Origin: Raja brachyura | Taxonomy: Eukaryota | Direction of reading: 5' to 3' | DNA length: 64,000 bases | Assembly (NCBI GenBank): GCA_963514005.1 | Contig: OY740790.1 | Coordinates: 4,340,001-4,404,000, forward strand | Part shown: positions 1 to 64,000 of the stretch, piece after piece | How the letters are laid out: the number at the start of each line of letters is the position of its first letter | Numbering within the stretch: position 1 is the first letter of the stretch | Translations under genes and position numbers: made by a program | The notes under the pieces: model-generated | The model's database searches: none | The model's input: only the letters and a program-made list of their open reading frames with translations | Told to the model about the DNA's origin: nothing

Positions 1-692
1 AGCAATGGCAACTCCATCCCGCCACACTTGTTCATTCTTATATGCAGGCTGTTTGTAATCTGGGGAGCGTTGTCTTTCTTCAACACTCTTCATTCCCCGT
101 CTGCATCAAGCAAACTTCCATTCTGGTCCCCAAGAAGAGTAACGCAAGTCACCAGGCGCAGCGGGAGAGTCCCTGCCTCACAGCGCCAGATTCCATCCTG
201 ACTACGGGTGCTGTCTGTGCGGAGTTTGCACGTTCACCGCGTGGGTTTTCAGGTGTTCCTGTGTCCTCCCGCATGCCAAAGACATGCAGGCTTGTAGGTT
301 AATTGGCTTTGGTACAAACTTGTCCCCAGTGTGTGTAGGATAGTGTTAGTGCGTGGGGATCGCAGGTCGGCACAGGCTCGGTGGGCTGAAGGGCCTGTTT
401 CCGCTGTGTTTCTGAAACGAATCTGACTATTCCCCTCTGCCTCTACCATTGACCACATTGAAGTGTTTGGAAAGATTAGTTAGGAGCACTCTTCCTGACA
501 TTCTTGATGCCTCGACACAGGAGAAGCCAGCCTGCCGAGGGTTTGTTTGGCGCTGGGCCTGTACTCGCTGCAGTTTAGAAGAAAGAGGGGGGATCTCTAA
601 AACTTACTGAATAGTGAAAGGCCTGGATAGAGTGGATGTGGAGAGGATGTTTCCACTAGTGGGAGAGTCTAGGACTAGAGGTCATAGCCTAA

Positions 693-1176
693 AGCAGCTG
701 TCCCGCATGGGCCACCTAATTGGCGAGTTTAGAAGAGTTTGAGACAATGACATGTTGAAGACCTCCTTCAACCTCCTTCAACTATGTTGAAGACTAGCTT
801 CGACTAGTTACGACTAACTACGGGGAAACTGGACACCAAATAGTGAAGAGTGAAGACGATCTCCTTCGACCTCCCTTCGCCTATGATGAAGACTATCTAT
901 GACTGCCTTCGACTACCCTCGATTACCTAGAACTAACCTGCCAACCTACTACGACCTACTATGACTAAACCTACGACTAAATCCATGGCGACCTTTTTTT
1001 ACTCGCGGGCATTTTTTAACATTGAGAAAAACGCCGCGACCTTGCGGAGACCACTCTCGAGCACGAAGGAGAGTTATGAAAACCTCCTACGACCTCGTAT
1101 CGACCATGCTGCAAGTATGAGTCGAGGGCAAACTCGCCAGAACTCGTGGATTAGTTCACCCAAGTGGGACAGCCCT
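693..1176. mobile_element. PIF/Harbinger-like MITE inserted in CR1
   Basis: Degenerate ends agcagctgtccc / gggacagccct; internal CGACTA/TTCGAC motif repeats; splits a CR1 3' end. Confidence 0.65.
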
Positions 1177-1388
1177 AGAAATAAGGGATGTTCTTTTAGG
1201 ACGTAGATGAGGAGACATTTATTTAGTCAGCGGGTGGTGACTCTGGAATTCTTTGCCACAGAAGGCTGTGGATGCCAAGTCAGTGGATATATTTAAGACA
1301 GTGATAGATAGATTCTTGATTAGTATGGGTGTCGGAGATTATGGGGAGAAGGCAGGAGATTGGGGTTAGGAGGGAGAGATAGATCAGC

Positions 1389-2226
1389 GGTTACACAAAA
1401 GCTGGAAAAACTCAGCGGGTGCAGCAGCATCTAAAGAGCGAAGGAGATAGGCGACGTTTCGGGTCGAGACCCTTCTTCAGACTGGTCAGGGATCAGGGAA
1501 ACGAGAGATATTGAAGAAACGAGTCTGAAGAAGGGTCTCGACCTGAAACGTCGCCTATCTCCTTCGCTCCTTAGATGCTGCTGCACCCTCCAGTTTCTCC
1601 AGCTTTTTGTGTAACAAACGAGAGATATAGACGGTGATGTGGAGAGATAAAGAACAATGAATGAAAGATATGCAAAAAAGTATCGATGATAAAGGAAACA
1701 GGCCATTGTAAGCTGTTTGTAGTGTGGAAATGAGAAGCTAGTGCGACTTGGGTGGGGGAGAGATAGAGAGAGAAGGAATGCCAGGGCCCAAGGGCTGAGG
1801 GAGAGGTGGGAAGGGGAGGAGGCAGCCAGGGTTAACAGAATCGAGAAAATTCAATGTTTAAGCCCAGAGGATGCAGACTCCCCAAGCGGAATATGAGGTG
1901 CTGTTCCTCTAACTTGCGGTGTTGCTCACTCTGGCCGTGGAGGAGGCCCAGGACCGAGAGGTCGGATACGGAGTGGGAGGGGGAGTTGAAGTGCTGAGCC
2001 ACCGGGAGGTTGGGTTGGTTATTGCGGACCGAGCGGAGGTGTTCGGCGAAACGATCGCCCAGTCTCCGCTTGGTCTCACCGATGTAGATCAGCTGGCATC
2101 TGGAGCAACGGATGCAGTAGATGAGGTTGGAGGAGGTGCAGGTGAACCTCTGTCGGACTTGGAATGACTGCTTGGGTCCCTGAAAGGATTGGATGGGGGA
2201 GGTGAAGGGACAAGTGTAGCATCTAT
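1389..2226 (-). mobile_element. 5'-truncated Penelope-like element inserted in a CR1 3' end, with a nested opposite-strand hammerhead-bearing copy (1512-1615)
   Basis: GIY-YIG coding remnant; TSD agagatagatcagc 1375-1388 / 2227-2240; nested insert TSD aaacgagagatat 1499-1511 / 1616-1628. Confidence 0.88.
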
Positions 2227-2859
2227 AGAGATAGATCAGCCATGATGACTTGATGATTGAACGACAGAGTAGACTTGATGGGCCAAATGGCCTAATTCTA
2301 CTCCCAACTTATGACACTGCAGTCAGCTCTGAATCACGTTGACATTAAGATTCACCTGCAAATGCTCCTGGACTTCCTGACCGGCAGGCCTTGGTTGGAA
2401 TGTGTAGAAAGGAACTGTGGATGCTGGATTATACCGGAGATGGTATTAAAGCATGGAATAGTCTCCACCAAGCCACGGTTGCCCAGCCAGATACAACTAA
2501 ATTTAAAGTGGCACTTTCTTCCCAATAACCCTCTCTGGCTAAACCCCTCCCTTCGGAACCCTTTGTCACTCCGAAGGTGGAAGGGGGCATTGAGCTCATA
2601 TTGGCCCTCTTCCCCCACCAACAATGGGCCATTGTGGGCTCCACTCTTCCTTGGTCATCGGGTGCCGGCCCTGGTTTGTCCTGGCCTTTTTGCTACACTC
2701 TGTCTCTTGTTCTACGCGCTGTGTGACATGACTGTCCAAGTGCCATAGACATACCAGCACTATGTTTAAATTGGCCGATGACTCCACTGTCCACCATGGC
2801 CCTGATCAACAACAGGGAGATAAAATGGATGGGTAAGAGAATGAGAAGCACCCAGTTTA

Positions 2860-3450
2860 GTTTAGTTTAGTGTCACATGTACCAAGGTACAGCGAAAAGC
2901 CTTTGTTGCGTGCTAACCAGTCAGCGGAAAATGATTACAATGGAGCCATTCACAGTGCACCGATACATGATAAGGGAATAACAGTTAATACAAGGTAAAG
3001 CCAGCAAAGACCGATCAAGGGTCATCAATGAGGTAGATGGTAGTTCAGGACTGCTCTCTAGTTGGTGGTAGGATGATTCAGTTGCCTGATAACAGCTGGG
3101 AAGAAACTGTCCCTGAATCTGTAGGTGCATTTTCACACTTCTGTACCTTTTGCCTGATGGGAGAGGGGTGAAGAGAGAGCGGCCAGGGTGCGACTGGTCC
3201 TTGATGATGCTGCTGGCAGCGTGAGGTATAAATGGAGTCAATGGAAGGGAGGTTGGTTTGTGTGATGATCTGGGCTGCGTCCATAATTCTCTGCAATTTC
3301 TTGGTGGAGCTGTTCCCAAACCAAGGTTGTGATGCATCCCGATAAAATGCTTTCCATGGTGCATCTGTAGGAGTTGGCGGGGACATGCCGATCTTCCTAA
3401 GCCTTATGAGGAAGTAGATGCGTTGGTGTGCTTTCTTGGTCGTTGCTTCA
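2860..3450 (-). mobile_element. Rex1/Babar-type LINE 3' end
   Basis: IIKDQSHPG.SLF..LPSGKRYRS; (aaact)n tail. Confidence 0.8.
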
Positions 3451-4740
3451 GCGTGAGTGGTCCAGGAGCAGCCCTTAACAGCAGCAAGATGAAAGAGTTA
3501 GTTGTCCACCCTCTGAACATGTGGTGTGGTGAACACAGCCCAGTTAACCTGTGCGGTGTGTGGGCTGAGGCCGTTTGGATGGCATTGCCAATGGGACGAG
3601 CTGCCAGAGGAGGTAGTTGAGACATGCAACGACATGTACAGAGCATTTGGACAGGTACGTGGATAGGATAGCTTTAGAGGGACATGGAATTGATCAATTG
3701 TAATCACGTGCGGTCTTCCCGCTGACTTTTCCCTGTACCTCGGTACACGTGACAATAAACTGAACTGGAAGTGAAAGAGCAGGCAGTTGGACCTCGCGTA
3801 GATGGGGCATCTTGCTGGGGAGCGGGCAAGGTGGTCTTGAGGGCTGTTTCCATGCTGTATGACCCTGTGATTCTTTGACGTCAATGACACCACTGCCACC
3901 TTTTTATTGGGTTCCAACTTGCTTTGCACCTGACCTAGATATATATTTACCAAAAATAGGTTTTGAGTTTACCATGTATACAAAGCCTCTGGCACTACTC
4001 TGTGGCACCTTTGCTTTAGCTTGGGCATTGTTAATGAAGAACACTAATATTTATACCTTTTTATAGTGTTGTCACTGTAAACCAAGAATAAGCATACAGT
4101 ATCAACAAGACTACGCCCTTGTAGAAGGGGCATTGTGAAAGGCACTGGTTGGGCATGAATTGAAGTTTTGCATACATTAAATGGCAGATAAATGGAAAGT
4201 ATTTAATGATTCTGTACAGCCTTACAGGCCGAGCCAACCCATGGACTGTTGAGTTTTTTTAGTTCAGAGACACAGTGTGGAAACAGGCCCTTCGGACCAC
4301 CGAGTCCCCGCTCACCTACACTATCCTACACACAGTGGGGACAGTTTACATTTATACCAAACCAATTCGTCTACAAATCTGTGGAGCGTGGGAGGAAACC
4401 GAAGATATCGGAGAAAACCCACGCAGGTCATGGGGGGAGCGTGCAAACTCCGTACAGACAGCACCCGTGGTCGGGATCGAACCAGGACCTCTGGCGTGCA
4501 AGCGCTGCAAGGCAGTAACTCCACTGCTGGGCCACCGTGCCGCCCTAAGAGGTTGTAAGATGCTTCTGCTACACACCAATTAATGTTTTTAATGTCCTAC
4601 TAAAGTGTAGTGAACCTTATACACCCAGTCATGGACTTACAGTGTGGAAACAGGAAGGCTGGCCTAACGTGCCCACACTGGCCAACACGTCCCATCTACA
4701 CTACTCCCACCTGCCTGCATTTGGCCCAAATCCCTCTGAA

Positions 4741-5130
4741 AGGGGGGAATCTTATAGAAACTTACAAAATTCTTAAGGGGTTGGACAGGCTAGATGCAGG
4801 AAGATTGTTCCCGGTGTTAGGGAGGTCCAGGACAAGGGGTCACAGTTTAAGGATAAGGGGCAAGTCTTTTAGGACCAAGATGAGAAAATCATTTTTCACG
4901 CAGAGAATGGTGAATCTGTGGAATTCTCTGCCACAGAAGGTAGTTGAGGCCAGTTCATTGGCTATATTTAAGAGGGAGTTAGATGTGGCCCTTGTGGGAT
5001 CAGGGGGTACGGGGAGAAGGCAGGTACAGGATTCTGAGTTGGATGATCAGCCATGATCATATTGAATGGCGGTGCAGGCTCGAAGGGCCGAATGGCCTAC
5101 TCCTGCACCTAGTTTCTATGTTTCTATGTT
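4741..5130 (+). mobile_element. CR1-clade LINE (HER1-like) 3' end
   Basis: LIETYKILKG...TRGHSL..FFTQRMVNLWNSLP; ttctatg-type tail. Confidence 0.9.
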
Positions 5131-5377
5131 CCTAAACCTATCCTATCCATGTACCTGCCTAAATGTTTATTGAACATTTTGATTGTACCTGTCTCAACTA
5201 TCTTCACCTTCCGTACACCTCCCGCCCTTTGCGTCAGAAAAAGACCCCTTTTCAACCCTCACATTAGACCTATGCCCTCTGGTCATCGATTCCCCTATTT
5301 TGAGCTCCTCTATAAGATCACCTATTATCCTCCTGTGCTCCATGGAATAGAGTCCCGGCCACTCCTAGGGTCCCAGG

Positions 5378-6511
5378 CAGGCACGTGCCGTGAGTAATTA
5401 CTCAGGGAAGGCACTAAGTCCGCTTTAAAAAAAAAATTAAACCGCGCATGCGCAGATTGTTCTCTCCGTTAAATTAATTAATTAATTAATTAATTAATTA
5501 AAACAGTGACATTTCAATTTGCCCAAGGCTTCCTAATCCTAGACCAATTGGGGGAACAGTTCCTTTCACAGCGTGTGGAGAGTCTGTGCCAGGGGTAAAG
5601 TTTTGGGGAGGGCACGAGTATTGTGAAGGAGGGTGTCGGGGATACTGCCACTAACTCACTCACCGCTACCGCAGCTCTCCGGGCGCGAAGCCACACACTG
5701 TAGCTGGGGATAGAAGCAGCTTGGGGAGCTACGAGCGGCCACCGGGACCCGACAGCAGAACTGGCCGCCACTTCAGCGTCTTCTGCCGGCCCGCTCACCT
5801 TTGGCAGTGCTCGCCATCGGAACACCTGTCACCTACCATTCGCCAACTTCGCTCATGTCAGCGGCTTCCTGCAAATCCTTAAATTCCCACAGCCGAGTAA
5901 CCTCAATCGCGCTGTCAGAGTTTAAGGGCATGAGTGAGGCCAGCGAGCGGCAGGAGAGAGGTTTTTAGACGGAGAGCTGCCAGAGGTGAGCGGGGACCGG
6001 CAGAAGGAGCTAAGGTGGCGGCTGGTTCCGCTGTCCGGCCCGGCGGCCGCTCAGCCACCCGAGCTAGTTCTCTCTTTCTCCCCCCCGGCCTCAATGCGGT
6101 GGCATTCCACACCTCCGTGCAAGGAGCATCGCAAGTGGATGCTCCTGTCCCCTCGTTCATAACATTCGTGCCCTCCCCGCAACTTTACCCCGGGCCAGAC
6201 TCCCCAAACGTTGTGAAAGGAGCTCTCCCCCACCCCCACACCCCGGGAAATACGGTATTAAAAAAAATCACAAAATGTACTTACCACATCATTGGTACAC
6301 AACAAACCATGGTTGAAAACCCCGCCAAGAAACTTGCGCTGCGCATGCGCAGTAGACTGATATGCATGCGCAGTGCTGTAAAGGCAGAATTTCTGCTGCC
6401 TTCAGCCCCGATTGAAAGTGACGGCTTCAGGCAGCGCTGACCTTCCCGTGTCACAAGCGCTGCAGATGAAAGGCAGGTGCCTACCTTGCCTACCCTGTTG
6501 GCACGTGCCTG
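5378..6511. mobile_element. Non-autonomous hAT-type DNA transposon, CpG-rich
   Basis: 12-bp TIR CAGGCACGTGCC; 8-bp TSD gtcccagg 5370-5377 / gtccaagg 6512-6519; internal ~70-bp inverted repeats (5561-5631 vs ~6153-6221). Confidence 0.82.
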
Positions 6512-7859
6512 GTCCAAGGCCCTCGGCCTGCCAAGGCCTGCTGGATCTCCCGGTCATTAACCATTTCAACTCCCCTTCCCATTCCCACACTGACCTTTAT
6601 GTCCTGGGCCTCCTGCATTGCCAGAGAGAGGCCACACACACACTGGAGGTACAGTACTTCGTATTCCTCTGGGTTAGCTTACAACCCAACAGAATGAACG
6701 TTGAATTTTCCAATTTTAGGTAACCTCGCTCTCCCTGGGTTACGATCTCTTTGTGACCTCAAGGCGTACAGGTTTGTGGGTAAAAAAATGTAAAATTGTC
6801 CCTAGTGTGTAGGATGGTGTTGGTGTGCGGGTTGGTCGGGGCTGACTTGGTGGGCTGAAAGGCCTGATTCCATGCTGGATCTCCAAAGACTTTCATAACA
6901 ACCCCCCCCCTCCCCCCACCACAGACTTTCTTCCCTATTGCCCCCCCCCACCCCCCCCACCCCCTGCCCTCCTCCCACCAGCTTTACAATTAGCAACCTT
7001 TTTAATCTGTGTCCCATATTGTTGGCCTTTGTTCCAACCAGCTACCTATCCAAACCCCTCCACCACCAGTATCCAGCTATCCTGCCTCTCCCCTTTTCCA
7101 AATCTCTCCATTCCCCCTCCCTCTCCCCCCCTTACAACCAGTCTGAAGTAGGGGCTCGACCCAAAATGTCACCTATCCATAGACGCAAAAAGCTGGAGCA
7201 ACTCAGCGGGTCAGGTAGCATCTCAGAAGAGAAGGAGTAGGTGACGTTTTGGGCCAGATCCCTTCAGACTGAAGAAGTTTCTCGACCTGAAACGCCACCT
7301 GTTCCTTCTCTCCAGAGATGCTGCCTGACCCGCTGAGTTACTCCAGCACTTTGTGTCCATTTTAATTATAAAATTAGTATTTTTCCCTGTTGCTTTCTCT
7401 TCGCCCCCTCCCTGGTGGTTTTAGCTTCCTTGCTTGGGAATGGTTCTGTGTGAGCTGGAACCTAGATAGTTCCTATCTATTGTTGCCATGGATTTCAATT
7501 GCATCAGCGTATCCCTTGGATCAGTTGCACCAAAGTGGAATTTGCAGTCAAATACATAGGATCCAGAAACACAGTACATGTGCATATAACTGAATAAGGT
7601 CATAAGTAATAGGAGCAGAATTAGGCCATTCGGCCCATCAGGTCTACTCCACCATTCAATCATCGCTGATCTAACTCTCCCTCCTAACCCCATTCTCCTG
7701 CCTTCTCCCCATAACCCCTGACGCCTCTACTATCTCAGCCTTAAAAATATCCATTGACTTGGCCTCCACAGCCTTCTGTGGCAAGGAATTCCACAGATTC
7801 ACCGCCCTCTGACTAAAGTTAAACCTGGAATGGAATCGTGGTACAACAGCTAATCTGAT

Positions 7860-8002
7860 GGGGGTGGAAGATTGCAGCCTTCACGTGGTCCGCCCAGTTT
7901 CGACGAATGCAATCAGCCCGGCGTGCAGAATCAAATAAGATCAAATAGAACACGTTGTCCGACAACTTTAGGCTGTGCACGCCGTACACAAGAAGAAGAA
8001 GA
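7860..8002 (+). mobile_element. Short non-autonomous retroposon with a 5' HDV-like ribozyme and (AAG)n tail (Ingi/Vingi-like partner)
   Basis: TSD agctaatctgat 7848-7859 / agttaatctaat 8003-8014 (10/12); (AAG)n tail; 5' end folds as an HDV-like double pseudoknot. Confidence 0.7.
7861..7914 (+). ncRNA. Minimal HDV-like self-cleaving ribozyme motif
   Basis: P1 GGGGUGG/CCGCCC(A), P2 GAUUGCA/UGCAAUC perfect 7 bp, P3 GCC/GGU, L3 UUCACGU, P1.1 C7882-G7897, reduced P4 (UUCG), J4/2 C7904-GAA, all in canonical HDV order. Confidence 0.72.
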
Positions 8003-8514
8003 AGTTAATCTAATCCAGCAAAGGTTTAATGCTTTTACAGGAGTCTAGTAGCATTTTAGTGTAAGCCCTTCGGCCCACCAAGTCCATGCAGAACATCGAT
8101 CACCTGTTCACGCTAGTTTCTGTTATCTCCCTCTCTGCCACTCCCTAGACACTAGGGGCATTTTTACAGCAGCCATGTCTTTTTGCAATGTGGAAGGAAA
8201 CCCAGGCGGTCACGGGGAGAACGTGCAAACTCCACGTACACATACAGCACTCGACGTCAGAATCGAACCCGGGGTATCTGGTGCTGTGAGGCAGCAGCTC
8301 TACCAGCTGTGCCACTGTGTGTCACCTGTAAGAATTGTGCCAGGTAGGAATGGTTTAGAGGGACAGGAGCTAAACATGGGTAGATGGGCCCATCTTGGTC
8401 AGCATGGCCTATTTGTGTGCCGTATGATTCTGACTACATCATTGAACCTTGAATTGACATCTAACCTGCTGTGAGGGATATTATTTTGCACTCTGACCTG
8501 TTTCTAACTATTTG

Positions 8515-9666
8515 CTAGTTCCTCCTTGTGTTCTTTGCCCTTGCCTTGGTCTTCTCCTGCCCCTTGGAGTTGCTTGGTTTCTCCGTGAGCGGAACCTCGT
8601 TTATCTTCACCATCTCGGTTATTTGTTCGTCGCGGGGTGACGGGGAATAAGGAGTTTTCCACTCGTCCGTGCCCGGCATGTTGAGATGTCTCACCACCAT
8701 CTTTGGCCTGGTTTTCTGTGGTTGGGGGGGGTACATTGACCCCCAGGGCAGTGCGGGCAGGTTGAAGAGATTGGCGTAGGGTTGATATGGAGAGGCGAAC
8801 GCCATCCCGTTGATGGCGGGCAGTGATGCTTGCGCAAACTTGTACAACTTCGCACTTTCCGGCCTAAAACGTTGCCTCTGTTGCTCGAAGTGAGGGGCGA
8901 CGTCAATGTAGGAAGGGTTGACGCCGGTGATGGTGGCGATCTGGTGGGCGTTGGCCAGGTCGGCAGAAGCTCTCTCGGGCAAGACGGGGTTATAAAGTGC
9001 GGTCCAGGGCACGCCGTTCACAAACCTGTGAAGGATGGCCAGCCATGTCCCGTTACTGATGGGATTAATGGTCACCCTGGGCCACAGCGCCGCCAACGTG
9101 CGGAGAGCCTCAGTGTTCCAGCCCGATTCGTAATGGCGGTCGCCGATATGGTAGAGCGCGGAAAAGTAGACGTCTAACCTCGTGCTCGGGTAGTTCAGTA
9201 AGAAATCGTGCATTTTCCCAATGCAGCCATGGGCTCGCTCGTTGCACGGGGTGTAATTGGAATATAGGCTGATGTACGCAATGTCTTCATAGGTGTACAT
9301 GAGTGCGTCCAGATAGCCCTCCATATCGAAGAACATTGCCTCTGGGTGTAGCTGGTACAAAGCACAGTTGGATACTTGCCCCTTCTGCACCAACGTGCCT
9401 GATGATAACTTTAGTTCATAAAAAACTAGATGACTCCCACGCTGTGGCTGAGCGTAGGGAAAGCCGAAGGTTTCATAAAATTCCATGTAGGATACGCGGG
9501 CCTCGTCTCCGGTTTTGATGTGATACGGGCACTTGGCACAACTTTCAGTGAAGTGCAGCCAGTAATATGGCTTCACCAGTGTGCCTTGTGGAGCTGTATA
9601 CTCCTCATATGTCAACGCCATACTGGATGCGTCATCTCCTCGCTTCCATGAGGGTGGAGCATCCAT
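8515..9666 (-). CDS. APOBEC4: APOBEC4, AID/APOBEC-family zinc-dependent deaminase-like protein (whole CDS in one exon; likely start at the second ATG, 9621, giving 368 aa)
   Basis: 383-aa ORF with YEEY..GTLVKPYYWL, CAKCPYHIKTG, HPEAM (HxE), LYSNYTPCNERAHGC (PCx6C, typical of APOBEC4), LAALWPRV and C-terminal VVRHLNMP, all matching vertebrate APOBEC4 as I recall it. ATG 9621 has strong Kozak context (agtATGG) and aligns with the mammalian start. Confidence 0.97.
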   Translation of the reverse strand: MDAPPSWKRGDDASSMALTYEEYTAPQGTLVKPYYWLHFTESCAKCPYHIKTGDEARVSYMEFYETFGFPYAQPQRGSHLVFYELKLSSGTLVQKGQVSNCALYQLHPEAMFFDMEGYLDALMYTYEDIAYISLYSNYTPCNERAHGCIGKMHDFLLNYPSTRLDVYFSALYHIGDRHYESGWNTEALRTLAALWPRVTINPISNGTWLAILHRFVNGVPWTALYNPVLPERASADLANAHQIATITGVNPSYIDVAPHFEQQRQRFRPESAKLYKFAQASLPAINGMAFASPYQPYANLFNLPALPWGSMYPPQPQKTRPKMVVRHLNMPGTDEWKTPYSPSPRDEQITEMVKINEVPLTEKPSNSKGQEKTKARAKNTRRN

Positions 9667-9745
9667 GCAGCATTCTGGAGCTCATAGCCATCACTCAAAC
9701 CTCTGTGCATTTGAACGATTGCATTAAGCCAAATGGAAGGGATAT

Positions 9746-9765
9746 CTGAAATGCAAAAGTCAAAA
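9746..9765 (-). other. APOBEC4: Splice acceptor of the APOBEC4 coding exon (exon begins at 9745)
   Basis: Minus strand reads ttttgacttttgcatttcAG|atatcc, 79 nt upstream of the first ATG; in-frame TGA upstream of the ATG. Confidence 0.75.
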
Positions 9766-9792
9766 TGGTGGGATTGCAGAATAGATAATCAA

Positions 9793-10817
9793 TAGCAATG
9801 TTACAAAATTTTGAGATTAAAAAAATCAAGTCTGCAATTTATCCCATCAGATAAAGCATAAAAAGAAGTTTAATTTGACACCTAATTCACTTTCATATCT
9901 TCAGTATTAAGAAAGTTATGGCCATTTTCATACTCGGAAATTAGCATCTTGTTCCCCATTGCCTTTCAATTGACTTAACTCAAAAGCTGTGATCTAGAAC
10001 AGTCAAAAGCCCATAACTTTCTTAAAAATTAAGAGAACTCAATGCAATTTTCAGTTATTATAGATTGAAGCATTCTGAAACAAATATGAAACAATCTTAC
10101 TTGGATGGCCTGAAATTAAAGCATATAATTAGTTAGTTATCTAATTGTAGCTAATTACAAAATTCAATGAGTAGATCTAAACATCTATCCATTTCTTAAG
10201 AAAAGATAAACTTTTTTTAAATTGCCTAAGTGTCCAAATAACATTCACACAATAATCCACAATATAACATAATTTTTAAATCTCATTTTCATGAATTTAT
10301 AGGCCAAATGGAGGGTTTAATGCCTGTAAATTAATGGCCATTTAAATCAACTAGCGAGTGGCTTTTAGTGGAATGCGGTGGATTTGAACGTTGCGGTTTG
10401 CGGTGAAGTCGGTATGAAATACACTGCCGGTTCATACATTTTTTTTGTCCCCTTTTCGCAACATGAAAATGTGATTAAAGCCTCCCTAAAAACCAAGTTT
10501 TAATGTAAAAATAAACTGTGTAGCTTCTTTTATCGCCTACCTTAGGTCCGTTCCGCTGTCACCGTTCAGAGCTTTAGAAGATGATTTTTAAACTACGCTA
10601 GTTAATAAATAATCTAGCGTAGTTTAAAAATACCTTTATGAATGAAATGTCGGAGCGATTTCTCGTTAGCGCCGAAATCGCCCGACATTAATCGACTTAC
10701 ACTGCCTAGAAAAAATCGGCATTTTAAACCCGCCCCCCTCTGAAAGGCGCCAAAGTCGCGCACACGGGGAGCGGCAGAACTGCAGCGCTGCTCAAGGTAG
10801 GTATTGTAACATACCTA
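9793..10817. mobile_element. Non-autonomous DNA transposon, TAG...CTA termini, 7-bp TSD (superfamily unassigned)
   Basis: Ends TAGCAATGTTACAAAA / TATTGTAACATACCTA; flanks taatcaa / caatcaa; highly similar to 51115-52125. Confidence 0.85.
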
Positions 10818-11249
10818 CAATCAACCTCCGGAAGGAGAACGTTTTTAGTTTTGAGATACAGCACGGACACGGGCCCTTCAGCCCACTGCGTCCGTGCCGG
10901 CCAGTGGTTCCTGTACACTAGCGCTATCCGACACACTAGGATCAATTTACAATCTTTAACCTACAAACCGGCACATCTTTGGAGTGCGGGAGGAAACCGG
11001 AGCACCCGGAGAAAACCCACGCAGTCACGGGGAGAACGTACAAAGTCCGTGCTGACAGCGCCCGTAGTCAGGGTCAAACCCGGGTCTCTGGCTCTGTGAG
11101 GCAGCAACTCTACCGCTGCGCCAACTTGATGCCCCTCTAACTCGAAAAGCTGAAAGTTATAAGTTGTTGAGTCTATTGTAGATACGTATCACCCAATGTC
11201 AACAATCTATACTTGCTGGGTAATATGTACATAACTCGTAGCACAGTCT

Positions 11250-11346
11250 AAGTCTGAAGAAGGGTCTCGACCCGAAACGTCGCCTATCTCCTTCGCTCCT
11301 TAGATGCTGCTGCACCCGCTGAGTTTCTCCAGCCTTTTGTGTAACC
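11250..11346 (+). mobile_element. Stand-alone ~95-bp PLE 3' end beginning at the hammerhead motif
   Basis: Near-identical to 29861-29955. Confidence 0.85.
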
Positions 11347-12295
11347 CTATGGTTTTAATTAGTTTTGCTTGCAAATATTGTAATCTTTGAGGATGATGCT
11401 TTGTACATGAAAGCTAATTATTAAACTTATTGGTCTCAATTAGAATAGCTTAGTTTATTGTCACATATACTGAGGCACAGTGAAAAGTGAGATACAATTG
11501 AAAAGTAAGATGCAATAACTGCACCAGAGACTGCAAATGCTGGAATCTTGAACAAAAAACAACGTTTCCGGAGAACTGAAGAGGTCACGCAGCAACAGTG
11601 GTGGAAATTCACAATGTTTTGTGTTGGGACCCTTCTTCAGACCATCCCAACCCAATACATCGTCGTTTGTGCACTCTCTTCCACAGATGCTGCCTGACCC
11701 GCCGAGTTCTTCCAGCAATCTTTCAGATACAATGACTGTTGCTGAGGCATTTAGACTTCGGACGTTGGAGGTACAACGTGGAAACAGGCCCTTCGGCCCA
11801 CCCAGTCCGTGCCAGCTATCGATCACCTGTACACTAGTTCAATCCTACTCACTAGGGACAATTTACCAAGCCAATTAACCTACAAACCTGCACGTCTTTG
11901 GAGTGTGGGAGGGAACCGGAGCACCCGGAGAAAACCCATACGGTCACGGGGAGAACGTTCGAACTCTGCACGGACAGCCTCCGTTGTCGGGATCGAACCC
12001 TGGTGCTAAAAGGCAGCAACTCTACCGCTGTGCCTCGTTGCTGCCCCTGTGCCATCAATGCTATTTAATATGTAAGGAAGAGATGGATGCCATCTTGATT
12101 TGGGCAAATGGATGGCGGTGAGGGGGAAAGGGGTCAGCACGAGTGTGGTTGGCCGAAGGGCCCATTTCTGCATTCTCGCTGCCAATAACAGCAATTTCTT
12201 TGATCATTAAGCATGATTAGAAGTGATGGCGGGAGCTGAGGGAAGGTTTTATTTTGTAAGACCTTTCACACAATAAAAGAGTAGTCATGTGTGAG

Positions 12296-13245
12296 GTTGC
12301 AAGAAATTGTAGAGAATTGTGGACCATCGCACAGACCAACCTCCCTTCCATTGACTCCATCTGCACCTCACGCTGCCTCAGCAAGGCCAGCAGCATCATC
12401 AAGGACCAGTCGCACCCCGGCCGCTCCCTCTTCTCCTCTCTCCAACCAGGCGAAAGGTACAGAAGTGTGAAAACGCACACCTCCAGATTCAAGGACTGTT
12501 TCTCCGCCAGTTTATCGGGCAACTAAATCCACCCATCAACAACTAGAGAGTGGTGTTGAACTGCTGTCCACCTCATTGGGGACCCTCGGCCACTGCCCAG
12601 TCCATCACCGGCTCTGACCTCCCCACCATCGACCGGATCTATCGAAGTCCCTGCCTCAAAAAGGCAGCCAGCATCTTCAAGGACCCGCACCATCCTGGCC
12701 ACACACTCATGTCACCACTGCCACCAGGAAGAAGGTACAGGAGCCTGAAAACTGTAACGTCCAGGTTCAGGAACAGCTTCTTCTCTACAGCCATCAGGAT
12801 ATTAAACTCCACAACAAATAAGCTCTGAGCTGCAACAGACTTATTATTATTCCACTATATTTGNNNNNNNNNNNNNNNNNNNNNNNNNNNNNNNNNNNNN
12901 NNNNNNNNNNNNNNNNNNNNNNNNNNNNNNNNNNNNNNNNNNNNNNNNNNNNNNNNNNNNNNNNNNNNNNNNNNNNNNNNNNNNNNNNNNNNNNNNNNNN
13001 NNNNNTATGCTATGTTTGCATATTCTGTTGTGCTGCAGCAAGTACGGATTTCATTGTCCTATCTGGGACACATGACAATGAAACTCTCTTGAATCTTTAC
13101 TGGCTATACCTTGCACTACCTGTTATTCCCTTACCATGTGGACGGCTCGATTGTAATCATGTATTGTCTTTCCACTGACTGGATAGCACGCAACAAAAGC
13201 TTTTCACTGTACCTTGGTACACGTGACAATAAACTAAACTGAACT
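12296..13245 (+). mobile_element. Two tandem Rex1/Babar-type LINE 3' fragments spanning the assembly gap
   Basis: DPHHPGH..PLPPGRRYRSLK..TSRFRNSFF; gacaataaactaaactgaac tail. Confidence 0.78.
12864..13005. other. Assembly gap (142 N)
   Basis: Run of n. Confidence 0.99.
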
Positions 13246-13924
13246 GGTGTCTCCAGAAGCTGACAGCTTGGCATTGGCTTTGAATTGTAACCTTGTGCTT
13301 TTGATGTTTGAAGGGCAAACTCTCGCACTCTACGTTGGCTGTGCAGTAGGATGAGAAAAAAAATCAATACGTGGTCTTTCAATGCATTTTTGCCAACATT
13401 ATCGTGCAAAATATGAAGCAAATTGGTCCAAATGAGATGCCAATATTCAGCATAATTTCCTCCACAACTCGTATTCACCATTTGCACCGTCCGATAATCA
13501 TGACAATAATAAGATCATAAGTTCTAGGAGCAGAATTAGGCCATTCGCCCCATCGCGTCTACTCCGCCATTCAATCATGGCTGATCTATCTCTCCCTCCT
13601 AACCCCATTCACCTGCCTTCTCCCGAGAACCCCTGCCATAAGGACCTGATCTGCAGGGAGAGGGTGAGCAGGCTTGGACTCTATCCCTTGGAGCGCAGGA
13701 GGATGAGGGGTGATCTTGTACAAAAACATGAGAGGAATAGATCAGGTAGACGCACAGAGTCTCTTGCCCAGAGTTGGGGAAATTGAGAACCGGAGGTCAT
13801 CGGTTTTACGGTGAAGTGGGAAAGATTTAATGGGAATCTGAGGGGTAACATTCCCTCTCAGCCCCATTCTCCTGCCTTCTCCCCCTTATCCTCTGACACC
13901 CATACTAATCAAGAATCTGTCACT

Positions 13925-15268
13925 GTTGTGTTAAAGAAGGAACTGCAGATGCTGGAGAATTGAGGGTTACACAAAATTTCCCTACCATTCCTTGACCTCA
14001 CCATGTCTATTGCAGGTGACACACTCCTGACCGACATCCACTACAAACCAACTGACTCCCACAGCTACCTGGACTACTCTTCCTCCCACCCTGCTTCCTG
14101 TAAGGACTCCATCCCCTATTCCCAATTCCTCCGTCTATGCCCCATCTGCTCCCAGGATGAGGTGTTCCACACCAGGTCATCACAAATGTCCTCGTTCTTC
14201 AGAGAACAGGGATTCCCCTCCCCCACTATAGATGAGGCTCGCACCAGGGTCTCCTCCATACCCCGCAACACTGCCCTCTCTCCCCATTCCCCCACTCACA
14301 ACAAGGGCCGAGTCCCCCTGGTCCTCACCTTTCACCCCACCAGCCAGCGCATACAACAGATAGTCCGCCAGTTTCGCCACCTCCAACGTGACCCCTCCAC
14401 TCGCCACATCTTCCCATCTCCCCCCCCTGTCTGTCTTCCGCAAAGACCGCTCCCTCCGCAACTCCCTGGTCAATTCTTCCCTTCCCTCCCGCTCCACCCC
14501 TTTCCCGGGCACTTTCCCTTGCAACCGCAAGAGATGCTACACTTGTCCCTTCACCTCCCCCATCCACTCCTTTCAGGGACTCAAGCCGTCATCCCAAGTC
14601 CGACAGAGGTTCACCTGCACCTCCTCCAACCTCATCTACTGCATCCGTTGCTCCAGATGCCAGCTGATCTACATCGGTGAGACCAAGCGGAGGCTAGGCG
14701 ATCGTTTCGCCGAACACCTCCGCTCGGTCCACAATAACCAACCCGACCTCCCGGTGGCTCAGCACTTCAACTCCCCCTCCCATTCCGTATCTGACCAATC
14801 GGTCCTGGGCCTCCTCCACGGCCAGGGTGAGCAACACCGCAAGTTGGAGGAACAGCACCTCATATTCCGCTTGGGGAGTCTGCATCCTCTGGGCTTAAAC
14901 ATTGAATTTTCTCAATTCTGTTAACCCAGACTGCCCCCTCCCCCTCCCCACCTCTCCCTCAGCCCTCGGGCCCTGACATTCCTTCTCCATCTCCCAACCC
15001 CCCCCTCCCCCACCCCCCCACCCCAGTCGCACTAGCTTCTCATTTTCACACCACAAACAGCTTACAATGGCCTGCTTCCTTTATCATCAATACTTTCTTG
15101 CATATCTTTCATTCATTGTTCTTTATCTCTCCACATCACCGTCTATATCTCTCGTTTCCCTGATCCCTGACCAGTCTGAAGAAGGGTCTCGACCGGAAAC
15201 GTCGCCTATCTCCTTCGCTCCTTAGATGCTGCTGCACCCGCTGAGTTTCTCCAGCTTTTTGTGTAACC
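13925..15268 (+). mobile_element. 5'-truncated Penelope-like element (same family) with an inverted pLTR fragment at its 5' end
   Basis: RT C-terminus and GIY-YIG ORFs (14003-14680, 14388-14924); TSD caagaatctgtcact 13910-13924 / 15269-15283; 13925-13976 is the reverse complement of the pLTR terminus and its extension. Confidence 0.9.
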
Positions 15269-16026
15269 CAAGAATCTGTCACTCTCCAGTAAACTAAACT
15301 AAACGATGTTTTACAGATGCAGCTGGCAACGGGCCCTTCGGCCCACAGAGTCCATGCTGTCCATCCATCACCCGTTCTCACCAGTCTTGTTTTTCCACTT
15401 TCTCACCCTCTCGATACACTAGGGGCAATTTAGAGGCCAATTAACCTACAAACCCACATGTCCCTGGAATGTGAGGGAAACCATGGCACCCGGAGAAAAC
15501 CCACACTAACAACAGTTTTACGTGCCTTGAGATCTATTTATAGACAATAGACAACAGGTGCAGGAGTAGGCCATTCAGCCCTTCTATCCCCATTCCTGCC
15601 TTCTCCCCATATCCCCTGACTCCACTATTTTTAAGAGCCCTATCCAGCTCTCTCTTGAAAGCATCCAGAGAACCGGCCTCCGCCGCCCTCTGAGGCAGAG
15701 TTCCACAGACTCACAAATCTCTGTGAGAAAAAGTGTTTCCTCTTCTCCGTTCTAAATGGCTTGCTCCTTATTCTTAAACTGTGGCCCCTGGTTCTGGACT
15801 CGCCCAACATCAGGAACATGTTTCCTGTCCCTAGCATGTCCAAGCCCTTAACAATCTTATATGTTTCAATGAGATCCCCTCTCATCCTTCTGAACTCCAG
15901 AGTGTACAAGCCCAGCTGCTCCATTCTCTCAGCTATTTGAATGCTGCAAATGGTGTGCAAACACTGAAATACCTTAATGAAAGTGAAAGTCCTGAGTGCA
16001 TACTCTAGTACATTGCGAATGCTTAC

Positions 16027-16160
16027 CTGTTATGCGGAGACCCAGCTAAGCTTAAGTGATTTGCTTCTTGGAATTCCCTCGGAATTCATTTGAAATATTT
16101 TGTTTTAAATTCCACTTTGAAACTATAACAGACAAGTTCTTCCCCAACTCTGAGTCTTGG
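16027..16160 (-). other. APOBEC4: Candidate non-coding first exon of APOBEC4 (5' end approximate)
   Basis: Near-consensus donor CAG|GTAAGC (GT at 16026-16025) in a non-repetitive island; gives a ~6.3-kb intron and the two-exon structure known from mammalian APOBEC4. Confidence 0.55.
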
Positions 16161-16169
16161 CCGTCTGAG

Positions 16170-16295
16170 TTGTTGTTTCATTGCTAAGGTGAGGCATGGT
16201 TGGGTTTGGAAGTGAAATGAATGCAGTTGGTTGCATGGTAATGTTGTTGTGTTTGGATACAGTTCCTTTGTGTGCAGCTTGTGTTTACAATGGAC
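16170..16295 (-). promoter_or_regulatory. Candidate APOBEC4 promoter: RFX X-box, MYB and forkhead motifs
   Basis: GTTGCATGGTAAT 16230-16242 (X-box-like), CAGTTGG 16224-16230 (MYB), TGTTTAC 16282-16288 (forkhead), weaker X-box-like GTTTCATTGCTAAG 16175-16188. Confidence 0.45.
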
Positions 16296-16654
16296 TTGGC
16301 AGGTCATTTCACTGCATTCAAGTCCTGCCAGAAGATCAGAGAGCTTTAATTGCATAATCTTCATACTAAAATGGTGAATCAATTGCTGCTTTGATTTCAA
16401 ACAAAGGACAGACACAAAATGCTGGAGTAACTCAGCGGGACAGGCAGCATCTCTGGAGAGAAGGAATGGGTGATCTTTCGGGTCGAGACCCTCCTTCAGA
16501 CTTGTTAGAGATAAGGGAAACGAGAGGTATTTAAGAATAAGGGGTAAGCCATTTAGAACGGAGATGAGGAGAAACGTTTTCACATGGTGAGTTCGGAGTC
16601 TGTGGAATTCTCTGCCTTAAAAAGCAGCGGAGACCAATTCTCTGGAGGCTTTCA

Positions 16655-17323
16655 TAGAAACATAGAAACATAGAAAAATAGGTGCAGGAGTAGGCCATTC
16701 GGCCCTTTGAGCCTGCACCGCCATTCAATATGATCATGGCTGATCATCCAACTCCGTATCCCGTACCTGCCTTCTCTCCATACCCTCTGATCCCTTTAGC
16801 CACAAGTGCCACATCTAACGCCCTCTTAAATATAGCCAATGAACTGCCCTCAACTACCTTCTGTGGCAGAGAATTCCAGAGACTCACCACTCTCTGTGTA
16901 AAGAATGGTTTCCTCATCTCGGTCCTAAAGGAATTCCCCCTTATCCTTAGACTGTGACCCCTTGTTCTGGACTCCCCCAACATCGGGAACAATCTTCTAG
17001 CATCTAGCTTGTCCAACCCCTTAAGAATTTTGTACGTTTCTACAAGATCCCCCCTCAATCTTCTAAATTCCAGCGAGTACAAGCCGAGTCTATCCAGTCT
17101 TTCCTCATATGAAAATCCTGACATCCCAGGAATCAGTCTGGTGAATCTTCTCTGTACCCCCTCTATGGCAAGAATGTCTTTCCTCAGATTTGGAGACCAA
17201 AACTGTACGCAATACTCCAGGTGTGGCCTCACCAACACCCTGTACAACTGCAGTAGAACCTCCCTGCTCCTATACTCAAATCCTTTTGCTATGAATGCTA
17301 ACATACCATTTGCTTTCTTCACT
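16655..17323 (-). mobile_element. CR1-clade LINE 3' end
   Basis: 192-aa ORF2 C-terminus (RPHLEYCVQFWSP...WNSLP). Confidence 0.93.
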
Positions 17324-18094
17324 CTAACATACCATTTGCTTATATAGCCAATGAACTGGCATCAACGACCATCTGTGGCAGAGAATTCCAGAGACTCACC
17401 ACTCTCTGTGTAAAGAATGTTTTCCTCATCTCGGTCATAAAGGAATTCCCCCTTATCCTTAGACTGTGACCCCTTGTTCTTTCAAGAGAGAGTGAGATAG
17501 AGCTCTTAAAGATAGCGGAGTCAGGGGATATGGGGAGAAAGCAGGAACGGGGTACTGATTGTGGATGATCAGCCATGATCACAGTGAATGGCGGTGCTGG
17601 CTCGAAGGGCCGAATGGCCTCCTCCTGCACCTATTGTCTATATAGACGGAAATAGATTGATTTAAAACAATGTTGACAGTTATGCTTTTTAAAAACATTA
17701 CAGGCACCCAGTTTGAAAAGATCTGAAGGATTGTATGATCAAAGTTGTCACTTCAAAATACAACATTTTAATAGCTCCATTTCCTAACCTTGGTTTAGAA
17801 CATTTGGGAGACCATTCTGCTGGGGAACATAGAAGGGCAGAATTTGGTGGGGACCCGCCACAAATAAGAGGAGGGATATCACCCTAGGGGGCACAAGAGT
17901 GTTAATGTTGCATTAGAGTCATATACTGTGGAAACAGGCCCTTCGGCCGTACCTATGCTAGTCCCACCTGCCTGCGTTTGGCCCATTTCCCTCTAAACCT
18001 GTCCTATCCTATCCATGTACCTGTTTAAATTATTCTTAAACGTTACGATAGCACCAGCCTCAACTACCTCTTCTGGCAGCTTGTTCAATACACC

Positions 18095-18750
18095 TGTGTG
18101 TGGGAGGGAGGTGTGTTTGTGTGTTTGAGTGTTTGTGTGTGTGTGTTGTGTTTGTGAGTTGTGTGTGTGTGTGTGCTGCGTGTGTGTGGTGTGTGTGGTG
18201 TGGTGTGTGGTGTGTGTGTGGTTGGTGTGTGGTTGGTGTGTGGTGTGGTGTGCGTGGTGTGGTGTGTGGTGTGTGTTTGTGTGAGGTGTGTGTTTGTGTG
18301 TGAGGTGTGAGGTGTGAGGTGTGTGTTGTGAGTTGTGTGTGTGTGTGTTTGTGTTATGTGTGTGCGTGTTTGTGTTATGTGTGTGCTGCGTGTATGTGTT
18401 TGTGTGCATGTGTTTGTGTGTGTGTGTTGTGTGTGTGTGTCTGTGTTGTGTGTGTGTGTGTGTTATGTGTGTGTGCTGCGTGTATGTGGTTGTGTGTGTT
18501 GTGTGCATGTGTGTGTGTGTTGTGTGCATGTGTGTGTGTGCATTGTGTGTGTGTGCGTTGTGTGTGTGTGTTGTGCACATATGTGTTGTGCGTGTGTGTT
18601 GTGCGTGTGTGTTGTACGTGTGTGTTGTGCGCGTGTGTGTTGTGCGCGTGTGTGTGTGTGCGTTGTGTGTGTGTGCGTTGTGTGTGTTGTGCACATATGT
18701 GTTTGTGTGTGTGTGTGTTGTGCGTGTATGTGTGTGTGTGTGTTGTGTGT
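18095..18750. repeat. Degenerate (GT)n microsatellite tract
   Basis: ~650 bp of interrupted GT repeats. Confidence 0.97.
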
Positions 18751-19418
18751 ACTGTCTTTTTCTGCATTTTCCGCATTCTCCCTGTGACCGCGTGGGATTT
18801 CTCCGCATGCTCCGGTTTCCCAAAGACATGCAGCTTTGTAGGTTGTGTAGGAAGAGACTGTAGTTGGTCGTTTGAACCAAAGATAGGCACAAAATGCAGG
18901 CTCTCAACCCAAAACATCACCATTCCTTCTCTCCAGAGATGTTGTCTGTCCCGCTGAGTTACTCCAGCATTTTATGTCTATCTTCAGCTTTGTTGGTTAA
19001 TTGGCTTCTGAAAATATTCTCTTGCATCTACTTTAGAAAGTGATTATGGGTTGGTGTGGCTAGCATGGGGTCGGTGGGCCGAAGGGCCTGTTTGCACACT
19101 GTATTTCCAAACTAAAATGTACTAAATCCCTCTAAACCTCTTCTATCCATGCGTCTCCTTCCACATATGAAATTTGATATTTCTGGTATTTGTGGATATT
19201 GTCACATATGAAATGAATCATGACGCAGTGAAATACATGTTGCATATAATGCGGGCGCTGCCATGTTTGGCTCCATTTCATCTCTCATTCTACCACAGAG
19301 GCTCCCGATCCCCTCCGCTACCCACCACCGGTTCGGCCCACAAACCCTGGTCTCATTCTCCTACATGCTGCCTGACCCACTGAGCTCACACACAATGCTG
19401 GTGAAGCATGAAGTGTAA

Positions 19419-19977
19419 AGGGCCTGTCCCACCAGCATGCAACTCTATGCGATGAGTGCGACCTAACGTGGTCGCTTGAGCCGTCCGGCGTCGCGGCGCC
19501 GGTCCCACTTCGATCGCCGGAGCCGTGCGGAATTGTGCGGAGTTCGTCCCGACATCGCGCGGGGCTCCGAAAAACTGACTCTGTTCAAAAATTCCGCGCG
19601 GCAACGGCTTGTCGACTCGCAGTCACCTCGACGCATTACACACCGCCTAGACGTCGTGCCTCCGTGACCCTCTCTGTGTGTGGCTCCGTGGCCCTCTGTG
19701 TGTGTGTGCGCCTTTGTGATCCTCTCTGTGTGCCCCTCTCTGTCCTGGTGAACTTACCTTTAAGACTTCGCTCCAAGTTCGCCTCACTTTGCACCGCGTT
19801 GCGCCACTCACCCGACCTCCGCGCGGCCCTCGCTGCCGGTTTGGTCGCGCTTGCCACATGCTGGCGCATGCTGGTGGGAACGGCCCTGTACAGGGGATCA
19901 CCCGACCTCCGCGCGGCCCCCGCTTCTAGTTTGATCGCGCTCACTGCATGGAGTCGGATGTTGGTAGGACAGGCCCT
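19419..19977. mobile_element. PIF/Harbinger-like MITE (GC-rich subfamily) with duplicated right end
   Basis: AGGGCCTGTCC...GGACAGGCCCT; TAA/TTA flanks; similar to 63103-63590. Confidence 0.82.
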
Positions 19978-20207
19978 TTACTATTTAAATTTGCAAGGCC
20001 TACATGGCTGCCATCTTGATGTGGGCAAATGGGTTTGGTGCAGATGGGCAAAAGGGTCAGCATGAACGTGATGGGCTGAAGGGCCTATTTTTGCGTTCTC
20101 GCTGCTGCATACCAAAGCCATAATTTCCTTCATTTAAATTTTTTTTTAAATCTCCATTGCTGCTTTGGCTTCCTCTTTTCAACTCCCAAGTAGACTTTTC
20201 GTTTCAG

Positions 20208-20303
20208 AAGCAAAGATCTCCCATGGCAACACACAATTATGTTAAAAATGCTGTGGTTGCATTGAATGACGATGTCAGCACATGGCACCAGAACGTTGAG
20301 AAA
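20208..20303 (+). CDS. Candidate exon of the host gene (RGL1-like long-isoform N-terminus), MATHNYVKNAVVALNDDVSTWHQNVEK, coding 20223-20303
   Basis: Pyrimidine-rich acceptor cttttcgtttcAG at 20206-20207, ATG 20223, phase-0 donor AAA|GTGAGA; D.V..W pattern weakly resembles the human RGL1 long-isoform N-terminus (from memory); antisense to APOBEC4 as expected from synteny. Confidence 0.35.
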
Positions 20304-20373
20304 GTGAGACTAACATCTGGTTTCTTGTACTGTTTGAATTTGAAAGCCATCTCCTTCATACGATGCTGTGTAA

Positions 20374-20749
20374 AGCCCCTGTCCCACTTAGGAGACCTCT
20401 GGTGACCTTGCCCGCCACCCAAAATAAATCAAGGTTGAGGTGATCTGCAACCTCCTACCACCTCGCACACATATGTTGAAAACCTTCCTCAACTATGAAG
20501 AAAACCGGCTTCGACTAGACCTGTGACTAAAACATCATCGATTTTTAATCGGCAACCTATTTTTAGTCAAGGCCGGTTTTAAACACGATGAAAAAGTAGC
20601 AGCAACCTAGATGAAGCCTCGACCATGCGGAAACCACTTTCGACCATTAGGGAGAGTGGTCAAAACCTCCGGTGACCTCATGGCAACCTTGGGCGGCGGG
20701 CAAGGTCACCAGAGGTTGCTGTTTAGGTCTCCTAAGTGGGACAGGGGCT
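20374..20749. mobile_element. PIF/Harbinger-like MITE
   Basis: 25-bp perfect TIR agcccctgtcccacttaggagacct; TAA TSD. Confidence 0.88.
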
Positions 20750-22828
20750 TAACGCAGATTTCAAATGCGGGTACCAGTACAAATGTTTGATGTGGACTTT
20801 AACTGTTTACATAGGAGTCTAGCTGGAAAATGCTGCTGAGTTGTTGAGCTTTGTTTGACCAGTGTTTAATTAAGCTTTAGATGAGACATTATCGGCACCG
20901 TCGTGCAATCTCTGGCCCTGGCTACTTTGTAGAAGGATTTTGGTTTGATATGAGTCTGAAGAAAGGTTTCGCCTTGAAACATCTCCTATTCCTTTTCTCC
21001 AGAGATGTTGCCTGACCCTCTGAGTTACTCTGGCATTTGTATCTGCATCTACAGTCCCTTCATGCACATTAGTATAGTTTTAAAATCAAAGGTAGACGCA
21101 AAATGCTGGAGTAACTCAGCGGGACAGGCAGCATCTCTGGAGAGAAGGAATGGGCGACTTTGCGGTTAGTTTGGTGTTAGTTTGGGTAGTGACACAGCAT
21201 GAAAACCGGCCGATCAGACCACCAAGCTCATGCCAACCATCGATCACCGACTCGCGTTAGTTCTATTTTCTCACGCTCTCATCAATTCGCTGCACGCTGG
21301 GGGCAATTTAGATGCCGATCGTTGGGATGTGGGAGGAAACCCACATGGTCTCAGGAAAAACATACAAATTCCTCACAGACAGCACCCAAGGTCTGGATTG
21401 AATGGCGGAGTAGACTTGATGGGCCGAATGGCCTAATTCTGCTCCTAGAACTTATGAACCTACAAAATGAATATTGTTACCTCTTAATTTATAAATTGGT
21501 TCAGAGGGAACCCATTTGGTTCTTAAAATGTTGGTGTTTCTTATGCTGGGCCCCATTCTTGATTTGATTTTACCCCTGTGGTTTAAAATCTGACTTGAAT
21601 TCCTAATTTGCTTTCTAATCGTGTTATCAACAGAGGCCTAGATTTATGTGAGAGGATGGAGTTTTAAAGTAGATTGGAGAGGATTAAAAAACAAACAGAG
21701 TAGTAAATATTTGGAATTCTTTACCAGAGGGGGCGCTGGAGTTGATGTCATGGGAACAGACCTAGGCCATTCGGCCCATCTAATCTACTGTGCCATTCAA
21801 TCATGGCTGACCTATCTTTCCCTCAACCCCATTCACAAGTCTTTTCCCCATAACTTCTGACACCCGAACTAATCAAGAATCTATCTATCTCTGCATAAAA
21901 TTATCCATTGACTTGGCCTCCACGGCCGTCTGTGGCAATGAATTCCACAGATTCACCGCCCTCTGACGAAAGAAATTCCTCCTCATCTCCTTTCTAAACG
22001 TATGTCCTTTAGATTCTGAGGCTATGGCCTCTGGTTGTAGACTTTCCCACATCCTCTCCGCATCTACTCTAGACTTTAGAGATACAATGCAAAAACAGGC
22101 CCTTCAACCCACCTAGTCTACTCTGGCCATTGAATCATAGATGATCTATCTTTCCCTCTGAACCCCATTCTCCCGCCTTCCCTCCATAACCCTTGACTGA
22201 GGAAGATGAACACTGTTCAAGAGATATTTGGACATTGAGGTAAAGAACGGAAGGATATGAACCAAATGTTGACAAATGCATTTGTGTGGATTTGGGAGTG
22301 GAGAGGGGTGGAAGAGAACGTTTTGGCAAGATGTTGTCAAATTAATTGGTGCAAATGGTGAGGAGTGGAGGGCAGAAAATAGAGGCAGGTTGGGTGGAAA
22401 TATAATGGGGCTGATGTTCTTATGCTGTGCAAGTTTAGAACGGACTGAACCGTATTATATTTAACCTGACTGTCAAGGGATGTGGTGAGAGGGCAGGGAC
22501 GGGGTACTGATTGTGGATGATCAGCCATGATCACAGTGAATGGCGGTGCTGGCTCGAGGGGCCTACTCCCGCACCTATTGTCCATTGACTGGTTATTTTA
22601 TGGATGTCTTCCTGAAAATGTTTGCACTACACACCATTTGAGCAGAGCAGAATTCACATGGAAGACGTGTGACACCTTTGTAGACCAGGAAGAAAATATA
22701 TGGTATATTTCTTAACCAATATTTCTAAGAAGATGAATGACTGACTACTTGGCTTGGCTTGTTAAATTATCATTCTTAACAACACCCTGGATACGTTTAT
22801 CTCTGCCTGTTGCAGTAACTCACTTTTG

Positions 22829-23487
22829 GAAACATAGAAAAATAGGTGCAGGAGTAGGCCATTCGGCCCTTCGAGCCTGCACCGCCATTCAATGTGATCA
22901 TGGCTGATCATCCAACTCAGTATCCCGTACCTGCCTTCTCTCCATACCCCCTGATCCCTTTAGCCACAAGTGCCACATCTAACGCCCTCTTAAATATAGC
23001 CAATGAACTGGCCTCAACCACCTTCTGTGGCAGAGAATTCCAGAGACTCGCCACTCTCTGTGTAAAGAATGGTTTCCTCATCTCGGTCCTAAAGGAATTC
23101 CCCCTTATCCTTAGACTGTGACCCCTTGTTCTGGACTCCCCCAACATCGGGAACAATCTTCCAGCATCTAGCTTGTCAAACCCCTTAAGAATTTTGTAAG
23201 TTTCTATAAGATCCCCCCTCAATCTTCTAAATTCCAACGAGTACAAGCCAAGTCTATCCAGTCTTTCCTCATATGAAAGTCCTGACATCCCAGGAATCAG
23301 TCTGGTAAATCTTCTCTGTACCCCCTCTATGGCAAGAATGTCTTTCCTCAGATTTGGAGACCAAAACTGTACGCAATACTCCAGGTGTGGCCTCACCAAA
23401 ACCCTGTACAACTGCAGTAGAACCTCCCTGCTCCTATACTCAAATCCTTTCGCTATGAATGCTAACATACCATTTGCTTTCTTCACT
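22829..23487 (-). mobile_element. CR1-clade LINE 3' end (twin of 16655-17323)
   Basis: 189-aa ORF2 C-terminus with the same truncation point. Confidence 0.93.
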
Positions 23488-24253
23488 ATTTTGGAGAGAC
23501 TGCCCTTCAGCCCACCGAGTCTGTGTTGACCCCGGAATCAACACCTTGTGTATTACCTCCATCCAACACACCAGGGACAATTTACCATTTTTACCAAAGC
23601 CAATTAACCGACAAACCTGCACGTCTTTGGAGTGTGGGATGAAACCGGAGCACCCGGAGAAAACCCACGTGGTCACGGGGAGAACGTACAAACTCCATGC
23701 AAACAGCAGCCGTAGTCGGGATCGAACCCGGGTCTCTGGCGCTGTGAGGCAGCAACTCTACCGCTGCGCCACCGTGATGCCCTATAGAGTCTATACCATT
23801 TGACATTTTAATTGTGTTCCACAAAACCGTGCCAAGAACAATGACTGTGTGCGGACCAGAGCCTTCAATCCTCTGCTCCTTTGAAAGTGATGAGGTCTCG
23901 CATAACTATGCCAGAGAGACTTGGTTTGGCTTTGGAAGTGTTTTTTTTTTAATGCAGAGTTTAACACGATTTCAATCCCAGTTGTCATGACTAAACCATT
24001 AGGAATTTCATGCAAAAGCCAAAATACTGCTGGTAGTTACTTTTTTTCATTTTCCATCTGGTAAACAGACTTGCACTGATATAACACCAGTGTTAACATG
24101 GAATAATGACTGTCCTAGATCATGGTGCTGGTGGTATCTGTGCATCAATTGGCTTAGCCACAACATATATATAAGTGTGTGCATCATTTGAGGCCATTGC
24201 TAAAAAGGGCTGAAAGATCAGTTCACAATTTGAGACACAAAATGCCAGAGTAA

Positions 24254-24562
24254 AGGGGCTGTCCCACTGTACGAGGTAATTCAAGAGTTCTCCCGAGTTT
24301 CCCCTGATTCGAAATCGTAGAATTACGGTAATAGCCGCTCGTAGCTACTTGGGGACTCTCGTGGACATTTTTCACAGTGCTGAAAAATCTTCACCAGCTT
24401 ACCGCGGTTCCAGAGTACCTGCCGTTAGCGTTACGAGCCGCTAAGAGACGTCCCGAGCTCCGACGTACCCGCTACGTACATTCTACGTACTTACCACGAG
24501 TTTGATTTTTTTTTAAACTCGGGAGAGTTCTTGCATAAACTCGTATTAGTGGGACAGGCCCT
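24254..24562. mobile_element. PIF/Harbinger-like MITE
   Basis: Inserted into the known motif gagTAActcagc with TAA duplicated; TIR agg(g/c)ctgtcccact. Confidence 0.88.
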
Positions 24563-25512
24563 TAACTCAGCAGGACAGGTAGCATTTCTGGAGAGACGGA
24601 ATAGATGACGTTTTTGGTCAGATCCCTTCTTCAGAAAACAAGTGCAGGAGTAACTCAGTCCGAAGAAGGGTCTCTACCCGAAACATCACCCATTCCTTCT
24701 CTCCAGAGATGCCGCCTGTCCCGCTGAGTTACTCCAGCATTTTGAGTCTAGCTGCCAGATTTTCTTCCCTCTGGCCATATTGTTTAAGAATAGATGGTCA
24801 GCTGTTGGCCTGGAGATATCACTTTCTCAGCCCTTGTGCTGCCGTAAGACAGCATCTGCAGTTCCTCCTTGCTCGGCTTCGCAGTTTGTGCACAATTGCC
24901 ATTTTTCCTCCATTGGAGACCCGGGGCAGCATGGTGGCACAGCGGTAGAGCTGCTGCCTTGCAGCAACAAAGTCCCAGGTTCGATCCTGACTCCGGGTGC
25001 CGTCTGCACGGAGTTGGGAGAGCTCTGCCTACTTGAAGTTGTTCAGCACCCTACCAAGTATTCTTGACCAAGTATTGTGACAAATTCCTGATTGGAACGG
25101 GTGTCGAGGGTTATGGGGAGAAGGCAGGAAAATGGGACGAGGAGGCAGAGATCAGCCATGATTGAATGGCGGAGTGGACTTGATGGGCCGAATGGCCTAA
25201 TTCTAGTCCTATAACTTGTGAGCTTGTATCTCCAAAAATGCTCATCATTTTGCTTGCTAACTTCAGCTGGATATTTTGCAGAAACCCATTGCTGTTTAGC
25301 TAATTTTGTGCCCTGACCTGTTGCTTTGCAGGAAGTAAAGAATGCAGTGTTATGTTTACTGAACGTCCCCATGGAAGGTTATGCACTGATTTTAATCCCC
25401 ATGATGGCACCGCAGGGAACTGCAGGTGTTGGTCTGCAATAAGAGGACAAGTGCTGGAGTGAAATTCGGCGGGTCAGCCAGCGTCTCTGGGGAACGTGCC
25501 TAGGTGATGTGA

Positions 25513-25804
25513 AGGGCCTGTCCCACTGTACGAGGTAATTCAAGAGTTCATTCTCCCGAGTTTCCCCTGATTCGAACTCGGAGAATTACGGCAATGGCCG
25601 CTCGTGGGTACATGGGGCTCTCGTGGACATTTTTCACAGTGACCCCGTTTCCCGAGTACCTGCCGTTAACATCACGAGCCGCCACGAGACATCCCCGAGC
25701 TCCGACGTAGCCACTACGTACATTCTACGTACTTACAACGAGTTTGATTTTTTTTTTTAACTCGGGAGAGCTCTTGAATTACCTCGTACAGTGGGACAGG
25801 CCCT
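25513..25804. mobile_element. PIF/Harbinger-like MITE (same subfamily as 24254)
   Basis: Long TIR agggcctgtcccactgtacgaggtaattcaagag. Confidence 0.88.
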
Positions 25805-27594
25805 TTATGGGTCGGGACTTCTTCAAATTGACTCGGGAGGGGTGGAGAAACGCTGGAAGGGGGGGCAAGACTAATCCTGGCAAGTGATACAGGTGAGGCT
25901 GGGGGGGAGGCTGGGGGGGGGGGGGGGGGGTTGATAGGCAGATGGTTGGATCAGGGCCAGAGATGAAAAGACAAAAGGTGTGAGATGAAGATAGGAGGCA
26001 CAAATTGTGAAGCCAGAGGAAGGAATGTAGGTGCAAGCAGGTGGGGGAAGGGGTGAAGAGGCCACAAATCCAGGTGGGACACGGGGAAGAGGGGGTGGAA
26101 TGTAACCAAACTACCAAAATTGATAGTCCTTGCTTTTCTCCCTCCTTCCCCTCGCCCTTCCCGGCTGTCCCACAAAGCCTACTCTCTCCGCCTCTTCCCT
26201 CTCTTTCCCCTCCCCCCCCCCCCCCAACATCAGTCTGAAGCAGTATCTTTGGTCTGAAGAAAGGTCTCGACCCGAAACGTCGCCTATTCAACCTCTCCAT
26301 AGATGCTGTCTCACCCACTGAGTTTCTCCAGCATTTTTTGTCTACCGACTAAAATTAGTAGGTTACTTACCTAAACTTGGAGAATTCAATGTGTAGCAAG
26401 GAACTGCAGATGCTGGTTTATAGCGAAGATAGGTGCAAAATGCTGGAGTAACTCAGCGGGTCTGGCACCATCTCCATAGAGAAGGAATTGGTGACATTTC
26501 GGGACAGGACGTCTGAAGAAGGGTACCAACCCAAGATGTCACCAATTCCTCTCTCCACAGATGCTGCCTGGCCTCTAGAGTTACTCCAGCACTTTGCGTC
26601 TGTCTTTGGAGAACTTGAAGTTGGGTTGTGAGCTACCCTAGCGCAATTTGAGATGCCGTTCCTCCATTTTGGGGTGAGGACCTGTGGAATTTTGCGTCCA
26701 TTTTCATTTTCTAATACGTATGTGTGAACTTCATGCTCTCTATCTCAGGAGCATTTCGCTCCTTACATTTTTCTTTTAAAACACAAGACTTGCTCAAAGT
26801 TGATTGCGGATTTTTGTGAGCTCTGGGGGATTTTGAAATGTCTGCACAGCAGATGCTCGATGCATTAGGCAGCGCATGCACAGGAAGTGCCTGGGCTAGG
26901 GGGGGCTTTATGACGTTACACCGGGCAGTGAGTGGTAAATGGTCTACTGGTGCCAAAGGAGGATAGATATCTGGATTGGCATGGCTTAGAACATTAGAAC
27001 AACCCTCTGCCACTGCCACTGATTTCCCAGGGACCACAAAGGAAAAATGCACTCCACTAATCCCTCTGTGTGCTTTATATCTGTCTGTTAAGGTGATCAG
27101 ATTTGTCAAATATTGAATTGCATTTCAACAGTGGAGTCTTTAGGTTTATAGAGTCAAGCGTGAATCTGTTAAAGCAGAAGTATTTTCGTGCCAGGAACAA
27201 ACTACACATGCTTTGACTGAAGACAACTCTCATTTGTTAAATGTCAAAAATATTCTGCTGCTTTTTAAGTATTTTTCCCCAACAAGGTAGGGTGGCGCAG
27301 CGGTAGAGTTGCTGCCTCGCAGCGCTGGAGACACGGGTTCAATCCTGACAACGGTTGCTGTTTGTACAGAGTTTGTACGTTCTCCCCGTGTCCCGCGTGG
27401 GTTTTCTCCGGGTGCTCTGGTTTCCTCCCACACTCCAAAGACGTACAGGTTTGTAGGATAATTGGCTTTGATAAAAAGTCCCCAGTGTGTAGGATAGTGC
27501 AGGTATACAGGTGAATGCTGGTCGGCGTGGACTCGGTGGGCCAAAGGGCCCGTTGCCACACTGGATCTCAAAACAAAAACACTTGAGATTTAAT

Positions 27595-29962
27595 CGTTCT
27601 TCCACGGGAACAAGTCCCCGCCCCCCACTGATGATCCCTTTTCCTGTCTCCCACGAAACCCTCCTCGTGGACCCCCCCCCTCGTGGCCCTCCAGCTTTAG
27701 AACTCTTTATACAGAACTGCCGTCGGGACATCAACCGCCTTGACTTCTCCACTCCCCTGTCTCACTCCAATCTCCCCCCCTCCGAACGTACTGCCATCGA
27801 CTCACTCCGCAACAACCCAGACTGGGTTATCAAACCCGCCGACAAGGGAGGTGCCGTGGTAGTCTGGCGCGTCGATCTCTATATAGCGGAGGCCATGCGC
27901 CAACTCTCGGACACCTCCTACTTACCCTTGGACCATGACCCCACTGACGAGCACCAGGCCACCATCTCGAGCACCATAACCGACTTCATCAACTCCGGCT
28001 CCCTACCCCCCCCGAGCCTCCAACCTCATCGTTTCCCAGCCCCGCACGGCCCGATTTTACCTTCTCCCCAAAATCCACAAACCCGACTGCCCCGGCAGAC
28101 CCATTGTCTCTGCCTGTTCGTGCCCCACCGAACACATTTCCACATACCTTGACTCCATCCTATCCCCCTTTGTTAAATCCCTCCCCACCTATGTTCAAGA
28201 CACCTCAGACACTCTCCGTCGGCTCCGCGCATTCCATTTCCCCAGGCCCCCATCCTCTCATCTTCACCATGGATGTCCAGTCCCGATACACCTGCATCCC
28301 CCACCAGGATGGTCTCAAAGCCCTCCGGTACTTCCTTGACCAGAGGAGCAACCCATACCCGTCCACTGACACCCTCCTTCGCCTAGCGGAGTTGGTCCTT
28401 ACCCTCAACAACTTCTCTTTTGACTCCTCCCATTTCCTCCAAACACAAGGTGTAGCTATGGGCACACGCATGGGCCCCAGCTACGCCTGCCTCTTTGTCG
28501 GGCACGTCGAACAATCCTTGTTCTCGGCGTACCAGGGCCCCACCCCCGACCTTTACCTCCGTTACATTGACGACTGCTTTGGTGTCACCTCCTGCACCCA
28601 CGCAGAACTGACTGACTTAATCCATTTCACCACCAACTTCCATCCGGCACTCAAATACACTTGGACCATTTCCGACATTTCCCTACCATTCCTTGACCTC
28701 ACCATCTCTATTGCAGGTGATACACTCCTGACCGACATCCACTACAAACCCACTGACTCCCACAGCTACCTGGACTACTCTTCCTCCCACCCTGCTTCCT
28801 GTAAGGACTCCATCCCCTATTCCCAATTCCTCCGTCTATGCCGCATCTGCTCCCAGGATGAGGTGTTCCACACCAGGTCATCACAAATGTCCTCATTCTT
28901 CAGAGAACGGGTTTTCCCCTCCCCCACTATAGATGGGGCTCGCACCAGGGTCTCCTCCATACCCCGCAACACTGCCCTCTCTCCCCATTCCCCCACTCAC
29001 AACAAGGGCAGAGTCCCCCTGGTCCTCACCTTTCACCCCACCAGCCGGCACATACAACACATACATTCCTCTGCCAGTTTCGCCACCTCCAACGTGACCC
29101 CTCCACTCGCCACATCTTCCCATCTCCCCCCCTGTCTGCCTTCCGCAAAGACCGCTCCCTCCGCAATTCCCTTGTCAATTCTTCCCTTCCCTCCCGCTCC
29201 ACCCCTTCCCCGGGCACTTTCCCTTGCAACCGCAAGAGATGCTACACTTGTCCCTTCACCTCCCCCCTCCACTCCTTTCAGGGACCCAAGCAGTCATTCC
29301 AAGTCCGACAGAGGTTCACCTGCACCTCCTCCAACCTCATCTACTGCATCCGTTGCTCCAGATGCCAGCTGATCTATATCAGTGAGACCAAGCGGAGGCT
29401 GGGCGATCGTTTCGCCGAACACCTCCGCTCGGTCCGCAATAACCAACCCGACCTCCCGGTGGCTCAGCACTTCAACTCCCCCTCCCATTCCGTATCCGAC
29501 CTCTCGGTCCTGGGCCGCCTCCACGGCCAGAGTGAGCAACACCGCAAGTTGGAGGAACAGCACCTCATATTCCGCTTGGGGAGTCTGCATCCTCTGGGCT
29601 TAAACATTGAATTTTCTCAATTCTGTTAACCCTGGCTGCCTCCTCCCCTTCCCACCTCTCCCTCAGCCCTCGGGCCCTGGCATTCCTTCTCTCTCTATCT
29701 CTCCCCCACCCAAGTCGCACTAGCTTCTCATTTTCACACTACAAACAGCTCACAATGGCCTGTTTCCTTTATCATCGATACTTTTTTGCATATCTTTCAT
29801 TCATTGTTCTTTATCTCTCCACATCACTGTCTATATCTCTCGTTTCCCTGATCCCTGACCAGTCTGAAGAAGGGTCTCGACCCGAAACGTCACCTATCTC
29901 CTTCGCTCCTTAGATGCTGCTGCACCCGCTGAGTTTCCCCAGCTTTTTGTGTAACCCCCCCC
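27595..29962 (+). mobile_element. 5'-truncated Penelope-like retroelement (Neptune-type), RT plus GIY-YIG endonuclease, frameshifted, with 3' hammerhead motif
   Basis: KPADKGGAVV, GVAMGTRMGPSYACLF, YLRYIDD, FLDL, CNRKRCYTC linker, NLIYCIRC..IYI(S)ET..RFAEH; TSD tgagatttaat 27584-27594 / 29963-29973. Confidence 0.93.
29864..29894 (+). ncRNA. Minimal type I hammerhead ribozyme motif in the PLE pLTR (representative of many copies)
   Basis: CUGAAGA-a-GGGU(CUCG)ACCC-GAAA-C-GUC^; palindromic ACGU stem III without a loop; very short stem I. Confidence 0.7.
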
Positions 29963-30464
29963 TGAGATTTAATATTGTTTGCCTTTTATTCCTTGACAGA
30001 TCTAAGTATGATTAAGCCAACCCCTTGTCCCCTGTGTTGTTCAAATGAATGGGTGTAATTGCCTTGGACCCTCCCCCACCTGCCCTTCACTTCTGGAGTA
30101 ATAGAATCAAGCTCATAACCTTTGGAAACATCTTCCTTTAGTTTAGTTTCTACAAGTGGGGTTCAATTCAATGCAGATTTAACTTTCTCCTGTGAAGCAT
30201 TATCTTGTCCATCACTCGGGTTTCATCAACATATTTCATTTCTTGAACTGTCAACAGTTTCATGTTGACAGCAAAGTTGGAGCTTGTGTGCATTGGCAAT
30301 GTAGCTCTTTCATGTGAGCAAGACACCAGCCAGACCATGAAGGAACAGAGTGCTGGAGTAACTCAGCGGGTCGAGCAGCATCTCTGGAGAACATGGGTGG
30401 GTGACGTTTTCGTTCGGGACCCTTCTTCAGCACTAGATATCAACGAGTTCTGGACTCACCATGA

Positions 30465-30990
30465 CATAGAAACATAGAAAATAGATGCAGGAGTTGGCCA
30501 TTCGGCCCTTCAAGCCAGCACCACCTTTAAATATGATCATGGCTGATCATCCAAATCAATACTCCGTTCCTGCTATCTCACCATATCCCTTGATTCAGTT
30601 TGCCATGAGAGCCACATTCAACTCTCTCTTGAAAACATCCAGTGAATTGGCCTCCACTACCTTCTGTGGCAGAGAACTCCACAGATATTCTGTGTGAAAA
30701 GGTTTTCCCTCATCTCAGTCCTAAATGGCCTAACCCTTATTCTTAATCTGTGACCCCTGGTTCTGGGCTCCCCCAACATCGGGAACATTGTTGCTGCATC
30801 TAGACTGTTCAATCCTTTAAGAATTTTATATGTTTCTATGATCCATGCTCATCCTTCTCAATTCCAGCGAATATAAGCCCAGTCGACCCATTCCTTCATC
30901 ATATGTCAGTCCCGCCATCCCAGGAATTTACCTGGTGAACCTACGCTGCAATCCCTCAATAGCAAGAATGTCCTTCCTCAAATTAGGAAA
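30465..30990 (-). mobile_element. CR1-clade LINE 3' end
   Basis: Degenerate ORF2 C-terminus and (catagaaa)n tail. Confidence 0.85.
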
Positions 30991-31704
30991 GGTGCAGAAG
31001 TTTGAAAACGCACACCTCCAGATTCAGGGACAGTTTCTTCCCAGCTGTTATCAGGCAACTGAATTATCCTACCACAACCAGAGAGCAGTGCTGAACTACT
31101 GTGGCAAACTGGCTCCATTTCATCTGCCGAGTGAGTGCACAATACCCCTGCTGCCAGGCATGGATGAGAGAAACAGCCCACAGCATCGGGCCATGGCCGG
31201 CAGCTGCTAGAGGTGGAAACTCTAACCTTCGTGGAGTAAATCAATAACCAATGCAAGGAGTTTTCATAAGCCGGAGATAAAGGACAGCGCCACGCAGACT
31301 TACAAGAGGAGATCTAAGGTAGATCTGAATCTGTTAATAGAACAAGATAAAAGGTGGAGTGACTCAGCGGGTCTTATTATTAAACTGTGACCCCTGGTTC
31401 TGGACTCCCCCTACATCGGGAACATAGGGACGTAGGGCTCTTCTGCCACCTCTGAGCTTTTATGGGGGAGAATCCTATCCATCCAGTGACAACCTGTCTC
31501 CAACATTCCCCCACCTCTTCCCACCCCCCAGCCCCTACACAGCCTTCTATCCTCTCTGGACTTTTTTCTATCCACTGTGGGTGCAACAACGGTCTTGGCT
31601 TCTCTACTCCCCTGGCCCACTCAAACCGGAAAGGTCCCGACCTGAAACTACAGCCTTTTCGTTTAGGACCCTTTTTCCAGTCCGACATTAAATGTACCCA
31701 CCCA

Positions 31705-31930
31705 GACATGTCACCTATCCATGTTCTCCACAGATGCTGCCTGACCCGCTGAGTTACTCTAGCACTCTGTGAAACGTCACCTATCCATGTTCTCCAGAGA
31801 TGCTGCCTGACCCGCTGAGTTACTCCAGCACTCTGTGAAACGTCACCTATCCATGTTCTCCACAGATGCTGCCTGACCCGCTGAGTTACTCCAGCACTCT
31901 GTGAAACGTCACCTATCCATGTTCTCCACA
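31705..31930 (+). repeat. 66-bp tandem array derived from PLE pLTR (~3.4 units)
   Basis: Unit tgaaacgtcacctatccatgttctccacagatgctgcctgacccgctgagttactccagcactctg at 31770, 31836, 31902. Confidence 0.92.
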
Positions 31931-32940
31931 TAGGGAAAATATACATAATATAAGTTTAATAATAATATAATATAAATATACATTCAGTTTTGGACTAATC
32001 ATGCTTTTTTGTTGTTGATGGGGTGAGAAAAAGTAAATCTCTGAGGCTGGGCAAATATCCATGGGTCAGGCAAACTAGTTTAAATTGGACAAATTGCATC
32101 TTCACTTCAAATGAAATAAATTGGCTTGTGTAACCGTTGCTTAATCTTCAACTTGAACTCGTTTCCAGCATCTGCAGACTTCTTTGAATTAAAAAAAATA
32201 TTTTAAAATAGGGTTCGACTTTGTCAAAGTTTCACTCGTAAACCCAACATTTTGCATCTTTGAACCATGAATTGGAGACCCAAAAATCTCTGTCGAACTG
32301 GTTATCAAATGTACCAAGTGCTCCCGGAATGACACCAGCACTTGGGAACATTTTCATTGCAATTCTTCACTTTTCCTTCAAATTCGATTTTTTTTTAAAA
32401 ACAAAGGTCCAGCTTGTGAACTTTAAACAGCATTTTTTTTAATTTTTAAAATCCTTCGCAGGTTTCCTTCTTGGTTTGAGGGTTACTCGGATGTCTCAAT
32501 CCGATCTTCTTTGTTGCAACAAAGAGGTGCTTGTGTGAAATCCCAGTGAAGGCTGCTCAAAATATGAAGTAGCTTTCTGGAACTGCGGAGTTACGTCTCT
32601 CCCCCCCCCCCCCCCACCCTCTTTAAAGTGGGAGTCACTCAGTCTGTGTGGAGCACTGTGTCGATTAAAGCAGCTCAGCAGTTTACTTCCGTCAATTGTC
32701 CCCGGGCATCTCCCAGTCACTATCGGAAAAGGGAATTTCATCTGTCATATTGCCTGTCATATTCCGGGACTCAGCCCCGTGGAGCTTTGGTTTACCAGGG
32801 AGAGTTTGCTTTGAACCAGGAGTGTGGGCTATCTGCTGGATCCAGACCCTGTCTGTATCTGCAAAATGACTTGCTCAGAATCAACTCTGCTTGCTTCCGA
32901 CTATGGTCTGTGAGGCAAATGCAAAATATGGTCCAAAAGC

Positions 32941-32961
32941 ATGGCTTATTTTCCTATGTTG
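32941..32961 (+). CDS. Candidate alternative first coding mini-exon (MAYFPML, phase 0), possibly RGL1
   Basis: Strong Kozak agcATGG and donor TTG|GTGAGT at 32962, at the end of a repeat-free region with promoter-like motifs (ACTTCCG ETS, GAGTCA, GGGAATTTC). Confidence 0.35.
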
Positions 32962-33599
32962 GTGAGTACATCTGACTGGAGATGTGTCTTTTAAATACTT
33001 TAACCGGACTACATCTATAATTGTTGAAATGAGCAATGCACTTTGGTTGTTTTTAACACTATGCATAAGCAGGGCCATCGTTTAAAATGGAATTGATTTT
33101 TGTGGTACTTTTTAATTATGGCATGGCTTGTTCTATCTTTTGACATTTTATAAATATTCTGAGGTTTACTCATGGTCAGCTGCCTGTCACTAGGAAAGTT
33201 AGGAGTGCGTTACTGTCATATGTCCCGGATAGGACAATGAAATTCTTACTTGCAGCAGCGCAACAGAATATGTAAGCATAGTACACTGTAAACAATATGA
33301 CAAAAGAGGGAAAAAAAGACCAGTGCGTGTATGTATGTGTGTTGGGACTGAGAGGAGGAAAAACTTCTTCACCCAGAGAGTTGTGAATCTGAGGAATTCT
33401 CTGCCACAGAAGGCAGTGGAGGCCAATTCACTGGATGTTTTCAGAAGAGAATTGGATTTAGCTCTTAGCGCTAACAGAAGCAGGGGATATGGGGAGAAAG
33501 TAGGAACGGGGTATTGATTGGGGATGATCAGCCATTATCATATTGAATGGCCGTGCTGGTTCGAAGCGCCAAATGGCCTACTCCTGCACCTATTTTCTA

Positions 33600-33706
33600 T
33601 GTGTATTTATATATATATATGTGTGTGTGCGTGTGTGTATATGTATATATATATGTGTATGTATATGTAATACATGTGCATATGTGTGTATCACACACAC
33701 ACACAC
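33600..33706. repeat. Compound TA/TG/CA microsatellite
   Basis: Directly visible. Confidence 0.9.
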
Positions 33707-34355
33707 TAAATAATATTGCAAAAAGACAAAACTAATGCCCCCAAGTCTACGTATGTAGTTGTGAGGTTTCCTTATCTGATTTGACTGAAGCTAAATGATG
33801 TTGAAAGTGTTATTTCTGAATCGAGATCTTGGTTCTGACTGCCTGGCCAACCTTTAGCGGTCAGTGCTGAGTTTTGAGGATAAGGGGGAAGTCTTTTAGG
33901 ACCGAGATGAGAAAAACATTTTTCACACAGAGAGTGGTGAATCTCTGGAATTCTCTGCCACAGAGGGTATGGCAAGTTGAGGCCAGTTCATTGGCTATAT
34001 TTAAGAGGGAGTTAGATGTGGCCCTTGTGGCTAAAGGAATCAGGGGGTATGGAGAGAAGGCAGGTACGGGATACTGAGTTGGATGATCAGCCATGTTCAC
34101 ATTGAATGGCGGTGCAGGCCCGAAGGGCTGAATGGCCTACTCCTGCACCTATTTTCTATGTTTCTATGAAACTCTATGATGCAAGTGGTATTTGAAAGCG
34201 TAAATGCAAACTTGAATCATGGAGTGCATATTCTCGTATTGCCGACAAACGAGGAGCTGCAGATGTTGGTGTACAAAGAAAAGACACAAAGTGCTGGAGT
34301 AACTGGTCAAACAACATCTCTGGGGCACATGGGTAGGTGATGTTTTGTGTCTGAT

Positions 34356-34730
34356 CTGAGGAAGGGTCTCAACTCGAAACGTCACCTGCCCATGTTCTCC
34401 ACAGATGCTGCATGACCCGCTGAGTTACTCCAGCTCTCTGTGAAACGTCACCTATCCATGTTCTCCACAGATGCTGCCTGACCCGCTGAGTTACTCCAGC
34501 ACTCTGTGAAACGTCACCTGCCCATGTTCTCCACAGATGCTGCATGACCCGCTGAGTTACTCCAGCACTCTGTGAAACGTCACCTATCCATGTTCTCCAC
34601 AGATGCTGCCTGACCCGCTGAGTTACTCCAGCACTCTGAAACGTCACCTATCCATGTTCTCCACAGATGCTGCCTGACCCGCTGAGTTACTCCAGCACTC
34701 TGTGAAACGTCACCTATCCATGTTCTCCAC
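34356..34730 (+). repeat. 66-bp tandem array (~5.4 units) headed by a full hammerhead core
   Basis: CUGAGGA 34356-34362; units at 34375, 34441, 34507, 34573, 34637, 34703. Confidence 0.92.
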
Positions 34731-36461
34731 ATAGGGAAAATATACATAATATAAAGATCCTGCTATTGTGTTTGGCATGGACATTGTGGGCCGAAGGGCC
34801 TGTTCTTGTCCTGCACTGTTCAGTTTGCTCTATATTATAAATCTATAAACTTCCTTAAGCTACAATCTGATATCTATCGCAATAGCAGGAAATCACAGTC
34901 ACCTTTTGAACCGAAATATTTTAGCCACCTTTGCCCAGTGTGGAAATGTCAAAGAGCACAGGACGTAGCTTTAAGGAGAGAAGGGCATAATTTAAAGATG
35001 TTCAGAGCTAGTTTTTTTAATATACAAGGTTGTGGGTGCCTGGAACACACTGCCAGAGATGGTGGTGAGGGCAGATAAGTGGTGTTTAAGAGGCCTTTAA
35101 ATGGGCAGCATGGTGTCACAGCGGTAGAGTTGCTGCCTTACAGCACAAGAGACCCGGGTTCGAACCGGACTAAGGGTGCTGTTTGTGCAGAGTTTGTACG
35201 TTCTTGCAATGACCTCTGTAATCCATTTCCTCCAGCAACTCTACTGCTGTGCCACTGTGTCACGTCTTGTGTTGAAGTTGATACTACAGCAGCTAAATGG
35301 CCAGAACACCAAATTAATAACACGATCATTAATAATAATAACATTAATAACCTTATGTAAAAACGGTTATGGGCACATCGGGAAAAAACCCCAATAATAC
35401 ACAGTTAATTAGTTTTATTTTCTTTTTGCTTTGAAAACGTTTGGTATGGGTATAGTAATGCGTTTGCACAAGATCAATGGCAAATTGCACTTATTGCCTC
35501 TCATTTAATCCACTATTAGGTGTCTTTGGTTCCAAGACTGTCTTTAAACTTCACATGCCAACATTTCCAGTTCATCTTAACATTACTAGAATGCTGTTCC
35601 TTCTTTCAACTGAGAGTGGAGCTATTTTCAAGGTACACCTAGACTTGCTGGACATTCATTTAGAATCTGGGCTTTCCCACAACAAACCAAAACAACATTT
35701 CAGGTCTCGACCCAAAACGTGACCTCCCTGTTCTCCAGAGGTGCCAACTGACCTGCTGAGTTACTCCAGCACTTTGTGTCTTTTGTTTTGTAAACCAGCA
35801 CTTGCAGTTCCTTGCTTCTAAATTAATCTATACTCCAACGTACATTTTAAAGGTGGAGATTGACAGATTCTTGATTAGTACGGGTGTTATGGGGAGAAGG
35901 GGGGAGAATGGGATTGAGAGGGAGAGATAGATCAGCCATGATTGAACGGTGGAGTAGACATGATGGGCCGAATGGCCTAATTCTGCTTCACCTTCTAAGT
36001 CTCGAACCTAAATGCTGCCTATTTGACTTCAGAGATGTTGCCTGACCTGTTGAATTACTTCAGCGTGCTTTTATTTAAACATGGGTTTGTACTTCCTTCA
36101 GTCTTGAAAGCACAATATTATTAGTCCTCCTCTAGACTGAACCGTTGCTGCCTGCCTTTCCTCTTGGTGCTAAATGTCTATGTAAACAAACCGCAAAAAA
36201 TGCAAACTGTAAATAAGTCAATGTTCTCCAGAGATGCTGCCTGGCCTGTTGAGTTACTCCAGCACTCTGTTGTTGTTTTGCTGCAAAATCATAGGTTAGG
36301 TTGATGTGGAATCTGCCTTCCCAAGTGAGTCAGATTATCAGGATCTCTTATCTCGAGCGCTTCAATACGGACATGTTCTCTCTCACAGTTTGGTGCCAAA
36401 TGACATGTATAAATCATCCAGTTGGCAGTAAATTCTCCTCTGCAGGTTTCTGCTAACATTG

Positions 36462-36757
36462 GTGCGCGCGTCTGTGTGCGCGCGTCTGTGTGCGCGCGTC
36501 TGTGTGCGCGCGTCTGTGTGCGCTCGTCTGTGCGCGCGCGTCTCTGTGTCTGTGTGTGTGTTTCCGTGTGTGTGTTTCCGTGTGTGTGTGTGTTTCCGTG
36601 TGTGTCTGTTTCTGTGTGTGTGGCTCTGTGTGTGTCTGTTTCTGTGTCTGTCCGTGTGTGTGTGTGTCTCTGAGTGTGGATGTCTCTGTGTGTCTGTCTC
36701 TGTGTGTCTGTATCTGTGTGTCTGTCTCTGTGTGCGTCTGTGTGTCTCTGTGTGTGT
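36462..36757. repeat. GT/GTCT/GCGC compound simple repeat
   Basis: 14-bp unit tgtgtgcgcgcgtc followed by degenerate (GT)n. Confidence 0.95.
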
Positions 36758-39223
36758 TTCTGGTTTTCCCTTAGTAGCGCCACGACATCTGCGCAGGAAT
36801 TTAACATTCCAAGACTAGTCGTAGATTTGAACGACACCACTTAAAGGTCTAGCTTAGTGATACAGGATGGAAATGGGCCCTTCGGCCCACAGCCAATACT
36901 GACCATAGAATAGATCACCTGTTCCCACTTTCCCATTCACTCCCTAAACACTGGGGCTATCTCTAGAGGCCGATTAACCTACAAACCCATACATCTTTGG
37001 GATTTGGAAGGATACCAGAGGAAGCCAGATTGTGTTATATTTAGTTTTAGTCTTTGGCCCAGTGAGTCCACACCGACCATCGTTCACCCGTTCAGTAGTT
37101 TCACGTTGTCCCACTTTTTGCATCCTGCCCTCTTTTCAATGATGGTATCTTTCTTTGTGTATGAGCTACCAGGCTCTAGATTTGTAATGCATCCCACACT
37201 AGATTGAAGACCCCCAACTTTAGCAGGGTCGAAACGTACATTCCTTAATGGTGTATTTTTGATGTAAGTGTGACATTAGGTAGACACAAAATGTTGGAGT
37301 AACTCAGCGGGACAGGCAGCATCTCTGGAGAGAAGGAATGGGTGACGTTTTGGGTCGGGACCCTTCCTCAGACGCTGAAGACATTGGGTAGCTGCGTGTT
37401 TGGGTGGGAAGCTCGGTATTGTTCCCATTGCTCTTGTGTTGTCCATCCATCTTGCTAACAGTAAAATGGCCACGTTGTTCTCTGGCCCATATTGAGGTGT
37501 TGTTGCGAGGTTACATAAGTATGTATGCACATTTGATATATCATAGCATACAGTATGGGAACAGGCCCTCCAGCCCAACTTGCCCACGCCAACCAACATG
37601 CCTCGTCTACATTCATTCCACCTGCCTGCGTTTGTCCCATATCCCATAAACCTGTCCTATCCATGTACCTGTCTAACTGTTTCTTAAACGTTGGGATAAT
37701 CCCCACCTCAAACACCCTTTGTGTGAAAAAACCAAGTAGCCTGAAGAAGGGTCTCGACCCAAAATGTCACCTATCCCTTTTTCTCCAGAGATGCTGCCTG
37801 ACCAGCTGAATTACTCCAGTTTTTTGTGTCTATCATCGGTGTAAACCAGCATCTGCAGTTCCTTCCGACACAAGTCGCCCACTTCCACTCCCCAACTTCC
37901 AATAGTTATGAAGATCCCTCCTCAACTCATGGCAGATGTCAAGGGTATAAATGCAGGCGAGAGCCCCTTGGGAAAACCAAACGTGCAGATGCTGCAAAAC
38001 ACGACACAAAATACTGGAAACTCAGCAGGTCGGGCAGCATCTGTGGAACATTTACATTTCAGGCACGGTATCCTTCATTTGTTTTGACCATTCAAAGCAT
38101 TAATTATTTTTTTTGTTTGCTTAATTGGAACTGTAAACATGCTGGCAAAACAAAATTCTTATCTACTAATCAGAATTTGTGTAAACTGAATGAGATATGC
38201 CAGTTATTTGTCTGGCATTGCCCTGAAGTTTGCACAGACCAGGTAAGAACAGCTCTTGGGTTGGGCTTTGAAAGGTACACTGTGATTTATTGAAGGAGAA
38301 CTCTTGCTGATGCTCACAAGTTTGTACACTATGTACAAAGAGACTGAAGATGGGTCGCGACTCGAATCGTCACCATTCCTTCCATCCAGTGATGAGTTAC
38401 TCCAGCATCATCCAGGGTCAATCAATGATTCGCAAAATAATGCAGTGATATTCTCTCAGTATCACTTGTTCCAGGAATTGCTCAACTGCACAACCAGAGA
38501 GCAGTGCTGAACTACTATCTACCTTATTGGTGACCCTTGGACTATCCTTGGTCAGACTCTGCTTGCTTTACCTTGCACGAAACATTATCCCCTTATTATG
38601 TATCTGTACCTTGTAAATAGCTCGATTGTAACGATTGTCTTTCAGTTGATTGGATAGCACGTGAGAAAGACCTGTTCACTTGGTACACGTGACAATAAAC
38701 TAAACTGAACTGAATTGAGAAAAATATCAGCAGTGTGCAGAGAAATTTGTGGGCTAGCAAATCAAAATCGCTTTCTGCATTTAGTTATACAGCATGGAAA
38801 CTGTATGCTGTATAACTAACTCAGCCCAACTTGCCCACACCGGCCAACATGTCCCAGCTGCACTAGGCCCAACTGCCAGCATTTGGCCCATATTACTCCC
38901 AACCTGTCCTATCCATGTACCCATCTTAACGTTTCTTAAACGTTGGGATAGTCCCAGCCTCAACTACCTCCTCTGGCAGCTTATTCCATACACCCACCAC
39001 CCTCTGTGTGAAAAGGTTACCCCTCAGATTCCTGGTAAATCTTTTCCCCTTCACCATAAACCTGTGTCCTCTGGTCCTCGATTCCCCTACTTTGGGCAAG
39101 ACACTCTGTTCTTCTACCCGATCTATTCCTCTCATTTATGGGGAAGCACTAGTTGCAGATACTTGTCCAACTTTAGGAAGCTTTCCAGTTGAGACTGAGG
39201 CAGAGTGCGATTACCTGTGGCAA

Positions 39224-39742
39224 TAGGGTTGCCAACTTTCTCACTCCCAAATAAGGGGCAAAAGGTCAAAATACGGGACAAGTTCCTGATGCCAATTCGT
39301 TGACTCAGCCGTGGCTGGGTGAATGTTCAGTTGGCCCGGGTGCTGGACTGCACACAAAGCCCAGCCGTCGGGCCAGCTGAGGAGTTTTGGCCTGGGTGAT
39401 GTCGCTCGCAAAGTCCAGCGCCCCGTCCAACTCATGAACCGATGATCGGCCGTGAGAGGGAGGGGTAGTGGTGTCGGCAGTAAGCGAAGGTCCGAAGGTC
39501 AGACAACTGGCCGGGCTGCCGACCGACGGGGCCACGGGCGAGGCGCTGCTGCTGCTGCACTCCAGGGGCTGCACTACGTCGGGACGGGTGAGGCAGGGCC
39601 GGACGCGGCGCTCCGACCCGACAGTCCCCTCGACCCGAGTAGTAGCAGTCAAATACGGGACAAGGGCGGTCCCATATGGGACAAACAAATTTAGCCCAAA
39701 ATCCGGAAAGTCCCGGCTAATACGGGACAGTTGGCAACCCTA
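39224..39742. mobile_element. hAT (Blackjack/Tip100-like) MITE
   Basis: TIR TAGGGTTGCCAAC; 8-bp TSD tgtggcaa / tgtgggaa; repeated subterminal AATACGGGACA. Confidence 0.85.
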
Positions 39743-40489
39743 TGTGGGAATTGGAATCCTAGTGACAGCAAGGAAACAGGCCTTTCAGCCCATCTGTTTA
39801 AAATACGAGATTAAAATTGTGTATGGCCCCCCCGGTTTCATATCCCTGTTGTGGGATGTCTAGAATTTCTGAAATTAACACACTAGGTACAACATTCGGA
39901 GATCGAGGGGGTAATCACTGCGGTTTGCACCCCTCAAGGCTGTTGAAATTCCCTTCACTGTGTGCTAAACACCAGGCCATGAATTGGAGTTCTCTTCTGT
40001 GTGTAAATGGTCTTTACAAATGATTCATTATGGAGCAGGAGTTTCTAATTAGCTTATGTACCAGCGTAACCAAAACAGACTAACAGGTTGTTTGTTGTGG
40101 AAGAAGGAAATACAGATGCTGGTTTAAACCGAAAATAGACACAGAGAGTAATGTTGAGATTTAAAAAATCAAGCCTGTAAGCCCCATCAGATAAAGCATA
40201 AAAAGAAGTTTAATTTGACACCTAATTCACTTTCATATCTTCAGTATTAAAAAAGTTATGGTGATTTTCATACCCGGATATTAGCATCTTGTTCCCCTAT
40301 TGCTTTTCCATTGACTTAACACCAAAGCTGTGATTGAGGACAGTCAAAAGCCCTTAACTTTCTTAAAAATTAAGGGAACCAAATGAAAGTTTCAGTTATT
40401 ATAGATTGAAGCATTCTGAAACAAATATTAAGCATCTTACTTGGATGACCTGAAATTAAAGCATATAATTAGTTAGTTACCAAACTAGT

Positions 40490-41238
40490 GTCTAAATGGC
40501 GTCAAGTTGGGAAAAGGGGAAGTACAACGGGATCTGGGGGTCCTTGTACGTCAGTCTATGAAAGTAAGCATGCAGGTACAGCCGGCAGTGAAGAAAGCGA
40601 ATGGCATGTTGGCCTTTATAACAAGAGGAATTGAATATAGGAGCAAAGGGGTCCTTCTGCAGTTGTACAGAGCCCTAGTGAGACCACACCTGGAGTATTA
40701 TGTGCAGTTTTGGTCCCCTAATTTGAGGAAGGACATTCTTGCTATTGAGGGAGTGCAGTGTAGGTTTACAAGGTTAATTCCCGGGATGGTGGGACTGCAT
40801 ATGCTGAGAGAATGGAGCAGCTGGGCTTGTACACTCTGGAGTTTGGAAGGATGAGAGGATATCTTATTGAAACAAATAAGATTGTTAAGGGTTTGGACAC
40901 GCTAGAGGCAGGAAACATGTTCCCGATGTTGGGGGAGTCCAGAACCAGGGGCCACAGTTTAAGAATAAGGAGTAAGCCATTTAGAACAGAGACGAGGAAA
41001 CACTTTTTCTCACGGAGAGTGGTGAGTCTGTGGAATTCTCTGCCTCAGAGGGCGGTGGAGGTGGGTTCTCTGGATGCTTTCAAGAGAGAGCTAGATAGGG
41101 TTCTTAAAGATAGCGGAGTCAGGGGATATGGGGAGAAGGCAGGAACGGGGTACTGATTGGGGATGATCAGCCACGATCACATTGAATGGCTCGAAGGGCC
41201 GAATGGCCTACTCCTGCACCTATTGTTTTTTGTCTATT
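40490..41238 (+). mobile_element. CR1-clade LINE 3' end nested in a DNA transposon
   Basis: RDLGV..KKANGML..RPHLEY..WNSLP, frameshifted. Confidence 0.92.
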
Positions 41239-41395
41239 GTAGCTAATTACAAAATTGACCGTTGTGACGGAAATAGTAATAAACACCCAGACTGCCTTGA
41301 AAATTCAAAAGTGTGATATTCTCAAGATCAGAATTTGAATAGTATTATATTATATGCTGTAAGTCTGTAACAGATAGGTAAAGAAATTACAATTT

Positions 41396-41730
41396 CTAGC
41401 AATAGACCAAGTCTTTATGAAGATCAGTTGCTAGCTGGTACATTGGCATATCATAATCAGTAGCATCATCATACTCCTCAGATTGTAACCAATAAGCAAC
41501 TCTGTCCACCTTGTTTTTCCTCAACGTTTCAATTTTGGCATTTAAAAGTTTTTGCTCTTCAAACCATGCATGACATGCCTATCTGCGCACTACTTTCCCA
41601 ATAAGAATGTCATGTAGATCACCACTTTTGGAGTAGTCCAAATTTGGATAATCTCTGCGAATGCTATCTAAATCAGTTTCTTTTGCTGGGCATTTGGATT
41701 GATAATTTTGCATTTCTTCTTCGGAGACAT
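41396..41730 (-). pseudogene. Relic terminal exon inside the DNA transposon encoding a Spindlin/Tudor-like domain (one internal stop)
   Basis: Acceptor ttttcctttacattttaaacAG at 41732-41731, then 111 codons: VSEEEMQ...ILIGKVVRR*ACHAWFEEQ...RVAYWLQSEEYDDATDYDMPMYQLATDLHKDLVYC*. Confidence 0.6.
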
Positions 41731-42589
41731 CTGTTTAAAATGTAAAGGAAAATAAACACTGAACAGCATTAACAGAAACAAGTTATTATTAGCCATTTTA
41801 GAAAAAAAGGTAGAAATGATAAAGTTAAACACTAAAACAAATAGTAAATACCCAACATATTCATCAGTTTCATCAAATCAATTAAATTCTCCCAATCAAT
41901 CATATTCATCTAAATTCAATTACTAGATCTAAACATCTATCCATTTCTTAAGAAAAGGCTACATTTTTTAAATAGCCTAATTATCCAAATAACAAATAAC
42001 AAACTGATCCCATTCACACAAGAATTCACAATATAACATTATTTTTAAATCTCACTTTGGCATGAATTTATATGCCAAGTGGATGGAATTTAATGTCTTA
42101 ATTCCCATAAATTAATCCAGAAACATCCACTCTCAAGATAATCAAAATCATTATTTTTTGCACAATACATCTAACTAAAACTGCACTGTGGATATTTAGT
42201 ATGAGAATATTGATCATGGATAGACAATAACACAAAATACAGATGATTTAGATGTCTTTATGACATGATTGTGCAAAAAAATAATGAATATGATTATCTT
42301 GAGAGTGAATTTTTCTGTAATGTGATCGATTGGAATATGTGCCGTTGCTGTTGCCATAGATTTTAAGCCCATATCGGCAGGCAAGACACTGCCAACTGTT
42401 GCCGAAAAATTTTCAACATGTTTTTCGGCAGTCGCCTGTAATCGCCTAAAAAATCGACAGGCCCATATGTCCTATTTTCCCGTCTAGTGTCTTAAACTGA
42501 TCATGGTCTGCTGCCTCTGCAAATGGTATGTGCTTAATAGTATCATGCGGGAATGTGGTTCACAGACATTGACAGTTGTGCAGGAAGGA

Positions 42590-43326
42590 ACTGCAGATGC
42601 TGGTTTACACCGAAGATAGACACAAAATGCTGGAGTAACTCCGCAGGGCAGGCAGCATCTCTCTCTCGAGAGGAATGGGTGATGTTTTGGGTTGAGACCT
42701 TTCTTCAGACTGGAAGGGAATGTAGAGATATGGAAGGGAAAGGTGTGAAAAGGAGGGATCAAAGCAGATCGTGATTAGGAAATGTAGAATGGTTCATTGT
42801 TAGTTGAGGAGAAGGTGACAACGAGACAAACAATCAGTAATATTTAATCAGGAGGACAGTGAAACTAGTCAGAGAACTAGGGTGGGGGAGGGATGGGGAG
42901 AGAGGGAAAGCAAGGGCTATTTGAAGGTTGAGAAGTCAATAATGATACCGCTGGGGTGTGAGCTGCCCAAGCAAAATATGAGATGCTGTTCCTCCAATTT
43001 GTCCTGGGCCTCACTCTGACAATGGAGGAGTCCCAGGACAGAAAGGTCAGTGTGGGAATGGGTGGGGTAGTTCAAGCGTCTAGCAACCAGGAAATCGTGT
43101 AGACATAGATGGACTGAGCGGTGGTGTTCAGCGAAACGATAGTCAAGCCTGCGCTTGGTCTCGCTGATATAAAGGAGGCCAAACCTGGAACAGCGGATAC
43201 AGTAGATGAGGTTGGAGGAGGCGCAAGTGAACCTCTGCCTCACCTGAAAGGACTGTCATGGTCCTTGGACGGGGGCGAGGGAGGAGGCGTAGGGACAGGT
43301 GTTGCATCTCCTGTGGTTGCAGGGGA
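42590..43326 (-). mobile_element. Older Penelope-like element remnant (GIY-YIG plus pLTR)
   Basis: NLIYCIRCSRFGLLYISETKRRL..FAEH in ORF 42917-43243, followed by pLTR sequence. Confidence 0.85.
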
Positions 43327-44050
43327 AATTGTGTGATGTGCTTGCTTAGATCCAAGAGTTATGCTCAAGCCAAGGGTCTTGTGCTGTGGGCCAAGGTTGA
43401 GTGAAAATCCCCAAGTGGTTACACTCAAAGTTTCTGTGTAAGTGACAGATGTTTTTAAGAAGACAAAACTCCCAAGTGTAGCATGCAGCCATTAGTGAAT
43501 AATACCATTAGGATTAATCCTAGTTCAGAATTGTAGTTTTCCACTTAAACCACCCACGTTGAAGAATGCAGGCTTATTTTAAAATCTAGCTGGGTGAGAC
43601 ATTTAGGCAAGTAAAATACCTTCTGGTTTTTGGTCGTGCCAAGTAGAAACTGCCTCAAATATTTTGGAATGCATGAGGTAAACATTCAAACCACAAGTTC
43701 AAAATGTGTAGGAAGGAACTGCAGATGCTGGTTTTCACCAGAGATAGACACAAAGTACTGGAGTAACTCAGCGGGACAGGCAGCATCTCTGGAGAGAAGG
43801 AATGGGTGAGTTTTCGGGTCCAGACACTTTGTGGGTTTGGGGATCCCAGTAGACTGCTCCATTTAGTTTGTGCAAATGAACCATTTGGTGGCATGAGGAG
43901 TGAATGATGAGTTATTTTTACCAATCTGTTACAAGAACAGCAACTCTAGCATATAAATATGCCTGAAGTAAACGAACTCCGCAATTGAATCTACAATGTT
44001 TTATATGTTCTTCTTCTTAACTTGTCTAAACTGATGTGCAACTATTTTTG

Positions 44051-44348
44051 CGGCACGGTGGCGCAGCAGTTGAGTTGCTGTCTTACAGCCCCAGAGACCC
44101 GAGGTCAATCCTGACTACAGGTGCTGCCTGTACGCAGTTTGTACCTTCTCCCTGTGACAGTGTGGGTTTTCTCTGGGTGCTCCGGTTTCCTCCCACACTC
44201 CACAGACCTACAGGTTTTCGAGGTTAATTGGCTTCAGATAAATTGTAAATTGTCCCTAGTGCATAGGGTAGTGCTAGCGTATGGGGTAATCGCTGGTCGG
44301 TGCGGTCTTGGTGGGCCGAAGGGCCTGTTTCCGTGCTATATCTCTAAA
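44051..44348 (+). mobile_element. tRNA-derived V-SINE (HE1-like); representative of more than 15 copies (e.g. 153-415+, 4262-4546-, 10850-11130-, 11770-12040-, 23500-23782-, 27289-27570+, 45538-45855+, 46000-46265-, 48069-48300+, 52330-52652-, 58715-59035-, 59648-59911+)
   Basis: Box A ggtggcgcagc..., box B gg(t)tcgatcc, core gggtgctccggtttcctcccacactcc, and a 3' tail gggccgaagggcctgttt shared with CR1 ends. Confidence 0.88.
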
Positions 44349-44373
44349 GTGTAAATCAGCTTGTCTTAACTCA

Positions 44374-44466
44374 GGGTACACAAAAGGCTGGAGAAACTCA
44401 GCGGGTGCAGCAGCATCTAAGGAGCGAAGGAGATAGGCGACGTTTCGGGTCGAGACCCTTCTTCAT
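44374..44466 (-). mobile_element. Stand-alone PLE 3' end with hammerhead motif
   Basis: Reverse complement of 29865-29955. Confidence 0.8.
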
Positions 44467-44524
44467 CTCCTTCCCTTCCCCACCAAACCCTTTGTTAAAG
44501 TTAATGGATTGATAACGTGAGGTA

Positions 44525-45270
44525 TACAATACAATTATACAATTATTTATTGTCATTTGAACCTCAAAAGAAGTTCAAACGAAATTTGGTTTCTGCAGTC
44601 ATACAACAAGAAAAGAACCAAGACACACACCAACGCAATTTACACCAACATCCATCACAGTGAATCTCCTCCTCACTGTGATGGAAGGCAAAGTCATGTC
44701 TCTCCCCTGTGTTCCATTTCTTCTCCCGATGTTAAAGCCCCCGGCGGGCAATGGCAAGTCCCGCGGCCGTTAAAGCCGCGCCGGGCGATGTAAGGCCCCG
44801 CTCCGTGTTATTTTCAACCCCGCAATTCCAGCGGGAGAAGTTGCCATTGCGGGAGCTGCGAAAAGCCGTCTCCCACCAGGGACCCGCGAGCTCCCGATGT
44901 CACCGTCCACCGGGCCTGCGGCCGGAACCTCTGAAGCTCCGGAGTTGGGTCACAGCCGCGCCCCACCACAGCTCTCCACGCTCCGGGGCCGGCCAGCCCC
45001 ACGATGGTAGGTCCGCAGGCTCCGCGACTGGAGCCCCCAGGTGGCTGCTCCACGGTGCTAGGCCCCAACGACAACGGAGACCCGACAGGGAAAATGTCGG
45101 GTCACCTGTACAGGGAAGAGATTTAAAAGTTTCCCCCTCTCCCCCCCCCCCCCCCCCACATATACACAGCTAAAAACAATATAACCACAACAAACTATAT
45201 ATTCAATGGGACAAAAATTAAAAAAAGACGGACTGGAGAGGCCGCTGCAACCTCGTTCGCACCACCCTCA
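44525..45270 (-). mobile_element. GC-rich non-autonomous retroposon-like element, family unassigned
   Basis: CpG-rich body ending (minus strand) in tgacaataaataattgtataattgtatt, a LINE-like simple-repeat tail; no credible ORF. Confidence 0.45.
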
Positions 45271-46889
45271 CACGTAGAACATAGAACAGTACAACACAGG
45301 AACAGGCCCTTCGGCCCACAATGCCTGTGCCAAACATGACACATAACCATTACCCCTCCATTCCCTGCCTATCCAAAAACCTGTTAAATGCCACTATTGT
45401 ATCTGCCTCTATCACTCCTGGCGACACACTCAAGGCGCACACCAACCTCTAATAACTTGCTCCACACATCTTTAAACTTTTCCCCTCTCTCGTTGAAGCT
45501 ATGCCCTCTAGTATTCCATCTCTGTCCTGGGAAAAAGGGGTGGCACGGTGGCGCAGCGGTAGAGTTGCTGGATTACACCGATTGCATTGCCAGAGTCCCG
45601 GGTTTGATCCTGACTGCAGGTGCTATCAGCACAGAGTTTGTACGTTTTCCCCTTGACCTGCATGGGGTTTTTTTCCGGGATCTTCAGTTTCCTCCCACAC
45701 TCCAAAGACGTGCAGAATTGTAGGTTCATTGCCTTTGTATAAATGTAAATTGTCGCTAGTGTGTGCAGCGTAGTTTAATGCGTGGGGATCACTGGTTGAC
45801 TTGGACTCAGTGGGCTGAAGGGCCTGATACAGTGCTGTATCTATAAACTAAACTAAAGAAAGGTTTTGACTGTCTGGTTAAGATATGAGCTCATGGGCTC
45901 AGTGGTCTGAGGGCTATAGAAAGAATCTTGCACTTTGCTGACTTTCACAAGCAATGTTAAACTGAGAGCAACGAGGTGAAGGCAATTGTTTGTTTTAGAG
46001 AGATGGCAAGAAAATAGACCCTTCCGCCCACTGAGTCCATGCCAACCAACGATCACCCGTACACTAGTCCTATATCCTTCACACTAGGGGCAATTTACAG
46101 AAGTCAATTTACCTACAAACCAGGACATCTCTGGATTATGGGAGGAAACCCACGAGGGTCACAGAGAGAAAGTAGAAACTCCGTCCAGACAGCACCCGTA
46201 GTCAGGATCGAACCCGGGGCTCTGGCGCTGTAAGGCAGCAACTCTACCGCTGCGCCACCGTGCCGACCAATTCACTTGATGCTAAGGGAGTTGTATGTTA
46301 GCCCTCTGCAAACTTTAGAACCCAATGAGTTGTTCCTTCTTCATAAGTTATTTGAGCAGAATTAGGCCATTTGGCTCATCAAGTCCACTCCATCATTCAA
46401 TCAAGGCTGATCTATCTTTCCCTTGCAACCCCATTCTCCAGCCTTCTCCCCATAACCCCAGACACCCGTACTAATCAAGAATCTGTCAATCTCCGCTTTA
46501 AAAATACCCAATGCCTTGGCCTCCATAGCCGTCTGTGGCAATGAATTCCACAGATTCACCGCACCTCTGACCACAGCAATCCCTCCATGTGGCCTCCTGA
46601 TAAATGGATTGCTTTTTGAATTCGTGAAAGTGTTTAACCAAGGTTGCAAATGTTCCAAAATCAGTTCTTTGGATCCTCATCTGACACTTAAAATGATGAA
46701 TAATAGTCAACAGTGGAGTATTTCAGAATTCACTTCCAAGTCGTGTCCAAATCTGCTAATTGCCTGGCTTCCAACCAAGTCATCTATCAAATGCAATTGT
46801 AGACCAACAAAACTGGTGTTTGTAATATCCTTTGCACCCGAGCTTGATCACTTCAAACTGATACCAAACTGGACGTAGCATTCTGAGAT

Positions 46890-47472
46890 GGAGACAAAAT
46901 GCTAGAGTAACTCAGCGGGTCAGGGAGCATCTGTGGAGAACATGGATAGGTGACGTTTCACAGAGTGCTGGAGTAACTCAGCGGGTCAGGCAGCATCTGT
47001 GGAGAACATGGATAGGTGACGTTTCACAGAGTGCTGGAGTAACTCAGCGGGTCAGGCAGCATCTGTGGAGAACATGGATAGGTGGCGATTCACAGAGTGC
47101 TGGAGTAACTCAGCGGGTCAGGCAGCATCTGTGGAGAACATGGATAGGTGATGTTTCACAGAGTGCTGGAGTAACTCAGCAGGTCAGGCAGCATCTGTGG
47201 AGAACATGGAGAGGTGACGTTTCACAGAGTGCTGGAGCAACTCAGCGGGTCAGGCAGCATCTGTGGAGAACATGGATAGGTGACGTTTCACAGAGTGCTG
47301 GAGTAACTCAGCGGGTCAGGCAGCATCTCTGGAGAACATGGATAGGTGACGTTTCACAGAGTGCTGGAGCAACTCAGCGGGTCAGGCAGCATCTGTGGAG
47401 AACATGGATAGGTGACGTTTCACAGAGTGCTGGAGTAACTCAGCAGGTCAGGCAGCATCTCTAGACAACATA
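46890..47472 (-). repeat. 66-bp tandem array (~8.5 units)
   Basis: gag(t/c)aactcagc recurs every 66 nt from 46905 to 47433 (9 times). Confidence 0.95.
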
Positions 47473-48959
47473 GAGTTCACTCCCTGTGTCCACGTGGGTT
47501 TTCTCCGGGTGCCCCGGTTTCCTCCCACCCTTCCTCCCAAAGACTTGCCGGTTTGTAGCTCAATTGTCTTCAGTAAGTTGTGAAATTGTCCCTGGTCTGT
47601 AGGATAGTGTTTGTGTATGGGGCGATCGCTGGTCGGCAGGGTCTGGGTAGGACGAAGGGCCTGTTTCCGTGCTCTATCTCTAGTTTAAACAGAGGAGGTA
47701 GTTGAGGCAGGTACTATAACAACAGTTAAAAGACACTTGGAGATGGGTTTAGAGGGACATGGGCGAATGCGGGCAGGTGGGACTAGCTGGGTTGGCATGG
47801 GCAAGTTGGGCCGAAGGGCCTGTTTCCCTGCTGTGTGACTCTGACTCTCTCTCACTTTATGAATCCTGGCCTTTGCGTTTGTTGCCCTTTTTGATGGCCG
47901 TAATCTGCCTTTTGCTTTGCATACGTTATTTGCCTCTGAGGCACCGACTTTTTAAAACTTTTTGACAACAATTGCCAATTGTCTTCCTCTTTAGTCCAGG
48001 ACATTTGATACTTTTCAATCCTGGGCAACCCCCAATGCTGATTTACACGTGGGTAGCTTCCAAACTAAGGGCGGCACGGTGGTGCAGCGGTAGAGTTGCT
48101 GCCTCACAGCGCCAGAGACCCGGGTTCCATCCTGACTACGCGTGCTGTCTGTACGGAGTTTGTACGTTTGTGCAGGTTTGTAGGTTAATTGGCTTCTGTA
48201 ACTTGTTCCTAGTCTGTGCGATAGTAGTGTACGGATGCTCGCTGGTTGGCGCAGACTCGGTGGGCTGAAGGTCCCGTTTCCGTGCTGTATCGTTAAACTA
48301 ACCATGCAAAATAACAGTATGAACAATGAAAATCCCTCATAATTTGAACTAATATTTTCTGTGCACTTGACAGCCATCTAACTAACCAAAACCCCAATCC
48401 CTCTTCTTTCCCCCTCTCTTCTCTGGACCCTACCAGAAACTGCATCCATTTCCCTCATTATCTGGCCCCTCTCCTTATTTACCCTCCCCTTCCGTTGCTA
48501 TCCCCCCCCCCCCCCCCTTCCATTACTATCCTCTCCTCCAGCTTCACATTTCGTGCCTCCTCTCTTCTTGTCTCACAGGCTTAAGTTAATTATTTTTATC
48601 TCTTGCATTTTTGTCCACCTATCTGCCAGTTAAACCACCCCCAACCTCACCTGTATCCACCTGTCACTTGCAGGAACAAGTAACTGCAGATGCTGCTTTT
48701 TAACCAAAGATGGCCAAAGATACCAAAGTCCTGGAGTAACTCTGACAGCATCCCCAGAGGAAAAGGATAGGTGACGTTTCAGGTCAGGGCTGAAATGTTC
48801 CCTCGCCTTTTCTCCAGAGATATTGCCAGCTGCTGAGTTACTCCAGCATTTTGTGTCTCTCCACCTATCACTTGCTTGGCTTTGTCCCATCCAGTCTTAT
48901 AAGCCTCCTGTCTCTCCCCCCCCCCCCCCACCACCTCCCCCATCACCATTACAAATGCC

Positions 48960-49280
48960 CTGAAGAAGGGTCCCGACCTGAAACGTCACCTATCCATGTT
49001 CTCCGGAGATGCTGCCTGACCCGCTGAGTTACTCCAGCACTCTGTGAAACGTCACCTATCCATGTTCTCCGGAGATGCTGCCTGACCCGCTGAGTTACTC
49101 CAGCACTCTGTGAAACGTCACCTATCCATGTTCTCCACAGATGCTGCCTGACCCGCTGAGTTACTCCAGCACTCTGTGAAACGTCACCTATCCATGTTCT
49201 CCACAGATGCTGCCTGACCCGCTGAGTTACTCCAGCACTTTGTCGCTTTTTATTTTGGAAATCAGCATCTGCAGTTCCTT
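48960..49280 (+). repeat. 66-bp tandem array (4 units) headed by a full hammerhead core, ending in the normal pLTR tail
   Basis: CUGAAGA 48960-48966; units at 48979, 49045, 49111, 49177. Confidence 0.92.
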
Positions 49281-49628
49281 GGTCTCCTACCATAATGTGT
49301 TCAGATTTTTTTTTGACCACGTTCCAGGGACTGATGCAACAGCAAACTCCATCCCAATGCTTGCAATGGGCTTCGGACTGAAGGAAATCTGGTTAAGAAA
49401 CTGGACTAGAGGCATCAATGCCTGGAAAACTTGGCAGTATCATCATTATATTTATTGCCTGCTAATCACATGACAAAACATTAAATCAAAAACATCTGAT
49501 AGTTTTGTTGGAAGGAACTGCAGATGCTGGTTTAAACCGAAGATAGACACAAAAAGGTGGAGTAACTCAGCGGGTCAGTCAGCGTCTCTGGAGAGAAGGA
49601 ATAGGTGACGTTTCAGGCCGAGACTCTT

Positions 49629-50452
49629 AGAAACATAGAAACATAGAAATTAGGTGCAGGAGTAGGCCATTCGGCCCTTCGAGTCTGCACCGCCATTCAA
49701 TATGATCATGGCTGATCATCCAACTCAGTATCCCGTACCTGCCTTCTCTCCATACCCTCTGATCCTTTTAGCCACAAGGGCCACATCTAACTCCCTCTTA
49801 AATATAGCCAATGAACTGGCCTCAACTACCCTCTGTGGCAGAGAGTTCCAGAGACCCACCACTCTCTGTGTGAAAAAAGTCCTTCTCATCTCGGTCCTAA
49901 AGGATTTCCCCCTTATCCTTGAGCTGTGACCCCTTGTCCTGGACCTGCTCAACATCGGGAACAATCTTCCTGCATCTAGCCTGTCCAACCCCTTAAGAAT
50001 TTTGTAAGTTTCTATAAGATCCCCTCTCAATCTCCTAAATTCTAGAGAGTATAAACCGAGTCTATCCAGTCTTTCTTCATAAGACAGTCCTGACATCCCA
50101 GGAATCAGTCTGGTGAACCTTCAATGCACTCCCTCTATGGCAATAATGTCCTTCCTCAGATTTGGAGACCAGAACTGTACACAATACTCCAGGTGTGGTC
50201 TCACCAAGACCCTGTACAACTGAAGTAGAACCTCCCTGCTCCTATACTCAAATCCTTTTGCTATGAATGCTAACATACCATTCGCTTTCTTCACTGCCTG
50301 CTGCACCTGCATGCCTACTTTCAATGACTGGTGTACCATGACACCCAGGTCGCGCTGCATCTCCCCTTTTCCTAATCGGCCACCATTTAGATAATAGTCT
50401 GCTTTCCTGTTTTTGCCACCAAAGTGGATAACCTCACATTTATCCACATTAT
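49629..50452 (-). mobile_element. CR1-clade LINE 3' end
   Basis: NVDKCEVIHFG..RDLGV..WNSLP. Confidence 0.92.
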
Positions 50453-51114
50453 ACTCCAGCTTTTTTGTGTGTAACATCTGGAAGGTTTTGTCTTGATGTT
50501 CCCGCTTTATCTTTCTGCGAATGCTGCCTGGCTCCAGTGTTGCCAACACTGGTGTTTTGGCTTTCCAGCTTTTTGTAATTGCCTTTTACTCACACAACGA
50601 CTCTGCAACAGGTTGAAACATTAAACACTCAATTAGCGAGCTTGTGAAATGCTGCACGCTATCCAGTCTTCAAAACTAACATGAAGTGAAAGGGGAGTGG
50701 GGGCGTGTTAATACTTGGAGGCAGAATAGACGTTTGGAACGGCGGGACTGAACTGTGCGATTGTGAGAGTGGACTTCAATTGCTTCAGTGATTATACACA
50801 ATCTATGGTGTGACATGCGTCTTGACCTAACAGTCCACAGCAGGTAGATACAAAAAGCTGGAGTGACTCAGCGGGTCAGGCAGCAGCTCTGGAGAGATGG
50901 AACGGGTGGCGTTTCGAGTCGGGACCCTTCTTCACACCAGTCGGGGGTCCACAGCAGGGATTACTTTAAATCATAAATAAGCCCTATTATGCAAGTATTG
51001 TGTTGACGTTCCTCTTATATTTGATATTTAATATTTCAGTATTAAAAAATATATTTTTAGTTCATAGTTCATTGGGTTCTGTGACAAGTTAAATACATTT
51101 GTTAGCTCAAATAT

Positions 51115-52125
51115 TAGCAATGTTACCAAATTTTGAGGTTTTAAAAATCAAGTCTGCAATTTATCCCATCAGATAAAGCATAAAAAGAAGTTTAATTTGA
51201 CACCTAATTTACTTTCATATCTTCAGTATTAAGAAAGTTATGGCCATTTTCATACTCGGAAATTAGCATCTTGCTTCCCATTGCCTTTCAATTGACTTAA
51301 CTCAAAAGCTGTGATCTGGAAAAGTTAAAAGTCCATAACATTCTTAAAAATTAAGAGAACTCAATGAAATTTTCAGTTATTATAGATTGAAGCATTCTGA
51401 AACAAATATTAAACAATCTTACTTGGATTACCTGAAATTAAAGCATATAATTAGTTAGTTATCTAATTGTAGCTAATTACAAAATTCAATGAGCAGATCT
51501 AAACATCTATCAATTTCTTAAGAAAAGATAATTTTTTTTTAAATTGCCTAAGTGTCCAAATAACATTCACACAATAATCCACAATATAACTTAATTTTTA
51601 AATCTCATTTTCATGAATTTCTGGGCCAAATGGAAGGAATTTAGTGTTTTATGCTGTAAATTAATGGCCATTTAAATCAACTAGCGAGTGGGTTTTAGTG
51701 GAATGCGGTGGATTAGAACGTTGCGGTTAGCGGTGAAGTCGGGGGGAAAAATACTGGGGGTTCATACATTTTTTGGGGACCCCATTTCGCAACATAAAAA
51801 TATTATTAATGCCTCCCGAAAAACCAACTTTAATATAAAAATAAAGTATTTACCTTTTTTTCTCCCCTACGCAAAATGCTTCCGGTTGTCTGCGGTCACG
51901 GCTTTTGAAGGTGATTTTTAAATTACTCTAGTTAATAAATAATCTAGAGTAATTTAAAAATACCACCATTGATGAAATGTCGGAGCGATTTTTCTTCAGC
52001 AACGAAATTGCCCGACATTCATCGATTATCCAGGCCTGTGGAAAAACGGCACTTTAAGCCCGCCCACCTCTGCAAGGAGCGGCAGAAGTGCAGCGCCGGT
52101 AAAGATAAGTTTTGTAACATACCTA
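51115..52125. mobile_element. Second copy of the TAG...CTA DNA transposon
   Basis: Same termini; perfect 7-bp TSD caaatat 51108-51114 / 52126-52132. Confidence 0.88.
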
Positions 52126-52694
52126 CAAATATACTATTCTATCCATTCTGAATTCTAAGGTGGAAGAAATTATAAGTTACAAAACAGGAAATAGGACAAA
52201 AAAAGGTGGATAAAATATTTTAATAAGGGTGCTCGTGATTTTGTTTTTTGTGCTTGTTTCCATTAAATTAAATCGTACTAGTTTTGGGCAACCATGTAGT
52301 CCGCATATTTATTGACAAAAGATTTTCACTTTAGTTTAGTGATACAGCACAGAAACAGGCCCTTCGGCCCACCGGGTCCGCGCTGAGCAGCAATCCCCGC
52401 ACACTAACACAACCCTACACACACTAGGGACAATTTTACATTTATATCAAGCCAATTAACCTACAAACCTGCACGTCTGTGTGTGCGAGTGGGGGGGGGG
52501 GGGGGGGGGGGGGAAACCGAACATCTTGAAGAAAAGCCACGCAGGTCACGGGGAGAAGGTACAAACTTCGTACGGACAGCACCCGTAGTCGGGATCGAAC
52601 CCAGGTCTCTGGCGCTGTGAGGCAGCAACTCTACCGTTGTGCCACCGTGCCAACCTCGGCACACATGACAATAAACTAAACTCAAGCTCCTTAA

Positions 52695-52971
52695 AGGGCC
52701 TGTCCCTCTTTCCCACGAATTCTTCCGGGTTTTCCCCTTGATTCAAACTCGGAGAATGTCCGTAGCAAGGCCGTAGGAGTCCGTAGATATATCGTAGCAG
52801 CTCACAATGCCAGCCGTAGGTACTCGGGGCATCAGGTAAGTTGGAACGTTTTTTCCAGCCTGATAGAAATGTCCACGAGTTAAAAGATAGTCGGGAGGAG
52901 GAGTTCGTAGATCACAAAAACCTTGATTTTTTTTTAAGGTCCTTTCAACTCGGGAAAGTGGGACCGGCCCT
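52695..52971. mobile_element. PIF/Harbinger-like MITE
   Basis: agggcctgtccc...gggaccggccct; TAA TSD. Confidence 0.78.
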
Positions 52972-53999
52972 TAAGTCAAATTCCTCCCATATCTAATTGC
53001 TTTGTCTTCACTGAAGGCAGATGGGACCGGGCCAAGTATCAGCAGATGCTTCTTATTAAATGATCTCCAGTGCTGTAATCCTTGCAGACCGCATGAGAAT
53101 GCATCTGCCCCCATACTCTTCCTTTCCGTATGGACACGGGGGAATTATTGGCCTGTTTTTTGTTTCCCCGCCTAAATCCATGAAATAACTGCAGTAAAAC
53201 TTGTGCCTGTGATGAGGAACAGCAAAATATTTGGGGTTTTGCACTGTAATTTGAGCGAGCTATGATGTGACCCGAAGTCTGGTTGTAATTTGATTTTGAT
53301 GGATGATGTTTTAAGATCATAATCATTTGATGGGGTGTTGCTGAGAAGAATCTGCTCCATGTAATTAAATAAGCATTGGTTATTTTTCCTGCATTCATTT
53401 ATTTTTACTGGACTATTTGAATAAATGCCACAGTTGGAAGTCATTAAATGGTATAGAGTATTCTGTTTCTCATTGCAAAAGCAAAATCTATATTTCAGAC
53501 CGTAACATACTGGTTAAAAGCCTGGTGCTGTTGGGTTGGGTGGTGGTCTTGACCTTTGAACTAATTTAGTTGCTAGGGAAATGGGCTCTTCAGAGTCCAG
53601 CTGGAAGATCATACCTTTTAATAGAATAATCAATGGTCTTGTTCAGTGCATGCTTTGTGGTTTATTAATCTGATCATTACCAGGCTTTTCAAATACTTTT
53701 CCCTTCTGTGGCATGTATTTCTTCCCTCTTTTAGAGAGCCATGGACTGATGCAGTGTGGATATGGGCCCTTGGGCCTAACTTGCCCACACCGACCAACAT
53801 GCACCATCTACACTAGTCCCACCTGCCTAAGTTTGGCCATTATCCCTCTAAACCTGTCCTATCCACTAAATGTTTTTAAACATTGCAATAGTCCCTGCCT
53901 CAACCACCTCCTTCAGCAGCTTGTTCCATGCGCCTCTTTTATGTTATCCCTCGGGTTCCTATTTAATCTTCTCTCCCTCACTTTTAACCTATGTTTTCT

Positions 54000-54520
54000 A
54001 TATAACCATATAACCATATAACAATTACAGCACGGAAACAGGCCTTCTCGGCCCTTCCAGTCCGTGCTGACCATTTATTTTCCCCTAGTCCCATCTACCT
54101 GAACTCAGACCATACCCCTCCATTCCCTTCCCGTCCATATACCTATCCACTTTACTTTTAAATGTTAAAATCGATCCTGCCTCCACCGCTTCTGCAGGAA
54201 AATCATTCCACACAGCCACCACTCTCTGAGTAAAGAAGTTCCCCCTCATGTTACCCCTAATCTTCTGTCCCTTAATTCTCATGTCATGCCCTCTTGTTTG
54301 AATCTTCCCTACCCTCAATGGGAAAAGCTTATCCACGTCAACTCTGTCTATCCCTTTCATCATTTTAAAGACCTCAATCAAGTCCCCCCTTAACCTTCTG
54401 CGCTCCAAAGAATAAAGACCTAACTTGTTCAACCTTTCTCTGTAACTTAGTTGCTGGAACCCAGGCAACATTCTAGTAAATCTCCTCTGTACTCTCTCTA
54501 TTTTGTTGACATCCTTCATA
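54000..54520 (-). mobile_element. CR1-clade LINE 3' end (different subfamily)
   Basis: ERVQRRFTRMLPG..SLERRRLRGDLIEVFK..WNDFP. Confidence 0.88.
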
Positions 54521-54581
54521 TAAAATTCTAATTACAAAAAAAAGTCGCAAAGTGCTGGAGTAACTCAGCGGGTCAGGCGAG

Positions 54582-55110
54582 GGAGAGGTTCACTTGCACC
54601 TCCTCCAACCTCATCTACTGTTTCCGCTCCTCAAGGTGTCAACTTCTCTACATCAGCGAGACCAAGCGCAGGCTTGGCGATCATTTCTTCAAACACCTCC
54701 ACTCAGTCCGTCCTAACCTATCTGATCTCCCGGTTGCTCAGTACTTTAACTCCCCTTCCCATTTCCAATCTGACCTTTCTGTGTTGGGCCTCCTCCATTG
54801 TCAGAGTGAGGCCCAGCGCAAATTGGAGGAACAGCACCTCATATTTTGGGTAGTTTACACCCCAGCGGTGTGAACATTGACTTCTCTAACTTCAAATAGC
54901 CTTTGCTTTTCCTCTCTCTCTCTCTCCATCCCCTCCCCCTTCCCAGTTCCCCACCAGTCTTACTGTCTCCGACTACATCCTATCTTTGTCCCACCCACTC
55001 CCATGGCTCTCAGTCTGAAGAAGGGTCTCTACCCGAAAAGCGTCACCCATTCCCTCTCCCCAGAGATGCTGCCTGTCCCGCCGAGTTACTCCAGCATTTT
55101 GTGTCCACCT
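54582..55110 (+). mobile_element. Older Penelope-like element remnant with hammerhead motif
   Basis: Degenerate GIY-YIG coding (FTCTSSNLIYC...EEQHLIF) and ctgaagaagggtctctacccgaaa. Confidence 0.8.
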
Positions 55111-55861
55111 TCTCTGTAATTTCTTGCGGGCTTGAATGGAGCAGTTCCCAAACCGAGCTGTGATGCATCCCGATAAAATGCTTTCTACGGCGCATCTGTA
55201 GAAGTTGGTGAGGGTTGTTGGGGACATGCCGAACGTCCTAAGCCTTCTAAGGAAGTCCCCTGGTCTGACTTGTGCAAATGTTACATTACACTATCTGTAA
55301 GTTGGAAAAAAAAAACCCCATGAGATGTTGTATATTTTCTGGGCCTATGTTTGTGTTACGCAAATCATACTGCAGTAGTATGGAACTTTATCAATGCAGT
55401 AACTTGTTCTGACTGTTATAATTGCAATCCTGTGAATATAGTATCGGCTAAATGATCCAGGTCAACTCCTTGCTGAATATAAGCATTTGTCATTCCTCTT
55501 GCGATGCTGATGGCACGACTGTTTCAATTGGTGCCAGCTGTGTTACAAAATTCATAACTTGAACGCTTTTGAAATTATAGTGCTTTCATGTGTAAGCATT
55601 AAAGGTCTTGGGTCAACTATTTCTATCTATGGTCCATACTCGATCATGAAGGTTTGATGCATTGTTTGCAATGGGCTTTTGGAGTTCTTTAGTCTTTGCT
55701 GCCACTTGTACTTTCTAACAGTCTGTGGAGACCACTGTACCTTTGCTTCCAGCAAGACAGTTAAGAGTTCAAAGTCAATGCAAATCATCAGTAATTTCAA
55801 GAATAGTGTCCACATTTATACATCGCTTTAGGCTTTAACAGCAACATTATTTTTTATTTGA

Positions 55862-56240
55862 TTGAGGGGGGATCTGATAGAGGCTTACAAAATTCTTAAG
55901 GGGTTGGGCAGGCTAGATGCAGGAAGATTGTTCCCGATGTTGGGGAAGTCCAGAACAAGGGTCACACAGTTTAAGGATAAGGGGCAATTCTTTTAGGACC
56001 GAGATGAGAAAATCATTTTTCACACAGAGAGTGGTGAATCTGTGGAATTCTCTGCCACAGAAGATAGTTGAGGCCAGTTCTTTGGCTATATTTAAGAGGG
56101 AGTTAGATGTGGCCCTTGTGGCGAAGGGGATCAGAGGGTATGGAGAGAAGGCAGGTACGGGATACTGAGTTGGATGATCAGCCATGATCATATTGAATGG
56201 CGGTGCAGGCTCGAAGGGCCGAATGGCCTACTCCTGCGCC
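55862..56240 (+). mobile_element. CR1-clade LINE 3' end
   Basis: FFTQRVVNLWNSLP ORF and 3' UTR hairpin. Confidence 0.88.
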
Positions 56241-56837
56241 TATTCTCTACGATTCTATGATTTTGCTTTAAATCAACTTATTCCCTCGTTCATAAGTGAT
56301 AGGAGCAGAATTAGGCCATTCGGCCCATCAAGTCTACTCCACCATTCAATCATTGCTGATCTATCTCTCCCTCCCAACCCCATTCTCCCGCCTTCTTCCC
56401 ATTACCCCAAACACCTGTACCAATCAAGAATCTATCCATCTTTACCTTAAAAATATCCATTGACTCGGCCTCCACAGCCTTCAGTGGCAATTGATTCCAC
56501 AGATTCATAACCCTCTGACCAAATAAGTTCCTCCTTGTCCTCTTCCTTATGGAATGTCCTTGTATTCTGAGGCTATGCCCTCTGGTCCTGGTCTCTCCCA
56601 CTAGTGGAGACATGTTCTCCACATCCACTCTATCCAGACCTTTCACTATTCGGTACGTTTGTCCTCTTCTGCTGCTAACCATTTTCTTGGGCTTGTCGTC
56701 CCAAAGTAAGTTCTGTGCAACAAATTGACTTGGTTTTTCAACTTTGCTTTGTTCCTGCGTGTATGAAGATGCCCGAGTAGCTTTCTTCCATTCTACCTCA
56801 TTTCATCCATAAATGACCATGAGATTGTTTTTGAGTT

Positions 56838-57165
56838 AGACAATAGAAAATAGGTGCAGGAGTAGGCCATTCAGCCCTTTGAGCCAGCACCGCCATTCAA
56901 TATGATCGTGGCTGATCATCCCCAATCAGTACCCCGTTCCTGCCTTCTCCCCATATCCCCTGACTCCGCTATTTTTAAGAGCCCTTTCTAGCTCTCTCTT
57001 GAAAGCATCCAGAGAACCTGCCTCCACCGCCCTCTGAGGCAGAGAATTCCACAGACTCACAACTCTCTGTGTGAAAAAGTGTTTCCTCATCTCTGTTCTA
57101 AATCGTTTACCCCTCATTCTTAAACTGTGGCCCCTGGTTCTGGACTCCCCCAACATTAAGAACAT
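56838..57165 (-). mobile_element. CR1-clade LINE 3' end
   Basis: MRGKRFRTEMRKHFF...ELERALKNSG. Confidence 0.88.
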
Positions 57166-57284
57166 AGTTCTGAAGGGATCTAAATATTAATTGAGGTGCG
57201 AGGTGGAGAGGGAGAAGTTTGCTTGTTATTCCATAGGATAATTCCATCCTATTATGATGGAACATTGCTTTTGTGTTGGGTATA

Positions 57285-57785
57285 GGTTTAGTTTATTGTC
57301 ATGTGTACCGAGGTCCAGTGAAAAGCTTTTTTGTGGCGTGCTAGCCAGTCAGCGGAAAGACTATACATGATTACAATCGAGCTGTCCACAGTGTATATAC
57401 AGGATAATGTGGATAACGTTTACTGCAGGATAAGGCCAGGAAAGTCCATCAAAGATAGTCCAATGGTCACCAATGAGGTAGATAGTGGCTCAAGGCAGCT
57501 CTCTGGTTGTTGATGGGACGGTTCAGCCACCTGATAACAGCTGGGAAGAAACTGTCCCTGAATCTGGAGGTGTGCGTTTTACACTTCTGTATCTCTTGCC
57601 TGATGGGAGAGGGGAGAAGAGGGAGTGGCCGGGGTGAGACTGGTCCTTGATGATGCTGCTGGCCTTGCCGAGGCAGGGTGAGGTGTAGATGGAGTCGATG
57701 GAAGGGAGGTTGGTTTGTGTGATGGTCTGGGCTGCGTCCACAATCTTTTACAATTTCTTGCCGTCTTGGATGGAGCTGTTCCCAA
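57285..57785 (-). mobile_element. Rex1/Babar-type LINE 3' end
   Basis: DQSHPGHSLFSPLPSGKRYRS. Confidence 0.8.
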
Positions 57786-58084
57786 GTGTGCTAATGAATC
57801 GTGCATGAGATCTTTGAAACTACCAAAGATAGACGCAAAGTGCTGGAGTAACTCAGTGGGTCATGCAGCATCTCTGGAGAAAAAAGACGGGGGTGCCTTT
57901 TGGGTCAGAACCCTTCTTCCGACCCGAAACGTCACCCATCCTTTTTCTCCAGAGATGCTGCCTGCCCTGTTGCAAGCGGCTGTTTCTGAACCTGATGGCG
58001 TGGGATTTCTGCTTTCTATACCCCCAACTTTCTGGTGGTAGTGAGAAGAGGGATGTCAGGACTGTTTTAAGAACAAAGACTGCA

Positions 58085-58520
58085 TAGACTCGGTTTATAC
58101 TCTCTAGAATTTAGGAGATTGAGAGGGGATCTTATAGAAACTTACAAAATCCTTTAGGGGTTGGACAGGTTAGATGCAGGAAGATTGTTCCGGAATGTTG
58201 GGGAGGTCCAGGACAAGGGGTCGCAGCTTAAGGATAAGGGGGAAATCCTTTAGGACCGAGATGAGAAGGACTTTTTTCACACAGAGAGTGGTGGGTCTCT
58301 GGAACTCTCTGCCATAGAGGGTAGTTGAGGCCAGTTCATTGGCTATATTTAAGAGGGAGTTAGATGTGGCCCTTGTGGCTAAGGGGATCAGTGGGTATGG
58401 AGAGAAGGCAGGTACGGGATACTGAGTTGGATGATCAGCCATAATCATATTGAATGGCGGTGCAGGCTCGAAGGGCCGAATGGCCTACTCCTGCACTTAT
58501 TTTATGTTTCTATGTTTCTA
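58085..58520 (+). mobile_element. CR1-clade LINE 3' end
   Basis: RRTFFTQRVVGLWN variant plus tail. Confidence 0.88.
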
Positions 58521-60994
58521 AGAGGTCATGGCCTGGGTGGTGGGGAACCTCAGGTGCTGTGTGCTCATGCAGGTACTTTGGAGTGGTGTGAAGACTGAGC
58601 CCATCATGGCATAGCTAAGTCAGCCACCCTCTGTTACCTCTAGCATGCCTGTGCCTTGCAATTGTTGTTCCAGGGACTGATAAACCAGACAGAATACATT
58701 CTACTGTAGATTAGATTATAGATACAGCACGGAAACAGACCCTTCGGCCCACCAGGTCCGTGTCAACCAGCGATCCCCGTATATTAACATTATCCTACAC
58801 ACAGTATGGACATTTTTTACGTTTACCAAGCCAATTCACCTACAAACCTGTACGTCCTTGGAGTGTGGGAGGAAAACGAAGATCTCGTAAGAGATCTCGT
58901 GCACGTTCTCCCCGTGAGAAAAGTCACGGGGAGAACGTGCAAACTCCGTACAGACAGCACCCGTAGTCGGGATCGAACCCGGGTCTCTGGCGTTGCAAGC
59001 GCTGTAAGGCAGCAACTCTACCGCTGCACCACCTTGCTGACCACTAATCTGTACATCTGTCGAGGTTTGTTAGTATATTCAGTGACGAGGTGAATCTCCT
59101 GAAGCTTCCCGAGGGGTGCTGGCACGTTGCCTTCATGATTACATCTACGTTGCGAATCTAGGACAACATTGTCACGTGGATGGTGGCGGGTGGACAAAAC
59201 GAGCTGCCGGGGGAAGAAGGTGGCGTGGGGACCATAACGTTTAGACAGGAACATGGATGGGAAAGGTTTAGAGGGATCTGGGCCAAGCACAGCGTGGATG
59301 GGACATCTTGGTCAGCAAGGGAAAGTTGGGCTGAAGGGCCTGTTTCTGCGCTCTATGACTAGTACAGGTCAATCAATAGTGATAAACTGGTGTGAATGGG
59401 GGTGATCAATGGGGGGTGTGGGCTGAGGGACTGATTTCCATGTTGAATCTCGTAACTCAGCTCAATAAATGGCCTCTAGTTTTAAATGCTCTCCCAACTA
59501 TGTCACTTTATTTGACTGCTTTACGGTGTGTAATCAGGGCAACATTTACATCTAGTAATTGTATTCGCCTGCAAATGACCAGTAATATTTTACTGTTTCT
59601 CACATGTACTTTTGTTCACTATGTACTGCTATGTTTCTATGTTACCTTGCGCAGCGGTAGAGTTGCTGCCTTACAGCGCCAGAGACCCATGTTCGATTCT
59701 GTCTACGGGTGCTGACTGTACGGAGTTTGCACGTTCTCCCTGTGACCCGCATGGGTTTCCTCCGGGTGCACTGGTTACCTTCCACATTCCAGCGATGTGC
59801 CGGTTTGTAGGTTAATTGGCTTCTGTAAATTGTCCTTGGTGTGTAGAACTAGGTAGAAGTTGGCATGGACTTGGTGGGCGGAAGGGCCTGTTTCCATGCT
59901 GTATCTCTAAACCTTACTGGTGCACTCCCTCCCATGTGTATCCTAGGTCATCTAACTATTGCAGGTGTCCGTTCCATAGAAAATTGCTCTTTGCAGCTAT
60001 ATCAGAAGCTGCTTCTAAAGCTGTCTTTAGGGATCTTTGGGATGTCAAACTGGTGTAAGAGCAAGCATATTTCTTATTGCACTCTTTGCTCATGTCTGCA
60101 TTCTAACCTCATTAGGCGCTGCCCTTCAACATGGTTGTATACCAAAGTTTGCTCCATAAAATATCCCTCTCTGATAAATAGATGCCACATTGCACATTGA
60201 ACTCTGGCAGTTTGTGACCCGGCAAATCTTCCTATTATTGCTTATTTTATTACCCAAGCTGACGCAAGAGTCATTAGAGTTCTTATCCATTAGAATATGG
60301 GACATTGTAGATAGACAGAAAATGGGCCAAGCACTAACACTGCAACACATGGATAGGTGATGTTTCGGGTCGGGACTCTTCTTCAAACTCCAGCGAGTCT
60401 TTTATGTGTAGGAAGGAACTGCAGGTGTAGGTTTCAACCGAAGATGGACAAAAAAAGCTGGAGTAACTAAGCGGGTCAAACCTCAACTCTGGAGACAAGG
60501 AATAGGTGACAGACCCTTCGTCAAACTCCAGAGAGTCTTTCACATGTTGAGTTATTTTATCCCTGTTCCAAAAATTGCAGAGTGTAACCAGATCTATGAC
60601 CCTTCCCCTTTTTCAGTTACGTCGGTGGAGCGTTGAAATGAACTGTGTTTCAGGTCTGTATATTTCTTTAGACTTGGTCCTGACCCAAAATGTCATCTAT
60701 CCATTCTCTCCAGAGATTCTGCCCGACCCGTTGAATTATTCCAGCACTTTGTCTTCTTATCTTCAGACGTGTATTCCATTTTAGCATTGCCCAATGAAGA
60801 GTTTACAATTCATACATTTTGTGTAAAGTTAGTCTATTGTGAACAATAACATTTTTACTGCACCTCGGTTCCTTCCTGCACATATGAGAGAATGGAGCGG
60901 CTGGGCTTGGACACTCTGTACACTTTAGAAGGATGAGAGGGGATCTTATTGAAACATATAAGATTATTAAGGGAATGGCATCATTACTTCCTTT

Positions 60995-61625
60995 GCGTGC
61001 AGTTTTGGTCTCCTAATTTGAGGAAGGACATTCTTGCTATTGAGGGAGTGCAGCGTAGGTTTACAAGGTTAATTCCCGGGATGGCGGGACTGTCATATGC
61101 TGAGAGAATGGAGCAGCTGGGCTTGTACACTCTGGAGTTTAGAGGGATGAGAGGGAATCTTATTGAAACATATAAAATTATTAAGGGAATGGCAAGCTAG
61201 AGGCAGGAAACATGTTCCCGATGTTGGGGGAGTCCAGAATCAAGGGCCACAGTTTAAGAATGAGGGGTAAACGATTTAGAACAGAGATGAGGAAACACTT
61301 TTTCACACAGAGAGTTGTGAGTCTGTGGAATTCTCTGCCTCAGAGGGCGGTGGAGGCCGGTTCTCAGGATACTTTCAAGAGAGAGCTAGAAAGGGCTCTT
61401 AAAAATAGCGGAGTCAGGGGATATGGGGAGAAGGCAGGAACGGGGTACTGACTGGGGATGATCAGCCCTGACGATGACACGTTGGCCTGGCTCGCCTCAA
61501 CGGAGCTGCAGGTCTAAAGGACATACGACAGAAGAAGATCAGCCATGATCACATTGATTGGCGGTGCTGGCTCAAAGGGCCGAATGGCCTACTCCTGCAC
61601 CTATTGTCCATTGTCTATTGTCTAT
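60995..61625 (+). mobile_element. CR1-clade LINE 3' end
   Basis: VQFWSPNLRKD...MRGKRFRTEMRKHFF; (ctattgt)n tail. Confidence 0.88.
61468..61536 (+). mobile_element. 69-bp 3' end of a Vingi/Ingi-like LINE inserted in a CR1 3' UTR
   Basis: TSD gatcagcc 61460-61467 / 61537-61544; reads DDDTLAWLASTELQV* then catacgacagaagaa. Confidence 0.6.
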
Positions 61626-62054
61626 TTTATCATTGCTTAATGAACTTAGTTTATTGTCGCATGTACGGAGGTACAGTAAAAAACTTTATAGACTAACTTT
61701 ACACAAAATGTATACATTGTAAAGTGAAGGAAATGGATGAATACATATTAAAAACCTATTAAAAATGAATTATGGACACTTTATGTAGCAATTTGGAATT
61801 GCTTATATGTTTTTCCAAAATGGTGTTGGCTAGAAGTGAAGTTGCACATGGATTAATTTATGCATTGGAATCTATTTTCTGGAGTGAAACTATGGCCATT
61901 TCCAAGCCTCTGAACAAATACATCTCGCTGTGGGTCACCTTTGCATGTAAACCAGTCAATTTGCACACTACCCTGCACCTGTAGACGTTCAAGAATATTC
62001 ATTGACATACCAAATCAAAAGTAAGCGGAGATAGGCGTTGTGATTGCTTCGAGG

Positions 62055-62490
62055 ACGGACACAAGATGCTGGAGTAACTCAGCGGGACAGGCAGCATCTC
62101 TGGAGAGAAAGGAATGGGTCATGTTTCAGGTCGACACCCTTCTTCAGGCTGAGAGTCAGGGGGGAGGGAGACACGGAGATAAGGAAGTGTAAGGTGTGAA
62201 AACGAGACATCAATGGGGATGGAGATCAAGATATGGATGATTGTTAGCTAGTAGAAGTTGACAACGAAACCAACAGAAATTAAAATGTAATCAGGGCGAC
62301 AGTCAGACTGGTCGGAGAACGAGGAGGGGGGGGGGGGGTGATGGAGAGAGGGGGAAAGCAAGGGTTGGATGAAGTTAGAGAAGTCAAAGTTCATACCGCT
62401 GGGTTGAAAGCTGCCCAAGCGAAATATAAGGTGCTGTTCCTCCAATTTGCTTTGGGCCTCAATCTGGCAATGGAGGAGGCCCAGAACAAT
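62055..62490 (-). mobile_element. Older Penelope-like element 3' remnant
   Basis: KLEEQHLIFRLGS in ORF 62248-62538 plus pLTR. Confidence 0.78.
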
Positions 62491-63102
62491 GTGCTTCGAT
62501 GTGTTGGCTCCAGGGCAGACCTCGAGAGATATGCACATAGATAGGATCTGAGGGGGAAATATGTTTATTCAGAGAGCAGTTGCAATCTGGAATACATCAG
62601 TATGGTATGGTACTTTATTTGTCTATTGTACCCAAGGTACAGTGAAATTCATTTTTGTATAGTTGAGTACAAATATCACCATTCATACGCACCTAGATAC
62701 ATGTTAGATAAGCATCTCAGACACAGTACAAGTGTATAGCAGGACTACACCGAGACAGTACACAGAGTCGCCAGTTTGGGCCCAAGTCAGAGGTTGTTGT
62801 AGGTGCAGGGATCTTGACCTGCCCATGAAGTTCTGTTGTCCTGGTGGCGTTGCAGGGTCGGCCTGGCCAAGCGTAGCAACGGTGCCCTCCGCCGCTGCTC
62901 CAGTAGAAGACGGTGATGAGCGCTTTCAACAATGAAGGAGCGTTTTAATGAGACTTAACTCGCCAAGACAAGGAAGGATACAAGTGACCTTCCCTTCCCA
63001 TTCTCCAGAGCATGGATTATAACAACCGCAAGACTCTAGAAATGAACTTTAATGAAAGATGGTGTCGTTGATAAGGGAATTTGTAGACTTTGCACTTTAT
63101 TA

Positions 63103-63590
63103 AGGGCCTGTCCTACAAGCATGCAACTCCATGCGATGAGCGCGACGTAACGTGGTCGCTTGAGCCGTCCGGCGTCGCGGGGCCGGTCCCACTTCGATCG
63201 CCGGAGCCGTGCGGAATTGTTAGAGTTCGTCCCGACATCGCGCGGGGCTCCGAAAAACTGACTGATCAAAAATTCCGTGCGGCAACGGCTTGTCGGCTCG
63301 CAGTCGCCTCGACGCATTACACACCGCCTCGACATCGTGCCTCCGTGACCCTCTCTGTAGGTGCCTCCGTGACCCTCTATGTGTGTGGCTCCGTGGCCCT
63401 CTGTGTGTGTGTGCCTCTGTGCCCCTCTCTGTGTGCCCCTCTCTGTCCTGGCAAACTTACCTTGAAGACTTTGCTCCAAGTTCGCCTCACTTTGCGCCGC
63501 GTTGCGCCACTCACCCGACCTCCGCGCGGCCCCTGCTGCCGGTTTGATCGCGCTCACCGCATGGAGTCGGATGCTGGTAGGTCAGGCCCT
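63103..63590. mobile_element. PIF/Harbinger-like MITE (GC-rich subfamily)
   Basis: agggcctgtcc...ggtcaggccct; TTA TSD; similar to 19419-19977. Confidence 0.85.
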
Positions 63591-64000
63591 TTAGTCCTTT
63601 CCTCAGCCACCATTGCCCCTCCTTCAACGGTTGATGCAGAGAAGTCTGTCAGTCATGGCTAAAACTAGGGAGGTGATCATACTGAACCGTGGTTGTGGAA
63701 GGTCAAATCTAATGGTTTCAACTCTACCTTGACCATTTGTCGACCTTTTTGTGTGCGCTTCTGAGCCGTTTAAATCCCTAATCTTTAGAAAGGCTCATTC
63801 CTGAGCGTAATGCGATGGTCACAATGGTTTTGGAATGCATCCAAGTATTTGGATTGAAGATAGACACAAAATGATGGAGTAACTCAGCGGGCCAGGCAGC
63901 ATCTCTGGAGAAAAGGAATATGTGACGTTTCGGGTCGAGACCCTTCATACTGAGGGTCAGGGGGAGAAGACAATGGAGATATAGACAGTGATGTAGAGAG

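Follow-up and report, generated by a model that had tools for sequence, protein, structure and literature searches.

Four 66-bp tandem arrays in Raja brachyura, derived from a Penelope-like pseudo-LTR, appear to be copies of one young unit grafted in or beside older resident tails

Penelope-like elements (PLEs) have pseudo-LTRs (pLTRs) that carry minimal hammerheads, occur as inverted truncated copies and have an optional tail of 30-40 bp, as described in three reports (PMC4209133, PMC8557442, PMC11167929). According to Cervera and de la Pena 2014 (PMC4209133), helix I of these minimal type I hammerheads is typically 4-5 bp long (2 bp in D. virilis), and dimer and trimer constructs showed low cleavage in vitro. 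Tandem repeats derived from pLTRs are already known: the animal non-LTR retrozymes (Cervera and de la Pena 2020, PMC7229834; Li et al. 2026, bioRxiv 10.64898/2026.07.22.740005) are arrays of few units that carry one hammerhead per unit, with a range of 51-972 bp in Li et al. 2026, where true retrozyme dimers showed cleavage in one of nine tests. Site-specific non-LTR retrotransposons (Tx1 clade, R1 clade, Utopia/Keno) use a fixed site in a multicopy repeat, transposons being among their targets, and PMC4640811 reports for them a precise joint on one side, frequent loss of the 5′-side target half and of TSDs, and tandem stacking; the target specificity of Tx1, described in PMC3747384, offers a precedent. 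UnaL2 multiplies its 3′ terminal repeats by template slippage, with a slippage unit of 5 nt (PMC1636434). Minisatellites derived from transposons are also already known, with tandem units cut from high-copy elements by microhomology-type joints (PMC9659126).

The present analysis of 64,000 nucleotides from Raja brachyura (GCA_963514005.1, contig OY740790.1, positions 4,340,001 to 4,404,000 of the forward strand, hereafter the window) revealed four tandem arrays that can be compared with each of these systems. Their parent element shares with the PLE hammerheads of PMC4209133 (i) the CUGAnGA motif, the extra base between 9 and 10.1, the G10.1-C11.1 pair and the loopless ACGU, and (ii) a GIY-YIG ORF end upstream, many dispersed truncated copies and inverted pairs. 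However, the array units keep only the GAAAC-GUC half and the cores that head the arrays have a helix I of 0-1 bp. Like the retrozymes, the arrays are pLTR-derived tandem repeats with few units, and their 66 bp lie inside the published range, but none of their units carries a hammerhead, they lack TSDs and they are grafted into older tails. Since retrozymes are defined, in Li et al. 2026, by a hammerhead in consecutive units, these arrays are not retrozymes: no two successive units carry a complete hammerhead, and no TSD was found, those of retrozymes exceeding 4 bp where they occur. The arrays may work like the target-specific non-LTR elements of PMC4640811, with an apparently fixed site in a multicopy repeat, a joint that is precise at one edge, a target half lacking at the other edge and tandem stacking; unlike in these elements, no endonuclease or RT gene was found among the A1-flank frames and window ORFs searched, and what builds up is 66 bases of the target in permuted order rather than the element itself. 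UnaL2 provides a comparable route from two terminal-repeat copies to many, but its 5-nt unit is its own whereas the 66-nt unit comes from another element. As in the transposon-derived minisatellites, a microhomology-type joint delimits a tandem unit taken from a high-copy element; however, in-place expansion would give units resembling the host copy, whereas one master unit and one break site are found here.

According to TRF, the four period-66 arrays of the window (A1 to A4) contain 3.3, 5.4, 8.7 (minus strand) and 4.0 copies. A1 (31705-31930, plus strand; TRF span 31710-31930) consists of three full units followed by positions 1-28 of a fourth, and A2 (34376-34731, plus strand) of five units, one with a 2-nt deletion, followed by positions 1-28. 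A3 (46894-47475, minus strand; TRF span 46900-47471) comprises an old half (positions 13-28), eight young cassettes and another old half (positions 29-66), and A4 (48980-49243, plus strand; TRF span 48979-49243) four units, with the resident-type G26/G27 in the first and the resident-type T63 in the last. The unit corresponds to the 3′ part of a PLE pLTR, and its first bases are the GAAAC of the minimal hammerhead. The unit-to-unit joint is identical in all four arrays (...CACTCTGT directly followed by GAAACG), and a tolerant scan of the window detected 19 joints (11 on the plus strand and eight on the minus strand), every one within the four arrays. The initial annotation had recognized four arrays of one 66-nt unit, on which TRF and the register printout agree, and had proposed a constant register as a check; 19 of the 19 joints in the window share one register. 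The 19 full-length units differ from their own consensus at 28 of 1254 bases, and three of these 28 private changes lie at CpG. In A2 and A3, variants recur in patterns of two units, which points to local turnover. All four arrays fall inside 17.5 kb (P 0.065). Elsewhere, the window carries further short tandem repeats (19808-19981, 19656-19706 and 63337-63435), namely a two-copy 90-bp repeat and a 24-bp unit that occurs twice, far apart.

As far as its sequence indicates, the kind of parent from which the array unit derives is a 5′-truncated PLE (28677-29957, plus strand) comprising an ORF end with a GIY-YIG motif, a pLTR, a minimal hammerhead at 29864 and a tail. A second 5′-truncated copy (13976-15269, plus strand) is 94% identical to it, and in both 1.3-kb copies the ORF end is followed by a pyrimidine-rich stretch, the core and the unit. 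The frame 14364-14921 of the second copy matches PF01541 (GIY-YIG) with an E-value of 2.8e-4, below the curated cutoff, and a third copy matches it above the cutoff (1835-2308, E 8.8e-5); the Pfam search gave no RT domain match in the PLE copies of the window. Outside the arrays, 48 unit anchors, some of them weak, indicate a very abundant dispersed repeat. Forty dispersed matches reach at least 46 of 66 bases (best 60/66), one of the 40 being the leading half-unit of A3; the distal tail is present in 10 of 39 dispersed copies, the proximal motif in 25 of 39, and inverted pairs are common. Dispersed copies cover only 4.8% of the window, and each array adjoins one (A1 by eye). Twenty-eight copies are core-like: CUGAnGA is found in 19, GAAA in 19, UH in 23, G10.1-C11.1 in 18, the palindromic ACGU in 13 and all three core parts in nine. 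The assignment to a PLE pLTR follows from the core, the inverted truncated copies and the optional tail, which fit the published PLE pLTRs. The parent element belongs with the PLE minimal hammerheads by its location after the GIY-YIG ORF and its core motifs, so that the motif identified by the initial annotation as a Penelope-type minimal hammerhead is confirmed as such (CUGAnGA, GAAA, UH, G10.1-C11.1 and ACGU, behind a GIY-YIG ORF end). Rfam returned no match at gathering scores for the window and, at relaxed E-values, only weak hairpin or microsatellite matches and no ribozyme. The young PLE copies (1616-2224, 13976-15269 and 28677-29957) are 92-98% alike and their tail subfamily differs from that of the arrays; 1389-1615 is an inverted pair of young-PLE ends. 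The window also carries, at 8518-9681 on the minus strand, a 387-codon open frame with matches to AID/APOBEC-like deaminases (NAD1 E 2e-22, APOBEC_N E 2.2e-19).

The relationship among the array units is star-like: they show 2.70 differences per 66 nt within arrays (43 pairs) and 2.81 between arrays (128 pairs), and are thus not closer within than between arrays, as in-place expansion would have them. The view that one master propagated, rather than independent slippage at each place, was already put forward from the shared boundary and is borne out by these values. C27 is present in 15 of 19 array units compared to three of 40 dispersed copies, and C63 in 17 of 19 compared to six of 40. The residents are older and differ from each other. 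The cores heading A2 and A4 differ at five of 20 bases, whereas units differ from one another by 4.3% (P about 0.001 if the cores followed the unit rate), and the leading half-unit of A3 (positions 13-28) carries five differences in 16 bases and its trailing half (positions 29-66) four in 38. A2 occupies the right arm of a palindrome that is older and whose inverted left arm, an old resident pLTR (about 34252-34346, minus strand), matches the unit at 51 of 66 bases; C14, found in three of 39 dispersed copies, is common to this arm and to the first unit of A2. A4 is followed by a resident distal PLE tail extension (49244-49281, plus strand). Left of A1 lie decayed pLTR remnants (31629-31704, plus strand), namely a core fragment (31629-31648) and older unit positions 2-17 (31690-31704, by eye), the latter joined to A1 out of register (by eye). 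Since units are equally alike within and between arrays while the cores differ at five of 20 bases, the comparison of these sequences shows a single young master unit grafted in or beside older, mutually different resident tails. Some 100 bp upstream of the core of A4, there is also an older palindromic pLTR pair (48675-48860).

The points at which old sequence gives way to young sequence are similar in the different arrays. In A3, old sequence extends to position 27 and resumes at position 35 of the last unit (switch at 28-35), the switch lies after position 27 in A4 and at about 14-27 in A2, and A1 and A2 both stop at unit position 28, so that the graft intervals contain or adjoin position 28. 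For A3 and A4, the probability that both intervals include one given site is 0.066; since position 27 counts among the diagnostic sites, it delimits the graft intervals by construction. Because the graft points converge between positions 28 and 29, the inserted cassette would be a permuted one, made of positions 29-66 followed by positions 1-28. From 5′ to 3′, the cassettes of the successive arrays carry (i) 2, 0 and 0, (ii) 2, 2, 1, 1 and 0, (iii) 1, 2, 0, 2, 2, 2, 0 and 0, and (iv) 2, 0 and 0 differences, some of those in 5′ cassettes being resident-type states and not later mutations. Over the 19 cassettes, those on the 3′ side are nearer to the consensus (rho -0.64, within-array shuffle P 0.005, post hoc), and the last cassette is perfect in four of four arrays (P 0.03, post hoc); these graft and polarity statistics come from four arrays and are all post hoc. 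No dispersed copy interrupted at position 28 was found within the window.

Downstream of A1 and A2, the unit is joined at position 28 to the same 23-base sequence of non-PLE origin (31931-31953 and 34732-34754, both probably to be read on the minus strand). Both of the two foreign joints are thus at position 28, and both may be one event copied. These 23 bases are a candidate 3′ end of an antisense site-specific element. At A1, they run on into a repeat without any detected coding match (31954-32452, probably minus strand), and an ATTAAA lies about 25 nt before the A1 joint on the minus strand. The depth over 32013-32452 is 27-329 times the single-copy depth in three DNA runs and drops to single copy at about 32452; away from the joint, it falls from 121 to 48 times single copy in run X1 and does not fall in runs X2 and X4. 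The A1 flank differs from the contigs of its family by about 8% (15/188 and 8/92), against 1.5% for the cassettes, and is therefore not a young copy of the commonest form. Searches in this flank detected no protein by Pfam (six of six frames) nor by protein search and phmmer (two of three minus frames; possibly non-coding 3′ sequence), and a coding test comparing stops with variable places made no frame prominent. No Tx1-type domain was found among the 72 window ORFs scanned, no right target half beyond the foreign bases that follow A1 and A2, and within the window no terminal inverted repeat for these bases. Translated arrays gave matches to DUF1932 and MerR that were below the cutoff and were taken as repeat noise.

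Stem I is a requirement of type I hammerheads. The two cores reported as complete by the initial annotation do have the CUGAnGA, stem II and GAAAC parts, but not the rest. The resident half heading A2 (34356-34375, plus strand) has CUGAGGA, the extra A and stem II, with a stem I of only 1 bp, and the resident core heading A4 (48960-48979, plus strand) has CUGAAGA, the extra A and a stem II with G-U in place of the G10.1-C11.1 pair, with a stem I of 0 bp. With stem I defined as the bases before CUGA paired with those after GUC, consecutive pairs with every downstream unit number one for the core at 34356 (six of six units) and none for that at 48960 (four of four), below the helix I of PLE minimal hammerheads (4-5 bp, or 2 bp in D. 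virilis). Among the 28 core-like copies, stem I reaches 4 bp in none and 2 bp in 14; the young parent copies have 2 bp. CUGAnGA is absent from both strands of the unit, and no array has more than one core. Other hammerhead permutations within the unit were considered and rejected, as they give no core. The predicted share of the ensemble in which stem II and an inter-unit ACGU/ACGU helix coexist is 6e-10 to 2e-8 for 48940-49280, and for the same enforced fold 4e-8 to 9e-7 for A2 alone and at most 7e-12 with the left arm of A2, these shares being secondary-structure estimates without a positive control. The proposal that the ACGU of the next unit makes the core active in cis is not supported, given units without core, a stem I of 0-1 bp and a predicted active fraction of at most 1e-6. 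Nor does the unit begin at the cleavage site: the joint sits 8 nt 5′ of it, and therefore cleavage does not define the joint. With these displaced boundaries, coreless units and no TSD at any of the 10 boundary pairs tested (the longest shared words, 4-6 nt, are not placed at both boundaries), the suggested retrozyme- or satellite-like amplification route finds no support either.

The hammerhead has no predicted role in array formation. Because the anole PLE hammerhead cleaves only with its protein (PMC11167929) and the young parents here have only a 2-bp stem I, array RNA may nevertheless be cleaved in trans. In the pLTR before the core (29840-29864 and other cores), a pyrimidine tract is followed by CTGAC and then by CAG/T-CUGA; of the 28 copies, 16 keep the AG before the core, whereas the heads of both arrays have lost it. 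In D. virilis Penelope, a 3′ splice site is described at stem I (PMC4209133); this AG may be one too, so that a spliced exon could supply the missing helix.

The region 31450-35000 is partly present in 20 of the 23 read runs listed and present by half or more in none; four of the 23 were compared over 31837-34475. In unique stretch, run X1 and the window are equal at 756 of 760 bases without gaps, and X1 is therefore from the same or a very close species. Monomer ends predominate among the loose ends listed, and at the unit those with the best support correspond to tails and cores of monomers. No contig bridging the joint or the foreign sequence is found among the pieces listed, which carries no weight either way. 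In three runs, the post-joint depth has a rough ceiling of 0.14-0.17 of the unit depth, the value for the window being 0.40; depth is no copy number, but there is a hint that the window is richer in arrays than the genome at large. The joint pattern has no match in viral and metagenome contigs, nor the monomer pattern in metagenome, viral and prokaryote genome contigs, collections in which animal DNA is not expected. Over 34168-34387 (left flank, arm and core of A2), an X1 contig at single-copy depth shows 21 differences in 220 bases and X4 has two versions (15/184 and 4/105); a duplicated locus or paralogue is suggested. At 31837, which is also the edge of the compared stretch, and at 34441, each of three DNA runs has 8-12 contigs in which two unit starts on opposite strands meet with no core between. 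The sole run of Ns in the window (142 N) is located at 12864-13005.

We tentatively favour, while granting it somewhat less than an even chance, the addition of cassettes at a fixed site between positions 28 and 29 by a candidate antisense, site-specific non-LTR retroelement. In its favour are the star-like units, the divergent cores, C27 and C63, the graft points around position 28, the polarity, the adjoining dispersed copies and the multi-copy sequence with its ATTAAA at A1. The RNA of this element would end in read-through, target-derived sequence. The element would nick the plus strand near this site, and the left half of the resident would then prime in register on the read-through tail of the RNA. 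Copying of positions 29-66 and 1-28 would add one cassette, and more would follow through repeat visits to the regenerated site or through template slippage. Synthesis would mostly halt in the tail (A3 and A4) and sometimes reach the element's own 3′ end (A1 and A2). The joint of CTCTGT with GAAAC would have arisen once, in the master, through a TG microhomology. A fuller version is more doubtful, namely that a retroelement revisits one Penelope-tail spot in mostly abortive insertions, each adding a permuted 66-base piece of the target with the newest on the 3′ side, so that the remnants build polar, one-template minisatellites by a telomerase-like or stacking process.

The clustering of the arrays within 17.5 kb suits a local process and therefore counts against a site-specific writer, as do the negative domain searches, the divergent A1 flank, the missing right target half at A1 and A2, the lack of dispersed copies in the window interrupted at position 28 and the 5-nt size of the known slippage unit. 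This clustering (P 0.065) would be better explained by spread at the DNA level, i.e. a microhomology duplication in one array followed by break repair (gene conversion, strand invasion) that copied it into homologous resident tails nearby, A2 having copied the end of A1 plus 23 bases of A1's native flank. Such copying would account for the missing right half at A2, for the older A1 flank and for the fact that the 23 bases are common to two arrays that are nearest neighbours, equally oriented and separated by 2.8 kb; the two-unit variant patterns in A2 and A3 and the post-joint depth ceiling (0.14-0.17 against 0.40 of unit depth in the window, rough) fit as well. However, it predicts neither the convergence on position 28 nor the polarity, and the A1 variants T56 and G27 are absent from A2; we regard it as rather improbable. 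An assembly or gap-filling artefact appears less probable still. Here, the assembly path would have looped through a real satellite of 66 bp, inserted this loop at monomer loci and exited on two occasions along one and the same branch. It would explain that A3 and A4 are in-register insertions in otherwise complete monomers and that two arrays exit via the same 23 bases, and could be reconciled with the 142-N run and with the lack of a joint-bridging contig among the pieces listed. Against it, both switches in A3 lie inside a 7-nt stretch shared with the resident, a length that would not allow a switch by overlap or k-mer unless C35 changed later; moreover, the units carry private changes (three of 28 at CpG), the polarity tracks the orientation of the element, minus strand included, an independent contig agrees at 756 of 760 bases and a 640-bp GT tract was kept in the window.

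The two remaining explanations involve the machinery of the PLE itself. PLE RTs are relatives of telomerase with internal starts at two tail sites (PMC11167929), and a Penelope RT could reiterate on sense RNA in a telomerase-like manner, starting near the proximal tail end, stalling at the foot of stem II and priming again. The unit indeed begins at the foot of stem II and finishes a few bases before the apparent stop of many dispersed copies, but the arrays are unlike their own residents and the 3′ graft points of A1, A2 and A3 are at 28-35 and not at tail ends, which makes this a very unlikely origin. The least probable is the route in which the heading core pairs with the next ACGU and cleaves in cis, the 66-nt monomers circularize and the circles are reverse-transcribed as a retrozyme. 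The core motifs and the ACGU palindrome are present, and a circle would yield a star-like set of units. Besides the short stem I, the coreless units, the tiny predicted active fraction and the lack of TSDs, this route is at odds with the age and mutual divergence of the heading cores and with break points that lie some 20 nt 3′ of the cleavage position.

The literature searched, whose coverage was incomplete, showed no description of pLTR cassettes that lack a core, share a single graft site in older copies and have a polarity. The arrays call for caution, since pLTR-derived tandem repeats headed by a hammerhead need not be retrozymes. If gene conversion or an artefact is the true explanation, they are an ordinary transposon-derived minisatellite. 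If the site-specific addition of cassettes is true, a writer of target-derived cassettes would be an unusual way of building minisatellites: identical minisatellites could arise at unlinked loci through a parasite of a parasite writing these cassettes, and not through slippage or conversion at each locus. Furthermore, the polarity would date successive events and offer an assay for target-primed reiterative synthesis with a 66-nt unit.

Follow-up and report, generated by a model that had tools for sequence, protein, structure and literature searches.

Probable fusion of a transposase gene start and gene end

The minus strand of the 64,000-nucleotide stretch analyzed here (referred to as the window) carries, with a probability of roughly 80%, the beginning and the end of a hAT-type transposase gene, fused together, within a deleted, non-autonomous transposon, whose intact parent enzyme ends in a predicted Spindlin-fold domain that likely binds methylated lysine or arginine on chromatin. 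Direct reading of the sequence confirms what the initial annotation had described, namely a frame of 111 codons at 41731-41399 that is interrupted by a single TAG (41581-41579), closed by another (41398-41396), and immediately preceded by a T-rich tract and a CAG (AG at 41732-41731) resembling a splice acceptor; the peptide quoted there is also encoded. Searching a database of 1.84 billion representative proteins with this frame yielded 101 matches at E ≤ 0.001, 22 at ≤ 1e-10 and the best at 1.6e-28, which argues that, at the level of sequence, the resemblance to proteins is not due to chance. Five of the 101 (P0007, P0032, P0050, P0053, and P0056) were repetitive, multi-stretch false matches and were removed. 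The true matches are the C-termini of proteins of 860-1030 amino acids, nearly all "uncharacterised," and the named hosts are a chiton, limpets, snails, Hydra, a priapulid, a crinoid, a sponge, and bony fish.

The 111 codons had been interpreted as one coding exon, which does not agree with the pattern of homology. This begins only at 41683, the exact starting point of 27 tblastn matches, and the 15 codons preceding it in the read-through frame score between -10 and +1 (BLOSUM62) against the residues of six close relatives. Residues 863-960 of P0107, the closest relative, align to 41683-41399 with 62% identity. As judged from homology, a structural model, and fold searches, the part at 41396-41683 (minus strand) represents the last ~95 transposase codons and the stop, coding for a short helical linker and one Spindlin/Tudor-like domain (about 41605-41399, minus strand, delimited by the model of an intact relative and fold searches). 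The beginning of the gene is found in a different, overlapping frame, which opens with an ATG at 41730 directly after the AG, reads MSPKKKCKIINPNAQ, and ends after 20 codons. The start codon and the first 15 transposase codons (41686-41730, minus strand) specify a basic, NLS-like N-terminus that resembles those of P0107, P0108, and P0115, and this peptide ranks first of the 1179 ATG-started 15-codon peptides of the window when compared with the N-termini of 47 relatives (mean top-5 score of 38.6, runner-up 24.8). Since the ATG 41730 frame matches N-termini and homology resumes at residue 863 of P0107, gene start and gene end appear to be fused out of frame at 41684-41685 (minus strand), with the loss of ~850 codons which, by comparison with the relatives, comprised the coiled coil, the DDE core, and the insertion domain. 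DNA similarity to the closest related metagenome locus, L002, also begins at this junction. Three contigs from two organisms span it with at least 31 bases on each side, and the deletion should thus be regarded as a family trait common to species. No further match to the rest of the protein, a catalytic remnant included, was found at E < 0.01 anywhere in the 64-kb window. Three short proteins (P0005, P0026, and P0055) likewise show a transposase N-terminus fused to the C-terminal domain, which suggests that derivatives with internal deletions arise repeatedly in this transposase lineage.

That the 111 codons constitute the last, spliced exon of a transposase gene with several exons, the others being located upstream or lost, is extremely improbable. 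Such a gene would accord with the good acceptor-like sequence and with the GT-AG intron near residue 825 that is present in 7 of the 41 related metagenome loci compared for introns, where the domain lies on a terminal exon. However, the junction described here is at residue 863 rather than 825, the first 15 codons behind the acceptor fit an N-terminus in the other frame instead of the expected read-through residues, the window contains no second match at E < 0.01, and a YAG ends 4-8 nt upstream of the ATG in nine of the ten related loci that reach the start, several of which are near-duplicates. Because of these acceptor-like sites just upstream of the ATG, the pyrimidine-rich tract and CAG at 41731-41760 (minus strand) most likely form a real acceptor, which would close a 5'-UTR intron at its 3' end. 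The expectation of upstream exons to be recovered is therefore abandoned, as the acceptor is immediately followed by the start codon, the catalytic part having been lost between 41685 and 41684. The notion of an intron-containing parent stands in part, in view of the likely 5'-UTR intron and the residue-825 intron in 7 of 41 loci, but does not extend to L002, which is uninterrupted across residues 281-960, or to the three full-length loci without a coding intron (L003, L011, and L016), which are single ORFs of 929-995 amino acids. The residue-825 intron (248-2052 bases; L006, L007, L010, L012, L017, L022, and L023) was either gained or kept in a sub-lineage and puts the helix and the Spindlin-like domain on a separate exon.

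Decay of the window copy

The internal stop (41579-41581, minus strand) is not family-wide. Among contigs from four runs aligned to 41250-42480, nearly all the depth at 41581 shows another base (8962/8978, 7925/7935, 53895/54225, and 268/268 per run), indicating that the stop is private to the window copy, and the relatives have Lys at this position. The family frame is likely fully open, as judged from the 40 of 125 substitutions and 12 of 33 indels listed. Also missing from the window copy, compared with the relatives, are two codons after "QKL," among them that of the second cage-equivalent Tyr (see below), and one codon near the frame end. The absence of the internal stop from the family together with an in-frame ATG at 41713 would also suit a deleted family that encodes a small stand-alone Tudor protein acting as a regulator or being domesticated, and P0005 offers another short protein of this build. 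This reading is nevertheless considered very unlikely: the first ATG opens the overlapping 20-codon frame, the window copy has both the stop and the loss of a cage-equivalent Tyr, and the 11 coding differences between copy and family among the 40 of 125 substitutions listed are distributed as 4, 3, and 4 over the first, second, and third codon positions, a pattern of neutral decay.

Organization of the element and its short relatives

The window copy is a dead, internally deleted, non-autonomous hAT transposon. As had been noted, its coding stretch falls inside a segment (~41911-41257) that is absent from two short, non-coding family members on the minus strand. The first of these (9793-10817) has TAG..CTA ends, imperfect terminal repeats of ~14-16 bp, and a 7-bp target duplication matching at 6 of 7 positions; the second (approximately 51115-52125) has a perfect 7-bp target duplication (ATATTTG). 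In the long copy, the 5' non-coding region (41761-42317, minus strand), delimited by repeats and contigs, includes the part common to the short copies (41912-42116) and an imperfect 200-bp palindrome (42118-42317), which has 42-nt arms of 90% complementarity and is found in neither short copy. The family contigs cover this region with much lower depth past 42300, and the left end of the long copy is possibly located at ~42490. On the other side of the gene, 3' non-coding DNA (41240-41395, minus strand), also represented in family contigs, rejoins the short copies near 41257-41243 and extends up to a 5'-truncated LINE fragment on the plus strand (40481-41240), which lies in the 3' non-coding region of the element, has many copies in the window at 75-92% identity, contains ORFs at 40489-40854 and 40764-41156, and is presumably of the CR1 type. 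The right (3') subterminal region (40146-40480, minus strand) is 88-90% identical to both short copies, the shared part spanning 40150-40479, and has a damaged terminal repeat; its equivalent in a short copy can be aligned with the L002 3' end at a score of 119, compared to a shuffle maximum of 58. An identical 12-mer occurs at the truncated end of the LINE (40485-40496) and near the possible left end (42484-42495), which is probably coincidental.

The deleted element would have been copied or mobilized in trans by a full-length enzyme, a second deletion from 41912 to ~41257 may have yielded the short family, and the window copy would afterwards have decayed and received the LINE insertion. 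The left halves of the short copies (10325-10817 and ~51665-52125) are unrelated to 42116-42490 of the long copy, and the short family is therefore not a simple deletion of the long one; on sequence comparison, the left ends of the two families either differ or were exchanged.

Affiliation of the parent transposase with the hAT superfamily

The transposon had been left unclassified, and the family can now be assigned as hAT-like with a Hermes-like core. This affiliation of the parent transposase is based on a predicted model, which shows a DDE RNase H core with a helical insertion domain as in Hermes, followed by a long helix and a Spindlin-like barrel. In alignment A5, D11 (82/83), D87 (85/86), and E368 (86/86) are conserved, as are C112, H115, and R188; a CxxH after the second D is a hAT motif, and the putative catalytic roles of the D, D, CxxH, R, and E residues follow from their positions. 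Short terminal inverted repeats are present in the short copies, at the right end of L002, and at both ends of L011, and are damaged in the long copy. Target duplications of 7 bp flank the two short copies (7/7 and 6/7) and none is seen at L011, which leaves just two informative insertions. The 7-bp duplication, the TAG..CTA ends, and the occurrence in Hydra and marine invertebrates are reminiscent of hATw, the Repbase/Dfam group of animal hAT elements that generate 7-bp duplications. The label hAT-hATw is in use in PMC12905397, and Repbase hAT entries marked "7-bp TSD" are mentioned in PMC4455052. In PMC12730594, hAT target duplications are given as 8 bp, certain subgroups having 5, 6, or 7 bp, and the fungal hAT7 also produces 7-bp duplications, yet clusters with Ac/Tam3.

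Hermes transposase (PDB 8edg, 4d1q, 2bw3, and 6dwz) represents the closest known hAT system, from which the parent enzyme differs in several respects. Hermes consists of 612 amino acids, and a BED zinc finger at the N-terminus is predicted for all hAT transposases (both according to PMC10368747), whereas the parent transposase of ~960 amino acids starts with a coiled coil and carries an extra C-terminal helix and Spindlin-like barrel, and the family generates 7-bp instead of the 8-bp duplications of Hermes and hAT elements. No BED finger pattern was found in the first 340 residues, which contain only three scattered conserved C/H columns, and Pfam gave no match to zf-BED in the relatives searched or to the hAT C-terminal dimerisation domain among 28 core proteins. 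Three relatives show the domain or transposase joined to other modules. In P0070 the partner is an N-terminal part unlike the transposase family, in P0225 a reverse transcriptase, and in P0160 a BTB domain; these fusions may be chimeras of gene prediction.

The Spindlin-like C-terminal domain

The proposal of a C-terminal Spindlin/Tudor-like domain is upheld by profile and fold searches, in which the best matches are to Spindlin, and the domain indeed ends the parent transposase, being located as a whole within 15 amino acids of the protein end in 75 of 118 relatives. The model of the intact relative P0010 (pLDDT of 97) shows a Tudor-like barrel which in fold searches comes closest to Spindlin, repeat 2 of Spindlin1 being the best-matched repeat. 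The suggested Pfam check gave no Spin-Ssty match above the cut-off, either for the window frame or for 58 domain relatives, and yielded only sub-threshold matches to PTM_DIR17_Tudor, Agenet, and LBR_tudor. The domain shares with the Spin/Ssty repeats of Spindlin1/2/3/4 the VG..I.H.W start, the strand order, the closing helix, the "D....DL" end, and aromatics at the putative cage positions. In contrast to the three repeats of Spindlin, all 87 proteins with the domain contain a single copy, fused to the transposase. It is 15-28% identical to Spindlin repeats, with an insertion of ~8 residues before the fourth strand, and the similarity remains below the Pfam and Z thresholds.

Three equivalents of the Spindlin cage residues F141, W151, Y170, and Y177 were aligned by profile and the fourth was placed by inference. 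All four positions are conserved as aromatics, the window copy lacking the second, and an Asp equivalent to D184 of Spindlin1 is conserved in 55 of 58 relatives. As modeled, the intact domain likely binds methylated lysine or arginine on chromatin. The four aromatics might then form a methyl-binding cage tethering the transpososome to marked nucleosomes and thereby biasing insertion, a mechanism put forward tentatively and at somewhat less than even odds. Within the same architecture, the barrel might instead be a structural module of the SH3/Tudor type serving oligomerisation or the binding of DNA or a non-histone partner, with no steering by histone marks. This alternative deserves serious consideration, although it too falls short of an even chance: the four cage equivalents and the Asp are conserved, the K4me3 pocket of Spindlin1 is made by repeat 2 alone, the repeat best matched by the model, and the surface loop of the barrel is acidic and not basic.

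If the barrel is taken as a methyl-lysine reader, a widespread, BED-less animal hAT lineage would carry its own single Spindlin-type reader and pick insertion sites by histone mark, and the mobile repeat might in addition be related to the source from which the triple-repeat Spindlin genes arose; this wider proposal is speculative and on balance doubtful. Few cut-and-paste DNA transposases are known to have their own chromatin reader, and a search of literature listings, Repbase Reports aside, turned up no account of a Spindlin-type domain in a hAT transposase. Among mobile elements, chromatin readers are known from the chromodomain integrases of chromoviruses and the PHD finger of RAG2. There, a recombinase likewise has a methyl-lysine reader as a fused domain or as a partner, but the reader fold and the element class are different, and binding and targeting by the hAT domain are predictions. 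Intact natural members such as XP_064605117.1, with its C-terminal domain at residues ~875-973, make target choice of a hAT element by histone mark directly testable, a question of relevance for the coevolution of transposons and hosts and for the steering of gene-delivery transposons, and the single repeat may shed light on how Spindlin repeats arose. Although a dead fossil, the window copy ties an abundant non-coding repeat family to this transposase lineage.

Surroundings in the window

The window is animal DNA rich in repeats, with many LINE fragments, and its repeats would suggest a skate or ray. Tandem arrays with units of ~66 bases, which stem from the tail of a common repeat, are located at 31380-31955, 34440-34710, 46862-47464, and 48949-49392. 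An intact ORF of 388 codons at 8515-9681 (minus strand) codes for an APOBEC4-like deaminase (Pfam APOBEC4, E 3.4e-17), and the short transposon copy at 9793-10817 lies ~110 bases upstream of it, near a likely splice acceptor.
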